In this document: piece by piece, positions 1 through 64,000 of the stretch
How the letters are laid out: every line of letters begins with the position of its first letter
Position numbering within the stretch: position 1 is the stretch's first letter
Position numbers and translations under genes: made by a program
Notes under the pieces: model-generated
What the model saw: the letters and a program-made list of their open reading frames with translations, nothing else
Told to the model about the DNA's origin: nothing
The model's database searches: none
NCBI GenBank assembly: GCA_001724245.1
Contig: MEDX01000019.1
Span: 1-64,000 of the forward strand
Length of the DNA stretch: 64,000 nt
Source of the DNA: Fonticula-like sp. SCN 57-25
Taxonomy: Eukaryota
Reading direction: 5' to 3'

Positions 1-518
1 CTCGCAGGCCAGCCGCCGCGGGATCCAGGATCATCAAAAAAGTCGGTTTCGGTACGTCTCAGATTTGGATTTTCCTATCAACACTTTTGGCTTGAGTGAA
101 GATTGCCGACTCTGGCTTGGCCTTGCCCAAGTAGACGATCAGACGCACACAATAAAGTTTGCGCTGGAATACCCCTCGTTTCCGCTTTGCGCAATCTTGC
201 TCTAGCAGAGTTTTATGGGCTTTGCGCGTAAACAGCTTCGCGCCTTTGACATCCGATGAGCCCATCATCTCGGCGAAACATGTAGCTGATGGTTTGTCGA
301 AATCTGTGATAAAATTGGAACGCGAGGAAATAAAGCCACGCATGTGCAGCGAATTTTAGGCATGTGCTTAAGCACACATTGTATGCACTTTACTAGCTCA
401 ACGCGATCCTACCGAGTGCCACTTCACCGTAAACGAAGGGCCGACGCCGGCTTTGCTGTCATTTTCGTCACGTGACTGGTGCTGCACGCGGGCCCGTCGG
501 CCGCATTGTCGGCCTCTC

Positions 519-2100
519 ATGGAGCGCTATCCATCAAGGTTCATAGACCATTCGGCTATTCCACCGAGTCCTGGCACGCTAGACCATGACGCAGACACTG
601 CCCCGCTTGTTGCTGCAGAAGATCTCGCCCTGTCATCGGGGAAACATGACGACATCGAGCTGCTTCCTCGAGGTGTCAGCGATGCAGAGGAAGGGGCGGC
701 GCCGGTGTCTCGCGACGAGCCGCGGCTCAACCCCAAGGTTTCGCACCACCCAATTGACCGCAGTTATTATGCCTATCTAATTGTCTTTTGCTCGTTTGTG
801 GTTCACTTTTTCATCTTGGGCGCGCCGTACGCCATGGGCGTGTTTCAGATCGTCTACGAGACGGCGTTTGATGTGGACCACTTTCAGGCAAGCTGGATCG
901 GCACGATCAGCGCTGGCTTGTTCAACCTTACGGGGCTCGTTGCGGGTGGTCTGGCCGACCGGCTCGGCTACCAGCGGGTGGTGCGCGGCGGCATCCTCAC
1001 GGTGGCCGTCGGCTACATCCTCGCGTCCTTTAGCACGCAGCTGTGGCAGCTCTATCTCACGCAGGGCGCCATGGTCGGCTTTGGAAGCGCCTTTGCCTAC
1101 TACCCGGCCGTGTCTGCCGTCAGCCAATGGGTACGCGGACGAGATTTCATCACCGCGCGCTGTGGCCTAACACGACGCGCTCGCCAGTTTGACAAGCATC
1201 GCGCGTTCGCAACCGGGATCGCAGTGAGCGGCGCAGGCATCGGCGGCTTTGTGTTTTCGCCAATGATCCGCTACCTTGTGGACGTTGTTGGATGGCAGTG
1301 GTCGCTTCGCGTTATCGCCATTCTCACCTTTGTGATCCTCGGGATCGTATCGCTCTTTATGCACCAGCGCGTCTTTGCCCGCGTACGTTCCCGCCCTTTT
1401 TTCATGCCTCGCTCACCCACCTTAGAGAGGCAAGGTGATCAACCTCGACCTATTGCGCACGCGCGCCTTTTGCTTCATGTGCCTTGGCTCTGTCGTCGGC
1501 TTTTTCGGCTACTGGACGCCGTTCTACTACCTTCCCTCGTACATTGTCAGCTACGGCTTTAGCAGCTCGTTTGGCGCGCTCGTGCTCGGCATCCTGAACG
1601 GCGCCTCTGCCGTCGGCCGCATCGTGCTCGGCCTCATTGCCGACCGCATTGGCCGCGTCAACATGCTCGTGTCGTGCTGGTTCGTCGCGAGCCTCATGGT
1701 GCTCGTGTGGCTCTTTTGCACCGCCGCGTGGTCGCTCATCATCTTTGCCATCCTGTTTGGCTTTTCCGTCGGCGGGTTCATGTCCATCACGCCCGTCGTG
1801 GCCGCCGACCTCATGGGCGCCGACCGCCTTGCCAGCGTCATGGGGATGCTCTACTTTGGAAACACCTTTGGAAACGTGTTTGGCCCAGCGATCGCCGGGT
1901 ACCTCTTTGACATTGCTGCGCCGTCATTCGCGCTCGGCATCCTCTTCTCCTTTGCCATGCTCTTTATCGGAGCCATCTCGGTCGGCCAGGTGTGGCTCGT
2001 CCAAAAGTCGTCCAGGGCCGCCGCCTTTTGGGACTCCGTCTCGGCGCGCCTCTGGTGCACGCCCGACAAGGCAGCCGAGCTCGTTGACGAGTCCGACTAA
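519..2100 (+). CDS. MFS transporter, monocarboxylate porter (MCT/SLC16/Mch-like) family; 3 exons
   Basis: Many hydrophobic segments, with MFS motifs GGLADRLGYQ and GLIADRIGR, plus FDKHRAFATGIAVSGAGIGG typical of the MCT family. Introns 1131-1187 and 1383-1425 (GTACG...AG) join ORFs 453..1562 and 1435..2100 in frame. Confidence 0.9.
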
Positions 2101-2280
2101 AATTGTATTGTCCATTTTTCCACCTTTTTGCTTGTACTCTACCTGAACCGTGTATCATATTTGACCTACCACGCATGGGCGCCGCGGCCTCCCGGCACCC
2201 ACCCCAATATAGAATGACTAAACATAGTTGATTGAATACTATTATGCGATCTCTGCGAGGAAATGGGTACAAATGGTCGC

Positions 2281-3676
2281 TTACATGTACTGGGCGAGGT
2301 GGAGGCGCGAGACGATGAGGCGCTGGATCTGGGCAGTGCCCTCGTAGATCTGGTAGATCTTGGCGTCGCGCATGAGCTTCTCGACCGGGTAGGCGGTGTT
2401 GAAGCCGTTGCCACCGTGGATCTGGACGGCGTCGGCGGCGGCCTTGTTGGCGACATCACCGGCAAAGGCCTTGGCGATCGAGGCATAGTAGGTGTTCTTG
2501 CGGCCCTGGTCAAACTCGTAGGCGGCCTTGTAGGTGGCGAGGCGAGCGCACTCAATGTTGATGGCCATCTCGGCAATCATAAAGGCGACCGCCTGGTGGT
2601 TGGCGATCGGCTCGCCCATTGTCTTGCGCTGGAGGGCATAGCGCGACGACTCGTCAAGAGCGCGCTGGGCGAGGCCGACGGCGCCAGCGGCGACGACCGG
2701 GCGGGTCAGGTCAAAGGCGCCCATGGCAATCTTCCAAAAAAGCGGTCAGCAACTGTAAAAATCGGCCCCGGAATCGCACCTTGAAGCCCTGGCCAATGTC
2801 GCCGAGGCGGTTCTCATCCGGCACCTCGACGTCCTCAAAGGTGATGCCGCGCGTGTCCGAGCAGCGCTGGCCCATGTTGATCTCCTTCTTGCCGACAGTG
2901 ATGCCGGCCGACTTGGCGTCGACGATGAAGGCAGTGAAGGCCTTGCCGGCGCTGGCCTTGGCGTCGGTCTTGGCGAGCACATAGTACCACGACGCAACAG
3001 AGCCGTTGGTGATCCACATCTTCTGGCCGTTGATCACCCACTTGTCGCCCTTCTTGACGGCGGTCGTCTTGGCGCCAGCGACATCGGAACCGGCTCCTGT
3101 AGATAAAATGTAAGCAAAAGAACGGAAAACGCGGCGGCGAGGAGATGCGCACCGGGCTCGGTCACGCAGTACGCGGCCATGATGGGCTCCTCGGTCATGG
3201 GGGCGAGGTACTTCTTCTTGTGGAAGTCGTTACCGGCGAGGATGACGGGGGCCTGGGCAAGGCCGTTGCCCTCGCAGGCGGTCGAGATGCCGGTGCAGCC
3301 GACCGAGAGCTCCTCGGCGATCATGCAGCCGTCGACGAGGCTGAGGCCGAGACCTCCGTACTCGGTCGGGATGTGCGCGTTGACGAGGCCGAGCTCCCAG
3401 GCCTTCTTGACGACGGGCCACGGGTACTCGCCTATCAAGCCGGCGTGTTAACACAAAAGAACGCGCGCGCGAACAGAGAAACGCACCCGAGAGGTCATAC
3501 TGGGCAGCGACCGGGAAGATGTGCTCCTTGGTGAACTGGCGAGCGGTGTCGCGGAGGGCCTTCTGCTCCTCCGAGAGATCGAACGAGAGACCGCCCGAGG
3601 GGGCAGCCGACGAGAAGCCGCGGACGGCGGTAGACGCCGAGACAGCGCGGCGCGAAAGGGCGCGGGCAGCAAGCAT
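2281..3676 (-). CDS. ACADM: Mitochondrial medium-chain acyl-CoA dehydrogenase; multi-exon
   Basis: Arg/Ser/Ala-rich presequence, then [47 protein letters not shown] and [26 protein letters not shown] (catalytic Glu in IYEGT as in MCAD), spread over ORFs 3230-3676, 3034-3438, 2711-3037 and 2281-2724. Confidence 0.93.
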
Positions 3677-3769
3677 TTCGATCGGGTGCGGGGCAAAGCT
3701 CGAGGGAAAGGCAAAGAAAAGAAAACAGATTCACATGCGAAACGTTCAATCATGTGGCCACGTGGTGCG
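3677..3769. promoter_or_regulatory. Bidirectional promoter of MCAD and CPT2-like genes with CCACGTGG
   Basis: Only 93 bp (75 bp with the upstream ATG) lie between the divergent start codons; ccacgtgg at 3758-3765. Confidence 0.55.
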
Positions 3770-5572
3770 ATGTTGATGCGGCGGGCGCTGGCGGTGCGGG
3801 CGGTGCTGCCACGCCTCCCGCTGCCCGCGCTGAGCGACACGATCGCCCGCTACACCGCCGCGGTTGAGCCGCTGTGCGATGAAAGGGATGCCAAGCATTC
3901 GGTGGGACTGCTGAGCGACTTTGCTGCAAAGGACGGCGAGGGCCTCCAGCGGGACCTCGCCGAGATTGCGGCCTTCCCGCGCGAATCGTACCCCGGCAGC
4001 TTTGTGGAAAAGTACTGGGATGACATGTACCTCGAGGGGCGCTGGGCGCTTCCCATCAACAGCAATCCCGCCCTCATGATCAAGAGTCGCGAGACGCGAT
4101 CGGTACGAGCTCTTTTTGGAACCGCCATTTCTGACGATCCGTAGCAAGCGCGCAGCGCAGCGGCACTGATCTTGTCGAGCGCGCGCTTTGCCCGCCGCGC
4201 GCTCACCGGTGAGCTGAGCCAGACGCCCGGACCGCTTGATATGCGGCAGTACAGCCGCATGTTTTGCTCGTCGCGGATCCCCCTCCGCGGCCGCGACAAG
4301 ATCGCCCTTTCGGCCGACATCCCGGCCGACCAGCAGCATGCCGTCGTGCTTCGCGGCGATCGCGCCTACCGCATCCGCGTGCTTGACAAGGACGGCGCGA
4401 CGGTTACCGAGGCAGGACTTCGCAGCGCGCTAGAAAAGCTTCTTTCCGAACCCGTGTCCTGCGATCCGTCGCGCCTCGTTTCGTCACTGACCTCGCTGGA
4501 GCGCGACACATGGGCTTCCGTGCGCGCCGATCTTGAGCAGATCCCGGTGAACCGCGCGACGCTTTCCGCAATTGACTCTGCTCTCTTTGTTGTCGTTCTT
4601 GACGCGTCATCCCCTTGCGATGCCGCCGCCGCCTCCTCGCACGCGCTCCACGGCGCGTCCGGTGCTCTCGACCCCCGCTGGTTTGACAAGTCGATGCAGC
4701 TCCTCGTCGCGCCCGACGGCCAGTTTGGCGTCAACTTTGAGCACAGCTGGGGCGACGGCGCGTGCGTCGGCCGCTTTGTGCAAGAGGTCGTGTCGGACAT
4801 GGACGGCGTCCCGAGCGGCTTCCCCCCGCTGAGCGACCCCGCCGCCTTTTCCGACGCTGCACTCGAGCCGCTCCGCTGGGACCTCTCGGACGCCATCCGC
4901 GCGCGCATTTCGGACGCATCGCGCGCACTTGTCGCGTCCGCTGACGGCATGGAAAGCGCTGTGCTTCAGTTTGACCGCTTTGGCAAGGACTTTAGCAAGA
5001 AGAACAAGATGAGCCCCGACGCCCTCGTGCAGATGGCGTTCCAGCTGGCCGCGTGGCAGCAGAGCGGCCGCGTGCTCCCAACATACGAGTCGTGCAACAT
5101 GCAGCACTTTCACTGCGGGCGCACCGACGCCATCCGCAGCGCCTCGGGAGACGCCAAAAGTATGGCTCAAGGGTGGGCACGCGCCGACAATGCCCAGCGA
5201 CGCGCCCTTCTCTCTGCCGCCACGGCGCGCCAGGAGCAGCTGACCAAAGAGACGCGCGAGGGTAAGGGCTTTGATAGGCATCTCTACGCGCTGCGCTTCC
5301 GCGCAAAGGAAACGGGCCGCGCTGAGCACGAATTTTTCTCGAGCACCGCGTATCAGACGCTCAATTCAAACCTGCTGTCGACGAGCACCGTGTCGCTGCC
5401 GTCGCTGCGCCTCGCGGGGTTCGGGCCGGTGCACGCGGACGGTTTCGGCGTCGCTTACGCCATTCACAACAATGAGCTGGCGTTTAACATTACGTCTTTT
5501 AGAAAGGGCACCGCCGTGCAGTTTGCTGACGCGCTCGAAAAGGCCCTGTCCGACATTGAAAATATGTTTTGA
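3770..5572 (+). CDS. Carnitine O-acyltransferase, CPT2-like; 2 exons (alternative start 3752)
   Basis: LPRLPLPALSDTIARY, WDDMYL, RWFDKS, FEHSWGDG (catalytic His, CPT2-like), TYESC..FHCGRTD, GKGFDRHLYALR, LSTST, GFGPVHADGFGVAY. Intron 4103-4144. Confidence 0.9.
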
Positions 5573-5928
5573 TTATAATCTTTTAATACCTACTTTTAAT
5601 ACATAATTTTACCCTGTATTCGGAACATTCATGCATAACGCTGGCCATACTATTTCCATGCGCGTTCAGGTCGAACCGATTGATGCATTCGCTGTGCGCT
5701 CAAACGCAAGCACGCCATTGGCCAATAATGATTAATGATTGCTATCCACGTCCTTATCACCCCGTGCCATCGAACATTCTGTATGGAAACATTGCAAAGG
5801 ATCGACAAGAGCCTTCCTTTTGCCCCACCCCGATAATTTCATAGAGAAAAATCGAGGTGCGGGGGTGAGAAATTTTCGTCCCCCGACAAGTATCGACTCA
5901 GCGTGCTGCGTGTGTGCTGTCGACGACG

Positions 5929-7992
5929 ATGTGGCTGGCGAGCAGGGATGCGCGCCGCGTCGTGTTTACGGCGCTGGCGCTCGTCGCTGCCATTAGCGGC
6001 GCGACAATGACGGCGCGGAGCAGGATGGCGCAGGGCGGAGTGAGCCTCGCGCGCATGCCTAGATCGATCGATATTTATAGCGGCGGCGACAATGCGACAA
6101 GCTGCCACGACGCGATGAACTCGCCCGATGCCTGCGAGCTTGTCATTGACGCCTGCGGACATGGCGAGTCTCTCTTTGACTACTACGCTCTTCATTACTG
6201 CGCGCTTGGCGACGCCCAGTGGTTCTCGTTCATTCTCCAGATCCTTTGGCTGTTTTACCTGTTTGTTGCGCTTGGCGTCGCGGCCGAGTCCTTCTTCTGC
6301 CCGGCGCTTAACGTGATCTCTACTGATCTCAAGCTGTCGGAGAACGTGGCAGGCGTGACACTGCTCGCGCTTGGCAACGGCGCGCCCGACATCTTTTCGA
6401 CCTTTACGGCGGCGATCCAGGGCTCGTTTGACCTTGCCTTTGGCGAGGTGATTGGCGCGGGCGTGTTCATCACGACCGTCGTCGTCGGCTGCGTCGCGCT
6501 GCTCAAGCCCTTCAAGGTGTCGCGCCGGCCCTTTTTCCGCGACATTTTCTTCTACCTCGTCGCGCTGATCTTTGTGATGGTCGTGCTCCAGGACGGCAAG
6601 CTCGTCCTCTGGGAGCCCTTCTTCCTGATCGGCTGGTACATTGCCTACGTCGCCACCGTCATCATCGGCCGCCGCATCTACGTCCGCATGAAGAACAGCA
6701 AAAAGATTGAAGGCGACATCAACAGCGACGTCGACGACAGCATCCCGGCGATCATGGTCGACAATGCCGACGGCGATCTCCGCGAGCCGCTCCTCGAGCA
6801 CGATCGCGGCCACGAGGCCCACGAGCACGTCGACATCGTCCGTCCCGTCCGCGTAAAGTCCATCACCGCCGCGCTCCAGTACGCCACGATGACGCCGGAG
6901 CAGATCCTGTCGAGCGGGACGAGCGTCAAGTCGCATCTCTCGTCGCCGATCCCGCGCTCGCGTGCCGCGTCCATCAGCGCCGGTGCGCACATTATTGGTC
7001 AAAAGACGTAATGTACTTACCTGTTTATGTAGGTCATTCACTGACTGCGCCCGATGCGTACCCCGACGGCGAGACCTTCGCCGACCAGACCGAGTGGCGC
7101 AAGATCGTCGACACGGTGCGTTTCATATATTTGGCGTTCATGCCTCATATCTTCTTTCTCTTGTCTTTATTTTGCTCCATACTGACTCTGCTTTCAGCTC
7201 TTCCCGATCTCCGTGGCCTGGTCCGAGCACTCTATTGTCGACAAGGTGACTGGCATTATCAACGCCCCCGTCTACTTCCTCCTCGCCCTGACTGTCCCCG
7301 TCGCCGACGTCCCCGAAGACCCCAACGTCAAGGCCCCCTGGAACCGCACGCTCGTCGCCCTCCAGATGTTTGTCGCGCCGACCATCCTGACCGTCGCCAT
7401 GGGCAAGATCGACTCTTCCATGGGTGGCTTCCCCGTGTGGGCGCTATGCCTCATCCTCGGCGTCGCCTTTGCCGCCCTCGTGCTCGTCTTCACCAAGCGC
7501 ACCGTCCCAAAGTACTACTCGCTGCTCGCGTGGCCGTGCTTCATCGTGTCTGTCATCTGGATTTACGCGCTTGCCAACGAGCTCGTCGCGCTGATTGGCA
7601 CGCTCGGCAACCTCATGAACATTGACGAGACCATTCTGGGCATCACGGTGCTCGCGTGGGGCAACTCGGTCGGCGATCTTATCGCAAACATCACTGTGGC
7701 GCGCATGGGCTTTGGCAGCATGGCCGTCGCGGCGTCCTACGCAGGGCCGATGCTCAACATGCTCATCGGCGTCGGCATGTCCTGTGCTTACGTCATCATC
7801 AGCTCGGGGGCGGACTACCCGGTCGTGCTCAACGCAGAGCTCAAGGTGTCGCTCATCTCGCTCATCTCCATCCTCTGCTTCACGGCCGTGATCGTGCCAA
7901 TCCTAAAGTTCCAGTTCAACAGAATCTTGGGTGGAATCCTGCTCATGCTCTTTGCGGCGTCGACGGCGGCGACAATCACAATCTCGCTCTAA
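5929..7992 (+). CDS. Cation/Ca2+ exchanger, CCX/NCLX (SLC8B1)-like; 3 exons
   Basis: Alpha-1 repeat VAGVTLLALGNGAPDIFS and alpha-2 repeat ILGITVLAWGNSVGDLIAN. Introns about 6983-7032 and 7116-7197. Confidence 0.92.
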
Positions 7993-8485
7993 GCAGCTGC
8001 CAGTAGAGTATCATCGTAGACTTACTTTTTTACGTTACATTTTATCTAGAGACGTGGCTGATGCAGCGGCCGGTCATGCTGACCGCTCGCGGATGACGTA
8101 CTTTTTTTTTTGTTTCGATGTCAATACCGCCTCGCCGCTCGGCCTGGCCCCCTTTCACGCCGCGCACTGGCAAAGCGCGGCGATTCGCTTCTTGTGTTGC
8201 CGAATATTGTCTCTTTTTTGTTTGATGAAGAGTGTGAACATGTACAAGCATGCTGAGCCCATTGGGCATTAATACAACAACCGGTAGACGAAACGAAAAA
8301 GTGAGACAACATTTGGAACACGAAAAAGAATAGAATGTCGGTTTTTGCTACAGTTGTGTGTTGATTTTGAGCTTTTTGGTGTCTTCTTCTTCCAATTTGC
8401 ATCAATTTGCATCTCAGTTTCGAATATGATTTAAATGTGTATTGTGGAATGTGCCAAAAGAATGAAAATCTGTCTAAAAAAGAGT

Positions 8486-11126
8486 CTAGTTTGCCGCCGG
8501 CGCGTTACCCGCATCAGCATTGCCCGGCGCAATCGGCGTCGGCGCCGTGGCCGCCTTGAGCGGCGGCGGAATCGCAGCGGCAATCGAGGCCGGAATTGCC
8601 GGCGTACTGGCCGCGGGAATCGCCGCAGCGGCCACAGCGGCATTGGCGGGAACGGCCGCGGTGGAATTGGCGGGAACGGCAGTCTGAGCAGTAACTGTAG
8701 TAGGAACTGCAGTGGCGGTAACAGTAGTAGGAACAGCCGTGGCAGTAACAGTAGTTGCAGTCGCAGTTACAGTAGTCGCAGTGGCCGTAATAGTAGATGC
8801 AGTGGCCGTGATAGTAGATGCAGTGGCCGTCATAGTAGATGCAGTGGCCGTCATAGTAGATGCAGTTGCAGTCATAGTAGTGGGAACGGCTGTCGCGACT
8901 GCAGTGGCAGAGGCAGAGGGAGAAAAGGCCTTTGGCACAGCAGTGGCCGCAGCAACAGAAGGCGCACTCGCAGCAGCAAACACTGCCGGAACCGCCGTAG
9001 TTTGCGCTCCAGTTTGCACGGGAGTTTGCACAGCCGCAGGGGTCGTCTTTGCCTCATCGGCCGCCTCGGCAATGTCCTCGGGGGCGGCAATCGTGTCCGT
9101 CGAAGACGACTTGCTCATTCCACCCGCCGTGTCCACGTGGCCGAGTGTGTCATCAAGCGCAGCATTCTCCACGTGGTCATGTACTTCCTGCACTTCGTCA
9201 TGGGCAGTCTCGTGAGCAGCGTCGTACTCTGCCTCGTGTGTGTGGTGAATGTCCTCATGAGCCTCATACTCGTGCTCCACGTGGCCATCATACTGATCAT
9301 ACCCCTCCACGTGACCATCCCCTTCCACGTGGCCCTGATCGTAGTCATACTCGTTTTCGTCTGTCCACGGGTGCAGCGGCTGCGGGTCGAGGTACCCAAT
9401 CTCATCATAATAGTACCCCTGATCGTCCTGATAGTACCTCGCATTCGGCGCGCGCTGCACCTGCTCCTCCTGCCGCGCATAATAGTCGTCGAGGTCGTCG
9501 CCCTCGTCGTCATACGCGTCGTGCTGCGCCTCGGTGGCCATGTAGGCAAGGTCGTCGTCGTCCGGCAGCGCCGCGTCGATCCAGTGCGCCTCGTGCGCGC
9601 CCTCGTCGGCCCACCAGTCCTCACCGGGGCCGCCGCCGTGCGCGTCGCCGCCTTCGTGGGCGCGGCCAAACACATTTGCGGCGTTGCTGATCATGAGCTG
9701 GAGCACGACGCTCAGGCCGCGCATGACGTTGAAGGCGGCGCCGCCGAGGGCTTCGTCGCGCGACCACGCAAAGTTGGGGCCGAGGACGAGTGCGAGGTTC
9801 GAGGCGTGCATCTTGTTCACGTCGGCTTCCTTGGCGAGCTCGCCGAGGTACTCGACAATGTAGCGCAGCGTCGCGTGGGTGGGCTCGGTGACGTAGTTGG
9901 AAAGAAGCCACTGGATGGCGCCGATGCGGTCGTCGGCGGTCGCCATGTCGGGGATCGTGTTGATAAAGTTGAAAAGAGAGGTCGAAAGAAGAGGCTCGGG
10001 GAGTGACTTTAAAAACATCTTGAGAAGGTTGGCGGAAATGTGAGCGTCGCGGAGAGTGGAAAAGTCGACAAGCTCGCCGTCGTTGAGGCGGCGGCGGACT
10101 TGGCGGAGCGTCGCGAGGCTCGAAGAGACGCGGAAAAGACCCTCAGTGCGGAGCGCATCTAAAGAAAAATGTCAGCAAAAGAGGCAAAGTACATGGGCAC
10201 GTGGCTGCGCGTATTGAAAGTACCTTTTGTTCTGATGGCCGTGATGAGGTCGACGATGATGAGCGGGACGCCATCGGAGGAAAGCGTCAGCTCGTTCAGA
10301 GGAGCGCCGAAAACGGGGCCGCGCGTCTAAAAAGCGAAAAGGTGTCAATAAATGGCGATAAAACAAGAGAACAGGCGTACGCGGCGGTACGTGCGCGCTC
10401 CGGGATCGTAAGGCTACGCAAAAACATCGTCAGTCAAATAGGGCGGTTTGCCAAGGGGGATGCGTACGACGACGGCGCGCTCGTAGCGCGGCAGGCGCGG
10501 AATAGAGCGGTACGTGACCTCGGGCACGTTAAAGGCGTCAACGAACCTGCAGAAAAAAGTCAGAAAAAAGCGCGCGGCTTCCCGATGCGTACCGATCCGA
10601 CTCGGGCACGATGGGCGCATCTGAGCAACGCAAATGGGGGCAAAACGATTAGAACAAAAGTGAGAAAAAAACAGGCGCGAACCGATTTCCTTGGTAAACA
10701 CAAGGCAGTGCGCCTCGGTGACTTCGTTGCGGGGAAAGCCGATCACGCGGATGTTGGGGTACACGGTTCTGCGCGCCGGGTTAGCGACAAGAAAAAAACG
10801 GAACTCAAGCGCACTTTGCGCCGTAAACTGTCACAAGCCGCCAGCCAAACTTGTTGCACACATTGATGGCGCGCGCCACAGAGTAGTAGAGGCCGCAATA
10901 CCTACAAAGGCGCGCGGTGAGTATCAAAGGGAAAGATGGGCAAAACGTCTTACCAGCCGCGATCGTCGACGGCCTTGTACTTGCTGGGGCAGTTTCGAGA
11001 AAAGGCCGAAAGGAGCGCGCGACGAGTGCGGTCCGTCTCGCCGCTGCAAACGCGCACGCCCTTTACGCTAAAGCACTCGACCACGAGGAAGCCGTTCCGC
11101 GGCGCCGTCGCCGCCTTGTCCTCCAT
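8486..11126 (-). CDS. RhoGAP-domain protein with long acidic and Thr/Ala-rich C-terminal tail; multi-exon, 5' exon structure uncertain
   Basis: Spliced reading gives VFGAPL...GVPLIIVDLITAIRTK/ALRTEGLFRVSS (arginine finger) ...ANLLKMFLKSLPEPLL...NKMHASNLALVLGPN. ATG at 11126 lies just downstream of an E-box and CCAAT. Confidence 0.82.
8690..8885 (-). repeat. Coding minisatellite, mostly 21-bp units encoding T(M/I/V)TATA(S/T)
   Basis: Repeated gcagtggccgt(c/a/g)atagtagat units on the + strand; protein TMTATASTMTATASTMTATASTITATASTITATAT. Confidence 0.85.
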
Positions 11127-11556
11127 CGTCGTGGGCGGTTTCAGTGTTGTTGTGGCACTTCTATGTGGTCACGTGATTTGTCGCTCTCGTCCAATCAGAA
11201 TCGTCAGCTGAACTACAGAGCCTCTTATCTGGCAAGGGAATACGCGTCGAAACCGCGTGAAAAGTGTATTTTCTGGTACGCAAAGCGGCGAGAGTAACGC
11301 TTAAGGTACGAAAGAACGTGTCTTTTGGCTCATTTTGATACCAGTATCAAAATATTTCGTTCCCATTATCTCAAGTTCTTGTGCCCACCACTTGTAAAGC
11401 ATATGGACGCATTTCAATGATCTCTATTGAGTCTATATTATGTTGCTCTATTTCACGTGTCCAATTGTCTCCTTTCAAAGCAAATAATGTTTCATTGAAC
11501 CGCCCTATGTACAACAACAAGCAAATACCCGCTCTTCCCTTTCACTTCACCTATTT

Positions 11557-12573
11557 TTACTTCTTCTGGCGCTTGTTCTTGCGCTCGCCCTCCTGCTGCG
11601 AAAAGTTGACTGCCTTGCGCACGTTTACGTCCGTGGCGGGCTTGGCAATCTTTTCAACAAACTCGAGCGCCTTCTTGCGCTCGAGCGCCGAGTTGCCGGC
11701 GGCCGACTCCTTCTGCTGCCTCTTCTTGATTGGCTTGTCGGTGTCGAGCGCCTTGTCAAAGCGGCCAAGCGACGCAGTGGAGGTCCTCGTGACGGCAAGC
11801 TTGACCTCGAGCTCCTTCTTGAGGTTGGCGCGCTGCTCGCGGGCGACGGCAGTCTCCTCGGCCTGGCGCGCGTGGCGGGCGGCAGTGGCGAGCTGCTTGG
11901 CGGATCCCTGCGCCAACTTGGGCGCCATCTCGACGGGCATCGGCGCGACCGCCACACCCTTGAGGCCCTTGCGCTGCAGGCGCTCGGCCGTCTCGGCGTT
12001 GCGCGCCTGCGAGGCTTTGTTCTTGGCGATGCGCTTCTTCTTCTCCTCGGCGCGCTTCTCAAACTGATCCTCGTACGGGTCGGCATTGGCCGGCACCTCG
12101 ATGGCCCAGTCGTTCTGGTCGTCGTTGGCGCGCTTGTAGCCAAAGCGCGGCATCCACTCCTGCTTCGCCTCGTCCCAAATCATGCGCGAGCGCTTCTTCT
12201 TCTGGATGCCCTTGCTCTTGGCAAACTGCTCCCAGCGCGTCAGCGGGCGGTCCTTGGGCAGCGGCTTCTCGCGAGGGAGCGCCGTCGAAACGGGCGGGAG
12301 CTCAACGACTACTACCTGGCCTTCGCGACGCGTGGGCAGCGCAAAGATCTCGTTCACGAGGAGCTGCGCATTGTCGCGATGGAGCGCCTGTAACCGCGAC
12401 TCCTTGGCCTCCTTGTCCTCGCCAGCGGCAAACGAAAAGGGCGAAACATCAAAAACGGTGAGATTGCCAAGGTCAAACACCGGCGGCACCTCCTTCTCCA
12501 CCTCTGTCGTCTTGTACTTTTGGCGGACGCTCGCAAGCTCGGCCACGAGCCCCTCGGCATCCATCGTTGACAT
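11557..12573 (-). CDS. RRS1: Ribosome biogenesis regulatory protein RRS1; intronless
   Basis: FDLGNLTVFD, RDNAQLLVNEIFALP, LPREKPLPK, TRWEQFAKSKGIQKKK, WMPRFGYK, STASLGRFDK. The real start is MSTMDAEG inside ORF 11557..13251. Confidence 0.95.
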   Translation of the reverse strand: MSTMDAEGLVAELASVRQKYKTTEVEKEVPPVFDLGNLTVFDVSPFSFAAGEDKEAKESRLQALHRDNAQLLVNEIFALPTRREGQVVVVELPPVSTALPREKPLPKDRPLTRWEQFAKSKGIQKKKRSRMIWDEAKQEWMPRFGYKRANDDQNDWAIEVPANADPYEDQFEKRAEEKKKRIAKNKASQARNAETAERLQRKGLKGVAVAPMPVEMAPKLAQGSAKQLATAARHARQAEETAVAREQRANLKKELEVKLAVTRTSTASLGRFDKALDTDKPIKKRQQKESAAGNSALERKKALEFVEKIAKPATDVNVRKAVNFSQQEGERKNKRQKK

Positions 12574-12657
12574 GGTGCCGCACGTCAAGCACCGCGTGGC
12601 GAGATTAGTGACAGCCCTGTGACAGCCCTGTAGGATTGATGATCTGAACTCGAAACG

Positions 12658-14064
12658 ATGACGGACGCGGGGGCTGCGTGGCCGGCATCGGTGTGGCTGC
12701 ACATTGCGTCGTACCTGACGGACCCGCATGACCTCCTCTCTCTCTGCGCGACGAACCGCCGCCTTCGGCGGCTCGCGTCGTCCGCGCCGCTGTGGCGCGC
12801 CATGTGCGATCGCGCGTGGCCCGAGTGGACCGCCGCGCAGGTCGACGTACTCGACACGCGTACCTTCAACTGGAAGTTCGCCTTTGCGCGGCAGTGCAAG
12901 CTGCTTCAGCGCGCGCAGCGCCCCAAGCATCTCCCCCGCGGCCCGCGCGCGCTGAGTGACAAGGAGCGGTGCTCGCGATGCCGCCGCCCAACCGTCGCGT
13001 GCTTTTGCGCATCCCTCCCCGCCGAGCCCATCGACAACAGCGCATGCCCGGTGTTGATCCTGCAGGACACTAAGACGCAGGTGTCGATCGGCACCGTGCA
13101 AATCCTTCAGCTCGCGCTCACCCACTGCACGGTCATCAACGACAGGGATTTTGGCGAGGGCGTTCACCCAGAGCTCGATGCAGTGCTGGCGTCCGGCAGC
13201 GCCTACCTGCTGTTCCCCTCCATCTCGGCGAGGCCAGTCAAGGACTGCCACCTCGAAAGGGCAATGCAGCTCGCCAGTGTAAAGGAAAACGGAACAACAC
13301 CGCCGCCGCCAATTACCCTCATCGGTACGCCATTGGTGGCAAGGGAAGGGTTGGAATTTTTTTTGTATGGTATGGTATGGCGTGATATGCTGTGATATGA
13401 AATATTACTATTCTCTAGTTAATCAACATGTATAGGTATATTTATTGTATCTATTCGTGTATATAATGTATGTTTTCTGCATGTTTATGTATAGAAATTC
13501 CCAGTTCCCTTTACTTACTTCATCTTCCACTTCAGCGATTGACGGAAGCTGGCGCACCGCCAAGGCCATCTACCGCTGGAACCCCCGCCTCGCCCTCCAC
13601 ACACTTCCTGTCCAGATCACCGACACGGAGGCAAGCGTGTTCGGAGAGATTAAGAGGGAGCCAAAGGAACATTTCTTGTCGACAATGGAGGCGGTCGCAA
13701 AGGCACTTGGCGGGCTTTTGACGGGAGACGAAAACTCAATTTTGCCGGTACGATAATTAATTCATAATGTGTTTTGGATACAAATTGTGTGTTATGTAAT
13801 GTATTTTTGATAGGAATTACGTGTTTTTGATAAGAGAAATTTTTGTTATAGATAAGGAAAGTGTATGTTTAGATATGATTTCTTTGGTTTTAGATATGCA
13901 AAGTGTTTGTTTTAGATATAGTTTCTTGCTTTTATTTATGAATTATGGCTCACAATTGTGCTTAGAGTTTGTTGCCTGCGCTGAGGCATATTGTCACGCT
14001 GCAGCTCGAGTTTGCCAAGGCGGGAAATGAAAGGCGAGAGGAGCGCGCAAGGCAGGCGGAATGA
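12658..14064 (+). CDS. F-box + DTW-domain (tRNA-uridine aminocarboxypropyltransferase, DTWD2/TapT-like) fusion; 3 exons
   Basis: F-box [46 protein letters not shown] elements RCSRCRRPTVACFC, AYLLFPS, IDGSWRTAKAIY, LSTMEAVAKAL. Exons 12658-13324, 13536-13747, 13966-14064 join in frame. Confidence 0.82.
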
Positions 14065-14293
14065 GTTTTTAAGCATAAATTGTGTACATGAACATTTTTG
14101 TATAACAAATCAATAATGAATCCACATGATAAATATTGAAAATAGGGCATGATAATGATGATATATGACATTTTTGTATCATTTATTGATTCCAAATAGG
14201 AACATCACTAGTGCATAAACACACAATCAATATTATAGACACATTTTCGTCCTTTCAAAACTATACTATTCACATCTTCTTCTGCAATTCACC

Positions 14294-17090
14294 TCAAATA
14301 GGCCTGACATTGAGCGGCTCCTCCTCATTGGTCGTATCTCCCAACGTCACGTGCACCTTCTGCCCATCATGCAGCGTTCCCGCCACAATGTCCCTCGAAA
14401 GCGGCCGCATAAGTGCCTTGGCAATAAGCCTATTCAGTGGCCTAGCACCATATGCAGGATCATATCCCTCCTATAAAACAAATAAAGTCAGTATTTAAAT
14501 ATGAATAAAGTAATAAGAAATGTACCTTTGCGAGCCATTCTTTGACGGCGTCCTCAACGTCCATCTTGATATGGTGTTGGTCGAGCATGCGCTGGGCGTC
14601 GGCGAGGCGGACGTCGACAATGTCGCGGAGCGTTTCAGGGGCAAGGCGGTTAAACACAACAAGCTGTAAAGAGAAATGTTGTTAGTGGAACTGAAATAGA
14701 GACAAAAGGGGAATAAACTGATATGAAAATGACATAAAAATGATATGAAAATGACATGAAATGCATCAAAAAGTGTCATAAAAAGACATTAAAAACATCA
14801 CAAAACATAAAAATGATCACAAAGGAGCCAAAAACTTCGCCAAAAACTTCATTTTCACTTCCCGTTCACCCCCTCATAACCATCCCAACACGTACCTCAT
14901 CGATTCTGTTGACGAATTCCGGCGCAAACTGCGACCTCAAATGCCCCAACACTCTCTCCTGCACCTGCTCAATCGGCGCCCCACTCGCAAACTCCTGCGC
15001 CCCCAAATTCGACGTCATAATAATAATCGTATTCTTAAAGTTGACCTTTACCCCCTGACTGTCCGTCAAGTGACCATCCTCAAGCACTTGCAGCAGCAAA
15101 TTCGCCACTTCCCTGTGCGCCTTTTCAAACTCATCCAGCAGTACAATCGAATATGGCTTGCGTCTCACTGCCTCTGTCAGCATGCCGCCCTCTTCGTAGC
15201 CAACGTAGCCGGGCGGTGCGCCAATAAGGCGGCTAACAGAGTGGCGCTCCATGTACTCGGACATGTCAATGCGAATCATGGCGTTTTCAGTGTCAAACAT
15301 GTACTGGGCAAGGGCCTTGCAGAGCTCGGTTTTGCCGACGCCGGTGGGGCCCATGAAGAGGAACGAGGCGATGGGGCGGTTGGGGTGGCTCAGGCCGGCG
15401 CGGGAGAGGCGGATGGCATTGGCGATGGAGGCAATGGCGCTCGATTGGCCTTTGACGCGCGAGGAAAGGTTGGATTCAATCGTGAGCAGTTTTTCGCGTT
15501 CGCCCTTGAGAAGTTGCTGAAAATGGGGAAAATGGGTCAGTAAAAAGATGAAAGGGTAAAGAAAAGTGGCAAAAGTACAGCAAAAAGTGCACAAAATCAC
15601 ACAAAATCACTTGAAAACAAGCCGGAATGCATCATAAAGTATCAAAATGCACACAAAATACACACAAAAACCCAAAATCAACATGTACGTACGTGAACAG
15701 GAACGCCCGTTGCGCGCGCAATCACCCTTGCGATATCATTTGACGTGACGCAATCACTGAGCATTGTCTCCTTTGTCGGGTCCGCATCATCATTCGCCAT
15801 CGGAATCTCCCTCTCGAGCCCCGGAATCACGCCATACCTCAACTCTCCCGCCCTTCCCAAATTTCCCTCGCGCTGCGCCTTTTCCAGCTCCGTCCTCGCC
15901 TTCTCGAGCCTCGACTGAACCGTCTTTATCTTTTCGAGCCTCTCCTTCTCCTCCTGCCAGCGCTCCGTGAGCTTCTTGGACTCTTCTTGCTTGTCCTCAA
16001 GCTCCTTCTTTGCAGCCTTGCACCTCGCACGTGACTCGCTGTCCTTTTCCTTGCTCAGTGCTTCGAGCTCAATCTTGAGCGTGATGATTTGGCGGTCGAG
16101 GTTTTCAATGACTTCGGGCTTGCTTTCCTGCTGCATGCGGAGGCGAGAAGCGGCCTCGTCGACGAGGTCGATTGCCTTGTCGGGGAGGAAGCGGCCGGTG
16201 ATGTAGCGGTTGGAGCCGACGGCGGCGGCGATCAGGGCGCTGTCAGAGATGCGCACGCCGTGGTGGACCTCGTACTTGTGCTTGAGGCCGCGGAGGACAG
16301 AGATCGTGTCCTCGACGGAAGGTTCGTTGACTGTGACGGGCTGGAAGCGGCGCGCGAGAGCAGCGTCTTTTTCAATGTACTTGCGGTACTCGGCGGTTGT
16401 GGTGGCGCCGCAGCAGCGGAGGGTGCCGCGGGCGAGGGCCGGCTTGAGCAGGTTCGAGGCGTCCATCGCGCCCTGGCCGGTCGAGCCAAGGCCGAGAAGC
16501 ATGTGAATCTCGTCAATAAAGAGAATGACGTTGCCGTTGCTGTCCTCGACGTCCTTGAGGACGGCCTTGAAGCGCTCCTCGAATTCGCCGCGGTACTTGC
16601 TGCCGGCGACGAGGGCGCCGAGATCGAGCGCCATCACCTTCTTCTTCTTGACGGAATCGGGGACATCATCGTTGATAATGCGCACAGCGAGGCCCTCGGC
16701 GATGGCCGTCTTGCCGACACCGGGAGCGCCGATCAGGATCGGATTGTTCTTGGTGCGCCGGGAGAGAACCTGGATCGTGCGGCGGATCTCTTCCTCGCGG
16801 CCAATCACGGGATCGAGCTTGCCTTCCTGCGCAAGCTGCGTCAGGTCGGTAGAAAACTGCTTCAGGGCCTGGCCTTTGGCATAGCCCTGCTCGCCTTGAT
16901 TCATCTGAAAGCCGCCAGGGCCCATGGCGTACGAGCGCGCAGGGGCATGCCGGCCGACATCCACCACAGAAGGAATCACGCGGGCGAGGGCCGCCGCCGG
17001 ACGAGCGGGCGCGCTCGAGGCGACGGCGGCGCGCGAAAAGTGGCGAAGGGAAGAAACTGTTAGTGCCCTGCGGGCTACTGACGTGAGCAT
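14294..17090 (-). CDS. HSP78: Mitochondrial ClpB/Hsp78-type AAA+ disaggregase; 4 exons
   Basis: Presequence with no Clp N-domain, [26 protein letters not shown], coiled-coil middle domain, [17 protein letters not shown], and last exon [13 protein letters not shown]. Confidence 0.92.
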
Positions 17091-17484
17091 CGCGAAAACG
17101 GTCCGAAAGCCGAGGGATCCCGGCTTTATGTACGTCAGCCCTTCCGAATCTTCGACGATCTTCGAAAATCACAATGTCTTCACATCTGAGTCTGGGGTGG
17201 ATTGTGTATGAAAAGGTCCACGAATAGTGGGAAACATGGAACGCGTAAGGTACTAGGCAGAAAGCAGAAGAGCAGCCGACAATTTCCTGCCTATTTACTG
17301 CATAGCCTTCTTGCCTACGTGTCCGCAATGTCGCCCGCAAGCAGCTAGCCCACCCCGATGGTCACAATCCTGTGACACGGATGTGCTCATCGGGCTGACC
17401 GACCAATCACAACTCGCCACTATTGCTGTCACGTTTTTTACCCGATTCTTGTTTTTACGCAACGCTTGGGCGGGGGAGACGACG

Positions 17485-18240
17485 ATGGGAAAAAAATCAC
17501 GGAAGAAGGCGAGCGGGAAGGCAGCGCTACCTGTACGATCCTTCTTTGCGTGTTTTTGTTTTCTAACAACCTTTAAGGTGCAGAATCAGCATGTTTTTAA
17601 CGTCAACTTTTCCATCACTCCAGTTGTTTCTCATACCTTCACATTGAAATTGATGGGAGATTTCGACGCCGAAATGAAGTTCCATGGTTCCAAGGACCGG
17701 TATATGGACAAGTGTTCCGATTTTTTGAAACCTTTTATGAGCGCGCCGTTTCGAGTGACAGATGTTGGCAGGGGCAGCATCTATGTGCAAGCAGAAACGT
17801 TGCAGCCGCCTCTCATAACTCGCCACGACGTACTAAAAATGGTTGAAAATGATGTCGCCGTAATAGGATACGCGGAAGCACCCCTGGGTGCTGTTTTGAA
17901 TGATGTTGTTCCTTGTCTGAGTATCGACGAATTGAAGGAGTGTATGCGCCAATTAACTATGCCAGAGAAGGGTACCTTGCCGAGCCCCGTCAGTCCTGCT
18001 GCCAAAGGTCTGCCTTCGAATGAAAGTCCCGCCCCCGTGAACACCCCACCAAACGCCCCCCTCGGTGAGGTGGCGGGTGAGCAGGAGGAGGACATTTCTA
18101 GTGACGTGGACGATGACGACTCTTTCATTGGACAAATGTCCCGGCGGGCACGGAAACCGACCAAGGATGACCTTATGGCACTAGCCATTAGGATGGGCGA
18201 TCAGAAGCTCGTGGATTATTTGAGAAAGAATGATATTTAA
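17485..18240 (+). CDS. Hypothetical protein; probable 45-nt intron 17533-17577
   Basis: Long ORF with a GTACGA...CTAAC...AAG intron, CCAAT upstream and AATAAA downstream. Codon usage is less GC-biased than neighbours. No confident family. Confidence 0.6.
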   Translation: MGKKSRKKASGKAALPVRSFFACFCFLTTFKVQNQHVFNVNFSITPVVSHTFTLKLMGDFDAEMKFHGSKDRYMDKCSDFLKPFMSAPFRVTDVGRGSIYVQAETLQPPLITRHDVLKMVENDVAVIGYAEAPLGAVLNDVVPCLSIDELKECMRQLTMPEKGTLPSPVSPAAKGLPSNESPAPVNTPPNAPLGEVAGEQEEDISSDVDDDDSFIGQMSRRARKPTKDDLMALAIRMGDQKLVDYLRKNDI

Positions 18241-18444
18241 GTTGCTTGAAAATGAATGTAAAATAAATTGCTTGAGGGATGTTATGTGTGTGTATATATG
18301 TATATATATTTTTTTACTCAATAGTCATACAATGCAGTATTGAAAGTCACACTGTAACTCCACAACTATTTTGATAAGTATGCTCATCCATCGTAAAGCC
18401 AAACCCTATCTGCGCGCACGGTATCGAAGCGCTTAGAGAATGCT

Positions 18445-19407
18445 TTAGGGGCGTAAGGCATGAAACTTGCGCATTACAGAAGCGGGAAACCCCAATTTCA
18501 CAACTTCTTCTGGAGGCTGCTCGGAAGTGCACCACAACTTCTTTGTATTCTTGTTGAAGCATTTACCGGATGCCACACTATACGAAACTTCCACTGCGCA
18601 TTCCCCGTTGGAATTGAACTTGCGAAACTCCAATTTCGCCGGCGGTTTCTTGCACGCCTCTTTATGACCTTGATCCATCCTGAATGTTTCTAATTGGTAG
18701 ATATATGGTTTCTCGTAGGCGCCCCCTTCGTAAAACGGCTCGCGTCGCGCTTTCTTGGAATCTGAAGGCACCCAACGCCGAATTTCAAAGCGATCGTAAG
18801 TGTAATCCGAGCACTTTTTGTAGATGCAAAAATCGTAATATCCTGTCTTGGTATAACTCTTTCCTTCTTGCGGATTCCTTAAACGGGTCTGCCGGGCCAG
18901 AAAAGGCAGCGGAAAGTGCAGACCAACATCAAGCAGTAGAGTACCCCTATCTCCTTTAGCGTGTTCCCAAGAGAGAACAAGTGCAATATGAAAGTCGTTG
19001 GCTTCGCTCGCGGCCAGCACAAAGCTTGCAGCGAGACCCAACTCACTGTAAAGGCGATGCTGTAGAAGACAAGAGAGTCCGAGGCAGTCAAAACCAAATG
19101 CCTGCTTCTCACAATCTGTAACAAATTTAAAAATATCGTTCTCCATCGACTTTGAGGGAGCAAAGTGGTCAAGAAATCGTTCGGACAACTCGGCCGCCTG
19201 CAGGGTCGAATAGGGGATGTCCTTAAGGACGGCACGGTACACTGGCAACACCAACGCGTACAATTCGTCCCCTGGAATGTCATAAAGAAAGCATTCTGTC
19301 TCCGAATCGAACCTCATGTCGTGTTTCATCACGGCTGGAGTATCGTCGGGCGGAGCCCTCTCGGGCGGCGCCTCCATGGTCACTGCAGGCTTCGCGCCCA
19401 GCGTCAT
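18445..19407 (-). CDS. Arylamine N-acetyltransferase/transglutaminase-like (Cys-His-Asp) protein; intronless (start 19407 or 19377)
   Basis: FGFDCLGLSCLLQHRLYSELGL ... FHIALVL ... LLLDVGL resembles NAT-family GGxCxxLN...LGF ... HxxLxV ... YLVDVG. The upstream part of ORF 18445..19785 overlaps the next gene and is probably non-coding. Confidence 0.6.
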   Translation of the reverse strand: MTLGAKPAVTMEAPPERAPPDDTPAVMKHDMRFDSETECFLYDIPGDELYALVLPVYRAVLKDIPYSTLQAAELSERFLDHFAPSKSMENDIFKFVTDCEKQAFGFDCLGLSCLLQHRLYSELGLAASFVLAASEANDFHIALVLSWEHAKGDRGTLLLDVGLHFPLPFLARQTRLRNPQEGKSYTKTGYYDFCIYKKCSDYTYDRFEIRRWVPSDSKKARREPFYEGGAYEKPYIYQLETFRMDQGHKEACKKPPAKLEFRKFNSNGECAVEVSYSVASGKCFNKNTKKLWCTSEQPPEEVVKLGFPASVMRKFHALRP

Positions 19408-19641
19408 CCTCCCACAACTTTGTGACAGGATTGCAGGCAACCTTGTGACCGGCCTGTTGTTTGTCAACAGCTGATTGGTCTGTTTCAACCCGACCGTGTG
19501 ACACAGTTCTGTCCGCACCTGTTTCGCACGCCTGGCCCGCGGTGATCCCCCGCCCCTCTCTTTGACCGCCCCTTCGCCGCCCTGTACAGGATAGATATGC
19601 GCATGCTCTCTGCGTAGAGCGAAACGCCATTTATATATCAC

Positions 19642-20790
19642 ATGTTTGACGATTCCGGGAGCGATGACTCGCTCCATCGGAGTCTCCATGTGACGCTTGC
19701 CGTCCTGTACGGCCTTTTGCTGTGCATCATTGTCTTTCAGCTCGGCCGCATCTTTGTGAACCATCACCGCCTTGCGAGCTTTCAATTTGCCTTTCTCGCG
19801 CTGTGTTTCTGCTGGATGGTCCTTCGCGAGTCCCTTGTCCTTTTAGTCCTTGTGCGCGAGGGTGATGCCGAGAGCCTCCCCGTCAAGAGCCTCCTCCCGC
19901 TGCTGCTCTTCCCGCTCAATCTCCAGATCGCGACCTACTCGCTTCTCGTCACCTTTTACGCGCACGTGGTACACCGCGCGCGCTGGGAAGACTATTACAA
20001 GCGGCGCGTATTCGGCACGTGGGCCGCCTCCAACATCTTTTTCCTCGTGTTCAGCATCGTCTGGCTGGCGCTCGTGCTGGGCAATCCTTCCGAATCGCTG
20101 CCGAGCAACGGCGGCCTCGCGCTCGTGATGCGCTTTTTGGTCCCCGCCATCGCCTTTTGCGTTCTTGTCGTGCTCCTTTCCTACTATGGCTACAAGCTTC
20201 GCAAGACGCTTCTGCATCATCCCGTCGCCCTTGTCCCGCTGCGCGCCAATGGCCTTTCCGTCAACAGCATCACCTTCATCACCGTGCTTCTCTGCATTGT
20301 CTTTTCGTGCCGCGCCATTTACTGCGCCGTCATGGCCTACGAGTCGTTCTACTACGACTACCCCGCCGGCGAGCAGCCCGTCTTTGGCTTCATCTCGCTG
20401 TTCGTCTCGGACATCACCCCGACGTTTGCGATCCTCTACTTTTTCCGCCACATTCCCCGCGAGAGCGGCGCCGCCTTTGACGGCACCAACAGCAGGCTGC
20501 TCCCGCCCGCTTTCCAGCAAAACGTCAACGGCGGGATCTCATCGCCGAGCGGCGCGCTCGGCAAGCGAAACGTCGTCGGGGTCGACTCGTCGGTCAACTA
20601 CTTTGGGTCGTCCGACATGTTTTCCGACGACGAAGACGAAGACATGGGCGACGAAGAAGACGCCGTTTTATACGCCGACGAGTCGTTCACGCCGATTCTC
20701 ACGACGCAGCAGATCATCGCGTCAATGCCGAGGGCGTCGACGACGGTAGGGAGCGGGCAGGCGTACGGGGTAGCGCCATTTGATAAATAG
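19642..20790 (+). CDS. GPR137/TOM1-THH1 (DUF1084)-like 7-TM membrane protein; intronless
   Basis: Seven hydrophobic segments; SFQFAFLALCFCWMVLR, FPLNLQIATYSLL and DITPTFAILYFFR match GPR137-family motifs; acidic tail. Confidence 0.78.
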   Translation: MFDDSGSDDSLHRSLHVTLAVLYGLLLCIIVFQLGRIFVNHHRLASFQFAFLALCFCWMVLRESLVLLVLVREGDAESLPVKSLLPLLLFPLNLQIATYSLLVTFYAHVVHRARWEDYYKRRVFGTWAASNIFFLVFSIVWLALVLGNPSESLPSNGGLALVMRFLVPAIAFCVLVVLLSYYGYKLRKTLLHHPVALVPLRANGLSVNSITFITVLLCIVFSCRAIYCAVMAYESFYYDYPAGEQPVFGFISLFVSDITPTFAILYFFRHIPRESGAAFDGTNSRLLPPAFQQNVNGGISSPSGALGKRNVVGVDSSVNYFGSSDMFSDDEDEDMGDEEDAVLYADESFTPILTTQQIIASMPRASTTVGSGQAYGVAPFDK

Positions 20791-21122
20791 AGTTGATTTG
20801 TGGGATTTGTTGTCCGTTATTGTGCGCGTGGGCCACGTGGTCTGTGTGCGCCAGTTTTGCCTTTATTCATTTGTGGTTGGTTCCCTTTCAGTAGATGTGT
20901 TTCCCATTAAGCATTGTAATCACATTCGTATGATACTATAGATTTATAATATAAACAGTGGGAAACGGCCATTTATGGAGTATGATATTTTTACATGCAA
21001 TTGGTAACACTTTTCATGCTCTGCACACCAATTTTTATCACTTTTCTGCCACTTTTCTGCCATTTTCCATCACTTCCACGCCACTTTCCATCACTTTATT
21101 GTACAACCTAATCATAAATTCG

Positions 21123-23063
21123 TCACCTTGGCTTACTCTGCTGCGCCATCAACGTCGTCCTCACCGCATTCTGAATCCTCGTAAAATCACTCAACGTCCC
21201 CTTTCTCGCCGCCGCCACCATCCGCCCAAGCTCTTCCCCGGCATCGCCATTAAACACTTTCGGGAAAAAAACAAACGATAAAAGTTCATTTACGCTTTTT
21301 TGGAGCGCCGCGTGCGCGTTTTGGGCGGCCAATTTGTCGCGTTCGGCGCGCGCGGCGGCCGATTTGGCTTCGTCGAGTTGGCGTTGAAGGGCGGCGGTGG
21401 AGGCGGAAAGGGCGGCGGCGGTGGATTTGTGGCGGTCGGCTTCGTCGCGGAGGAGGGAGGCGTCGCGTTCCCACGCGGCGAGGCGGTGTTGGGCGTCGTC
21501 GCGGGCGGAGGAAGCTGATTGGGCGTTAGAAATGGGTGGCCAATCAGGAAGAATAGTTTGAAAATGACACAAAAGTGACCAAAAAATACGAAAGTACGAA
21601 AGAAAAACCACAAACGTAATCAATAAAGTGACAAAAAGGTACGATAAAATAACAAAAAGTGCGACAAAAGTGACCATAAATGTGTCCATTTACGATAAAA
21701 AGTGACCAATAACGTACCTGAATCAAAGAGGATGCGCATCTCGGCAAAGAGCGCCTCCAGGTCGCGCGTCGGCTGCCTCGACAACGTCGGCTGCGATTGA
21801 CTGCAAAATACGTTAAAAACAAGCAAAATAGATATAAAAATGCGTACTTGGCGACGATATTTGCGTCAAGAGGATTTGTTCGAACTGCCACGACGCGATT
21901 CGCATTCACAATTTCCTTTCTCTTTTCCTTTTCCTTTTCCTTCTTCTTCTCTTTCTCCTTTTCCTTTTCCTTTTCCGTCTCTGGCTCCTTTCTCTTGTCC
22001 TTTTCCGTATCAATCTCCTTCCTCTTCTCCTTGTCCATGTCCGGCTCCTTTTCCTTTTTCTTCTCCTTCTTTTCCTTCTTCTCTCTTTCCCTTTCCTTTT
22101 CCTTTTCTTTTTCTTTTTCTTTTTCTTTTTCCTTGCCGCGCAGCCCATCGTCATCGATCAAAATCACCGAGCTCTCGCCGCTCTCGACCGCGCCAATCTG
22201 CTTCTCCTGCTGAGGCGCCCCAAGCGGCATCGGCGCACTTCTAATGGCCATCATTGGCTTGTGCGGCGGCGGCGGAACGACCGCCTTGCGCGGCAACGGC
22301 GCAGCCTGAAGTTCGACGGCGTAAAAGACGCTGGCGGTGGCGTCAGAGGAGGAAGAAGTGCGGTCAAGCTTGGCCGCCTTGGAGGGACGATCGGCGCCGC
22401 CGTCCTCGAGCGCGCGCTTTGACGGCATGGCAAGGTGGGCGCTACAGTGTGCGTAAAAGTTTTGCCGCGTGGCGGCGGTGTCGCCGGGCGCGTTCGAGAG
22501 GCTGTTGATGCGGCGCGCACAGGATGCGTGGATGGAGGAATCGCAGTTGGAGACGGCGCAGCGGATCATCGTGCCTTCGGCGCGCTGACAAACGCCGCAG
22601 CGCTAAAATGCACAGTCAGCGAATGAAAGGGGAAAAGGCGGACGTACGGATGCGGGGAGTGGTGAGGCGGCGCCGGCGATCCGCGAGGGATCGTAGAGCA
22701 TACAGACGCAGTGGGCGAGGCCAGGCATCGTGTTGCAAAAGGCGTAGGGGCCTTTGCTGCCGTTGCACTTGACGCAGGTGATGGTGCGTGTGTCCTTGTT
22801 GGCGGAGCACGCGTCGCATTTTGATGCGCTGCTCTTGAGGAATATTGTCATGCACGCTAAGGGCACGTGAGCGTTCCATGGGAGGGACAAAAAGATCGTA
22901 CCATAGTGAATTGAAACGCCGCACGTTCCCTCTGCAAAAAAATCAGGCTGAGTTATTCGTAACATGATATAGTGTACGTACTGCATCGCACGGGCCGCGC
23001 GCCGCTCGCTGAGACGACTTGCAAGCATACATCGCACGCGTCATCGCCGCCGCCGTCGCCCAT
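21123..23063 (-). CDS. PZP (PHD-Zn knuckle-PHD)-like chromatin protein with K/E low-complexity tract and coiled coil; multi-exon
   Basis: Splicing gives MGDGGGDDACDVC...RCKGTCGVSIHYACM...KCDAC (PHD), then CVKC...AHCVC and MIRCAVSNCDSSIHASCA...HCSAH (extended PHD as in AF10/JADE/BRPF). Confidence 0.75.
21915..22135 (-). repeat. Low-complexity coding tract (KEKEKE...), polypyrimidine on + strand
   Basis: Long ttcctt/ttcttt run encoding GKEKEKEKEKEKEKEREREKKEKKEKKKEKE. Confidence 0.85.
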
Positions 23064-23149
23064 GATGTTGGCACACAACGTTGATCAAGTCTGATTGGTT
23101 CGAGCGTTTGGCGCCAAATAACCACGTGGCCGTTGTTGAATGGAGTGCA

Positions 23150-23794
23150 ATGTCGGCGGGGAGCAGGGACGCGCTGCTGCAATGGCGGGCAAAGATGACG
23201 AGCTGCGATGAGCTGGCGTTCGTCGGTGATGCCGACGGAGGGTGGATAGCGGACGAGGCAATGCCCGACTTTGATGTCGACGATGTAATGTCGGACGACG
23301 AGGAACCCGATGCTGCTGTGCCCGATGTTGTGATGGTGGCGCCGTCGACCCACAGTGATCTCCTCTCGAGCGAAGTGTTTGTCGATCTTCCTGCTGATCT
23401 CGACGTGTCAATTTCACTGGACGAGGTTTCTTTTATCGGCGAGTCCAGCGGCGGCCTTCCGTTCCTTTCCGAAGAGCCGCCGCCATTCGCGAGCTCGCCT
23501 CCAAAGCATGCCGACGCGGGATCCCGCCTTGTACTCCTGACGGAATATATCGCGCCACCCGAGCAGCCCGACTCGCCATTCGAGTCAGTGGAGCGGCCAG
23601 AATCACTGGACGCGTCAATTGAACTCGACCCCCTTTTAGATTCAATTAGCGAAGCAGACAACGCTGATGCCGGTGAAGACTACGAGGCGCTGGACGCGCT
23701 GATCCGCCGCATGATGACATGCGCCCCCGCATCGTCATTAGAAGACCGCTTTGACCGGCGATTCATGCTCCACCGAGCTCAACTCTGCGTGTAA
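23150..23794 (+). CDS. Hypothetical acidic, probably disordered protein; intronless
   Basis: ORF 23081..23794 with first ATG at 23150; very D/E/S/P-rich; divergent from the PZP gene across an E-box and CCAAT. Confidence 0.55.
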   Translation: MSAGSRDALLQWRAKMTSCDELAFVGDADGGWIADEAMPDFDVDDVMSDDEEPDAAVPDVVMVAPSTHSDLLSSEVFVDLPADLDVSISLDEVSFIGESSGGLPFLSEEPPPFASSPPKHADAGSRLVLLTEYIAPPEQPDSPFESVERPESLDASIELDPLLDSISEADNADAGEDYEALDALIRRMMTCAPASSLEDRFDRRFMLHRAQLCV

Positions 23795-24032
23795 CACCAC
23801 TCATGTACCATTCCCATGCATTCAATGAACCTTTTTGCCATATTCAATTTGGGATCACGCCATCATCGACTGGATGCACAAACTCAATATGTTATGCTTA
23901 CTATAAATTATATTATTCATCAAGAAAATATGTCTCGTTCCTGTGAAATTGAGCGTTCCACTCTGCCAATCAACGAAAAAAAGCATTGCTCCTCAACTAT
24001 GGCCATATCTGATATGAAAAAAAAAAATCCGC

Positions 24033-26954
24033 TTACGCGGTAAACGCAGCGGCAACAGCCACAATAGCAGCGGCAGCCACGACGAGCGGCGCCACGCCAG
24101 CGTACGACGCGCCAGATCCGGTCGGGGTCGGCGTCACAGACGGCGGGACGGTCGGCGGCGGCGTCAGACCAGGAACTACCAATCAGAAACAAGCATTTCA
24201 CATGTTAGCCAATCACGCTTTAGGTTATATGTGCACGCACCCTTGCTGAAGCCAACGACGCACTGCGCCATGCGGGAGCCAGCGTTGCCGGTGGGCTGCG
24301 TCGTGCAGTCATCGGGGTTGGAGTGGATGATGAAGCCGTGGCCGAGCGCGCTGCTCTTGCCGGTCGGCGAAAGACTACGCAAAATATTATGGTCAGTATG
24401 GGACGGAAGGTACAGGCAATTCACATAATATGTATCATCACATTACCACGATAATGTTTCCTCATAGAATATAATACACACCACAAATTGCTCAATACAT
24501 TTTTAACCATATTTCCATCATTATCCACTCCCGCCATTTCCCGCCACTTTTCTTTTGCGTACGTAAGCAGGTGAGTCGTAACGTTGGCATTAACAACACC
24601 GCCAGTCGACGCCTCAATGTTGCCGAGATCGCCCGCGTGGCGCACCTCGGGGTCGCAGCCGTGCGCCGTGTTGGACGGGTTAAAGTGACCGCCGGTCTTG
24701 GAGCCGCCGGCCGTATCGCTGACGTCACCAAAGGCGTGCACGTGGAAGCCGTGGATAGAAGAAGCGACAAAGTCGCGCGCGGAGACGGACACGTGGACGC
24801 CGGCGTCGGAGGGCGTGAGGCGGATGGTGCCGCGGACATTGGAGCTGTTGATGTCTTCGAGGACGCACGTGGCCTCGTAGTCGGTCACTGAATGGTGTGT
24901 CAGCGAAGAGAACAAAAGGAAGAGCGAAAAAGACTCAGTAGACAATGACGAAATATACAAAAGATAGGCATAAATAGACAGATATTGACCAGAACACAAC
25001 CAAATGTAGTCCATCGAAATCGACTTCAAAACATATACAATAAACATCAACTGTACCGATGGGCGGCGACACGACGGTAGTAGCGAGGGGCGACTCGAAC
25101 GCGTAGCCAACAACGCCAGCCATGAGAATGTTGCCAACTATAACACGTCAGCAAAAAAAAACATTTAAGTTCATCGGCACGTACCGTTGTAGCTAGCATC
25201 GCACGAGTCGACGTGCGATGAGAGGGACACACCGCGGCCGATAATAAAGCCGCTCGACGACGCGTCCAGCCTACAAATACGTTAGCCTAACCACATGGCA
25301 ACACACTCGCGTACGAAGAAAGAGGCGAAAACATGACAGCGTTGGCGCCAGTGGTCGCCGTATACTGCACATTGCCGAGGCCGCCAGCCTCGCCCGACGA
25401 GCCGCAGCCGTGCGGCGCGTCAGTCGGGTTGAAAACGCTGCCGAGATGCGCCGCGCGGCCGTCGGTCATGTCACCGAGCGTGTGAATGTGCACGCTGAGC
25501 GTCGTGTCGGCCGTAAAAGTGCCAGTGGGAATGTTCAAAACGTGGACGGCGGACGGGCGGCCGTTGTTGAAAACGCGGTGCGACTCGACGGTGGCGTACG
25601 CGCCGGCGGCAAAGGACGTGCCGGCGGCGGGGCGGAGGCGGGCGATGGAGTGCGCGTCGGGGATGGCGGCGGAGCCGCGGATGCCAATCACGCCGGCGGC
25701 GAACGGCGTGCTGCCGCGGTTGCCGTCGGGGACGGTCGTGCAGTCGTCCGAGCCAAAGACGCCGACGCCGCGGCCGACAATGTAGGCGCTGCTGCGTTTG
25801 AGGAGGAGAGCGCCGTCAGGGATGGCGACGCTCGCGCTGTAGACAATGCCGTCGGCGGAGGCGACAAAGTTGCCGAGGAAGCCGTGAATGCTCGTGCAGG
25901 CGGGGGAAGCGCTGGTAGGGTCAAAGATGGCGGCGTTGCTGAGGTCAGAAATGTCGCCGGCGGCGAGGACGTAGACGGAGCAGCGCTCGTTGGCGCCGAG
26001 GCCGGAGAGGAAGACGGTGGCGGTGAGGGTGGCGCCGTCGGAAGTCTCCTTGAAGGTGACCTGGCCGTTGACGTTGGCGCCGCGGAGGATGGCGACGGCG
26101 GACAGGAGGTCGCTCGTCACGGCTAAAGAGGGTGTCAGAAGCAAAAAAACTACGGTATTCTCAAAATGGCGCACCCGGAGGCGTAACGTTGGCGGGCTCC
26201 TCGGAGGAGCTCTTGATACCGATGACACCGGTGAGGAGGCGCGAGCCGGCATTGCCGGTAGGCTGGGTCACGCAATCGTCGGCAGCCGAGTGCACGACAA
26301 TCATGCGGCCGAGAATGTACGAGGTGCTGTTGGCGTCGAGCGAAGCGCCCTGGCTGACAAACATCTTGGAGCCGGTGCCATCGGCGCCGATCTCAATGTT
26401 GCCCTAAGGGATGCGTTAGAAAGAGGAGCGATGACGTCGACGCACGAGATCGCCAGCGTGGCGAGGGCCGGTGCAGGCGTGGGAGAGGCCTTCGGGGTTG
26501 TAGTGGCCGCCAGCAGCAGAGCCGTCGGTGCTAGCGAGATCGCCAAACTGGTGCAGGTGGACGCCGAGGGTGCGGCCTAGCGACGAGGCTTAGCAGGGAA
26601 GTGTGTGGGGGGAGAGGGGGGAGAGAAGCAAAAAGAGACGAAAAAAGATACAATAAAGTGAAGAAAAACGTACTCGCAGGCATGCCAGAAAGGGAAACTT
26701 CAACAGAAATGCCGGCCGTCTATTAAAACACCGTTAGCGAGATCGAGCTGCGAAGCGTCGACGCACGGTGTTGGTCAAAAGAACGGTGCCCGAGCATGTC
26801 GTGCATCCCGCCGTCGGAGTCAGCTTTGCAACAAAAGTGGGAAAAGCTAAAAGATCGTGCTGGTCAGTAAAATAAAAATATATTTTCGCGCGCGCGCAAA
26901 CGCACCGCTGGCCGTAGCCGCCAGCGCAAGCAGCAGAAGCGCCGCCGCCTTCAT
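24033..26954 (-). CDS. Secreted, probably GPI-anchored protein with four tandem Cu/Zn-SOD (SodC-like) domains; about 10 exons
   Basis: Signal peptide MKAAALLLLALAATASG. Domain 1 GVHLHQFGD..GGHYNP..HAC..RHAGDLGNI..IVVHSAADDCVTQPTGNAGSR. Domain 4 GFHVHAFGD..GGHFNP..HGC..RHAGDLGNI..IIHSNPDDCTTQPTGNAGSR. Two degenerate domains lie between. Tail is P/T-rich then SGASYAGVAPLVVAAAAIVAVAAAFTA-stop. Confidence 0.85.
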
Positions 26955-27523
26955 GTTGTCCCTGAAGAAGAGACGCTTAGCAGGAACGCGCGTGTTTGAT
27001 TGGTTCAGAATGAACGACTCATTTATGTTTATCCACGTGGCCTACATTTTTGTTTGATTTTTCTTTTCGGTGAACAGCCGCTGCGAATTATGTATCAAAA
27101 ATATAACTAAAATACGAAAATACGCTATGGAAAGCACTCTTTCTCGCATTGTTCTTTTATTTTTTTGATACTCGCCCAACTCGATTATTCAAATATGCAA
27201 TGAAACCTGATCATCCATGATCTATCAATGCAACCATACTGGGTATTCTCTTTCATGTCTATATTTGATTGATCAGGTCGTGTTTGACGGCGTTTTCTTA
27301 GCGTAGGCACCTACTCAGTCGATGGACATACAAAACAAGTGCATATGGGCATCTCCTTATGCACCCATCACTATTTATGCGTTTACACAGAGTCAACAAC
27401 ACCTTGTTCGTTTCAATGCACTGAAGTCCAATCTAAAAAGTCTCCTTTATTGGCATCATAAACAAACAATCACCAAAACATTACTTTTATATACAAACTA
27501 GTCGGTCTCTTCTTCCTTCCACC

Positions 27524-29626
27524 TCACCTGCGCGCCCCACCACGCCCGCCGCGCCCGCCGCGCCCAGCCGGCTTGCGCGCACGCTCGCCCACCTGCGCCG
27601 CCTTCATCGCCGCCTTGACACCCGCCGACTTGCGGTTCTTGTTCTTGACATTGACGCGGTCATAGTAGCGGTCGCCGACCTTTTGCTTATTGGTCGTCAT
27701 GCGCTTCTCCTTCTTGGGCGCGCGCTCCTCTCCCTCATCATCGCTGGCGGGCGCCTCGACCTCCTCGGCCTCGTCGGCACTGTCGCCGCGCACATCCTCA
27801 TCATCTTCCTCATCATCATCACCAACAGTGACGTCAGCAACCGATTCCTCCTCAGCCTCTTCCTCAGCCTCTTCTTCCTCTTCGGCCTCCTCCTCGGCCT
27901 TGCGCTTCCGCGTGGCGGCCGTCGCGGCCTCTGCCTTGCGCTTGGGCGTCCGCTTCTTGGCCACGTTCTCAATGTCCTCCTCGCCGTCGGCGTCGTTGAA
28001 CACCTCGTCCCAGTCAATGTCGCCGGCGTCGGCGCCGTCCGCGTCTTCGTCGACGGCCTCGCCAGTCTTCATGTCCTGCTCAGAGAACTCGCTCGAGACG
28101 CTAATCTTGCCAAAGATCTGCTTGACGGCAGGGACGGGCGCGGCCGAAACAGTCTCCTCAGTAGCTTCGGCCGTCTGCGCGGCCTCGGCGGCCTCTGCGG
28201 CGGCGGCGAGGGCGGCGGCGCGCTCCGGCGGCGACTTGTAGTACGGGATGCGCCCCCTGATCCAGTCGTTGAGCACCATGCGCGCGGCCGTGGTGCAGTC
28301 GGGCTCGGCGCCCTTGAGCAGCTTGCCCGCCTTGCGCGCGACGGCGCCGAGGAACTCTGTCGGCGAACCCCAGTTGTCGATGCCGTACGTGCGCACCATG
28401 TACTCGTGCTTGACGCGCTCGAGCACTTCGGGGATGTGGAACTCGGGGTCCTTGAGGTTCTCAATGCGAACAACGCCCTTGAGGACAATGTCAGACTCGC
28501 TGTCGCCCGTCGGGTAGACAACGCCGGGGCAGTCGATGAGGTAGAGGCGGCGCATCAAAGTGATGTACTGCCACACCTTGGTCTCGCCGGGGATCGGGGC
28601 GACCTTGCACACCTTCTTCTTGCGAAGCGTGTTGATGATGGACGACTTGCCGACATTAGGGTAGCCAATAAAGCCAACGCTGATCTGCTTCTTGTCGCCA
28701 TGGAGCTTGCCAAACTGGCGGAGAAGCTGGATCAGAGAGCCCTTACCGAAGGGGTTGGTGATCGAGGCGTGGAAGGCCAGCGTGGGGTACTCGGCAGAGA
28801 GCGTCTGGACCCAGCGCGCGGTGGCCCACGGCGGGACAAGATCGCACTTGTTCAGGACAAGCACGACGTGCTTGTGGGGGCACTCCTTGCGAATGTGCTG
28901 CTCGGCGTGGAAGCAGCGCGTGCCCATCGGGTCGCGCGCATCGAGCACCTGCACGACCACATCAGAAGAGTCAATAACCTTGTACAGCTCGCCCCAAATG
29001 CGCTTCGACTGGCCCTTGGAGAAGATGGGGTCCATCGCCTCGTCGCGCGCGTCGAGCGTGCCGGCGGCGGTTTTGCGATCAGTGTCCTTGTCAGAGCTGT
29101 AGCTGTCGCCCTGCGTGGCGGCCTTGCTGGCGAGATCTTCCATCGTGGAAAGGCTCATGCGCGGGCGCTTGCGGAGCGCCTTGGGGCCAAAGGTCTTGTC
29201 AAAGGACTCCACCTCGAGGAGGTTCATCTTGGTCTGCTTGGTGGAATCAAGCAGCAAGCTCATGGGGAGCTTGTGCTGACGCAGGAGAACCTGGTAGGGA
29301 TCGTGGACGCGCTTGCCCATCTCCTCGCGGAACGAGGTCAGCTCGTTCTGGCCGACGACGCGCGTGTTGCCGAACCAGCGGCGGTCGGGCTGAATGCGGA
29401 CCGGGCCCGTCTCGCTCGACTGGAGCGTCGCGGCGCGAACAAGCGAGCCGCGCTCATCGCGCACGGCCTTGCCCTTGGTGTACATCTTGAGGCGCTTCAG
29501 CTTTGAGCCGCTGCGGTAGAAATTCTCGCCCTTGTTAATAGGCGCGAGGGCATTCTGCGGGCCCGTCGTGCGGACGCCGCCGATCTTGCCATGCGTGGCG
29601 CGCTCCTTATCCTTGCTCTTGGCCAT
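27524..29626 (-). CDS. NOG2: Nucleolar GTP-binding protein 2; intronless
   Basis: NGP1NT region ([11 protein letters not shown]), [42 protein letters not shown] (circularly permuted GTPase), acidic tail. Confidence 0.97.
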
Positions 29627-29824
29627 CGCGATGACCTCTCCACGCCACGTGTGGAAACAAGAGCAAACTAGTTTGCAATCTGAAAACTGCAAACTCGTTT
29701 GAAGCAGTCATTGAGGAGCGCGCTGATTGGTCGACGCCGCGCATTCCATTTGCGTTGACGAGGAGATCAAAGGCCGACGGTGGGCTAGCTGCAAAACCAT
29801 TTTGCGGCCACCGTACTGCCGACA

Positions 29825-32187
29825 ATGTCGACCTCACCGAGTTCGCCGACTGGGCATCTGGTGCGCATTTGTGCATCTTTTCATATATTTATCATACTAA
29901 TCTGATGTTTTGCAGCCCTGGGCGACCGATCCTGCCGCCGAGCCGCGCCGCACCATTGCAGATCTTGAAACACCAATCCCCGAGCGCGCCGTCACAGTAC
30001 GCCGCGCCCGCCTTATTATAATTTGCTCATGTTTTTCTTTTAGACACTTTCTGCCTTGAAACATGTGAAAACCGCACGCTTTGGCCATCTCAAGCTGCAG
30101 CAAAAGGGCACATCAGTGCTGGGCTTTGTAAAGTCGCTGCTCGGCCTGAGCTCGTGCGTCATTGTCGTGACGCGCCAGCGCTACTATCTATTCAAGGACT
30201 GGAGCGACGAGAGCGCGCCGTGCCTTGTGAGCGTCTCGCTGGTCGACGCTCTCATTCGCCAGATGGACGAATCGTTCACATTCTGCGTCCTCGAGGCTGG
30301 TCTGCCGGCGGATCGGCAGTGGGACGTGACCGCCCCATCGGTGACAGAGTACCGCGCGTGGATCAACGCTCTTCAGCAGGGCTCCAGGGCTCACTTGGAG
30401 CAGCGCCGTCAGGTACGTTTGGGTAGTTTGGACAAACATGGGAAAGTGCAGCGATTTCGTCGATGAACAATATTTTTTGGGCATGTTTGTTGTGCAATTC
30501 ACCTTTTGAATGTGTTTTCCTCTTTTTTTGATCGCCTTTTCGCCTTTTTCTGCCACTTTTCTGCCGTATTTACTTACTTTTCTCTCCAGTACGTCCTTCG
30601 CTACGTCGTGCTTGTGCAAAAAAACGTCCGCCGCCACCAGCAGCGCAAGCGCTTCCTCTGCGCCGTCTCCTACGTCACTCTCTGCCAGAGCAACGTGCGC
30701 ACCAACCAGGCCCGCCGCGCCTACCTCCTTTCCCGCCGCCGCGTCATCCTCGTGCAGAGCCTCGCGCGCCGCTGGATCGCCCAGCGCGTCTTCATGCAGA
30801 TGCGCCTCCGCAGCAACATTTCCAAATTCCACGCGCACCGCACAAACGTCGTCAAGGAGCTTCGCGACACCGAAGCGAGCTACATTGCCGACCTTGACAC
30901 TGTCATTAAAGTGTTTTTGAAGCCGCTTCGGTCGTTTTTCCCCGCCGAAGCGCCGCCCGCCGTCGTCCACAACCCTTCCCGCCTCGCCTTTTCCCCCCCG
31001 ACGAGCCCCGCGGCCGCGTCGCCGTCGCCGACCGTCTCGCGAAAGGACAAGTCGGCGCTCAAGGAAAAAGACGCCGTCACGGCCGACGACATTGCGGCTA
31101 TTTTTAGCACCATTGAGGATATTCGCGCAAAGCATGGGCCGGTGCTCGCCGCGTTTGATGACGTGCTCAAGGGGTGGAACGAGACGACGACAGTGTCGCA
31201 GATTTTGCTCGAGATGACGGCGTGGATTCCAGAGTGTTATGTGCCGTACTGCAACAACTATGAGAATGCGACGCACGTGCTCGAGTACTGCAAGAGGAAT
31301 GAAAAGTTTATGAAGGTGATTGATGCGGGGTCGGGGTTGAAGGCGGCAAAGAAGCTCGACTTGTTTTCGTTCTTGATCATGCCAGTGCAGCGGTACGAAC
31401 ATAGGAAAATTAGGAGGTAAAAGGGAAGAAGAATAGGCTATAAGTGTTGATTTGCTGTGAAAAGAGTCATGAAAGTGTTGTTTTTAATACCTTTTTGACG
31501 TTCAAATAATGTGTGAAGTGTCATTTATACTACCTTAGTGACAAAGTGAATACTTTATTCTAATCCACATTGTACCTAACCACTCCCCTTCAGTGTCCCC
31601 CGCTACATCCTCCTCCTCAAAGACCTTCTCAAGCGCACGTGGCCCGAACACCCCGACTACGCCGGCCTCACCCTCGCCATCGCCGAACTTTCCCGCGTTG
31701 CCAAGCAACTCAACGAAGCCAAACGCCGCGACGAAAACCGCCGCAAGATGGCCGCCCTCAAGCAGCGCTTTGCCACGACGACCGCCCTCAGCGACGTTGT
31801 TGCGGATGACGTGGCATGTTTGCATGAGGGGCCCGTCGAAGTGCGCGTTGGTGACGGGCCGTCGGTAAAGTCGTACCTGTTGCTATTTTCGGACTCGCTT
31901 ATTATTTCAAAGCGGACGACGGAAAGGGGGCTCGATCCAAAGAGCAGGTCGTTTGTAAAGACGTACAGGTTTTCGGATGCGGCCGTGCTGCAATTGACCG
32001 ATGTTTCGTCGGTTACAAAGTCACCTACGGACGTCAGCGGTGCGTATGGCCACGTGGAAAATGTTTTGCTTACTCTTTTTTAGCTTTTAATCTTGTGGCG
32101 GCGGGCAAGCCGTACAGGTTCTGTGCAAAGACACAGGCCGAGGCGGACGAGTGGGTCAAGGAACTTAAAACGGTTCATTCGCCGTGA
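29825..32187 (+). CDS. RhoGEF: PH - IQ-like repeats - DH - PH; multi-exon
   Basis: PH (FGHLKLQ...EYRAWINALQ), IQ-like motifs (LVQKNVRRH, LVQSLARRWIAQR), DH (VVKELRDTEASYIADL...FLIMPVQR/VPRYILLLKDLLKRTWPEHPDY), terminal PH (YLLLFSDSLII...EADEWVKEL). Confidence 0.85.
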
Positions 32188-32515
32188 GCATGGCCACGTG
32201 GGTAAGTGGGTGTACAGTATGTGGCATATCAGTTTGTGCCGGTGTTTTTTTAGTATGGTGCGGTTTATCAATGGCATGCAGTTTTTTATAGTATGCAATT
32301 CAGGATTTGCTCAAATACAAAGTAGTTTATGTCGATTCACAGTTGATAATATATCATAGTGGAAATCGTAAGAGCTTGCTGCGAGTGTTGCTATCTTTTT
32401 TTAATACTTTTATGGCTTTTCAGTGAAGCAAAGATCATTATTCATGCATCGTCCATTGATCCAATGATCGATCATATTACGACCACGTGAACGACAAATC
32501 ACGTGACGTTGTACG

Positions 32516-33731
32516 ATGACGGCGCATGCGGCCGCGGCCGAAGATGCCGGCGGCACGGCCAAGCTGCTGCGACCGTATCGCACACTGGTCGCCGCGGGCG
32601 TCGGTGGCATGTGCGGTATCATTGTCGGATTTCCATTCGACACTGTAAAGACCAAGATGCAGACGTACGGGTTCAAGACCATGGGCGATTGCTCAAGATA
32701 CACGATGAAGCATGAAGGTACGCTTGGCATGCGTGCCCACTGGGCAATCTCGGCTGATCTCCGTGTGTTTTTCATAGGATTTCGAGGCTTTTACCGCGGC
32801 ATTATCCCGCCGTTCTGCCTCGTCACCGTTATGAAGGCGCTTTCCTTTCAAGTATACGAATCTGGCCGCACGCATCTCTCCCTCGCCTCTGGCATGGATC
32901 GGCTGAGCCTACCGGTCGTGATGGGCGCCGGGATCCTCTCGGGCACGATGGCCGCTTTTGCAAACTGCCCTTTCGACCTTATCAAGATCAACATGCAGCT
33001 TGCGCGGCTGCGTGCTGGTACGCTCCCCTCTGAACGTTGAAGGGTTCTGATCCCATGATGTTCTGTGCAGCCAAGGAAGGTGCCAATGCGCCGATGACGA
33101 GCTGGTCAACTGCAAGGGAAGTCGTGAGGACAAGAGGGTTCTTTGGGCTTTATCTTGGCCTTTCGGCGCTCATTGCGCGTGACGGGATCGGCACGGCCGT
33201 CTACTTTGGGACGTACGAGAGCATCTACCGCATCGCGGGGGTCAGCAGACAGGTACGACAAAGGGCCAATGTTGAAGGGAAAGTGTCATTTTGGGTTATT
33301 TTTGGCATTTTAATAGTGTTTTAAGTGTATTTTTGCTTTATTTACTCTGTTTTGTAGTTTATTGTCCATCGCTTGTTCATTTTTCAGTATCTTTTCCCTT
33401 CTTTTCTCCACTTTTCCCGCCACATTTCAACTGACCCTTTACCCAGGACGCCCCCTCCTCTGCCCACATGGCCGCCGGTGGCCTCGCCGGCATGGCCTCC
33501 TGGATGGCCATCTTCCCCGTCGACCTCGTAAAGTCACGTGTTCCAAAGGACGCCCTCAGCCCCTCGCCGGCCTACAAGGGCCTATTGGACTGCGCCTCGC
33601 GCATTATAAAAGAGAATGGCGTGCGCGCACTTTATAATGGACTGCAGCCGACACTTGTGCGCGCTTTTCCGATTCATGCAGTCAACTTTTTGGTGTATGA
33701 GCGCGTCCTTGCCATCATCGGAACGGATTAG
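32516..33731 (+). CDS. Mitochondrial carrier (SLC25), carnitine/basic amino-acid carrier subgroup; multi-exon
   Basis: Three PxDxxK signatures (FPFDTVKTKMQ, CPFDLIKINMQ, FPVDLVKSR), plus GFRGFYRG, ARDGIG and LVRAFPIHAVNFLVYE. Confidence 0.9.
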
Positions 33732-34084
33732 AGATACAGAAAGAGGAGGAAAGGGAACCATTTTTGATAAGGATTCTTGTAAATATCATTGTAAATAACC
33801 AACTTTATGGTATTTTGAATATAAAACTATTGATTTGTGATGGACGCAATAAAGAAAAGTGCTTCAACAAAGTTCAAATTTAGTATCTTTTCGACCAACT
33901 AATTTAGGGTCATCTGTGCCTATCTGTGTCTATGCAAATAAAAGGAATTCATTGCGTAAAAGTATAATATTATGGATTCTGCTTGCAAGTATCGAAGCCA
34001 AGTATATATGGATACAAAAAAACAAACACAACAAACCGGCCTCTCTCCACTGACCCATGCATGCGATAAAATGCAAATTCTCTG

Positions 34085-36176
34085 CTACTCTTTCAACCAC
34101 GGGTGCTGTAACAGCTCTTCCCTCTTTATCTGGTCCTCTGGCTCATCGGCAAGCAGCCTATCGACCAGATCCCACGCCTCTTCCGACACTTGCGCCTTTA
34201 CTTCCTCCTCTATCCCCTTCCTAACCCCATCGGCAATATCCTCCTGCGTGACAAACGGGTATTCCCCCGTGAGCATGATGTACAGCAGCACGCCCATTGA
34301 CCACAGCTCCTGCCTCACGGGCATATACGGCAGCCTTCTAACGACTTCCGGCGACGAAATGTGCTGCGTTCCGACAAAGGAAATAAACGGCTCGCCCTCG
34401 ACAAACGTCCTGCTCGACCCGAAATCAATGAGCTTGATTGCCATCGTGTCCGGGTCGACAATAATGTTTTCGTCCTTGAGGTCGCCGTGGATGATGTTGC
34501 GGTCAAAGAGGTACATGATGGCGCGCGCGACTTGGCGGAGAACCGTGCGCGCGTCGGATTCGGAAAGGCGGTCAACGTCGGAAATGTGGTCAAAGAGGTC
34601 GCGGCCGGGGCCGAATTGCGGCATGACAAGCACGAAATAGTCGGCGCTTTCATAGTAGCAGAGCAGCTCGACAATGCACTCGTGGTGAAGGTCGCTGAGG
34701 ACGGTGATCTCAAAGGGGACGCCGCCGCCGCCGCTGTGGTGGCTGCCGCCGCGGTTGACGTTGCCATTGCTGCCGGCGCGGTGAGGGCGGTTCTTGGATT
34801 TCGGGAGGAATTTGAGGACGACGTGGTCGCCGGTGACGCGGTTGGTGGCGCTGCGCACAAAGCTGTAGCCGCCAGTGGCCGACTGAAGAGTGGAGAGCTC
34901 GTAGGTGTCCTTGAGGCTGCGGGCTTTCGAGCGCTTGCCGGCGGAGAGGCCGGTCTTGGCAAAGGCGGTGGCCATCACAATGTCCAGGGCGACGGCGCAG
35001 GCGGCTGTGGAAAAAAGTTAGGTAAGAAATGGGTGGAAATGGATGAAAAATGCGTAATTTACGTTGAAAAAAGTCACAAAAATTCAGCAAAAAGTGTCAA
35101 AATACGACCAAACACACTCAATACAATCACAAAATCGCATAATAATACATTTTCCATCCCTTTGGACACAAACACACTAACTTTCTCCAAAATATAAACA
35201 TATGTCCCCGTTGCGTACATGCGAGGTTTGCCATAAAAGTGTCCATTTCCGAGATCGGCCCGATCAGATCCGCGACGAGTTCCCCGTGCGAATAAAGCGA
35301 GCACGACTTTTCACCCTGCGTCCCCGCGCCGTCCTCTGCGTCGAGCACCTTTTCCACCGGCGTGTCCAATTCGGTCAGCAAGATCGAAAAGACGGGCGAC
35401 TCGCCCTTGACGTCGGACAGGTAAAACTTTAACTGGACGTCGGTGGCCTTGCAAAAGTACGTCAGGTACTCGCGGGGGCGATCGCGCGAGCCGTTCGTCT
35501 GCTTGAACAGGCAGCCGAAAATAAAGAGCGAGAAGCGCTCTTGGGGAAAATGGAGCGCAGAGATCGGCAGCGAGGCGGATCGCGAGTGCGCTGTGTCTAA
35601 GAGATGCTGCGGAAATCGCGCGCGCTCGGGTTCCGTGGGCAAGTCAATCTGACGAAGGGAAGTAAGCGACGAGTCGTCGACGCCCGAGGCGCCAGAGTCG
35701 CTCTCGGCATCGTGGCCGTCTGTCGATGTCTCTGTCATCGTCGCGGTGGGACGATTGCTGCGCAGCGACAGGGCGCGGCGAGGCCGAGGGGCAGGTTGTG
35801 TAGGCGATACCGGCGCTTCGCCGGGCACGCCGCTGAGAAGGGAGCCGCGCCGGCTGGACGTGGACGAGCGGCGGAATGTGTTCCAGAGGAAGCGGCCGAT
35901 CGTCCCCGACGACTTGCGGCGCGGCGCATCCTGGGATATGGAAAGGGACGTGAGGGAAGGGGATGACGGCACGCGAGAAGGGGGTCCGGAGGAAGGCGGC
36001 GATGATGCCACGCGAGCTGGGGACTCTGATGGAGGCGGCGTGCTTATTGACGACGACCGCTTCTTGCGCGTCAGCAGGCGATATAGACCAAGGAATCGGG
36101 ATGGAGGGGCCGCCGCATCCGACGTCAGAGTGAAAGGACCCCGACGCCGACGAGGCGGGGAAAAATCCGACGACAT
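34085..36176 (-). CDS. Ser/Thr kinase of PASK/PIM-like type with N-terminal Ser/Pro-rich region and PH-like domain; 2 exons
   Basis: Kinase VVLKFL, VPFEI, DLFDHI, HGDLKDENI, IKLIDFGS, FVGT..SPE, ELWSMGVLLY. Exon 1 (36176 to 35219) joins exon 2 in phase 1. Confidence 0.8.
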
Positions 36177-36350
36177 TGATCAATTTGCTATGAAAAAAAA
36201 TGTGTCATATAAATGTAATTGGAGAACTTGAAGATAGTGTGGTTGCCTGGGCGGGCGGTCGGTAAAACGTTAAAGGGAACACCCGAGAGATCCCCTCCGA
36301 GAGCCGGCAGAACCACCACCACACACAAACCACGCGCACAACAGGACAAA

Positions 36351-36390
36351 CCAATCAGCGCGTGTACGTCACGTGACCTTGAACCAATCA
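36351..36390. promoter_or_regulatory. CCAAT - GTCACGTGAC E-box - CCAAT in kinase/PFK divergent promoter
   Basis: ccaatc at 36351 and 36384 flank the perfect palindrome gtcacgtgac at 36368-36377. Confidence 0.65.
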
Positions 36391-36484
36391 CAGCGCCGTA
36401 TCAGCGCTTTGTTTATGCTGAGTCACTTGATTTCCTGATCGTGTTTTTTGGCTTGTTCCGTCGAGGCCGAGATTTCCCAGGACA

Positions 36485-39400
36485 ATGTCTGCGACGTTGA
36501 TGCCATCCATGGACACGGCGGCGCCGCTCTCTGGCGTGAGCCACATTGAGGTGCCGTGCGGAAAGCAGAAGCAGGCCGAGCCTGTTGCCAACTTTTACAT
36601 GACCGTCTTTGGATTTTCGCATGTTTTGCGGCCGATCGACGGCGGTTCGGTGCAACCCTCTTCGAGCGCGTCACTTCAGGACATGCGCAGCGACAACATC
36701 TGGCTGCACCACTTTGGCATTGGGCTGACGTTCCACCTTGTCACGTCGCTCGAGGATACGACCGTCATCGCCTTTGTGTCCAAGAAGCTTGACGTCGTGG
36801 CCGACGCCCTCGAGATGCAGTCGATCCCCTTCCAGCGCGTTGGAACTGACGACTCGGCAGAGCTCGTTCTCGAGGATCCCGCGGGCAACACTGTCGTTGT
36901 TCGGTACGAATACTCGTTTTTTGTTGTTTTTTGGGTTTTTTGGTTTGTGCTTTTGGTTGAATTTTTGCTCGTGGTTTATCCTCCCCCTTTTTTCCTCTAT
37001 TTCCATGAACATTTTTTGCTTTCTTCCCATATTTTGTGTCATTTTTCGCCCAATTTGTTTACGTTCACCGCTTTTCTCACTTTTTTCCTTTCTCTTTCCT
37101 CTACTTTTACAGCACTTCGGGCATGTTTTCGCAGCGCAGCCTCGCGTCGCCTTCCCCCCGCCTTGTCGCCGAAGTCCAGGACACCCCCCGCCGCGGCATC
37201 GCCATCCTCACGAGCGGCGGCGACGCGCAGGGCATGAACGCCGCCCTGCGCGCCGTCGTGCGTACCGGTATCTCGCTCAACTGCGACGTCTTTGCCATCC
37301 ATGAGGGCTACGAAGGTACGTTTTTATTTTTTTTTTTGAGGGGGAGAGTATTGCTTGTAAGTGCTTGTTTGTGGTCATTAACGTAAAGTAAAAAGTGCTA
37401 AAATGACCTTTTTGATGTCGTTCATTGTAATTTTGCTTGAGTATTTGCACTATTTGTTCTCGTGTATTATTTTCCGATGTTAATTATTTCCTTTCCCGCC
37501 TTTCCTAACTCCTTCCCAGGCCTTGTGCAGGGCGGCGACTACTTCCGTCGCCTCAGCTGGCACGACGTCTCTGGCATCCTCGCCCGTGGCGGCACCATCA
37601 TCGGCACTGCCCGCAGCAAGGAATTCCGCACGCGCGAAGGCCGCCTCAAGGCCGCCCACAACCTCATTTCCCGCGGCATTGACGCCCTCGTCGTGATTGG
37701 CGGCGACGGCTCGCTCACCGGCGCCAACATTTTCCGCTCCGAATTCACCGAGCTGACCGCCGCGCTCGTCGCCGACGGCCGCGTGGCCCCCGAAGCGGCC
37801 GAAAAAATCGGCAATTTGCGCGTCGTCGGCCTTGTTGGCTCGATCGACAATGACATGTGCGGCACCGACATGACCATTGGCGCCGACTCTGCGCTGCACC
37901 GCGCGCTCTTTGCGATTGACGCGCTTTCGTCGACCGCCGCGTCGCACCAGCGCGCGTTTGTCGTCGAGATTATGGGAAGGAACTGTGGCTGGCTGGCGCT
38001 TTACGCGGCGATCGCGTGCGGCGCTGATTGGCTGTTTATCCCCGAGTGCCCGAGCAAGAAGGACGACTGGGCAGAGGATATGTGCCAGACGCTGAAACGC
38101 GTGCGTTTTTCCCTTTGGGTGCATGCGATTTTTGGTTACTGACTTTAAAGTGCAGCATAAGCAGCATGGAAAGCGTCGCTTGTGCGTGATTGTGTCGGAA
38201 GGCGCGATTGATAAGGAAGGAAAGCCGATTAAGAGCGAGACGGTTCGCGCGGCGATCGAGTCAAACTTGAAGATTGAGACGCGTGTCACTGTTTTGGGAC
38301 ACGTTCAGCGTGGCGGAAACGCGACATTCTTTGATCGCTACATGGTACGAGAGTGGGATTTGGTGGGTTTTTGCATGAAATTGAAGTGTTTTCGGTGGTA
38401 TCTTGAATGACATTTTGGTGGTTTATTGGTGTCTTTAACTTATTTTAGAGTTACTTTTACCATTTTTATGTGAATTTTCGTGCTCTTTTCTGCTCTTTTA
38501 CCATCTTTTAACCCATTCTTATAGTCGACGATGCAAGGCGCCGAAGCCGTTCGCGTTCTTCTCGACCTCGGCCCCGACGACCCCTCGCCCGTCATCACGA
38601 TGAACGAAAACAACATTGAGCGCGTCCCGCTCGTCGAGGCCGTCGCGCAGACGCAGGAGGTCGCCAAGGCACTCGCCGCAAAGGACTATGATAGGGCTGT
38701 GCGGCTTCGCGGCACGGAATTCCATGACGTGCTCAAGACGTACTTGACGTCGGCGAATGCGGAGCCGGTTTCGAGTGCACCGGCGTGTGGTCACGTACGA
38801 AATGGGGAAATGTGGGGATACTTGTGAAAAGTGATGGGTAATTGTGTGTATTTTATCATTAATTTTGGTTGTTTTATGTGCATTTTTGGTCATTTTGGTC
38901 AATTCTGGTCAATTTTGGTCATTTTTCAGTCATTTTTTGCCACTCTTGTCTTCTTTTCTTCCCTTTACTGACTCTGTCCTGATAGAAATTCCGCTTTGCG
39001 ATTATCCACGTGGGCGCTCCTTCTGGCGGTGTCAACGCCGCCACGCGCGTCCTCGTCCGTCTCGGCCTCTCACGTGGCCACACCGTCTTTGGCGTGCGCG
39101 ACGGCTTCCGCGGCCTCGTGGCGGGCAAGTTTGACGAACTTGATTGGATGAGCGTCGACGGCTGGTCTGACCGCGGCGGTAGCGAGCTCGGTACGCCATT
39201 GGTCCAAAAACTAGTATTGTGTCTTTTTCATTGCTCTGATTGGATGTCACTGTACTGCTGTGTTTTACATTTTATGTTTGTGTCATTTTTTGACTTTTTC
39301 GTCGTATTTTGGTCGTTTTCTGTCTAATTTTGTCACAATCTCAACTATTTTTGTATCATTTTCACTCTCTTCTAACCCATACTTTCTTCTTTTCAGGCAC

Positions 39401-40298
39401 GAACCGCCACGTCCCCACTACCGACATTGGCATGGTCGCCTTCCAACTCCAGCGCTTTGGCATCCACGGCATCTGCATCATTGGCGGCTTTGAAGCCCTC
39501 CTCGCCATGGAAGTCCTCGTGAACGCGCGCGCCACCTACCCCCAATTCTGCATCCCCATCGTCCACCTTCCCGCCACCATTTCCAACAATGTCCCCGGCA
39601 CGGACTTTTCGCTCGGCTCCGACACTTCCCTCAACCGCATTGTCGAAAGCTGCGACCTTCTTCGCCAGAGCGCCACGTCATCAAAAGGCCGCGCCTTTGT
39701 CGTCGAAGTCATGGGCGGCGAGTGCGGGTACCTTGCGACGATGGGCGGCCTCGCCGCGGGCGCGTCACGTGTGTACATTCCCGAGGAAGGAATTTCGCTC
39801 GCCATGCTCGCCGAGGACGTTGAGATGATAAAGTACAAGTTTAAGAAGAGCGACGCGAATGGGCGCATTATTCTGCGCAATGAGGCGGCGTCGGCGACGT
39901 ACACGACGCAAATGATTTCGTCCATCTTTGACGAGGAGGGCGGCAAGAGCGACCTGTTTGACTGCCGCACGGCCAACCTCGGCCACATGCAGCAGGGCGG
40001 CGTGCCGTCGGCGCTCGACCGCGTCAGAGGCGCGCGGCTCGCCGCAAAGTGCGCGGAATTTCTCGAGACGCAGGCGCTGTGCGCGCTCGGCGGCGCGCCT
40101 GATGCGTTTGAGATTGCGGTGCCGGCGGTGTATACAAAGGCAGAGGACTCGGCGTGTGTGATTGGTATTAGGGGGGCGAGGATTGCGCTGACGCCGCTGA
40201 GGGATGCGATGGCGGATGCGGATATTGTGGGGAGAAGGCCAAGGTCGCAGTGGTGGAGGCGCGTGCTGCCGGTGCTCAGGCTGCTTACGAGCGAGTAA
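36485..40298 (+). CDS. PFK: ATP-dependent 6-phosphofructokinase, eukaryotic duplicated type with N-terminal VOC/Pfk_N-like domain; multi-exon
   Basis: [78 protein letters not shown]-terminus GVSHIEVPC...[10 protein letters not shown]...LEDPAGNTV is glyoxalase-like. Confidence 0.95.
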
Positions 40299-40575
40299 GA
40301 ATTAGGGAAATCGTTTATATTATTCAATAAAAAGCATGAGCAATTGAATGTTGCATATTGACAATGAATTCCATTTGATTGAACAATGATATGATGGACC
40401 ATTTGCTGCATATATTATGACTGATTGACTCTGTGTATCGCATGTGATAGAGCAATCATTTCTTTCCTACAGTATTGTGACAGCATTGCAATGTGTATTC
40501 TACCTTTTCCTGTTATCATATCCGCCGATCCCGGCTACAAAAATACTAAAAATACAACCGACGCCGCAGCAGCTA

Positions 40576-43500
40576 TCACGTGGCCTCGTCCTGCTTGACC
40601 CTCTTCACGTGCCGCTCGTCCGGCAGCGAATCAGCACGCGCCGCGCGCACTCGTTCGGGCATGTCTTCTGGCGCAATCCACTCATCAAAAGTCGACTTCC
40701 AACCTTCATAGTGAATGAAAACGCCACGTGTCGTATCTGTCAAATAGCACAGTCAGCAAGCGAGCAAAATGGGAAAAATAGCATGTGGCAATACTGTGCA
40801 CAATATTCACATGTGGACACATATGAGCTGATTACTTAAGGTAGCATCTCCATACTTTACCCATGATACCATGAAAAGTCCATTTATGGACTCTTTACCA
40901 CCCTGAAAAAGACACCCTTTCCCTACTGTCACTCTCAACCACATGGCCAATAAACAATCTACCCCAGATTCCAGGGTATTTTCCCTTTTCCTCTCTTTCC
41001 TTCCCACAATACGCACCGTGTTCGAGGATGCGCGCGCGGTACCACCTTGTCCCCTCCTTTACCTCAACCGCATCCCCCGCGGCCACGTCACCAATCGACA
41101 CCGCCGGCTGCGACGAAAAAGCCTCCACGTGGCCCCTCGCCCCCCTCTTTGGCTGCGCCTCCGCCACGACAACTGGACGCGGCGGCAGTGGCGGCGGCGG
41201 CTCCGAAGCCGCGACTCTCAAACTGAGCGACGAGCTGATTGGCGCGTCGGTCTGGCGCACTCGAAAGTAGCAGTCCATAAAGGCGGGAACGAAAGGGACG
41301 GACGCGTTGCAAAGGGAAGTTGGCGTGCCGTAAAAGGAGTAGCTGCCGATGCGGTGCTGGAAGGCGCGGGTGGGCGTGGCGGCGGTGTGCTCGGCGGAGG
41401 CGCTGCGAAAGTGGGCGATGTGGGAGGCGGGCATCGTGCTAGGGTATTTCTAAAGAAGGGTGAGAAGAAGAAAATAGTCACATGCATGCATATCATGAAT
41501 CACATTCACAATACTGGAATAAATATGTGACCACACGCACTACAATGCCTTTACATACATAAAAATACTCATCTATAAATCGGCAAACTAAATATGCATC
41601 TATGTACTTCATACTCACTACTAAACTCCATATAAAGCCCAACTTTTCCTTAAATTACTGCGTACCAAGCACACTTCGATTGCGTATTGGCAATCTGGCG
41701 CAGCGCCCAATGGCGCCTGCCACGAAACGTCCACCGTCGTGCCGTCGCGCCGAGCCGCCGTGAGCCCACGAAGCGGGCCATGTGTGACTGGTACTTCTTC
41801 AACAGCCTGCGAGCAGATGACCGGTAGGGTCCCTTCGGTGTCGCCGGCGGCGCCGGCGCGCGTGGCGCACAATAAAAAGCGCTCGCGGTTGGATAGTCTG
41901 GGCAAGCGAACAATGGCGCAGCAGGGGCCGCAGAGGACGCCCGTCGCGGGAGAGTATGAAGTGGCAGAGCGCTCGCTCGCGATCGAAATTGTATACGAAA
42001 AATCGGCGCCTGTAAAAGAATAAAGGGCGGGAAAAAAAAGGACGGTTAGGAATTGGCGGGAAAAAGCGAAATTAAAGGGAAAAGGAACAAAAGGCACACA
42101 AAAACGCCCCCAAAACAATTTAACAACACAGAAAAAATGACAAAAAAAAACTCGTACCAAAATCGCCTGTAACTTCGCATGTAAGCTTGATCTGATTCTG
42201 CCTGCTCGCCGCCTGCCATGTCAGCACAACCGGCGGCCCTGTCCACGCGCTGAACACCGGCTTGTTCTGTGGCGTCCTACTCTGCGAGCTGTCTGCCTTT
42301 TGCGACCTCGACGACTGCTGTGACCTGCTGCTGCTCGACGACGGCGCATCAACAACCGCGACCGCTTCGAGCGCCTTTTTCCCGCCAATGTTGCCGCCGC
42401 CACCACTGACTTTGACGCGCCTGAGCTCGAGCGACCACATGTCGCGGTTGCACCGCAGCTTGACTTCGCGGAACAAGTGGCCGTCTCGGCCGCCCGACAT
42501 GACTGCGCGGCCGTCCATCTGTGGATGTATAAGTCAGACCAGCGCAACCACAAACCTGAGGCGCGTACAAAGCACATGCGGTGGCCGGCGCGGCGGCGCG
42601 GCACTTCGCCCACTTGCGTCACGCTCGACCATGAAAAGGTGTCGAGGCAGAGCACAAAAAGTTCGGTGGTTGCGTCGGTGCGGCCCGCGGGATCGTCGCC
42701 GACCCAGCCGCCGCTGACGATCATCTGGTGGCCGCCGGCGGCAGAGCAGGCGGCGTGCATTGAACGCGGCTTGGGGGCGGCGCCGCCGCACGAGGGAGTG
42801 CGCCACGTGCGTGAAGAGGGGTCGAGGACGTGTACGCTGTTGAAGCGGCGGGTCGCGTCGCGGCCGCCAAAGACGACGAGCGTGCCGTCGTGCGAGGCGA
42901 CGCACGTGTGGTCGGCGCGCGCGGTAGGCTGTGGCGCCAATGGTCAGAGAAACACAATAAGAAAAAAAAGAGACGAACGCCTTTGCCAGTTGTCTGCGTT
43001 CGCGTCCAATGGAAACGGCGCTTTCCAGAGTCCCATTCGAGCATGTAGACGTCGTTGAGGTAGGCGCCCGCCTGCGAGACGCCGCCAAAAAGGATGGCGC
43101 GATGACCGACCTCGCAGAGAGTCGCGCCAATCCGCGCCAGAGGGATCTCGGACGCGGTATCAAGCGCGTCCACCATCCATGTGGATGTCGTCAGGTCCAG
43201 CACGCATAGCTGAAGCATTCCGTTACCATCACACATTCCCCTGACAGGTTCCCGCGCACCTCGGATGTGTACTCATCGTGAGCGAGCATCTCCATGACAC
43301 CACCAAACAACACGACGACCTGATGCGTCGTGCCGTCGCCGAAAGGAATATCCATGATCGCCGTCGCGCAGCCCGCTCGCCCGCGGATCGGCAGCGACTT
43401 TAGGTCCAACCGCCTCCATACGGATTTTGCCGACCGGTAATCAAAGTCCACCATGCTCACATCGTCCAGGACCTCGACATTGCCGCCCCACGCGACTAAT

Positions 43501-43619
43501 ACGCCGGCCTTCGATCCTCCTTTCGACCGCGTGGGGACCATCACATGCCCGTGACGAGCGCGCGGCTCGAACGCATGGCGAAACCACACGCCGAGGAACG
43601 CATCCTCGCTGCCCGCCAT
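40576..43619 (-). CDS. Kelch-repeat + FN3-like + chromo-barrel/Tudor-knot protein; multi-exon
   Basis: Kelch blades (ARHGH..AWGG, GRAGC..LFGG, ARIGA..LFGG, ARADH..VFGG, PRSMH..VSGG). FN3-like VDVSWQAP...YAIE...YFRVR. C-terminal GDAVEVKEGTRWYRARILEH/TWRFHYEGWKSTFDEWI. Confidence 0.75.
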
Positions 43620-43689
43620 TTCAAACCGACAACTGCAATCTTGTGGATTGCTATTTCCACCATTTCTTTTTGACCAACAACACCACAGC

Positions 43690-44266
43690 ATGGCCAACAA
43701 GGGATTCGTGGCGGCCGCCATCGCGCTGGCGGTGCTCGCGCTCGCCGTTATGCCTTCTGCTGCTCTCGGTACGTGTTCTCTTTCTTTTTGCGTAGGTTTT
43801 TCTTTATTTCTCTATATTGTCAATGTTTTTTGAAGCAAATCTTATATTGTCAATGTTTTTTGAAGCAAATCTCTGTCGATGATGAGCCTAGAGCGGGCGG
43901 TTTGACGAATGCTGAACCTACGTTTGCCCTTTAGAATGCTCTTTTGAGTTTAACTGCGAGGATTGCGTCAAGGTCGGCCGCGACTGCGTGTGGTGCACAG
44001 AGGCTGTTCTTGTGTCGGGTGAGGGCCAGGCCACTATTGATCCCTTCTGCACCGTCGGAACCTTCTTTGGCTCTGAAGAGTGGTGCGTCGGTGATGTCTG
44101 CTACCGCTGCGACAAGTACATGTATGGCCAGTGCTCCATGGAGCAGGTTGCCCTCATGGGCGTCGTCTTTGGTTCTGCGCTCTTTATCGTGATCCTCCTC
44201 ATTACCGTCATCGTCTGCACGGTCATGTACTGCACGCGTCGCTCGCGCAACTACAACGAGATTTAG
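43690..44266 (+). CDS. Small type-I membrane protein with PSI-like Cys-rich domain (PTTG1IP-like); 2 exons
   Basis: Signal peptide; intron 43769-43934; CEDCVK..CVWC...C...YGQCSM; TM helix; C-terminal YNEI (YxxPhi sorting motif). Confidence 0.7.
43813..43872. repeat. Perfect 30-bp tandem duplication in intron
   Basis: tatattgtcaatgttttttgaagcaaatct occurs twice in a row. Confidence 0.9.
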
Positions 44267-44708
44267 AGTTATTTGCACGGTTGTTGTTTTTGCGCAGTTT
44301 TTTGCCGTCGTTTTCTCGAGCGCGAGCCAAGCGTTTCTTTGCTGTTCGACTCGCATTCTTTAGAGGTTTCTTTTTGCCGTTTCTTCTATTGCTGCTCCAT
44401 TTCCGCCATTATACGCCCCCCTTCCTTGTGTCGCAGGTTTGCGTCCCGAGGAGTCGGAAGGGCCCGACGCCAGAATATGGAACTCTGTCAATAGAATGAT
44501 ATATATTTGATGCGAAACATCGAGTTCACTCACTTTTGGCCATTGCCATGCCGGTCCATGATATAAATTATCAATAGCGCGATATCACGTTGCACTGTAG
44601 CTGTCCGATGACCAAATTAATCAAATACACCGACAATGAAAGCGATACTTTTATTACTGATATAGGGAAAACAAACTGCTGCAGCGAATAACTACTACAA
44701 ATAAAAGG

Positions 44709-47700
44709 CTACTGACCCAACAGGCCCGCGAGCTTGTTGCTCATGAGCGCCGCGCCAGGACGCCTTGCCGCGTCAGCGCTGAGCGCCGCCTGGATGACCG
44801 ACAGCACAGCGATACGAGCGCCATCGCTATCCTCGGGTGACTCGGGCAAAGGCAGCGCATCGCCGCCCTCCAGCGCCTTGGCCACACCTTCCTGGCCAAC
44901 GCCTTCCCACGGCTTCTTGCGGCAGTACATCTCCCAAAGGACGACGGCGAGAGCATACGCGTCGCCGGCAATGTCCTCCTCGAGCGCGACAGGCGCGTCA
45001 CCAGCCCGGGTAAACACCTCGGGCGCCGCGTACGGGAATTGCTCAGCAAGGTTGGACGAAGGGAGCGCATCTTCGACCGAGCGAGCCTCGGTAAAGCCAC
45101 CGATGACGGCCGTCGGGTACGTCTCGCCAGAGCCAGGCGCCTGCAGGTAGATGTTGTCGCTGCGGAGGCTGCGGTGCGCAATCTGCATAGAGTGAACCGC
45201 GTTGAGTCCAGACGCGATACCGGCCGACAGGTGGATGAGCAGAAGCGAATCAAGGGACGCTTCGCGGTCGTCGCCCTCGTGGAGGAACTGCTCGAGGCTG
45301 TTCTCGTAGAGACGCGTGATAATCGTACGCGGCTCCTCGGTGTAGGCGACAAGTGAAACGATGTTGGGGTGGAACGAGAGCGACCACATGAGCGACACCT
45401 CGCGGTGGAAGCGCTCGTCGTTGTCGGTGGCCGACATGTCAGGGGCATCCATATAGTCCGACACCATGACCGACGACGAGCCGATGCGAGCCGCCACGTG
45501 GTTGTCGAGGAGCGTTGCGGCGTAGGAGGCCTTGGAGCCGCTTTCCTTGAGGAGCGGGCCCGGCTGGATAGACGTCGAGTAGTCGATGGCGAGGAAGCCC
45601 GGAAGCGACACCTCCATGACCGTGTTCACAACCGTCTTGTCGGCGTAGGACAGATGAGTCGTGCTCTCGGCGTGCTTCATGCTGCCGCGCGAGCGGGACA
45701 ACGTGCTGCGGTACTCCTTGAGGGTGCTGAGCGCCTCCTGGCCACCAAACTGGTCAAGTCGCTCGCCCATCTTGGCGCGGCGGCGGCGGATACTGACCAC
45801 AACAATAATCAAAATCACAACCAGGAGGACAACGCCGCCGACCGTCGCGCCAGCGATGATGCTGCCGCTCAGGCCAAGACCAGGGTCCGTCACAATCTCA
45901 TCGACAGACGAAGCGGTCGTCATCACGATGCGCGCGCCAACCATCTCCGTCGCGTTGTCGCGGCCGGCAAGCACAAGGACCTCGTAAGCCACACCCGCAT
46001 CAAGCCCCTCCACCGTCGCCGTGCCGAGCGACGCGTCGATACGGCCGTACAAAGTGAAACCATCCGTCACGGCGCGGCGGCTTTCAAACACACGGTAGTA
46101 GATGTCGTAGAACTGCGCAAGTGCCGACGCCGTCCATGAGAAGCTCAGCGATTCGGTCGTCGTCGATGAGAGCGACAACCCGCCAGCAGGCGCAATGTAC
46201 GTCGTGACAGCAATCACGGCGGCCGCCTCGTCGTTGTAGCCCTTGTCATCACCGGCCGTCACGCGCAGCTGATAAAGTGTGTTCTGGAACAATCCTGTCA
46301 CCGTATAGTTTTGCTGCGTGATGTTGAGCCCGGCGCCGCCATTAGCAACAACAAAGTCGCCCGTTCCAACGGCGACCTCGACGCGGAACGACGAGACCGC
46401 GCTCAGGTTGAACGCGTCCCAAACAATCGTCACCGACGTCGACGTCTTGGAGACCCACGTCAGGTTGGCCACGTTGCCGTTGCTCTCGACCGGAATCAGC
46501 TCGCAAGGATTGCGGAACGACTCCTCCCAGGTGCCATTGGCGTAGCACGAGCGCGTCGGCGGGCCGGCCTCCGCGAGCTGATAGCCCGTCGGGCAAATGC
46601 CAATAGACTCGAACCCGGGCTCAGTCATGGGGAAGAACGTCGAATCCACTGTCGCACTCTCACAGTTGGGGTACAGAACTATACAGCAATGGTGAGCATC
46701 CGTGGCAATAAAAATCAGCAATCAAAGAGCGTACTCTCGCAGCCGTTAACAATCGTCTCGTTCCACACACCGGTGGCGAGGCAGTCGCGCGTCGGCGTTC
46801 CGACATACCCTTCACGGCATTCGCCAACAGCAGTCTGCGACGCACGGGTGCTCTCCCACTGGGCGTTGCCGTGCACATTGGCCACGCAGAACAGCGGTTC
46901 GCAGCCATCCGTAATCGGCAACCAGTTGCCGTCCTCGTCGCAGTCGCGCTTCGGTGCCCCAAAAAAGCCCGTGTGGCAGACACCCTCCACGCCCGTCGTA
47001 AACGAAAAAGCGTCCGGCCAGTGCGCGTCGCCGTCGTCGACAGCCGCGCAGATGTGGCGGGCGCAGGGCGCGTTCACAGCCTCCCATGCGCCGCTCAGCG
47101 AGCAGAGGCGCGCAGGCGAGCCAGAGAAGCCGTCGTCGCACGTTCCGAACGCCGACTGACCGGCGGTCGTCGTAGGCCATGCGGCGTTATCAAAGTCTTC
47201 GGCGGCGCACTGCAGCGCAACGCACTCGCCCTGGATCGCGCCCCATGTCCCGTCAATCTTGCACTCGCGCGAGGGAGAGCCCGCCGTCCCCGCAGGACAC
47301 TCGCCAACAACATCGCTCGTTCCCGCAAAGGCCGACTCCCACGAACCCGCGCCGTCTTCGTTGACGGGCGGGCACGACGAGCGCAGACACGGATTGTTCA
47401 CAGTCGAGGAATAGAGACCGTTCTCGTCGCAGTCGCGCGTCGGCGCGCCCTGCCAGCCAGCGACGCACGTGCCAAACACATTCGTGGTCATCGAATCAAC
47501 CTTGGGCCACGCCGCGTTGCTAAACTCAACAGCAGCACACTGAAGGCGCACGCACGAGCCGGACGGAGTGTCCCACACACCGTTGCTCTGGCACTGGCGC
47601 GTGGGGAGCGCGCCCGTGGCGCCGTAGCCGGTCTCGCAGGCGCCGACGGCCAGAGAACCCGCAGAAGTCGTCTGCCAGATAACATTGTCGTTCGTCTCGG

Positions 47701-50700
47701 CAACGCACGACACCGAAGCGCACGAGCCCGTCACGACGCCCCAAAGGCCATCCACCGAGCAGGAACGCGACACAGTGCCAGTAAAGCCCGTCTTGCACGT
47801 GCCCGACACGGTCGTGCCGCCCAGCGTCGACGGCCACTCGGACGTCGAGTCCGTCGTGGCAGGGCATGACTTTTGCGTGCACGCGTCTTCTACGTCAAGC
47901 CACTGGCCCTCAATGCTGCACTCGCGCTTTGGCGAGCCTTCGTAGCCGGTCAGGCAGCTGCCAGTCACTGTGTTGCCCGCCGTCGCCGAAGGCCACGACT
48001 GGTGGTTGCCGTCGTCAGAGATGGCGCTGCACAGGATCGCCTGGCACAGAGGCGACGGCGTCGACCATTCGGCTTGCAGCGAGCAGGAACGCACCGAGGT
48101 GCCAGTGTAGCCCGGAAGACAGGTGCCCGTTGCCGAGTACCCTGCCTGAACAGACTCGGGCCACGATGCGCCGAACGCAGCGTACGACGGACTGTCAAAC
48201 GTGCAGTAAAGCGGGACGCAAGGGTTGGTGATCTCGGTCGACCAGACGCCGTCGGAGCGGCACAGACGGGAAGGCTTGGTCGCCGTACTGTAACCCGCAA
48301 CGCACGTTCCCTCCACGATGGTGTTCACAACGGCAGGAGAATCCCAGTTTGCGTGCTCGTCGTTAATCAACGAATCGCACGGGTTGGTGCTGCACGGGTT
48401 ACGGACGTCAGACCAAGTGCCGTTGAAGAAGCAGTCGCGGGCAGGGCGGCCGGAAGTGTTTGGGTAGCAGTCACCCTCGATCGACATGGAGCCGGCCGCA
48501 ACCGACGTCCAAAGTGCCTGAGCGCTCGAATCATTCTTCGCGTCGCAGAACACCTCTGAAAAAGAAAAATATCCCAGATCAGCGCATTGATAATATAGGT
48601 GACAATGCGAGCCGTACGGGTGCACGCGCCAACGATGTCCTCCCAGACTCCCACGATGCTGCACGCGCGCGTCGGAGCGCCCGTCCATCCCGGGTCGCAC
48701 TCGCCAACGATGGCCAAAGTTCCTGCAGCTGTCGACCCCCACGTCCCATGCGCCTCAGTGCGCGGTGCGCACATGATCTGCGAGCACGGGTTGATGATCT
48801 CGCCAAACGCCCCGTCCTTGTCGCACGGGCGCGTTGGGTTGCCTGCCCATCCGGGCGAGCAAGTGCCCGACGCGGTCACGAGCGAATTCGTCGACGGCCA
48901 AACCGCATTTCCGGCAGTCTCGCCCACGCATGTATTGCCTGTCAAGGTGCCCAACTTAGTCTAGCATAAACACAGCGAGGTACGTACGGGTGCACGCGAC
49001 GCTCACCGGCGTCCAGTTGCCGTTCAGGTCGCAGTTGCGGCTGGTCGGTCCAGAGTATCCGTCCTGGCACGTACCTTCGACCGCGTTCGAACCGGCGGCA
49101 ATCACGGGCCAGTTGGCATTGTCCAAAACAGTCGCGGAGCAGAAAATCTCTAAACATACCGTCAGCAAACGTCGGCTCCACGCAGCAAAGCATGCGCACG
49201 CGAGCAGCTGTTCGTCACAGTCGTCGACCATGAGCCGTTTGCATTGCACGAGCGCGACGGAGATCCTTCGTAGCCCGCCTTGCATGTCCCCGTTGCGACG
49301 GTGTTTGAAAGAGTGTTGGCGGGCCAGTCGGCATTATCGTACGTCTCGGCACCACAGACGTTGCCTAAAATCAGTGTGTCAGCATAATTGGGCACAATCA
49401 ATCGGCGCGTACGAATGCAAGCGGGCGAGACAGTGGAAGACCACGCGCCAGTGATGAGGCAACTACGCGACGGCGTTCCAGAGTAGCCCGACGCGCAGGT
49501 TCCGGTGGCAGATGAGCCCGCGGCGGTGGTGGGCCACTGAGCATTGTTGTAGGAGCCCCCGGAGCACGTCAACTGGACGCAGGTTCCTTGCATTGCAGCC
49601 CAGGTACCGCTCGCTTGGCAGAGACGCGTCGGCGCACCGCTATAACCCGCCGCGCACGTTCCAGTGGCGGTCGCAAAAGAGTTGTGCGTCGTAAAAGACA
49701 CGTGGTTCGAGGTGTCGGTGAATCCTGCGCATTGACGCTCTGCAAGACGATCGGGTAGTCAGCGCACGCGAACCAAACAGGCGGGTAGGCGTACGCGTGC
49801 ACGGTGTCGTCACCGTATTCGACCAGGTACCGCTTGCTTCACAGTAGCACTTGGGAGAGCCTTCATAGCCGGACGCACAGGTTCCCGTCGCCGTCGTCAG
49901 ACTGTTGGTGATGGCAAACGATGCAGTTCCCTTGGTCACAGCAGTGCACTTGTTGCCTGCAATAATAACACAGTCGTTGAGCACGTATCACAACGCAAAA
50001 ATTCGGACGTACGAACGCATGCGTTGCTCACTGAAGACGACCATGCACCGGTATTGCCGCACGAGCGAGTGGGAGACACGTTGTTCAACTTGCTGTATCC
50101 AGACAAGCACGTTCCGGTCGCCGTGGTGCCAGCATTGGTCTTCGGGAACGTGGCAGCGCCGTAGCTACCGCTGGAGTCCGCCGCACAAGTGATCTCTGAG
50201 CAAGTTCCAATAGCGTTTAGTCAGGCTTGAAAATATATTTGAGCGGCGCACTCGTGCACGGGCTTGTCACCGCGCCCCACACCTTGTTCGTACACTTGGC
50301 CTTGGGCGATCCTGTCCACGTTGAGTGGCAGGAACCAGTCGCTGTGACGCCGTCGTAGGTGAATGGGAAGTTGGCGTTTCCATTCAATGTGGCCGCCGAA
50401 CAGCTCGTCACTAGAACAACGAGCGTCAACCCACCGCAGAATGACGGACGGTAATGTTTGGGCGTACCTTGGCAATCGACTCCCGACCCGCCGTATCCCA
50501 GATTGCAGGTGCAGGTGCCAGTGGATTGGTTGCAGGTTGCCTGCGTGTGACAAGTACTGTAGTAGAACGAAATGTACGATTTGTAGGTACCCGAGTACCG
50601 ACGGGTGGTTTCCCAAGACGAGAACTTGGTCGACGCAGTGTAGCGAGAACGAATGGTGGTCTGTTTACGGCGGCGTTAAGCAATATCCCTTTGAATCTCA

Positions 50701-51462
50701 GTTGAACGCACGTAAGTGTTTGAGAAGCGAACGGCCGTATTGATAATGTTCACGTTCAGGTTGAAACGGTACCAACTAGTGACCCTGGGTTAGGACTGAC
50801 ACGTTTGACCACTTTGAACGCACTAGTTCGACGTGTATGTTGGGTACTGTGAAATGATTCCTCCCAGGTTCTGGCTCAGGTTCGGCTGGTTGTTCCAAGT
50901 GATTGACGTGTAACCCCTGAAAAATAAGCGACGTTAAATACGCGCTAGCTGACTTATCCACGAACCAGGAAACCGTCGGCGAATCAAAGGAAAACGGCAC
51001 ATTCGGAATAGCACCATAGTTGCCGGAATCATTGATGAAAATGACTGGAGTGCCCGTGGCACAGAATCGAGAAGGAGTAGGCTTTTACAGCAGCGTGTCA
51101 ATCAACTGCCAGTAGGAGGCGCAGCGTGTCGTACAGCAAACGACGAAAAGTTATAGTGCCAGTACCCGACCGCATTAGGGGCGCTTCCAGTGCCGCGCAT
51201 GTAGACGCCGCCGAGATAGTCTAGAATGAGCAGAGAAAAACTGTAGTTAGTCTTCGGTACAACCAATGGCTAGCAGTACTCATAGAGTAGTTCCAGCCGG
51301 GATCGCTTGCGTATGTGAATGCGGCATCGCGCATGTATGCTTTCGACTGAGCAGATGCGACAGTCGCTGTCGAGAAAACCCGTAAGTAAACAAAACTGCG
51401 GCACAGGCACCGACGAACGCACCTAGCAGAGCTAGGACAAGGATCCGCGCGAGCCGGCCCAT
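44709..51462 (-). CDS. Giant single-pass receptor pseudokinase: signal - DNRLRE/CBM96-like - EGF - about 21 HormR/CCP-like Cys repeats - 2x FN3 - TM - degenerate TK/TKL-like domain; many exons
   Basis: Signal MGRLARILVLALLGAFVGACAA; ITWNNQP; CHTQATC..CTCNLGYGGSGVDC; repeats C..W..T..G....C..GY.G.P.R.C...G.W......C; FN3 TSVTIVW...LFQNTLYQLRV; TM then RRRR; kinase remnants FHREV, HPNIV, HRSLRSDN, YAAPE. Confidence 0.85.
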
Positions 51463-51842
51463 CGTCGCCAACGATGAGAAGCTTTTTTCTCTGCCCCACA
51501 CGTTTTTCGCTCCCTCAAGAAAACTTCCTTTCTTGGACGACAAAGTACGGGAAAAACCGTGGGATTTGTACTCCGCGTGCAACTTAGACTTGAGGTACCA
51601 ATCACAGACGCGACCCCTTTCCGCATTTAGGCATGCCCCGCCCCTTGATAAGAAACCGATCTTATCGAATGACTGATCGGATCTGATTTCGAAGACTGAT
51701 CGGATCTGATTCCGTCGCCCACCCGAGAGCGAACAAAACCGGGAAAAAAACGCAAAAGCGCATTAACAGCAGCACGTTTTGAATGGGGGCCTCTCTTGCG
51801 TTAAAATACATGCGATGGTACAACAAAAAATACATACAGAAA

Positions 51843-54338
51843 TCACTGAGAATGAACGGGGCACCCCGTCCCTCGTAAGAGCCACCCGTCGATACACGCC
51901 TTGTGGTACATGCAGAGGCAGTCCATCGTGGCGACCTCGTCCACTGCAACGCGAATTCAGAAAAAAGGAAATAGGAGAATAGCAAACGTACTCGGCTGAA
52001 ACTCTTCAAAGCAAATGGGGCACTCGACGACCCTGTCAGCCGCCGGCGACGCATTCGTGAGGACGTGCGCAAGGTAGCGCCGCCCCTTTGGCGTCCGCTC
52101 GGCGTTGGACAGGCACGCTTCGACGTGCGCGTCGCGCTCCTCCTCGCTCATTGAGCGCAGCCGCAGCGAGCACACAGGGCACTCGGTGAACGCCGACGCG
52201 TCTGCCCGTGGCGAGTCGGGCGACGACGGCCGCGAGTCGTGCGCAGCCGCCGCCGCCGGCACCCCGCCCGCCGAGAAATCACCAAGCGCCACGTCATCAA
52301 ACACATCGGCTGGTGCAGAGCGCTGCTCGTCCGCAAAACACGCTTCGCACACGCGCGCGTCCAGGCCGCGGACAACGGCCGTGCGCGACGAGCATGCGTC
52401 GCAGAACACGCGGCCGCAGCGGCGACAGTGGTGCCGCCGCAGTAACAGGCCAAAGGCGCGCTCGCACCCGCGGCACGTGGGCGCGTCGGCGTCCATTTCC
52501 CATCTATATAACGTCAGCCAAAAAGAAAGGTCGGGTCATCGGCAGCGCACTGAACTTCGCCGTTGCTCGTGAGCGACGGCGGCGGCGTCAACGCATGGTC
52601 TCGCGACGCTTCCTTGGTCGCCGCTGCAATTGCGAGCGGCTCAGTCGCCACGCGCTCGCTGGAACTCGACGCCTCGTCGGGCGTGCTCAACAGGTCGCCG
52701 CTCATGTCTGGCTGCAGCACTTCCGCGCGCTGTGCTCGCTGCGACGCCTCCTTTACAAGGCGCGCCATCGCCTCTGCGCGCTCCATCGCGGCAGATACTT
52801 CGCCGAGCGCCTGCTCCCTCCGTTTCGCATCGGGCTCGGCTGCGGTTCATCGTTAAAATAGGCAGCGCAAAGGCAAAGTAGCGCACTTTTGATGGCCGAC
52901 ATGTACGTCTCGATCGCCGCGCGGTACAGCGCCAGCGCGCCCGGCGGGTCCGTAGCCTCCATCGTCCGTGCCTGCGCCGTGTCGCGCTGAAAGGCGGCGG
53001 CAAGAGCGCTGTCGGCGCGCAGCTTTCGCAAGCGGACCCAAAGGCGTTTGCGCGTCCATGCAAAGCGGCTCGGCTGCGGCTGCATGTCCTGCCACCGTGC
53101 GTCTTCCTCCTTGGAATACTACAGGCGATGTGAGCAGATATTGAATAAAATATGGCACAGAGCAGCGTAATAAAACATAAATACAATAAGTGCAATAAAA
53201 AATAAAAATACATATACGCACTCGCCAACCGTCCGTGCTCGTCTCTGGCTCGCACACGACGCGCCACGCCGACACCCAGAACCATTCACTGGACGGCAGC
53301 GAGTTGTCCAGCGTCGTCGGCGTTCCGCTCAGTGATGTAAACTGCGGAAAGTCGCCCTTTCCATACTGCGCAAAGAGCGTGGCGCGCTCTGTCTCCACGA
53401 CGGCCTCGAGCACCGCCGTCGCGGACACGCGCCCTAGCTTTGTGTTTGACGCGCTCAGGAGGAAGCACAGGAGCACGTGCTCCCGCAGCGCCGCATAGTC
53501 GTATGCGGTCGCGCCAAAGCTGTCCCGCAACTCAATATCGCCACCATTCTCTATCAAAAGTCGCGCCATCTCGGTATTCCCTTTCGAGCACGCGAGCACT
53601 GTACAGCGTTAGCGACCAAAGAGCACAGAGGTAATGCGCACTGAGCGGCGTCTGGCCCGCCTTGGCGCGCTGGTTCCTGTCCTGATGCAAGCGGCTCAGT
53701 CTGCCCAGTAGGAGCCGCGCCGTCGAAAGGTGACCCTGGCTTACGGCATTGTGCAGCGCCGTCCATCCGTCATGATCGCGCGCGCAGGGATCGCCTAAAT
53801 ACACGTAAGCACAACGGGGATGCAGATTAGGCGCGCACTTTGAAAATCAAGCAGAAGGCGCGCGACCGTCTCATGGCCGTAAAAGGCCGCGACGTGCAGA
53901 GGCGTCTCGCCTTCCCGGTTCCTCAGGTTGATGTCGGCGCCTGGCATAGCCCAATACGCGTCAGCCAAGCAGGACACAAACAACGAACTCGCACCATAGT
54001 CGAGCAGCAACGAGGCGATGGCGCGGTTGCCCTTTGCCGCCACGCAGTGAAGCGGGGCAAAGCCCGCTGCGTTCAGCGAGTTAACCTGCGAGTGCGCTTT
54101 TGGTATCGGCGGCGGTTCGCCCGCCATGTACTTGCCCTTGGCTTCAAGCCATCGCGTCAGCAATCATGCGCGATCAGCCCCGAGTCGTACCGATCCGCCT
54201 CCGCTCCCGCAGCTCCACCTCCCTCTGATTCTCAAGCATTGTGCGCGCCGTTTGCTCGTCCTCCTCCAGGACGACCGCGTGAAGCGGGAACGGCTCGGCA
54301 TCAGGGGCGCCCGCCCCGCCGCTGTCACTCACCTCCAT
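51843..54338 (-). CDS. Ankyrin - DysF - MIT - FYVE - C2HC zinc finger - RING-H2 protein (Pib1/Upa1-like E3 ligase); multi-exon
   Basis: Ankyrin GFAPLH, GETPLH, GWTALH, GQTPL, GATAYD. DysF LPSSEWFWVSAW..TDGWR/Y..W..TRKRLWVR. MIT-like ALALYRAAIETYMSAIKTEPDAKRREQALGEVSAAMERAE. FYVE WEMD..CRGC..RRHHCRRCG..RVCEAC. CPVC..HVEAC. RING CPICFEEF..CLCMYHKACIDGW..CPVH. The DysF-to-RING junctions and the first junction were checked for phase. Confidence 0.82.
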
Positions 54339-54560
54339 CGTTCCAATGCAAACTGCAATCTGGCTGACGCGTCAGCCAAGCAGGAGTTGAAAGCGATCGA
54401 CACTTGCAAGGGAAAGGTGACTAAAATAGGATGAGACACTTGTACACTGAGTGGCACAAAGTGCGCAATGTTCGAGTGGCGCTGATGAATAGGAACTGAG
54501 AGCATGTACATTGTCCGAGAGGTAACTTTGACAAGAGAGATACAAGAAATAGTGGTACAA

Positions 54561-55716
54561 TCAAAAACTCGGCACGGGCGCGCCTGGCCGCGTGTACGCG
54601 ACCGCCTTTGAGAGGTCGCTCGGCGGGTACCGCTGCTCGGCAAATGTGCACAGACGCTTGATACCCTGAATCCATTTCCGCGACTTTTCGTCGTTAAGCA
54701 CGTCTGCAAGGTGCGTTAGCAAAAAGTGGGTAAAAGAAGCGCGACGTACGGGCCACCTGGTTCGATGAAATCTTTTCGCGAGCCGAGCGCGCGTGAATAC
54801 CAACCATTGTCACACCGATAGGCCAGGCGGCGTTTCCAATTGACAGCAGGTAGTACTCGTCGTTGGCCAGGATGTACTCCCTGTCCTGCAGCCGCTGCGC
54901 AATCTTGGTGATGCTGGAGAGGATGTCCAGCGGCATCTCTTTCTTGCGGAGCATCTTGAAAAAGGGGCCCAAATTGGCTTTTGTCTGCTCGAAATTGGCG
55001 GCCTCCAGCTTGCCCTCCTGCGTGCGCTTGACCTCGGCCGGGCGCGCCATCAGGACATCGCCCTGCTCGTTGAGCAGCATCTCAAAGTACTCGGCAAGCG
55101 TCGTCTGCAGCAAGTCCCTGTTTTTCCTAATCATCTCCTCGTACACGCGCAGCTCGTCCAGCGTCTTGACCTTTTTCGTCGCGGCGGGATCCTCGACGCC
55201 CGCCCCGGCGCCATCGAGCGCAGCGGCCGCCGCCTCCTTCTTCCGGAGCTCCTGAAGATCAATGTCGTGATCAAGACGCGCCACCGTGCGCATATATTCG
55301 TTGCCGTGACCAAGTCGGTCGTCCGGCCGCTTTGCCTCGAGCGCGCGCAGGCGCTGCACGCGCTCCTCGTCCGTCTCACCAAAGAGGCGGATGGGCTCAT
55401 CGCGGAGACGGAGCCGCCGGATGACTTCCTTGGCATCAACAGACCCCTTTGTCTCTTTCTTTTCAGAAACGGCGGCGGGCGCTTCGGCCGGCGTCGGCGT
55501 CGCCTCGCGGTCAGGCTGCGGCGCGGGCGATGGCGACGCGGACCGCGCGCGGGCCGCACGCTCTGCCTCTAGGCGCTGCTGCTGCTCAAAATACTCTTGC
55601 TCGCGCTTCGCCTCCAAGTCGGCGCGGCGCACATACTTTGCGTTAGGACCAGCAACAGACTCTACCGCCTTGCGCTTGGCCGAAATCTCGCTCTTTAGCA
55701 GCGCAGCAAAGTCCAT
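54561..55716 (-). CDS. PRP18: Pre-mRNA splicing factor 18; 2 exons
   Basis: SFM motif EVIRRLRLRDEPIRLFGET, then YLLSIGNAAWPIGVTMVGIHARSAREKI and HVLNDEKSRKWIQGIKRL. Intron 54704-54749. Confidence 0.96.
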
Positions 55717-56999
55717 GGCTGCACCGATCCCCGCCGAAGCGTCTACGACTCTTGTGACAGGAATGCCCACAATGTTGCGGCAGGCATGAGATCGTGTCCG
55801 AACCACGTCAGCGGGCGCACAACTTTTATCCTTTTCGGATGGGTGGCCGGCACGCTGATTGGCTGCCGCCACGGTCTCCTTATGTGACGTCATCACCTTC
55901 AATGCTTCTCACCCGTTGACCGGTCAAATTGGGGTCGGTCGAAGTGGAGGTTCCCTTTTTCGAGTGCCAATCTCGAGGAGCGCGGTCGTAGATCGACGAG
56001 CGCGCAGGATCACAAAGGAGGGAAGGCTCGGCGCGTAGCTCGTGGGTCAGTGGAGACGCATTTGAGTTGAAAGGCGGTAATCGCGAGTGTGTACTGTTTT
56101 AGTGGCATCTCTCGTGTGCTCCTTTTTGCAGCTTCCGACGGGGGAAAGAAGGGTGACGTGAGCGAATATTTGTGGGATACGGAGAGCGCGACTTTTTCGT
56201 TCCCTATACCCGCCCCGCCCTCTCGCTCTGCTCTGCACATAGAGAAAGCGTTTGTGGCCACCTTGCTGCTTCGTATTACTCTGCATTTGCGACGTGATTT
56301 TCTTCTTTCTTGGGTTGCTTGTCGATCATCGTCGTCACCCCGCTTCTAGAGTTTTGATTTCGTCTTCCTTGGAGCAAGGGGAGACGGGCTAGAGCTTTAT
56401 ACTTTTTCCTGCAAAGGAAGCGGCGCCCATTCTAGAGGTACGTCCCTTTTTTACCCTTCATCCTTGCTCCTTTTCTCTTTTTTTCTGTCGTGGATTGGGA
56501 TGGGCGGCTGTTTCTTTCCCAAACGCCTGGGAAGGGGTCAGTTTCTCTGCATCTGAGGAGTGTCCCCGTGCTCTATGTGGTCACTTGAAGTGGGCCGGCA
56601 TTGTCAATTAGATATGCCAACTTTTCCCCTGTTTTTTTGGCTCCTTCCTTGCTTGCTCAGTTTAGGGGGATCCCGGGGCGCGGTTTGGGGATGGTTGCCT
56701 GCACGTGCTCCTAGTTAATAATTGCGCGGCTGTCGTGTTTCCTTATTGCCGGCCGCGCCGTCCCCTTGTCGTGTCTGTTCCTTTTCGAGGTCGCTCTGTC
56801 TCCTTTGTGGCCGTGACTCTTTTTTCCTTTGGCGACTTTTTTTTTGCGCTGCTGCTTTTGTTGTTTTCCTCTTCATCGAGCATCGATCTTTTGATCTCGT
56901 TTCCTCCTCCCTTTTGCCGATCGAGTCTCTTTTCTTACGCTTCCCTCTTTCTCTTTGTGCATCGCGCCGCACAGTTATTTCGGCGCGCGCCTACTTTTA

Positions 57000-59202
57000 A
57001 TGATGATCGACGTGAGCCGATTCGATGAGAGCGGCGTGAAGAGCAATAGCACTGCCAACGTCGCTGCGCCTTCCACGTCAGCGATGCCCACGCTATGGGG
57101 CAATCTCGGCCGCGACGACGCCTCTTCGTGTACGCCGCCTCGGTTTTTGAGCGTACCGCGCCTGATGCTCACGTTATTTTTTAGATGGTCTTCGTGCGCC
57201 TGCCGCTGGCGGCCGCGATCGCTCGTCGTCTCTATCGAGCGCCCCGAATCCCTCGTACGGCGGCGAACCGCGCACTGGCGCCGCCGTGGACACCACCGCG
57301 TGGTCCAATGAAGTAGACGGCGGCCTTCCCGGCGTGAGCGTGTCGGCGTGGACGGCCTCTTCGCCACACGTCCGCCGCGGGTCGCTCAACCCCTCTTCGC
57401 TCTTTTCCGCCGACATGCAGGCGTACGCTTGCTCATTTGTTCGAAACAGAATTAGCTGACTGTACATTTAGGTCGCTGCCGCGTCTTGAGGAGCAGCTTG
57501 CGTGGCGGTACGAGCAGCGTCCGCGCTCCAAGACGGTCGACGAAGGCGCTGGCGCCCCTGGTGAGGACCCGTGGGCGCGTCAGACGGCGTCGCAGTCGGC
57601 GTCGGCGATGCCGAGCATCCACGAGTACGGGCGGCCGCCGTCAGGGACGGGCAGCGCGCCGTCGGTAGACTGGTCGCCGTTTGGCGGCACCCCCACGGCG
57701 TGGGGCAGCGCCGAGGACGAGGCTGCGGCGAGCAGGAGACGTTCGGCGTCGATGCCGCTCTACAGGGAAGACGAAGCGCTGTCGCAGCAGCACGCGCAGA
57801 TGCTGCTCCAGCCGCAGGGTCCGGGGGCGGCGGCTTCCTCTTGGCGCACAGTGCGCAGCCCGCCGACAAACGACGTATCGGGTATCTGGGCGGCCTCTGC
57901 AATGCGCCGTATGCGTACGTGAAGAAAAGATGTGGGAAAGTGGGAAATATGTGAAAGTTTGTGTTGTGGTCTCTCCTGTGCTGGGTTTCCAACTTTGACT
58001 GACACTTTTCCTGCTCTGCAGAGGACTCGCCGTCGCATATGATGAGCCACCAGTACGAGCCCGACTACTCCTACTCTGGCCCTTCGTCGCGCACCTCGAG
58101 CGGCAACCCTCCCCCGCTTCCGCCTGGCTTTGGCGGCCCCGCCACTTCCTCTTCCTCGTCGTCGCCGTCCATCCGCAACGACCGCTCGCCCATCGGCTTC
58201 CCGCCGTTCAGCGGCAGCGGCGCCGCCGGTGATGACGGCTACGACCGCGCCGCGTACGACTATGCGTCGCGCGCGCGCCAATACGACCAGTCACCCGTCC
58301 CGTCCGTGTCGGCGCCGCCGTCGGGTTCGGCCGCGGGCTCGGCCGGCTCGACAAGTGGGTCGTCGAGCTTTGCGTCCGTCGCCGCCGCCGCTGCCGGCGT
58401 GTCTCCCTCGCCGTCGGCATCTTCTACGTCGGCCTCTCCTTCTGGCGCGGCGCGCCCGCGCTCCAACTCGAGCCGCGCCGGCTCGTCGTTCGCGCCCGTT
58501 TTCCCCCCTGACGCGTCGGCCGAGTGGCAGGACGACTATGAGCTCGACATGCGCGGCGACGACTCGTACGGCGCCGAGCGCAGCCAGTCGTTCAGCGGCT
58601 TTTCGACGGACGATGACGCGATGATGCACGGCGGTAGCGGGTCGCAGCCGCCGGCCCACCAGCGCCGCCGCGCGATGACCGCGCTCGGCTCGACGGCGGT
58701 CGGCGCGCACGGCCACGACGAGCTCGCTCAGGGCGTCGAGTTTTACCGCGTTGAATTCAAGAACGGCCGCGCGTCGTCCTACTTTGTTGAGGATACGCGC
58801 CGCGTAAAGTTCAAGGTTGGCGACTGGGTGCTTGTCGAGGCGGACCGCGGCAAGGATCTCGGCCGTGTGACTGGCCGCGGGACCGAGTTTGCCGACAAGG
58901 ACGCCAAGGCGATCTGCCGGCTTGCGCACCCGCCAGAGACGGCGCAAATGTCGCTCAAGCTGCAGGACGAGATCAAGGCGCTCGCGCTCTGCCAGACAAA
59001 GTGCCGGCTCAAGAAGCTCCCGATGGAGGTTGTCGACGCAGAGTACCAGTGGGACAGGCGCAAGCTGACGTACTACTTTGTCGCGGACAGGCGCATTGAC
59101 TTTAGGGAGCTCGTCAGGGAGCTCTTCAAGGTGTACAAGACGCGCATCTGGATGTGCTCGGTCGAGGACCCAACAAAGCGCGTGGGTGTCATCAAGAACT
59201 AG
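57000..59202 (+). CDS. PSP1 C-terminal domain protein with long disordered N-terminus; multi-exon, start tentative
   Basis: VEFKNGR, VGDWVLVEADRGKDLG, LPMEVVDAEYQWDRRKLTYYFVADRRIDFRELVRELFKVYKTRIWM match the fungal Psp1/bacterial YaaT family. Confidence 0.85.
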
Positions 59203-59812
59203 AGGAGAGGAGGGCGCGGCGGCGGCGGACATATTTGCATCTGTTTCTAAGAAAGAGTCATTTTCGCGCGATAAGAGAGGTTTTTCGGTGTCGTTCCTGC
59301 CTTGCGGTACAAGCGAGGGGAAGACGCATATGTGAGTCGTTTTAACTATTATTCGTGCTTCATTGTCGATATTTGATACATTTTTATGTCGCTTTTTTCA
59401 ATGTTTGCGGTCCGCCGCCGCAGCCGGTTTCCTCTCGTGGTGCGCCGCGCGCCTTTCGAGATACATGTTTCGTCAATGTTGATTCCTCATATCATCTATA
59501 CTCTTTCTCTCCTCCTTTCTTTTTGCGGTTGTCGCTTTTCCCTGGTAGGCGCGTGTGCTTTGTGCTGTACGGATAAAAGGATAGATTACGTAGATTTATA
59601 TTGTCGCACGGCCACCGCAGCTAGGGCTTTCTTTATCGTCGCCCTTTTTTACCTCAGTGTACCAGGCCGCATTATTTATAATAAATCAACAGCAGATTAC
59701 GCATATTTTTTGCTTTCTTGCACGTTTTTACCCACGTTTTACACTCTTTTTCGTTGAAATTTTTATTGTTTGTTGATACACTGAAAGGTGTGTCACCAAT
59801 GACACACACGCG

Positions 59813-60304
59813 CTAAGCCGACTTTGACTTTTGACGCGCCGGGAACGGAACGTCGACGGACGCCATGCGGACGAGGAGCAGCAGCGGGACAAAGAAAAAG
59901 ATGAGGTAGAGCGGGGCGACGCGCATCTTGTTCTCGATCGACATGTCGGACGCAACAATGTGCGCGACGCACGGGATGACGGTCGTCATGACATGCGCCG
60001 AGTAGATGATGGCCGGCATCCTGATCCAGTTTTTGCGCGCGAGCAGCGCATAGACAGCAATAAAGAAGAAGGGCAGCTGCACGATGGCCTCGGTGAGGAG
60101 CAGGCTGTGCATCCACGGCTCGGGTGCGGTCAGGGTCGTGTCCTGCGACGCCGCAGTGTACTCGAGCACCGCCTGGCGCAGGAAAGTGGGAAAGTGCTCA
60201 TCAAGGAACCAGTTGGGAAGGACGCCTTGAATGTCGGCGGTCAGACTCACGATGATGTGGAGCACAAAGTAGGGCACAAACACCCAGCGATCAAGCCAGG
60301 ACAT
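59813..60304 (-). CDS. TMEM97: EXPERA-domain protein, TMEM97/sigma-2 receptor-like; intronless
   Basis: Four TM segments, YFVLHI..ADIQ, EAIVQLPFF..YAL, IIYSAHVMTT, YLIFFFVPLLL, C-terminal KSKSA (KxKxx ER retrieval). Confidence 0.85.
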   Translation of the reverse strand: MSWLDRWVFVPYFVLHIIVSLTADIQGVLPNWFLDEHFPTFLRQAVLEYTAASQDTTLTAPEPWMHSLLLTEAIVQLPFFFIAVYALLARKNWIRMPAIIYSAHVMTTVIPCVAHIVASDMSIENKMRVAPLYLIFFFVPLLLLVRMASVDVPFPARQKSKSA

Positions 60305-60460
60305 GGCGCGCGCGTTGGTGGGGTAGCAGCGGTCGAAAATATGGCCTGATGATCCAAGTGATCGTTGATTCCCTTTCACTTGGCGTTCACTGCAATGTTC
60401 CAAATACTAGGCACGTGATATTGATCACATGATTCATTTGCATCACGCCAGTCGGCTAAA

Positions 60461-60501
60461 GAGTTGGCAAATGGCGAGTTGGCAAATGGAGAGTTGGCAA
60501 A
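60461..60501. repeat. 15-bp tandem repeat in divergent promoter
   Basis: gagttggcaaatggc, gagttggcaaatgga, gagttggcaaa. Confidence 0.85.
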
Positions 60502-60613
60502 AGGCTTGCCGATTGCCAGTTGGCTACAGCGCGCGTCTTTTGTAGTGTTCTTTGCTCTGAGCTCGTCGGGCGGCAGAGACGGCTTTTGGAGGAAAATCAA
60601 TAGCGCAGACGCG

Positions 60614-62767
60614 ATGGCGAAGCGGCTGATCAGGAAAGCGACTGTTAAGACGCACAGTAGTTGGGTATGACGTTGTTTCTTCTTCTCACGGCGTGCTGTT
60701 GGTCTGGCGCTGATTGGGTTTTCAGATGGAAGGGTGCGCCATTTCCCCGGATGGCAAATTTGTGGCAACTGGCAGTGATGACTTTACGCTCTGCATCACC
60801 GATATTTCCACGCGGGAAAAGGTGTACACAGTGCAGTATGGTGGTGAACATGTACGTGCCTGGATGTCCGCTCTAGTTCTGATCCTCGCGTTCAAGGTGT
60901 ATGGTGTCGCGTGGTCGCCCGATGGGACGCGCCTTGTCGCTGTGACGGGCTACATAGGCGTCAACGGGGGGGGCACTGTCATCGAAGTTACAAACAACAA
61001 TGCTCATTCGGCCGTGTACGAGAACAAGCATGAGGTAAGCATCTCTGGGCCGTTCTTACGTTGCTCATTACGTGTCTAGTTGTCTGGATGCGCGTTTAGC
61101 CCAAGCGGTATCCTTGCCATCGGTGGGTTTGATCGGGCAGTGACTCTCTTAAACCCGTCCAACAACTATGCAGTTGTGCAGAAACTAACCGGATTGGCTA
61201 GTATTGTGCGTTGCCAAATAATTACCGTTTTTACTCACAATTGACTGTGCAGGTGAACCGTCTTGCCTTTTCTCCTGACGGTAATCTGCTTGCGGTGGGC
61301 TGCACTAAAGGCCACATATACGTTTATCGACTGACCAGAGGCAGGTGGGCAGAAGTAACAATTTTGAAGCATTATTCAATTAGTGTACGATACTTGCATT
61401 GCTATTTTAATTTGCGTAGCTGATTAATACTAGATAACGTCCCTATGCTTTAGTCCCTCTGGCCGCATGCTATTGGCTACAAGTGAACGCATGACTGCTT
61501 CCATCTGGGATGTTCCATCTGGGATGTTCCATCTGGAACCAGGTGGATATCTGCTCCTTGCGTAAAACTGGACGATGTGCAGAATGTACGAGTTCCCGCG
61601 TATATTAAGTTTGCCCTTCCATTCGGCGGCGGTGCCTTCTTTGAAGATGACTTTGTCGTCACTGGTTCATATGGTAAATCTCTCTGCATTTGGCGCACCT
61701 CTGATGGAAAGCAGACTGCAAAATACGACTGTGACGCAGTGGTATGTCACTCGCTAGTCTATTCTGATTGCTTATTCCTATGGTTTCCAGGTAACGTCAT
61801 TGTCGTATCATGCTGGGTCTGGTACCATTGTAGCTAGTCTTTTCGATGGTCGCGTTGAATTTTGGGAACAATTCGTCCTACCCGCTCATGCGTGCGTCCG
61901 CGAGCGGCTGGCGGAGGCGCAGGCGCAAGTCAAGGTAATCGAAGCGTCACTTGAGAAAGTAGACGATGGATTACATCAGCAAATGTCACGTGAGCAGGAA
62001 CTGAAGCAATCCATCTCCGACCTTGAAGCCAAACGTACGAACTTCATGTCACGCAAAAGTTACGCCACGTAGGCTTTCTCATTTATTTCAATTGTATAGT
62101 GGCGAGCGAGCAGCAAACACTCAAGACACTACAAACTGACGAGTATATTGCACAGTCGCGTGAACTTACTATGCTGAAGGAGTGGCATAGTGATCTGCTC
62201 GGTATCATTCATGTGTGCACGCAGACACTTGACAGCTTGACGGATTGTCTGCTGGTTTCTGGATTGGAGGACCTTCGCGGGGATGCCTTCAAGGAGTGGC
62301 TGTGCGATATTGGCATGCACGACCTGCAAACTGTATTGAAGGACACGAATGGGAGCATGCTGACGATGCGCAACGTGGAAAACGTGATGGAGTATGGTGT
62401 GTCATTCCAAGATGCCGCCGCTCTTCAACTGCGCGGCTACATTGCACATTACAAGCTGAGTGATGACAGCACATTTGCCCCGCCGAGTGATAGTATTCTG
62501 TCGTGGAACGAAGCGCAAACGGCGGACTGGATTAAGACTCTGGATGACCAGTACGACTCGCTCGCTGCTGGAGGCTTGCACGGCGCGGCGCTCTGCTCGA
62601 TGTCATCTATGCGCGTGGTTGATATTAGCAAGGGCGCCCTTAATGCCCCCGACGCCGTCAAGTTTATCGAACTGGTGCGTGAAAAGCGAAGGGAGGTGGA
62701 CGGCGACAAGGACCCGTGGGTGGCCAAGTGGAGTGGGGCGAGTACAATTGATAACCAAGCTGCCTAG
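60614..62767 (+). CDS. WD40 propeller - coiled coil - tandem SAM-like protein; frameshifted at about 61499-61536 (possible pseudogene)
   Basis: WD40 blades (CAISPDGKFVATGSDD, VAWSPDG, LAFSPDGNLLAVG, LCFSPSG), coiled coil, and SAM-like FKEWLCDIGM..NGSML and WNEAQTADWI..LHGAAL. As assembled, the exon starting at 61434 hits TAA at 61563. Confidence 0.75.
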
Positions 62768-62825
62768 CGCCCTCCTCCTTCTTTCAATGTAGTACAGTTT
62801 ATTATCCTTTTCTCTTTCAGTCTAT

Positions 62826-62871
62826 CTTTATCTAGTCCACTTTATCTAGTCTACTTTATCTAGTCTACTTT
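62826..62871. repeat. 14-bp tandem repeat x3
   Basis: ctttatctagtcca, ctttatctagtcta, ctttatctagtcta, cttt. Confidence 0.85.
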
Positions 62872-63478
62872 CGGAATACAATAATTAATAAGACTATCAC
62901 GACTTCCATTATACTATGCCGCCTATGCGATTCCGCCGGGCACGCGTCAATAGTGACCTAAGAAGGCGCGCGCAGCGCTCACAGCCACCATGAGTTGTGC
63001 GCTAAAGTATGCGTGACAACCGCGCTGCATACAGAGCACACTCATATTCGTTTCGGTCGTCTCGCGCCATTCGGGGCCGCCGCGGCGGCCGCCAGCCGCC
63101 GCCGCCGCCGCGCCCAATCAGAATCAGAAACGATTTTGGCTTCAACGCAACATCGTGCAGTCCGCGGCAGATATAATACTACAATATTACCGCGTATACT
63201 GAATGGCGCCGGTCGCTGCCGTGTACTTGGATGCCCATCGGGTTATTTGCTCTGCTGCGCCAGGTCCGGCGTTCGGCACAAAACAATCAACAAGGTTGCC
63301 GCAGTGCTGCGCCGGAGCGGGAGCGCGTCCAAGAAAGGAAACGTCACGATCAAGTTGCAATCGGCCTGGGTGGTCTTTCATTTTTTACACACAAATCGCC
63401 GAGCAATTATGAAAGGTCACGAGCCGGCTCTGCCCGACCCCTCGGCAGTGCCTTTTGTGCTCCACGTCGATCGTCGGG

Positions 63479-64000
63479 ATGGCGCAGCGACTCGTCAAGA
63501 AGGCGACTATTCAGCCGCACACACAGGATGTGCGTCGCGCTTCTCCCGCCGCGCTTGATCTGACGGTTGCTTGCAGGTGTTTGGGTGTGAGATTTCCCCC
63601 GACGGCACGCTGGTTGCGACCGGCAGCTATGACAACTCGCTCTGTATTACCAATACTGCCACGCAGGCAAGGGTGTACAAGGTCGAGTGTGATAATCACG
63701 TACGTGCGTGGATGTCTGCGATTGCTCTGACCATCGCGTAGGTGTATGGTGTCGCCTGGGCGCCCGACGGCAAGCGCCTCGTCGCCGTGACGGGCCACAT
63801 GAGGAACGAGGCGGGCTCGGTCATCCAGGTCACCAACAACAAGGCGCACGCGACTGTGTACACGACCAAGGCGCACGTACGCATCATGATGGTCGGGGCA
63901 ATCGCGCTCACCCTTGCGTAGCTGTTTGGATGCGCGTTCAGCAGCAGCGGCATCCTCGTTGTCGGCGGCGATGACAAGGCAGTGACGCTCTTGGACCCGT
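63479..64000 (+). CDS. Tandem paralog of the WD40(-SAM) gene; partial, runs off window
   Basis: MAQRLVKKATIQPH/GCEISPDGTLVATGSYDNSLCIT/VYGVAWAPDGKRLVAVTG aligns with the 60614 gene and has the same intron positions. Confidence 0.85.

Follow-up and report, generated by a model that had tools for sequence, protein, structure and literature searches.

An F-box–DTW fusion gene and a conserved clade of relatives in early-diverging fungi and unicellular holozoans

The DTW enzymes TapT, DTWD1, and DTWD2 have been described as stand-alone writers of acp3U in tRNA. In the window, as we call the whole 64,000-nt stretch of DNA analyzed here, one gene appears to carry a DTW domain behind an F-box. This locus raises the question of whether such a fusion is genuine, whether it is confined to a single genome, and what a DTW protein would do with an F-box.

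Gene model and domain content

We modeled the gene as three plus-strand exons (Table 1), spliced by script at GT-AG consensus sites (ATCG/gtacg and cttcag/CGATT around the first intron, TGCCG/gtacg and gcttag/AGTTT around the second). The resulting coding sequence of 978 nt encodes 325 amino acids and ends in a TGA stop codon at 14062–14064. Exon 1 is open without interruption from position 12658, and its ATG is preceded by an in-frame TGA at a distance of 18 nt. Beyond the consensus sites, the splice model draws on the alignment of exons 2 and 3 to homologues, which extends to their C-termini. Exon 3, for example, aligns with the C-terminal helix of members of the clade described below, such as P0006, P0007, and P0016; in the structural model of P0006, this helix spans residues 343–374.

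A Pfam search with the 222 amino acids of exon 1 identified an F-box-like domain (PF12937) at residues 9–51, scoring 38.4 bits against a cutoff of 24.3 (E = 1.1e-9). The same exon encodes the first half of a DTW domain (PF03942, 47.0 bits against a cutoff of 33.7), with residues 103–203 covering profile positions 2–101, and exon 2 continues the domain over positions 116–173 of the 195 in the profile (47.6 bits). Because a search with exon 1 alone matches both Pfam domains, the F-box and the DTW zinc knuckle share one exon within an unbroken reading frame, as a preliminary description of this DNA had claimed, and the F-box–DTW fusion gene is real.

Table 1. Features of the F-box–DTW gene and its upstream neighbor, in window coordinates.
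Feature	Position	Strand	Description
RRS1	11557–12573	−	PF04939, 201.3 bits; neighbor, outside the fusion
Head-to-head intergenic region	12574–12657		84 nt, between RRS1 and the F-box–DTW gene; tandem 11-nt repeat
Exon 1	12658–13324	+	Residues 1–222 and first base of codon 223; F-box, linker helices, zinc knuckle, first half of DTW; GT donor at 13325
F-box	12679–12807	+	Residues 8–50; PF12937 (residues 9–51), PDB phmmer, exon-1 model
Conserved post-F-box linker motif FNWKFAF	12865–12885	+	W72 invariant in the 17-row family alignment A1; model helix 72–87
Zinc knuckle C-x2-C-x6-C-x-C	12970–13008	+	C105, C108, C115, C117, exact spacing; aligned to TapT
QDTKT	13063–13077	+	Residues 136–140; columns where most DTW proteins read QHPxE
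Intron 1	13325–13535	+	211 nt, AT-rich, GT..AG; frame and homologue alignment restored across it
Exon 2	13536–13747	+	Second half of DTW; includes DGSW and LSTMEA (13676–13693)
DGSW	13541–13552	+	D225-G226-S227-W228
Intron 2	13748–13965	+	218 nt, GT..AG
Exon 3	13966–14064	+	C-terminal helix (SLLPALRHIVTLQLEF...) and stop codon

Relatives of the gene and their place among DTW proteins

Searching 1.84 billion representative sequences with HMMER, we recovered 233 proteins at E ≤ 1e-3 and 17 at E ≤ 1e-10, while at E ≤ 1e-30 the only match was the window's own ORF. That ORF was also all that a word-index homology search with exon 1 returned (1 of 473 candidates, no relatives), and the ESM Atlas yielded no usable match. 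We then scanned 20 of the best 25 HMMER relatives against Pfam. All 20 matched the DTW domain, two incomplete ones below the cutoff. An F-box or F-box-like domain exceeded its curated cutoff in ten (P0002, P0006, P0007, P0010, P0014, P0015, P0016, P0017, P0019, and P0022) and was present below threshold in five (P0005, P0008, P0009, P0011, and P0018); the scan found no Pfam F-box in the other five (P0004, P0013, P0020, P0023, and P0025). A local HMM made from the clade's own F-boxes gave scores of about 18 bits for P0020 and P0025, a result that is circular and indicative only.

The named members come from Ichthyosporea (Ichthyophonus hoferi), choanoflagellates (Stephanoeca diplocostata), aphelids (Amoeboaphelidium protococcarum, with no Pfam F-box), Zoopagomycota (Basidiobolus meristosporus and Piptocephalis cylindrospora), Endogonales (Jimgerdemannia flammicorona), and Mortierellomycota (Dissophora, Entomortierella, two Actinomortierella species, Lunasporangiospora, and Benniella). 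Among the named clade members seen here, none is dikaryan or animal. Several are called "tRNA-uridine aminocarboxypropyltransferase" in UniRef, which is a database name and not a test of function. The closest relatives of the window protein are metagenomic: a cluster, P0002/P0152, with 42–43% identity to exon 1, and four loci (L001–L004) located with P0152 as a query. All four loci encode matches to the DTW region, and L001 and L003, which alone extend to the N-terminus, also encode the F-box. The fusion is not confined to one genome; it is a recurrent architecture, found as a conserved clade across independent genomes and transcriptomes.

To place these proteins among other DTW proteins, we computed a quick, unrooted tree (IQ-TREE, LG+G4, SH-aLRT) from the 111 of 170 sequences that had a nearly complete DTW domain. 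The 59 sequences left out include the partial P0002, P0152, P0013–P0015, and P0022, as well as P0001, a duplicate of the spliced window row. Eighteen rows labeled as carrying an F-box grouped with P0023 in a single clade of 19 (SH-aLRT 98); the label was assigned by Pfam or the local HMM in 16 of the 18 and on weaker evidence in P0004 and P0011. On this tree the F-box label requires 2 changes, compared with a mean of 17 when labels were shuffled. Fish DTWD2 (P0030) fell in a separate group of 31 rows, and the green-algal P0021 and the bacterial P0036 also lay outside the F-box clade. No row of the tree was named DTWD1, and in this quick unrooted LG+G4 tree the window protein did not group with the named DTWD2. 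Judged from these sequences, the F-box–DTW proteins are one conserved clade apart from fish DTWD2.

The gene lies head to head with RRS1, and the preliminary description had read their short spacing as a divergent promoter that hints at co-regulation with ribosome biogenesis. The spacing of 84 nt was confirmed, with the RRS1 ATG as inferred, since the minus-strand frame is open further upstream. The hint of co-regulation found no support. A tblastn search with the window RRS1 (E ≤ 1e-3) did not find RRS1 on L001–L004, all four of which were matched by the F-box–DTW protein. Informative flanks came from L001, which extends about 2 kb upstream, and from L003, which extends about 6 kb on the upstream side and 4.7 kb on the downstream side, L002 and L004 being short and without upstream flank; in L001 and L003, RRS1 is not adjacent. 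As RRS1 is missing beside the F-box–DTW genes of these relatives, the head-to-head pairing looks local to this genome. The other genes of the window look like ordinary eukaryotic housekeeping genes. For its Hsp78 exon, the best-matching named eukaryotes were fungi (Gonapodya sp. and Mortierellaceae, 57–65% identity), a level that does not exceed the match to alphaproteobacterial ClpB (61–66%).

Although recurrent, the fusion does not seem to have been characterized: a literature search of papers that mention both domains, mostly judged by title, found no published description of it. F-box–DTW proteins are already in public databases under automatic names, and their architecture is real, conserved, and uncharacterized in the literature found. 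A 2019 survey (PMC6895100) reports that fungi and plants lack DTWD1 orthologues, and fungi are not listed there among the holders of DTWD2. The DTWD phylogeny in Supplementary Fig. 8 of that survey could bear on an earlier sighting of the clade.

Residues of the DTW half and fold of the F-box half

When the window protein was compared with PDB by single-sequence phmmer, the matches at E ≤ 1 were all F-box proteins (8 of 8); TapT was absent from these matches, and a family profile was needed to reach it. This profile recovered E. coli TapT (9kyt_A, E = 5.8e-10) along with F-box proteins solved with Skp1, e.g., FBXO3 (1.3e-8) and SKP2 (4e-5). Cysteines 3, 6, 13, and 15 of the 9kyt_A chain are C31, C34, C41, and C43 of TapT, giving a chain offset of +28. 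The profile alignment pairs these four cysteines with C105, C108, C115, and C117 of the window protein, in the C-x2-C-x6-C-x-C motif defined in PMC7026641. The TapT cysteines form the zinc site in its crystal structure (PMC12630136), and the C31S/C34S substitution is reported to abolish TapT modification activity (PMC7026641). From the 9kyt_A profile and family alignments, P111 of TapT corresponds to P187, D137 to D225, W140 to W228, and T182 to T272. TapT mutants P111G and W140A are reported to have less than 20% activity, and D137A, D137N, and T182A less than 10% (PMC12630136). As aligned, the TapT residues whose importance is backed by mutagenesis (P111, D137, W140, T182, and the four cysteines) are retained in the window protein without exception. 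The N69-T70-G71 loop of TapT, which holds the SAM carboxylate, aligns only with an offset of one to two residues to a family S-I-G-T loop, whose G-T is invariant in the family.

The preliminary description had singled out two motifs as unusual, and both are present as it stated. Its view of DGSW as a departure from the signature did not hold: the motif of the DTW/TDD superfamily is given as D/E-X-T/S-W (PMC12630136), which DGSW fits, and DGSW is normal here because serine prevails in the clade (14 of 19 rows, compared with 6 of the 92 other rows). D-G-(S/T)-W is found in 18 of the 19 clade rows, the remaining one reading D-A-T-W. The second motif, QDTKT, is more divergent. Among the 92 non-clade rows, the commonest variants listed all read (H/N)P..E (30 of 30). 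The clade consensus at the same columns is QHP(K/R)CQ, the glutamate having been lost in 18 of 19 rows and kept only in P0004. The window protein is without both the histidine and the proline, and the histidine is also missing in P0007 (QDPKC) and in the partial P0002 (QDPRT), which is outside the 19 rows. As a sign of inactivity, QDTKT is nevertheless weak: E. coli TapT is active with T-E-P-M-K in these columns, so acp transfer does not require the QHPxE consensus and QDTKT is no disqualifier. The clade-wide change could reflect another substrate, or a reaction that has been altered or lost.

As for the N-terminus, it scored as an F-box by PF12937, as the preliminary description had proposed, but not by the classic F-box profile PF00646, which stayed below its cutoff on the window protein (15.7 against 20.5 bits). 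The window F-box reads W-P where L-P is usual. A structural model of exon 1, based on alignment A1, reached a pLDDT of 82.7 overall and of 90–93 over residues 11–60, and it recovered the three-helix F-box fold (F-box helices at residues 10–17, 23–30, 34–40, and 43–53). Its F-box core superposed on the F-boxes of FBXL5 and KDM2B at 0.8 Å rmsd over 40 columns. The model also matched the F-box plus linker of FBXW-type proteins, FBW7, and FBXO3, with the top FBXW-type rows at 2.3–2.8 Å over 84–89 columns.

Selection on the F-box was estimated from one pair of metagenomic relatives, L001 and L003, which does not include the window protein. Between them, dN/dS was 0.07 in the F-box (dN 0.023, dS 0.315; 60 codons), 0.18 in the preceding 69 codons, and 0.71 in the following 98. 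In these metagenomic relatives, purifying selection on the F-box is strong. In five Mortierellomycota orthologues, an insertion of ~60 aa splits the F-box.

For the full-length fold, our evidence is a model of the homologue P0006 (Basidiobolus; 31% identity to exon 1) and not of the window protein itself. This AlphaFold2 model, computed from a 55-row alignment (pLDDT 85.4, pTM 0.83), matched TapT crystal structures (E about 1e-6, TM by target 0.63–0.71) and the Skp1-bound F-boxes of SKP2, FBW7, and FBXL2 (rmsd 0.8–1.7 Å over 40–53 columns). The exon-1 model of the window protein, which contains half of the DTW domain, gave a weak match to TapT (E 0.09).

Proposed function, alternatives, and comparison with known systems

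Based on the domain matches, the retained residues, the conservation as one clade, the modeled folds, and the constraint on the F-box, we favor, with moderate confidence, the reading that the protein is a SAM-dependent acp transferase, active like TapT and DTWD2, and that its F-box docks Skp1. The loss of the QHPxE glutamate in 18 of 19 clade rows, the offset in the N69-T70-G71 alignment, the sub-cutoff PF00646 score with W-P in place of L-P, and the origin of the full-length fold evidence in a homologue weigh against this reading. The DTW half would comprise a zinc knuckle and a SPOUT-like SAM-binding core, and it would most likely move the 3-amino-3-carboxypropyl group of SAM onto a tRNA uridine (acp3U), both the catalysis and the RNA substrate being predicted. 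The F-box half would most likely dock Skp1, which would put the enzyme into an SCF-type or other Skp1 complex. The simplest purpose of such a tether might be control of the enzyme's own abundance; alternatively, the enzyme may recruit for ubiquitination those proteins that associate with its RNA substrate. Both options raised in the preliminary description, an enzyme tethered to SCF and a DTW fold reused as a substrate receptor, remain live.

The receptor option takes its strictest form in a pseudo-enzyme, in which the DTW domain is without acp catalysis and serves as an SCF substrate-binding module for tRNA, another RNA, SAM, or a protein. Such a reading, which we regard as rather unlikely, would account for the loss of the QHPxE glutamate throughout nearly all of the clade and for the further divergence of the window protein. 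It also agrees with the F-box being the best-conserved segment between L001 and L003, as expected if SCF docking were the core function, and with the usual design of F-box proteins, which carry a C-terminal binding module (the PDB matches are WD40, LRR, and similar receptors). However, a pure binding module would not need the zinc cysteines and the equivalents of P111, D137, W140, and T182, all of which are kept; the D-G-(S/T)-W motif is near-universal in the clade, with D-A-T-W as its sole variant; and active TapT also lacks QHPxE. A bolder version, quite improbable in our estimate, is that the clade is an RNA-reading SCF receptor, whose DTW domain would hold tRNA or sense the acp3U or SAM state and thereby lead to ubiquitination of the protein itself or of tRNA-bound proteins. 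If true, tRNA modification and the ubiquitin system would be connected directly, through a link ancestral to opisthokonts.

Conversely, the enzyme may be active and its F-box may not engage Skp1 at all, the N-terminal helices acting as an RNA-binding or localization extension comparable to the basic N-terminus of TapT. TapT is reported to need residues before its zinc knuckle, as a 20-aa deletion abolishes activity (PMC7026641) and a mutant of Patch1 (R16/R19/R24/R27) is inactive (PMC12630136). The sub-cutoff PF00646 score of the window protein and the insertion that splits the F-box in the five Mortierellomycota orthologues point in the same direction. Yet PF12937 is well over its cutoff, the box is recognizable from a choanoflagellate to Mortierellomycota, and the modeled three-helix core fits Skp1-bound F-boxes at 0.8 Å. 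We consider this reading, an active enzyme whose F-box does not engage Skp1, to be quite unlikely. Finally, an annotation or assembly artefact, by which two genes or a chance F-box-like stretch were read as one protein, could explain why the word-index search returned nothing besides the window's own ORF. This explanation is extremely unlikely and we rejected it: a single unbroken exon holds the F-box together with the first DTW half, and the same domain order recurs in independent genomes and transcriptomes, with both domains encoded in L001 and L003.

The interest of these results lies in the clade, of which the window gene is one more member. Beside the stand-alone enzymes, it represents a third, F-box-bearing DTW clade of early-diverging fungi and unicellular holozoans. 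If its members are active, as we favor, acp3U or a related acp modification is predicted for lineages to which none has been assigned, and the clade would provide a natural example of coupling between an RNA-modifying enzyme and Skp1/SCF. Since acp3U has recently been tied to glycoRNA attachment in animals (bioRxiv 10.1101/2023.11.06.565735), a regulated turnover of the enzyme that writes it would matter more broadly.

The nearest known systems are E. coli TapT (YfiP, acp3U47) and eukaryotic DTWD2 (acp3U20/20a), which have in common with the window protein the PF03942 domain, the C-x2-C-x6-C-x-C knuckle, and the D/E-x-T/S-W motif, and, for TapT, equivalents of P111, D137, W140, and T182. TapT has a short basic N-terminus, whereas the window protein has an F-box and linker helices in its place. 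QHPxE is replaced by QHP(K/R)CQ in the clade and by QDTKT in the window, and the F-box clade is separate in the tree from fish DTWD2 (P0030) and from the bacterial P0036. Tsr3, the 18S rRNA acp transferase of the TDD superfamily, would share the SAM-dependent acp-transferase fold and is reported to arrange D..W and T around the sulfonium in the same way (PMC12630136). It is described as being without the N-terminal cysteine motif found in YfiP-type proteins (PMC7026641); the window protein has this motif and is therefore placed with the tRNA-type enzymes and not with Tsr3. The RRS1 neighbor is a ribosome-biogenesis gene, which would recall Tsr3, but the adjacency is not conserved.

For a catalytic domain and an F-box on one chain, the closest parallels are the JmjC demethylases KDM2A and KDM2B, whose F-boxes were among the PDB matches of the family profile and the models. 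FBH1, an F-box helicase, likewise combines an enzyme and an F-box on the same chain. The enzyme domains of KDM2 and FBH1 are a demethylase and a helicase, whereas that of the window protein is predicted to have an RNA acp-transferase fold, joined to an F-box whose docking to Skp1 is predicted from sequence and model.

Gene content around the F-box-DTW gene

We matched open reading frames (ORFs) neighboring the gene encoding the F-box-DTW fusion to known families; of 30 ORFs listed for the window with a length of 300 aa or more, ten were scanned. Judged from these ten, the gene content around the fusion is ordinary eukaryotic, and none of the ten encodes Skp1 or a cullin. The best named eukaryotic relatives of the Hsp78/ClpB protein were fungal hsp78 proteins from Gonapodya sp. 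and Mortierellaceae (57-65% identity), which were no closer to it than alphaproteobacterial ClpB.

Features located in the window around the F-box-DTW gene
Feature	Position	Strand	Remarks
MFS transporter family ORF	372-1562		family match
Carnitine/choline acyltransferase family ORF	4145-5572		family match
RhoGAP family ORF	8486-10171	-	family match
RRS1 stop-to-stop frame	11557-13404	-	615 aa
Tandem duplication of an 11-nt unit	12608-12629		two exact copies
Mitochondrial-type Hsp78/ClpB gene	14866-17168	-	at least one intron; downstream of, and convergent with, the F-box-DTW gene
THH1/TOM1-3 family ORF	19618-20790		family match
Cu/Zn superoxide dismutase family ORF	25287-26267	-	family match

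The interval shared with RRS1

The 84 nt that separate the start codon of the F-box-DTW gene from the inferred one of its head-to-head neighbor, RRS1, contain the unit GTGACAGCCCT, duplicated in tandem. Further copies were absent from the window when up to one mismatch was allowed, and two matches were also reached in 25 of 100 shuffled controls. This repeat may serve both genes as a promoter element, or it may simply reflect slippage. Upstream of the likely ATG of RRS1, its minus-strand frame remains open for a further ~830 nt and crosses the F-box exon in antisense; this extension is probably a non-coding by-product of the exon's high GC content.

Variation among related proteins

In five Mortierellomycota orthologues (P0009, P0014, P0017, P0154, and P0155), an insertion of roughly 60 residues splits the F-box. 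The local F-box profile, which is circular in that it was built from the clade's own F-boxes, matched these split-box proteins twice, at about residues 2-26 and about 69-122, and the Pfam F-box match of P0009 and P0017 was limited to the first 17-19 profile positions.

Within the DTW region, a sub-group of four metagenome/Logan proteins (P0013, P0015, P0016, and P0022) carries a conserved Cys/His insert, C-x-C-G-x-(P/A)-x-G-H-(D/E)-(Y/F), immediately ahead of the strand corresponding to DGSW, and this sequence pattern may represent a second metal site. Compared with P0002, its companion in a cluster among the window's closest relatives, the metagenomic protein P0152 (encoded at locus L001) has ~30 additional in-frame residues that separate the C-x2-C and C-x-C halves of its zinc knuckle. 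These look like an in-frame intron that a prokaryotic gene caller translated as coding sequence. Finally, the precomputed Pfam domains of P0169 (423 aa, JGI) place a pseudouridine synthase domain (PF00849) and a DTW domain on one protein, a further fusion, which joins two RNA-modifying modules.

What the first reader, a model, noticed from the sequence alone, without database searches (positions are those of the whole stretch)
24033..26954. Cell-surface protein with four SodC-like domains in intact-dead-partial-intact order
Seen: domains 1 and 4 keep all Cu and Zn ligands (HxH, GGH, H, RHAGD, late H) and the catalytic Arg. Domain 2 has lost them (SVYVL, AAIFDP, IHGFLGN). Domain 3 keeps only HxH and one later His. 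The short DDxxxQPTGNAGSR loop resembles bacterial SodC more than the long SOD1 electrostatic loop. The first canonical disulfide Cys is absent, while all four domains carry an alternative pair (HAC/PAC/HGC and DDC/DSC). Known: animal CSRP has four GPI-anchored Cu-only SOD repeats lacking Zn ligands. Inference: this is an independent Cu/Zn version, possibly from a bacterial-type sodC, with pseudo-domains acting as scaffold or internal dimer partners.
Basis: partly seen in the sequence, partly recalled or inferred. Interest (0 to 1): 0.72.

Follow-up and report, generated by a model that had tools for sequence, protein, structure and literature searches.

The report
Surface protein with four SOD domains
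An uncultured fungus-related microbe encodes a probably surface-anchored antioxidant enzyme made of four copper/zinc superoxide dismutase modules, two intact and two degenerate, and it belongs to a widespread family of such repeat proteins that the SOD papers I could search do not describe.

Summary
A minus-strand gene (window 26954-24033; 11 exons, 10 GT-AG introns, 703 aa) encodes a signal peptide, four Pfam Sod_Cu domains, a Pro/Thr linker and a GPI-like tail. D1 and D4 keep all Cu and Zn ligands and the catalytic Arg. D2 keeps none. D3 keeps three histidines. The canonical disulfide is absent, and a new Cys pair is present in all four domains.

This is not a CSRP, but it is also not a one-off. 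Its relatives are 2- to 10-domain SOD repeat proteins of chytrid fungi, Amoebozoa and Ancoracysta. They share the new Cys pair, full Cu/Zn ligand sets, and a short prokaryote-type loop VII with a central proline. D1 and D4 fall in a supported clade made only of such domains, apart from SOD1-like and bacterial sequences. Whether the family came from bacteria is unresolved.

Dead D2 keeps 11 of 14 dimer-interface positions but only 1 of 9 active-site positions. An AlphaFold model of a chytrid relative packs its two domains like the SOD1 dimer. The likeliest mechanism is therefore two intramolecular pseudo-dimers, each with one catalytic domain.

No RNA data exist, and activity, metals, disulfide and anchor are all inferred.

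The parts
24033..26954 (-). Whole gene, start codon to stop codon: 11 exons, 703 aa
   Evidence: Coordinate-built model; all 10 introns are GT-AG and the frame is open throughout. CDS GC3 is 80.5% against intron GC of 36-55%.
26906..26954 (-). Exon 1: start codon and most of the signal peptide (aa 1-17 end in exon 2 at 26845)
   Evidence: Hydrophobic N-terminus, maximum 10-residue hydropathy 2.8. No signal-peptide predictor was available.
26206..26841 (-). Domain 1 (aa 19-168; exons 2-5): intact Cu/Zn SOD domain
   Evidence: Pfam Sod_Cu on exon 4 and exon 5 pieces. 9 of 9 ligand/catalytic positions match. It lies inside the 32-row Cys-pair clade.
25671..26108 (-). Domain 2 (aa 184-329; inside exon 6): dead SOD-fold domain
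   Evidence: Pfam Sod_Cu covers positions 1-133 of the profile. No Cu or Zn ligand is kept. AlphaFold gives an 8-strand barrel matching SOD1 (TMt 0.78 to 1ozu). 11 of 14 interface positions are kept.
25094..25655 (-). Domain 3 (aa 335-491; exons 6-8): partly degenerate SOD-like domain
   Evidence: Only H46, H48 and H71 are kept; R143 is I. HMM pieces join across introns 6 and 7.
24174..24882 (-). Domain 4 (aa 506-657; exons 9-10, last codon completed in exon 11): intact Cu/Zn SOD domain with an extra Cys pair (positions 6 and 147)
   Evidence: Pfam E 3.2e-20 and 1.9e-08. Ligands align residue for residue to SOD1 and spinach SOD. 9 of 9 ligand/catalytic positions match.
24105..24173 (-). Pro/Thr-rich linker (aa 658-680)
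   Evidence: Read from the translation.
24036..24104 (-). GPI-signal-like C-terminus (aa 681-703): small residues, short spacer, 17 hydrophobic residues to the end
   Evidence: Mean hydropathy of the tail is 2.82 and no residues follow it. By eye, 16 relatives listed end in a similar hydrophobic tail. No GPI predictor was available.
26123..26174 (-). Intron 5, between D1 and D2
   Evidence: GT-AG, 52 nt. A related strain's contig skips 20 nt inside it, which is not a multiple of three.
24888..25056 (-). Intron 8, between D3 and D4
   Evidence: GT-AG, 169 nt, GC 36%. A related strain replaces 118 nt with 51 other letters here, removing the only upstream in-frame ATG that could start a separate D4 gene.
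25271..25314 (-). Intron 6 (in D3). It sits at the same aligned position and phase (2) as intron 9 (24375-24562) in D4
   Evidence: Phases; position from the domain alignment.

Best explanation
This is one eukaryotic gene for a secreted, probably GPI-anchored, cell-surface superoxide dismutase built from four Cu/Zn-SOD barrels. D1 and D4 are the likely catalytic units: each has the full bimetallic site, the second-sphere Asp124, Thr137 and Arg143. D2 (dead) and D3 (mostly dead) are kept as structural partners. The four barrels most likely fold into two intramolecular SOD1-like pseudo-dimers, D1 with D2 and D3 with D4, each with one working active site. Each barrel is probably stabilised by a family-specific disulfide between the zinc loop (position ~73) and the start of the short loop VII (position ~126), in place of the canonical C57-C146 bridge. 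D4 probably has a second bridge between strand 1 and strand 8. The protein would remove superoxide outside the cell, for protection or for ROS signalling. It belongs to a eukaryotic family of tandem bimetallic SOD repeat proteins found in chytrids, Amoebozoa, Ancoracysta and metagenomic protists. What is shown here: the gene structure, the domains, the ligand pattern, family membership, the SOD fold of D2, and the predicted dimer-like packing in one relative. What is inferred: enzyme activity, metal content, both disulfides, the GPI anchor, which domains pair in this protein, and the biological role.
For: Gene and single-gene status:
- The model is coherent.
- D2 and most of D3 share one 808-nt exon.
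- Exon 6 holds no ATG-coded Met before D3, and intron 5 holds no ATG, so D2 cannot start on its own.
- Contigs of related strains (runs X4, X5) gave 40 listed substitutions: 10 in exons (2112 nt), of which 7 are synonymous and 3 conservative; 17 in introns (810 nt); and 13 outside the gene.
- Of 8 listed indels, 6 lie in introns, 2 in the 3' flank and 0 in exons. Both joints lie in introns.

Domains: Pfam matches and the ligand table.

Family:
- phmmer of exon 6 against 1.84 billion representatives gave 63 hits at E <= 0.001, one of them the window's own ORF.
- 41 of the 62 relatives scored carry two or more near-full domains, up to 10.
- 120 of 144 of their domains have 4 Cu ligands, 4 Zn ligands and R/K143.
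- Cys73 and Cys126 co-occur: 87 domains have both, 40 neither, 17 only one. Cys6 and Cys147: 21 both, 118 neither, 5 one. Canonical Cys57 appears in 1 of 144 (Fisher p about 1e-20 for each pair, not corrected for relatedness).
- Of 30 hits looked up, 17 name an organism: 14 chytrid proteins, Ancoracysta, Physarum and Paradermamoeba. The last three and an MMETSP entry are transcripts, so the multi-domain layout is expressed in relatives.

Tree: D1 and D4 sit in a 32-row clade (UFBoot 96, SH-aLRT 90) made only of Cys-pair domains from eukaryotic repeat proteins. Forcing them together with the 8 SOD1-like rows costs 30 lnL units (p-AU 0.034).

Pairing:
- The AlphaFold model of the chytrid two-domain relative P0007 (pLDDT 88.6, pTM 0.87) aligns over both domains to the tethered SOD1 dimer 6dtk (350 columns, TMt 0.86-0.89, rmsd 2.5-4.2 A).
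- Linkers in this protein are 15, 5 and 14 residues. The six-domain Blyttiomyces protein has 15, 81, 14, 105 and 14.
- D2 keeps 11 of 14 interface positions, 1 of 9 active-site positions and 42 of 113 other positions.
Against: - No RNA run holds the locus, so neither splicing nor the single transcript has been observed.
- 29 further differences were not shown, so the exon/intron tally is partial.
- The pairing model comes from a relative, and AlphaFold may simply reproduce the SOD1 dimer it knows.
- The window's own D1, D3 and D4 could not be folded, because spliced sequences are not accepted by the folding tool.
- In the exon 6 model D2 and the truncated D3 are not dimer-like (6dtk rmsd about 10.8 A). 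This fits D1-D2 and D3-D4 pairs but does not show them.
- Disulfide geometry could not be measured, because no coordinates are returned.
- 15 family domains have Cys126 without Cys73, so that Cys may have another partner in some members.
- The AU rejection is marginal and the group was named after the tree had been seen.
- The signal peptide and GPI signal rest on hydropathy and inspection alone.
Confidence: 0.7

Rival explanations
1. The four domains are not one protein. D1 and D4 are separate secreted SOD genes, and D2-D3 is a decaying remnant between them, so the gene model is wrong.
For: No RNA evidence exists for the model. If intron 5 is retained, the frame stops three codons after exon 5. 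An in-frame ATG with a hydrophobic stretch lies inside intron 8, upstream of D4.
Against: The 808-nt D2-D3 exon has no stop or frameshift and the highest GC3 (D2 89.7%, D3 79.6%). The listed changes in D2 and D3 in related strains are synonymous (codons 257 and 465). D2 has no start codon or signal peptide of its own. The intron 8 ATG lies in a stretch that a related strain replaces (118 nt by 51), with 36% GC. Relatives' transcripts carry 2-6 domains in one ORF.
Confidence: 0.07
2. It is a member of the CSRP / Cu-only SOD lineage of opisthokonts, that is, a holomycotan CSRP.
For: It has four tandem SOD-like domains, a signal peptide and a GPI-like tail, some domains have lost the Cu site, and loop VII is shortened. 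All of these are listed for CSRPs in PMC13017621 section 8. The host is an opisthokont.
Against: D1 and D4 keep all four Zn ligands, whereas CSRP and Cu-only SODs lack the Zn site. The position of the Cu-only Glu (E110 signature) is His in D1 and D4. The canonical disulfide that the review says all CSRP repeats retain is absent. None of the 63 hits of the exhaustive search shows the Cu-only pattern as a family trait: 120 of 144 domains have full Zn sites.
Confidence: 0.03
3. The protein is not mainly an enzyme. It is a surface copper/zinc-binding, adhesion or ROS-sensing scaffold in which even D1 and D4 serve to hold metal rather than to turn over superoxide.
For: Half of the domains are catalytically dead yet conserved. 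SOD-like domains are known to act as chaperones or partners, for example CCS domain II (PMC13017621 abstract and section 8). The short loop lacks the charged residues of the SOD1 electrostatic loop.
Against: D1 and D4 keep every first- and second-sphere residue scored, including Thr137 and Arg143, which serve substrate guidance rather than metal binding. In PMC8382915, a bacterial relative with the same short-loop class retained SOD activity in an in-gel assay (figure legend passage seen).
Confidence: 0.15
4. The gene is a recent horizontal acquisition of a bacterial sodC that was duplicated in this lineage.
For: Loop VII has the central proline that PMC8382915 calls a prokaryotic signature. 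The canonical disulfide is lacking, as in that paper's planctomycete Group 3b. The best small hits of D4 include Prolixibacter, Rhodopirellula, Singulisphaera and Pirellulales.
Against: The gene has ten spliceosomal introns, host-like GC3, a eukaryotic signal peptide and a GPI-like tail. Its closest relatives are eukaryotic repeat proteins in a supported clade that excludes all bacterial rows. The family spans chytrids, Amoebozoa and Ancoracysta, so any transfer would be ancient.
Confidence: 0.05

Closest known systems
[quoted passage not shown]
   Same: Extracellular, secreted or GPI-anchored polypeptides made of tandem SOD barrels. [quoted passage not shown]
   Different: CSRP repeats lack the Zn site and keep the canonical disulfide. 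Here the intact domains have the full Zn site, and no domain has the canonical disulfide. In CSRPs the dead repeats are N-terminal; here they are the two inner domains. CSRP linkers are 5-9 residues; here they are 15, 5 and 14.
Fungal/oomycete Cu-only SODs (Candida albicans SOD5 type)
   Same: Extracellular, GPI-anchored or secreted SOD-fold enzymes of Holomycota with an abbreviated loop VII (PMC13017621 section 6).
   Different: SOD5-type enzymes are single ~25 kDa domains without Zn ligands, with the E110/D113 signature and the canonical disulfide. The protein here is a four-domain bimetallic type.
Bacterial 'Group 3a/3b' eukaryote-like CuZnSODs (Bacteroidetes bacterium enzyme, PDB 7B4O/7B4P; planctomycete Group 3b)
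   Same: Short loop VII with a central proline. Group 3b lacks the disulfide cysteines. The dimer-interface residues are E-class-like (PMC8382915 passages). 7b4o/7b4p are among the best single-domain PDB matches by sequence and by fold.
   Different: Those are single-domain bacterial proteins. This is a four-domain, intron-bearing eukaryotic gene with a new Cys pair, and its domains fall in a clade separate from the bacterial rows.
Eukaryotic SOD1 homodimer (and the tethered dimer 6DTK)
   Same: Same barrel, same eight metal ligands, Asp124 and Arg143 in D1 and D4. A relative's two domains are predicted to pack like the SOD1 dimer.
   Different: SOD1 has a 22-residue loop between H120 and R143 without the central proline and has the C57-C146 disulfide. 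It is a dimer of identical chains with two active sites, not one chain with active/inactive pairs.
CCS domain II paired with SOD1 (PDB 1JK9)
   Same: A SOD-fold domain without a Cu site pairs with an active SOD barrel through the dimer interface. This is the nearest known analogue of the proposed D1-D2 and D3-D4 pairs (PMC13017621; 1jk9 is listed among the fold matches).
   Different: CCS is a separate, transient, intracellular partner that delivers Cu. Here the partner is fused, permanent and extracellular. No chaperone role was tested.
Dictyostelium discoideum GPI-anchored SodC (Veeranki et al. 2008)
   Same: A GPI-anchored Cu/Zn-type SOD of a protist with a role in Ras/PI3K signalling. I saw the title in reference lists and a passage in PMC13081876. 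Amoebozoan members of the present family exist (Physarum, Paradermamoeba).
   Different: I could not read that paper or fetch the sequence. My recollection that SodC has two SOD domains and belongs to this family is unverified.

Membership tests
Cu/Zn superoxide dismutase fold family (Pfam PF00080 Sod_Cu) | Profile match above the curated cut-off | tested here: met
   5 of 6 exon pieces score 35-73 bits against a cut-off of 28.9; all four domains are covered.
Cu/Zn superoxide dismutase fold family (Pfam PF00080 Sod_Cu) | Four Cu ligands, four Zn ligands and the catalytic Arg | tested here: met
   Met in D1 and D4 (Cu 4 of 4, Zn 4 of 4, Arg). Not met in D2 (0, 0) or D3 (2, 1).
Cu/Zn superoxide dismutase fold family (Pfam PF00080 Sod_Cu) | Canonical intrasubunit disulfide (C57-C146) | tested here: not met
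   No Cys at position 57 or 146 in any of the four domains.
Cu/Zn superoxide dismutase fold family (Pfam PF00080 Sod_Cu) | Eight-stranded Greek-key barrel | tested here: met
   Tested for D2 only: AlphaFold gives 8 strands, with TMt 0.78 and rmsd 2.8 A to human SOD1 1ozu. D1, D3 and D4 could not be folded because they are spliced.
Cu/Zn superoxide dismutase fold family (Pfam PF00080 Sod_Cu) | Superoxide dismutase activity and Cu/Zn content | not testable with these tools
   Needs recombinant protein.
CSRP / Cu-only SOD | No functional Zn site (two Zn ligands replaced; E110/D113 signature) | tested here: not met
   D1 and D4 have H63, H71, H80 and D83. Definition taken from PMC13017621 section 6.
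CSRP / Cu-only SOD | Conserved canonical disulfide in every repeat | tested here: not met
   Absent in 4 of 4 domains. Definition from PMC13017621 section 8.
CSRP / Cu-only SOD | Tandem SOD-like repeats on one extracellular, GPI-anchored or secreted chain | tested here: met
   Four domains in one model, with a signal-like N-terminus and a GPI-like tail. The anchor is heuristic only.
CSRP / Cu-only SOD | Grouping with CSRP or SOD5 sequences in a tree | not tested
   No CSRP or SOD5 sequence could be fetched with the searches left.
Tandem bimetallic SOD repeat proteins of chytrids, Amoebozoa and Ancoracysta (unnamed family defined here) | Cys pair at positions ~73 and ~126 with no canonical disulfide | tested here: met
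   Present in 4 of 4 window domains and in 87 of 144 relatives' domains; canonical C57 appears in 1 of 144.
Tandem bimetallic SOD repeat proteins of chytrids, Amoebozoa and Ancoracysta (unnamed family defined here) | Short loop VII (H120 to R143 about 15-16 residues) with a central Pro | tested here: met
   16, 15, 14 and 16 residues in D1-D4. The Pro is present in D1, D2 and D4 but not in D3.
Tandem bimetallic SOD repeat proteins of chytrids, Amoebozoa and Ancoracysta (unnamed family defined here) | Placement in the family's clade | tested here: met
   D1 and D4 lie in a 32-row clade (96/90) made only of such domains. In the quick tree, D2 and D3 (long branches) fell in a 22-row set that otherwise holds only chytrid domains, with SH-aLRT 81.
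Bacterial Group 3b E-class-like CuZnSOD (PMC8382915) | Short electrostatic loop with central proline; no disulfide cysteines | tested here: met
   definition from passages.
Bacterial Group 3b E-class-like CuZnSOD (PMC8382915) | Single-domain bacterial protein grouping with planctomycete enzymes | tested here: not met
   Four domains, 10 introns, a eukaryotic contig; the clade excludes the Rhodopirellula, Singulisphaera and Pirellulales rows.
GPI-anchored proteins | N-terminal signal peptide plus a C-terminal omega region, spacer and terminal hydrophobic segment | tested here: inconclusive
   The pattern is present by inspection and hydropathy. No SignalP, NetGPI or PredGPI was available.

The most novel reading that the evidence does not exclude
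The window's protein is a member of a second, ancient eukaryotic Cu/Zn-SOD lineage. This lineage is extracellular, tandemly repeated and free of the CCS-linked canonical disulfide, and it keeps the prokaryote-type short loop VII with its central proline. That would make it the eukaryotic counterpart of the bacterial 'Group 3' enzymes proposed as precursors of SOD1. In it, evolution has turned the SOD homodimer into a fused heterodimer with a single active site, as in D1-D2 and D3-D4 here. If so, three statements in current papers need revising: that the proline loop is absent from all eukaryotic CuZnSODs, that fungal Cu/Zn SODs are exclusively intracellular, and that tandem amplification of SOD domains is an animal-lineage (CSRP) event.
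Probability: 0.3. Interest if true: 0.75.

Novelty: new variant of a known kind. Interest (0 to 1): 0.62.

Why it matters
SOD reviews describe two extracellular opisthokont solutions: single Cu-only SODs in fungi and tandem Cu-only CSRPs in animals. A 2026 review states that fungal bimetallic Cu/Zn SODs are exclusively intracellular (PMC13017621 section 6). A 2021 paper states that the short proline-bearing loop VII is absent from all eukaryotic CuZnSODs in OMA and the PDB (PMC8382915 passage).

This gene and its chytrid, amoebozoan and Ancoracysta relatives show a third solution that neither paper mentions: tandem, secreted or GPI-type, fully bimetallic SOD domains with that prokaryote-type loop and a different disulfide. 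'Chytrid' occurs 0 times in both papers. 'Tandem' occurs 0 times in PMC8382915; in PMC13017621 it occurs 5 times, and the passages seen concern Cu-only CSRP repeats. Four searches aimed at repeat or multi-domain SODs listed no paper whose title or abstract start describes this family. The searches returned only CSRP papers. I judged all of these from search listings only.

The window's protein adds a natural experiment: pairs of one live and one dead barrel. Such pairs could show what the SOD dimer partner contributes apart from its own catalysis. The family also bears on where eukaryotic Cu/Zn SODs came from and on how they mature without CCS.

Tried and rejected
- The search for homologous proteins on exon 6, longer proteins only: no hit at E <= 0.001 among 8000 candidates. 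This word-index miss was overturned by the exhaustive search.
- Whole genome: none is held for this window.
- RNA evidence: no RNA holder is listed for the locus. Only DNA contigs could be laid.
- Runs X2 and X3 gave identical pieces with no differences and may be one data set filed twice, or the source organism. They add nothing independent.
- Folding the window's own D1, D3, D4 or the whole protein: not possible, because spliced sequences are not accepted by the folding tool. I folded exon 6 and a relative instead.
- Cys-Cys distances: the structure tool returns no coordinates.
- Complex prediction: not used. The only window domain available unspliced is D2, and a SOD-SOD pair would pass by likeness to solved dimers.
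- Dictyostelium SodC: two look-ups by PubMed id failed, and the searches gave only citations.
- ESM Atlas look-up of a two-domain relative returned generic Sod_Cu clusters only.
- Earlier-findings look-ups near the locus and by sequence gave nothing.
- An alternative donor for intron 6 giving a 32-nt intron, and a donor giving a 95-nt intron that deletes two strands, were considered by eye and dropped. I chose the GTACGC donor (44-nt intron), which has the same hexamer, position and phase as D4's intron 9.
- The quick tree that included D2 and D3 joined these two long branches and flagged the join. I left them out of the careful tree, together with three degenerate metagenome domains and one long bacterial row.


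Full report
**1. What is at the locus**

The finding's end coordinates are the start codon (26954) and stop codon (24033-24035) of a minus-strand gene interrupted by introns. I built a model from coordinates alone. It has 11 exons and 10 introns of 42-188 nt, every intron is GT...AG, and the frame stays open throughout to give 703 aa. Exons have GC3 of 80.5%, against 36-55% GC in the introns.

The product reads, in order:
- a hydrophobic signal-like N-terminus;
- four SOD-like domains: D1 aa 19-168, D2 184-329, D3 335-491, D4 506-657;
- a Pro/Thr-rich linker;
- a tail of small residues, a six-residue spacer and 17 hydrophobic residues that end the protein.

Pfam Sod_Cu matched 5 of 6 exon pieces above its cut-off; the 28-aa exon 7 piece gave nothing. 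A six-frame scan of the whole window with a family HMM found SOD-like pieces only here, and their HMM coordinates abut at the predicted junctions.

**2. Is the model right without RNA?**

No RNA run holds the locus. The DNA comes from a bioreactor metagenome, and no genome is held. I therefore used contigs from related strains in two other metagenomes, runs X4 and X5.

- Of the 40 substitutions listed, 13 lie outside the gene, 17 in predicted introns (810 nt) and 10 in exons (2112 nt).
- Of the 10 in exons, 7 are synonymous third-position changes and 3 are conservative (S to T, T to K, I to V).
- Of 8 listed indels, 6 lie in introns 4, 7 and 10, and 2 lie in the 3' flank. None lies in an exon.
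- Both joints lie in introns: a 20-nt skip in intron 5, and 118 nt replaced by 51 in intron 8.
- 29 further differences were not shown, so this tally is partial.

Three more points argue for one gene. D2 and most of D3 share one 808-nt exon. D2 has no ATG or signal peptide of its own. The only in-frame ATG upstream of D4 sits in the AT-rich stretch of intron 8 that the related strain replaces. I put a separate-genes reading at about 0.07.

**3. The observation**

| Domain | Status | Positions kept (SOD1 numbering) |
|---|---|---|
| D1 | intact | H46, H48, H63, H71, H80, D83, H120, D124, T137, R143 |
| D2 | dead | none of the eight metal ligands; D124 only |
| D3 | partial | H46, H48, H71 only |
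| D4 | intact | same full set as D1 |

The alignment of D4's first exon to human and spinach SOD shows the ligands in register. Neither canonical cysteine (57, 146) is present in any domain. All four domains have Cys at ~73 (two residues after H71) and at ~126 (just after D124-D125). D4 has an additional pair at positions 6 and 147.

**4. Whose gene**

The neighbouring single-exon NOG2 gene (27524-29626, minus strand) is closest to Fonticula alba (57% identity over 92% of the query). Allomyces, Paraphysoderma, chytrids and zygomycete-grade fungi follow. The host is therefore a deep-branching, uncultured member of Holomycota. That same 'genome' label also covers a phage, so the earlier notes are only loosely relevant.

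**5. Relatives**

A word-index search of longer proteins found nothing. The exhaustive phmmer of exon 6 (D2 plus most of D3) against 1.84 billion representatives gave 63 hits at E <= 0.001, one of them the window's own ORF.

- After splitting the hits into domains, 41 of the 62 relatives scored carry two or more near-full SOD domains. Counts of 2, 4, 6, 8 and 10 are common.
- I looked up 30 of the hits, and 17 name an organism. Fourteen are chytrid proteins (Blyttiomyces, Phlyctochytrium, Zopfochytrium, Irineochytrium, Entophlyctis, Nowakowskiella, Borealophlyctis, Quaeritorhiza, Rhizophlyctis and a Chytridiales species). The others are Ancoracysta twista, Physarum polycephalum and Paradermamoeba levis.
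- The last three, and an MMETSP entry, are transcripts. The multi-domain layout is therefore expressed in relatives.
- Of 144 relatives' domains, 120 have all four Cu ligands, all four Zn ligands and R/K143. Ten have two or fewer Cu ligands.
- Cys73 and Cys126 co-occur: 87 domains have both, 40 neither, 17 only one. Cys6 and Cys147 co-occur: 21 both, 118 neither, 5 one. Canonical Cys57 occurs in 1 of 144. Fisher p is about 1e-20 for each pair, not corrected for relatedness.
- The H120 to R143 distance is 14-17 residues in most family domains, against 22 in SOD1-like sequences.
- Most relatives begin with a hydrophobic signal-like stretch. By eye, 16 of those listed end in a hydrophobic tail.

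What is unusual here is that two of the four domains are degenerate.

**6. Relation to SOD1, bacterial SodC and CSRP**

D4's first exon finds eukaryotic SOD1-type structures best in the PDB. D1's C-terminal half aligns without a gap only to short-loop enzymes: 8imd, the Bacteroidetes bacterium enzyme 7b4o, and B. subtilis YojM. It needs a six-residue gap against SOD1.

Of the 120 best proteins of at most 188 aa found with D4's first exon, 117 could be scored; 3 covered too little of the HMM. Of those 117, 102 have the 15-16-residue loop, nearly all with the central proline, and 11 have the 22-residue loop. Among the named hits scored, the short-loop ones are bacteria: Prolixibacter, Rhodopirellula, Singulisphaera, Pirellulales and a verrucomicrobium. 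The long-loop ones are animals (Argiope, Atheta, Clytia) and two single-domain Spizellomyces proteins.

PMC8382915 (passages read) calls the proline loop a signature of prokaryotic CuZnSODs that is 'completely absent' from eukaryotic ones in OMA and the PDB. It also describes planctomycete 'Group 3b' enzymes without the disulfide.

A careful IQ-TREE of 75 domains used 148 columns. D2, D3, three degenerate metagenome domains and one long bacterial row were left out. It places D1 and D4 in a 32-row clade (UFBoot 96, SH-aLRT 90) made only of Cys-pair domains of eukaryotic repeat proteins. The 8 SOD1-like rows form their own clade (96/90) inside a weaker 27-row group (82/88) with the bacterial rows. 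Forcing D1 and D4 together with the SOD1-like rows costs 30 lnL units (p-AU 0.034). I named that group after seeing the tree, so this is only a marginal rejection. In the quick tree that included them, D2 and D3 fell in a 22-row set that otherwise holds only chytrid domains (SH-aLRT 81). They joined each other as long branches, and that join is not trustworthy.

There is no outgroup, so the direction of any bacterium-eukaryote transfer is open. I could not fetch CSRP or SOD5 sequences. CSRP membership was therefore tested by the defining features given in PMC13017621 (sections 6 and 8 read): no Zn site and a retained canonical disulfide. Both fail here.

**7. How it probably works**

The dead D2 matches the family consensus at 1 of 9 ligand/catalytic positions, at 11 of 14 positions equivalent to the SOD1 dimer interface, and at 42 of 113 other positions. 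For D3 the figures are 4 of 9, 7 of 12 and 37 of 111. I recalled the interface list from SOD1 knowledge and mapped it through the alignment.

AlphaFold folds D2 as an eight-stranded barrel (the first 150 residues of the exon 6 model mostly have pLDDT 65-95). It matches human SOD1 with TMt 0.78.

A two-domain chytrid relative, P0007, folds with pLDDT 88.6 and pTM 0.87. It superposes over both domains on the tethered SOD1 dimer 6dtk: 350 columns, TMt 0.86-0.89, rmsd 2.5-4.2 A.

Linkers in the window protein are 15, 5 and 14 residues. The six-domain Blyttiomyces protein has 15, 81, 14, 105 and 14, which suggests two-domain units. Chytrid first and second domains form separate groups in the tree.

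I therefore propose two fused pseudo-dimers, D1-D2 and D3-D4, each with one live site. The 73-126 disulfide would tie the zinc loop to loop VII in place of the canonical bridge. This pairing is inferred from a relative. In the exon 6 model D2 and the truncated D3 are not dimer-like (rmsd about 10.8 A to 6dtk), which fits the proposal but does not prove it. Activity, metal content, both disulfides and the anchor are untested.

**8. Literature**

PMC13017621 says that fungi kept the extracellular Cu-only SOD as a single domain, that tandem amplification gave the animal CSRPs, and that fungal bimetallic Cu/Zn SODs are exclusively intracellular. 'Chytrid' occurs 0 times in it.

Four full-text searches aimed at repeat or multi-domain SODs listed no paper whose title or abstract start describes this family. 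They were: superoxide dismutase + chytrid + tandem + GPI; 'two SOD domains'; SodC + Dictyostelium + 'SOD domains'; and superoxide dismutase + tandem + Cu Zn + GPI-anchored + amoeba. The searches returned CSRP papers only. I judged all of these from search listings.

The GPI-anchored SodC of Dictyostelium (Veeranki et al. 2008) is the likeliest characterised relative. I saw only its citation and a secondary description and could not read the paper. Its domain count is recalled, not checked. Subscription papers and supplements I could not see may hold descriptions of this family.

That is a different kind of domain, but it points the same way.

**9. Verdict**

The gene is a new variant of a known kind: an extracellular tandem SOD repeat protein of the bimetallic type. 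It has a prokaryote-type loop and a replacement disulfide, and here it shows an intact-dead-partial-intact order that suggests fused one-site pseudo-dimers.

Noticed in passing
window 27524-29626 (-): A single-exon 700-aa nucleolar GTPase (NOG2/NUC091) gene lies 570 nt upstream of the SOD gene on the same strand. Its best named match is Fonticula alba (57% identity), then Allomyces and chytrids. I used it only to place the host.
   Followed up: partly
window 25271-25314 and 24375-24562: Intron 6 (in D3) and intron 9 (in D4) sit at the same aligned codon and the same phase (2) and share the donor GTACGC. D1 and D2 have no intron there. This suggests that D3 and D4 arose by duplication of an intron-bearing unit, or that D1 and D2 lost the intron.
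   Followed up: partly
relatives P0012, P0015, P0020, P0036, P0037: In Ancoracysta, Physarum and several metagenome proteins, two domain types alternate along the chain: one with the Cys73/Cys126 pair and one with Leu/Gly at those positions. The two types fall in different parts of the tree. Chytrid proteins and the window protein have only the Cys-pair type.
   Followed up: partly
proteins P0219 and P0283 (Spizellomyces): Two chytrid single-domain Cu/Zn SODs have a signal-like N-terminus, the canonical cysteines and the long 22-residue loop. They look like secreted bimetallic SODs in fungi, which a 2026 review says do not occur.
   Followed up: no
window 23150-23794 (+): A 214-aa ORF for a very acidic, Asp/Glu/Ser/Pro-rich protein lies just downstream of the SOD gene on the other strand. 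It was not examined.
   Followed up: no
window 24934-25053 in run X4: A related strain in an aquatic metagenome replaces 118 nt of intron 8 with 51 other letters and differs by 2-10% elsewhere. Relatives of this organism therefore occur in at least two other habitat types by run label. Run X5 is labelled as a fungus metagenome.
   Followed up: partly
relatives P0004, P0027, P0035, P0054, P0062: A few other family members also carry domains with two or fewer Cu ligands (10 of 144 domains). Loss of the active site inside a repeat protein has therefore happened more than once.
   Followed up: partly
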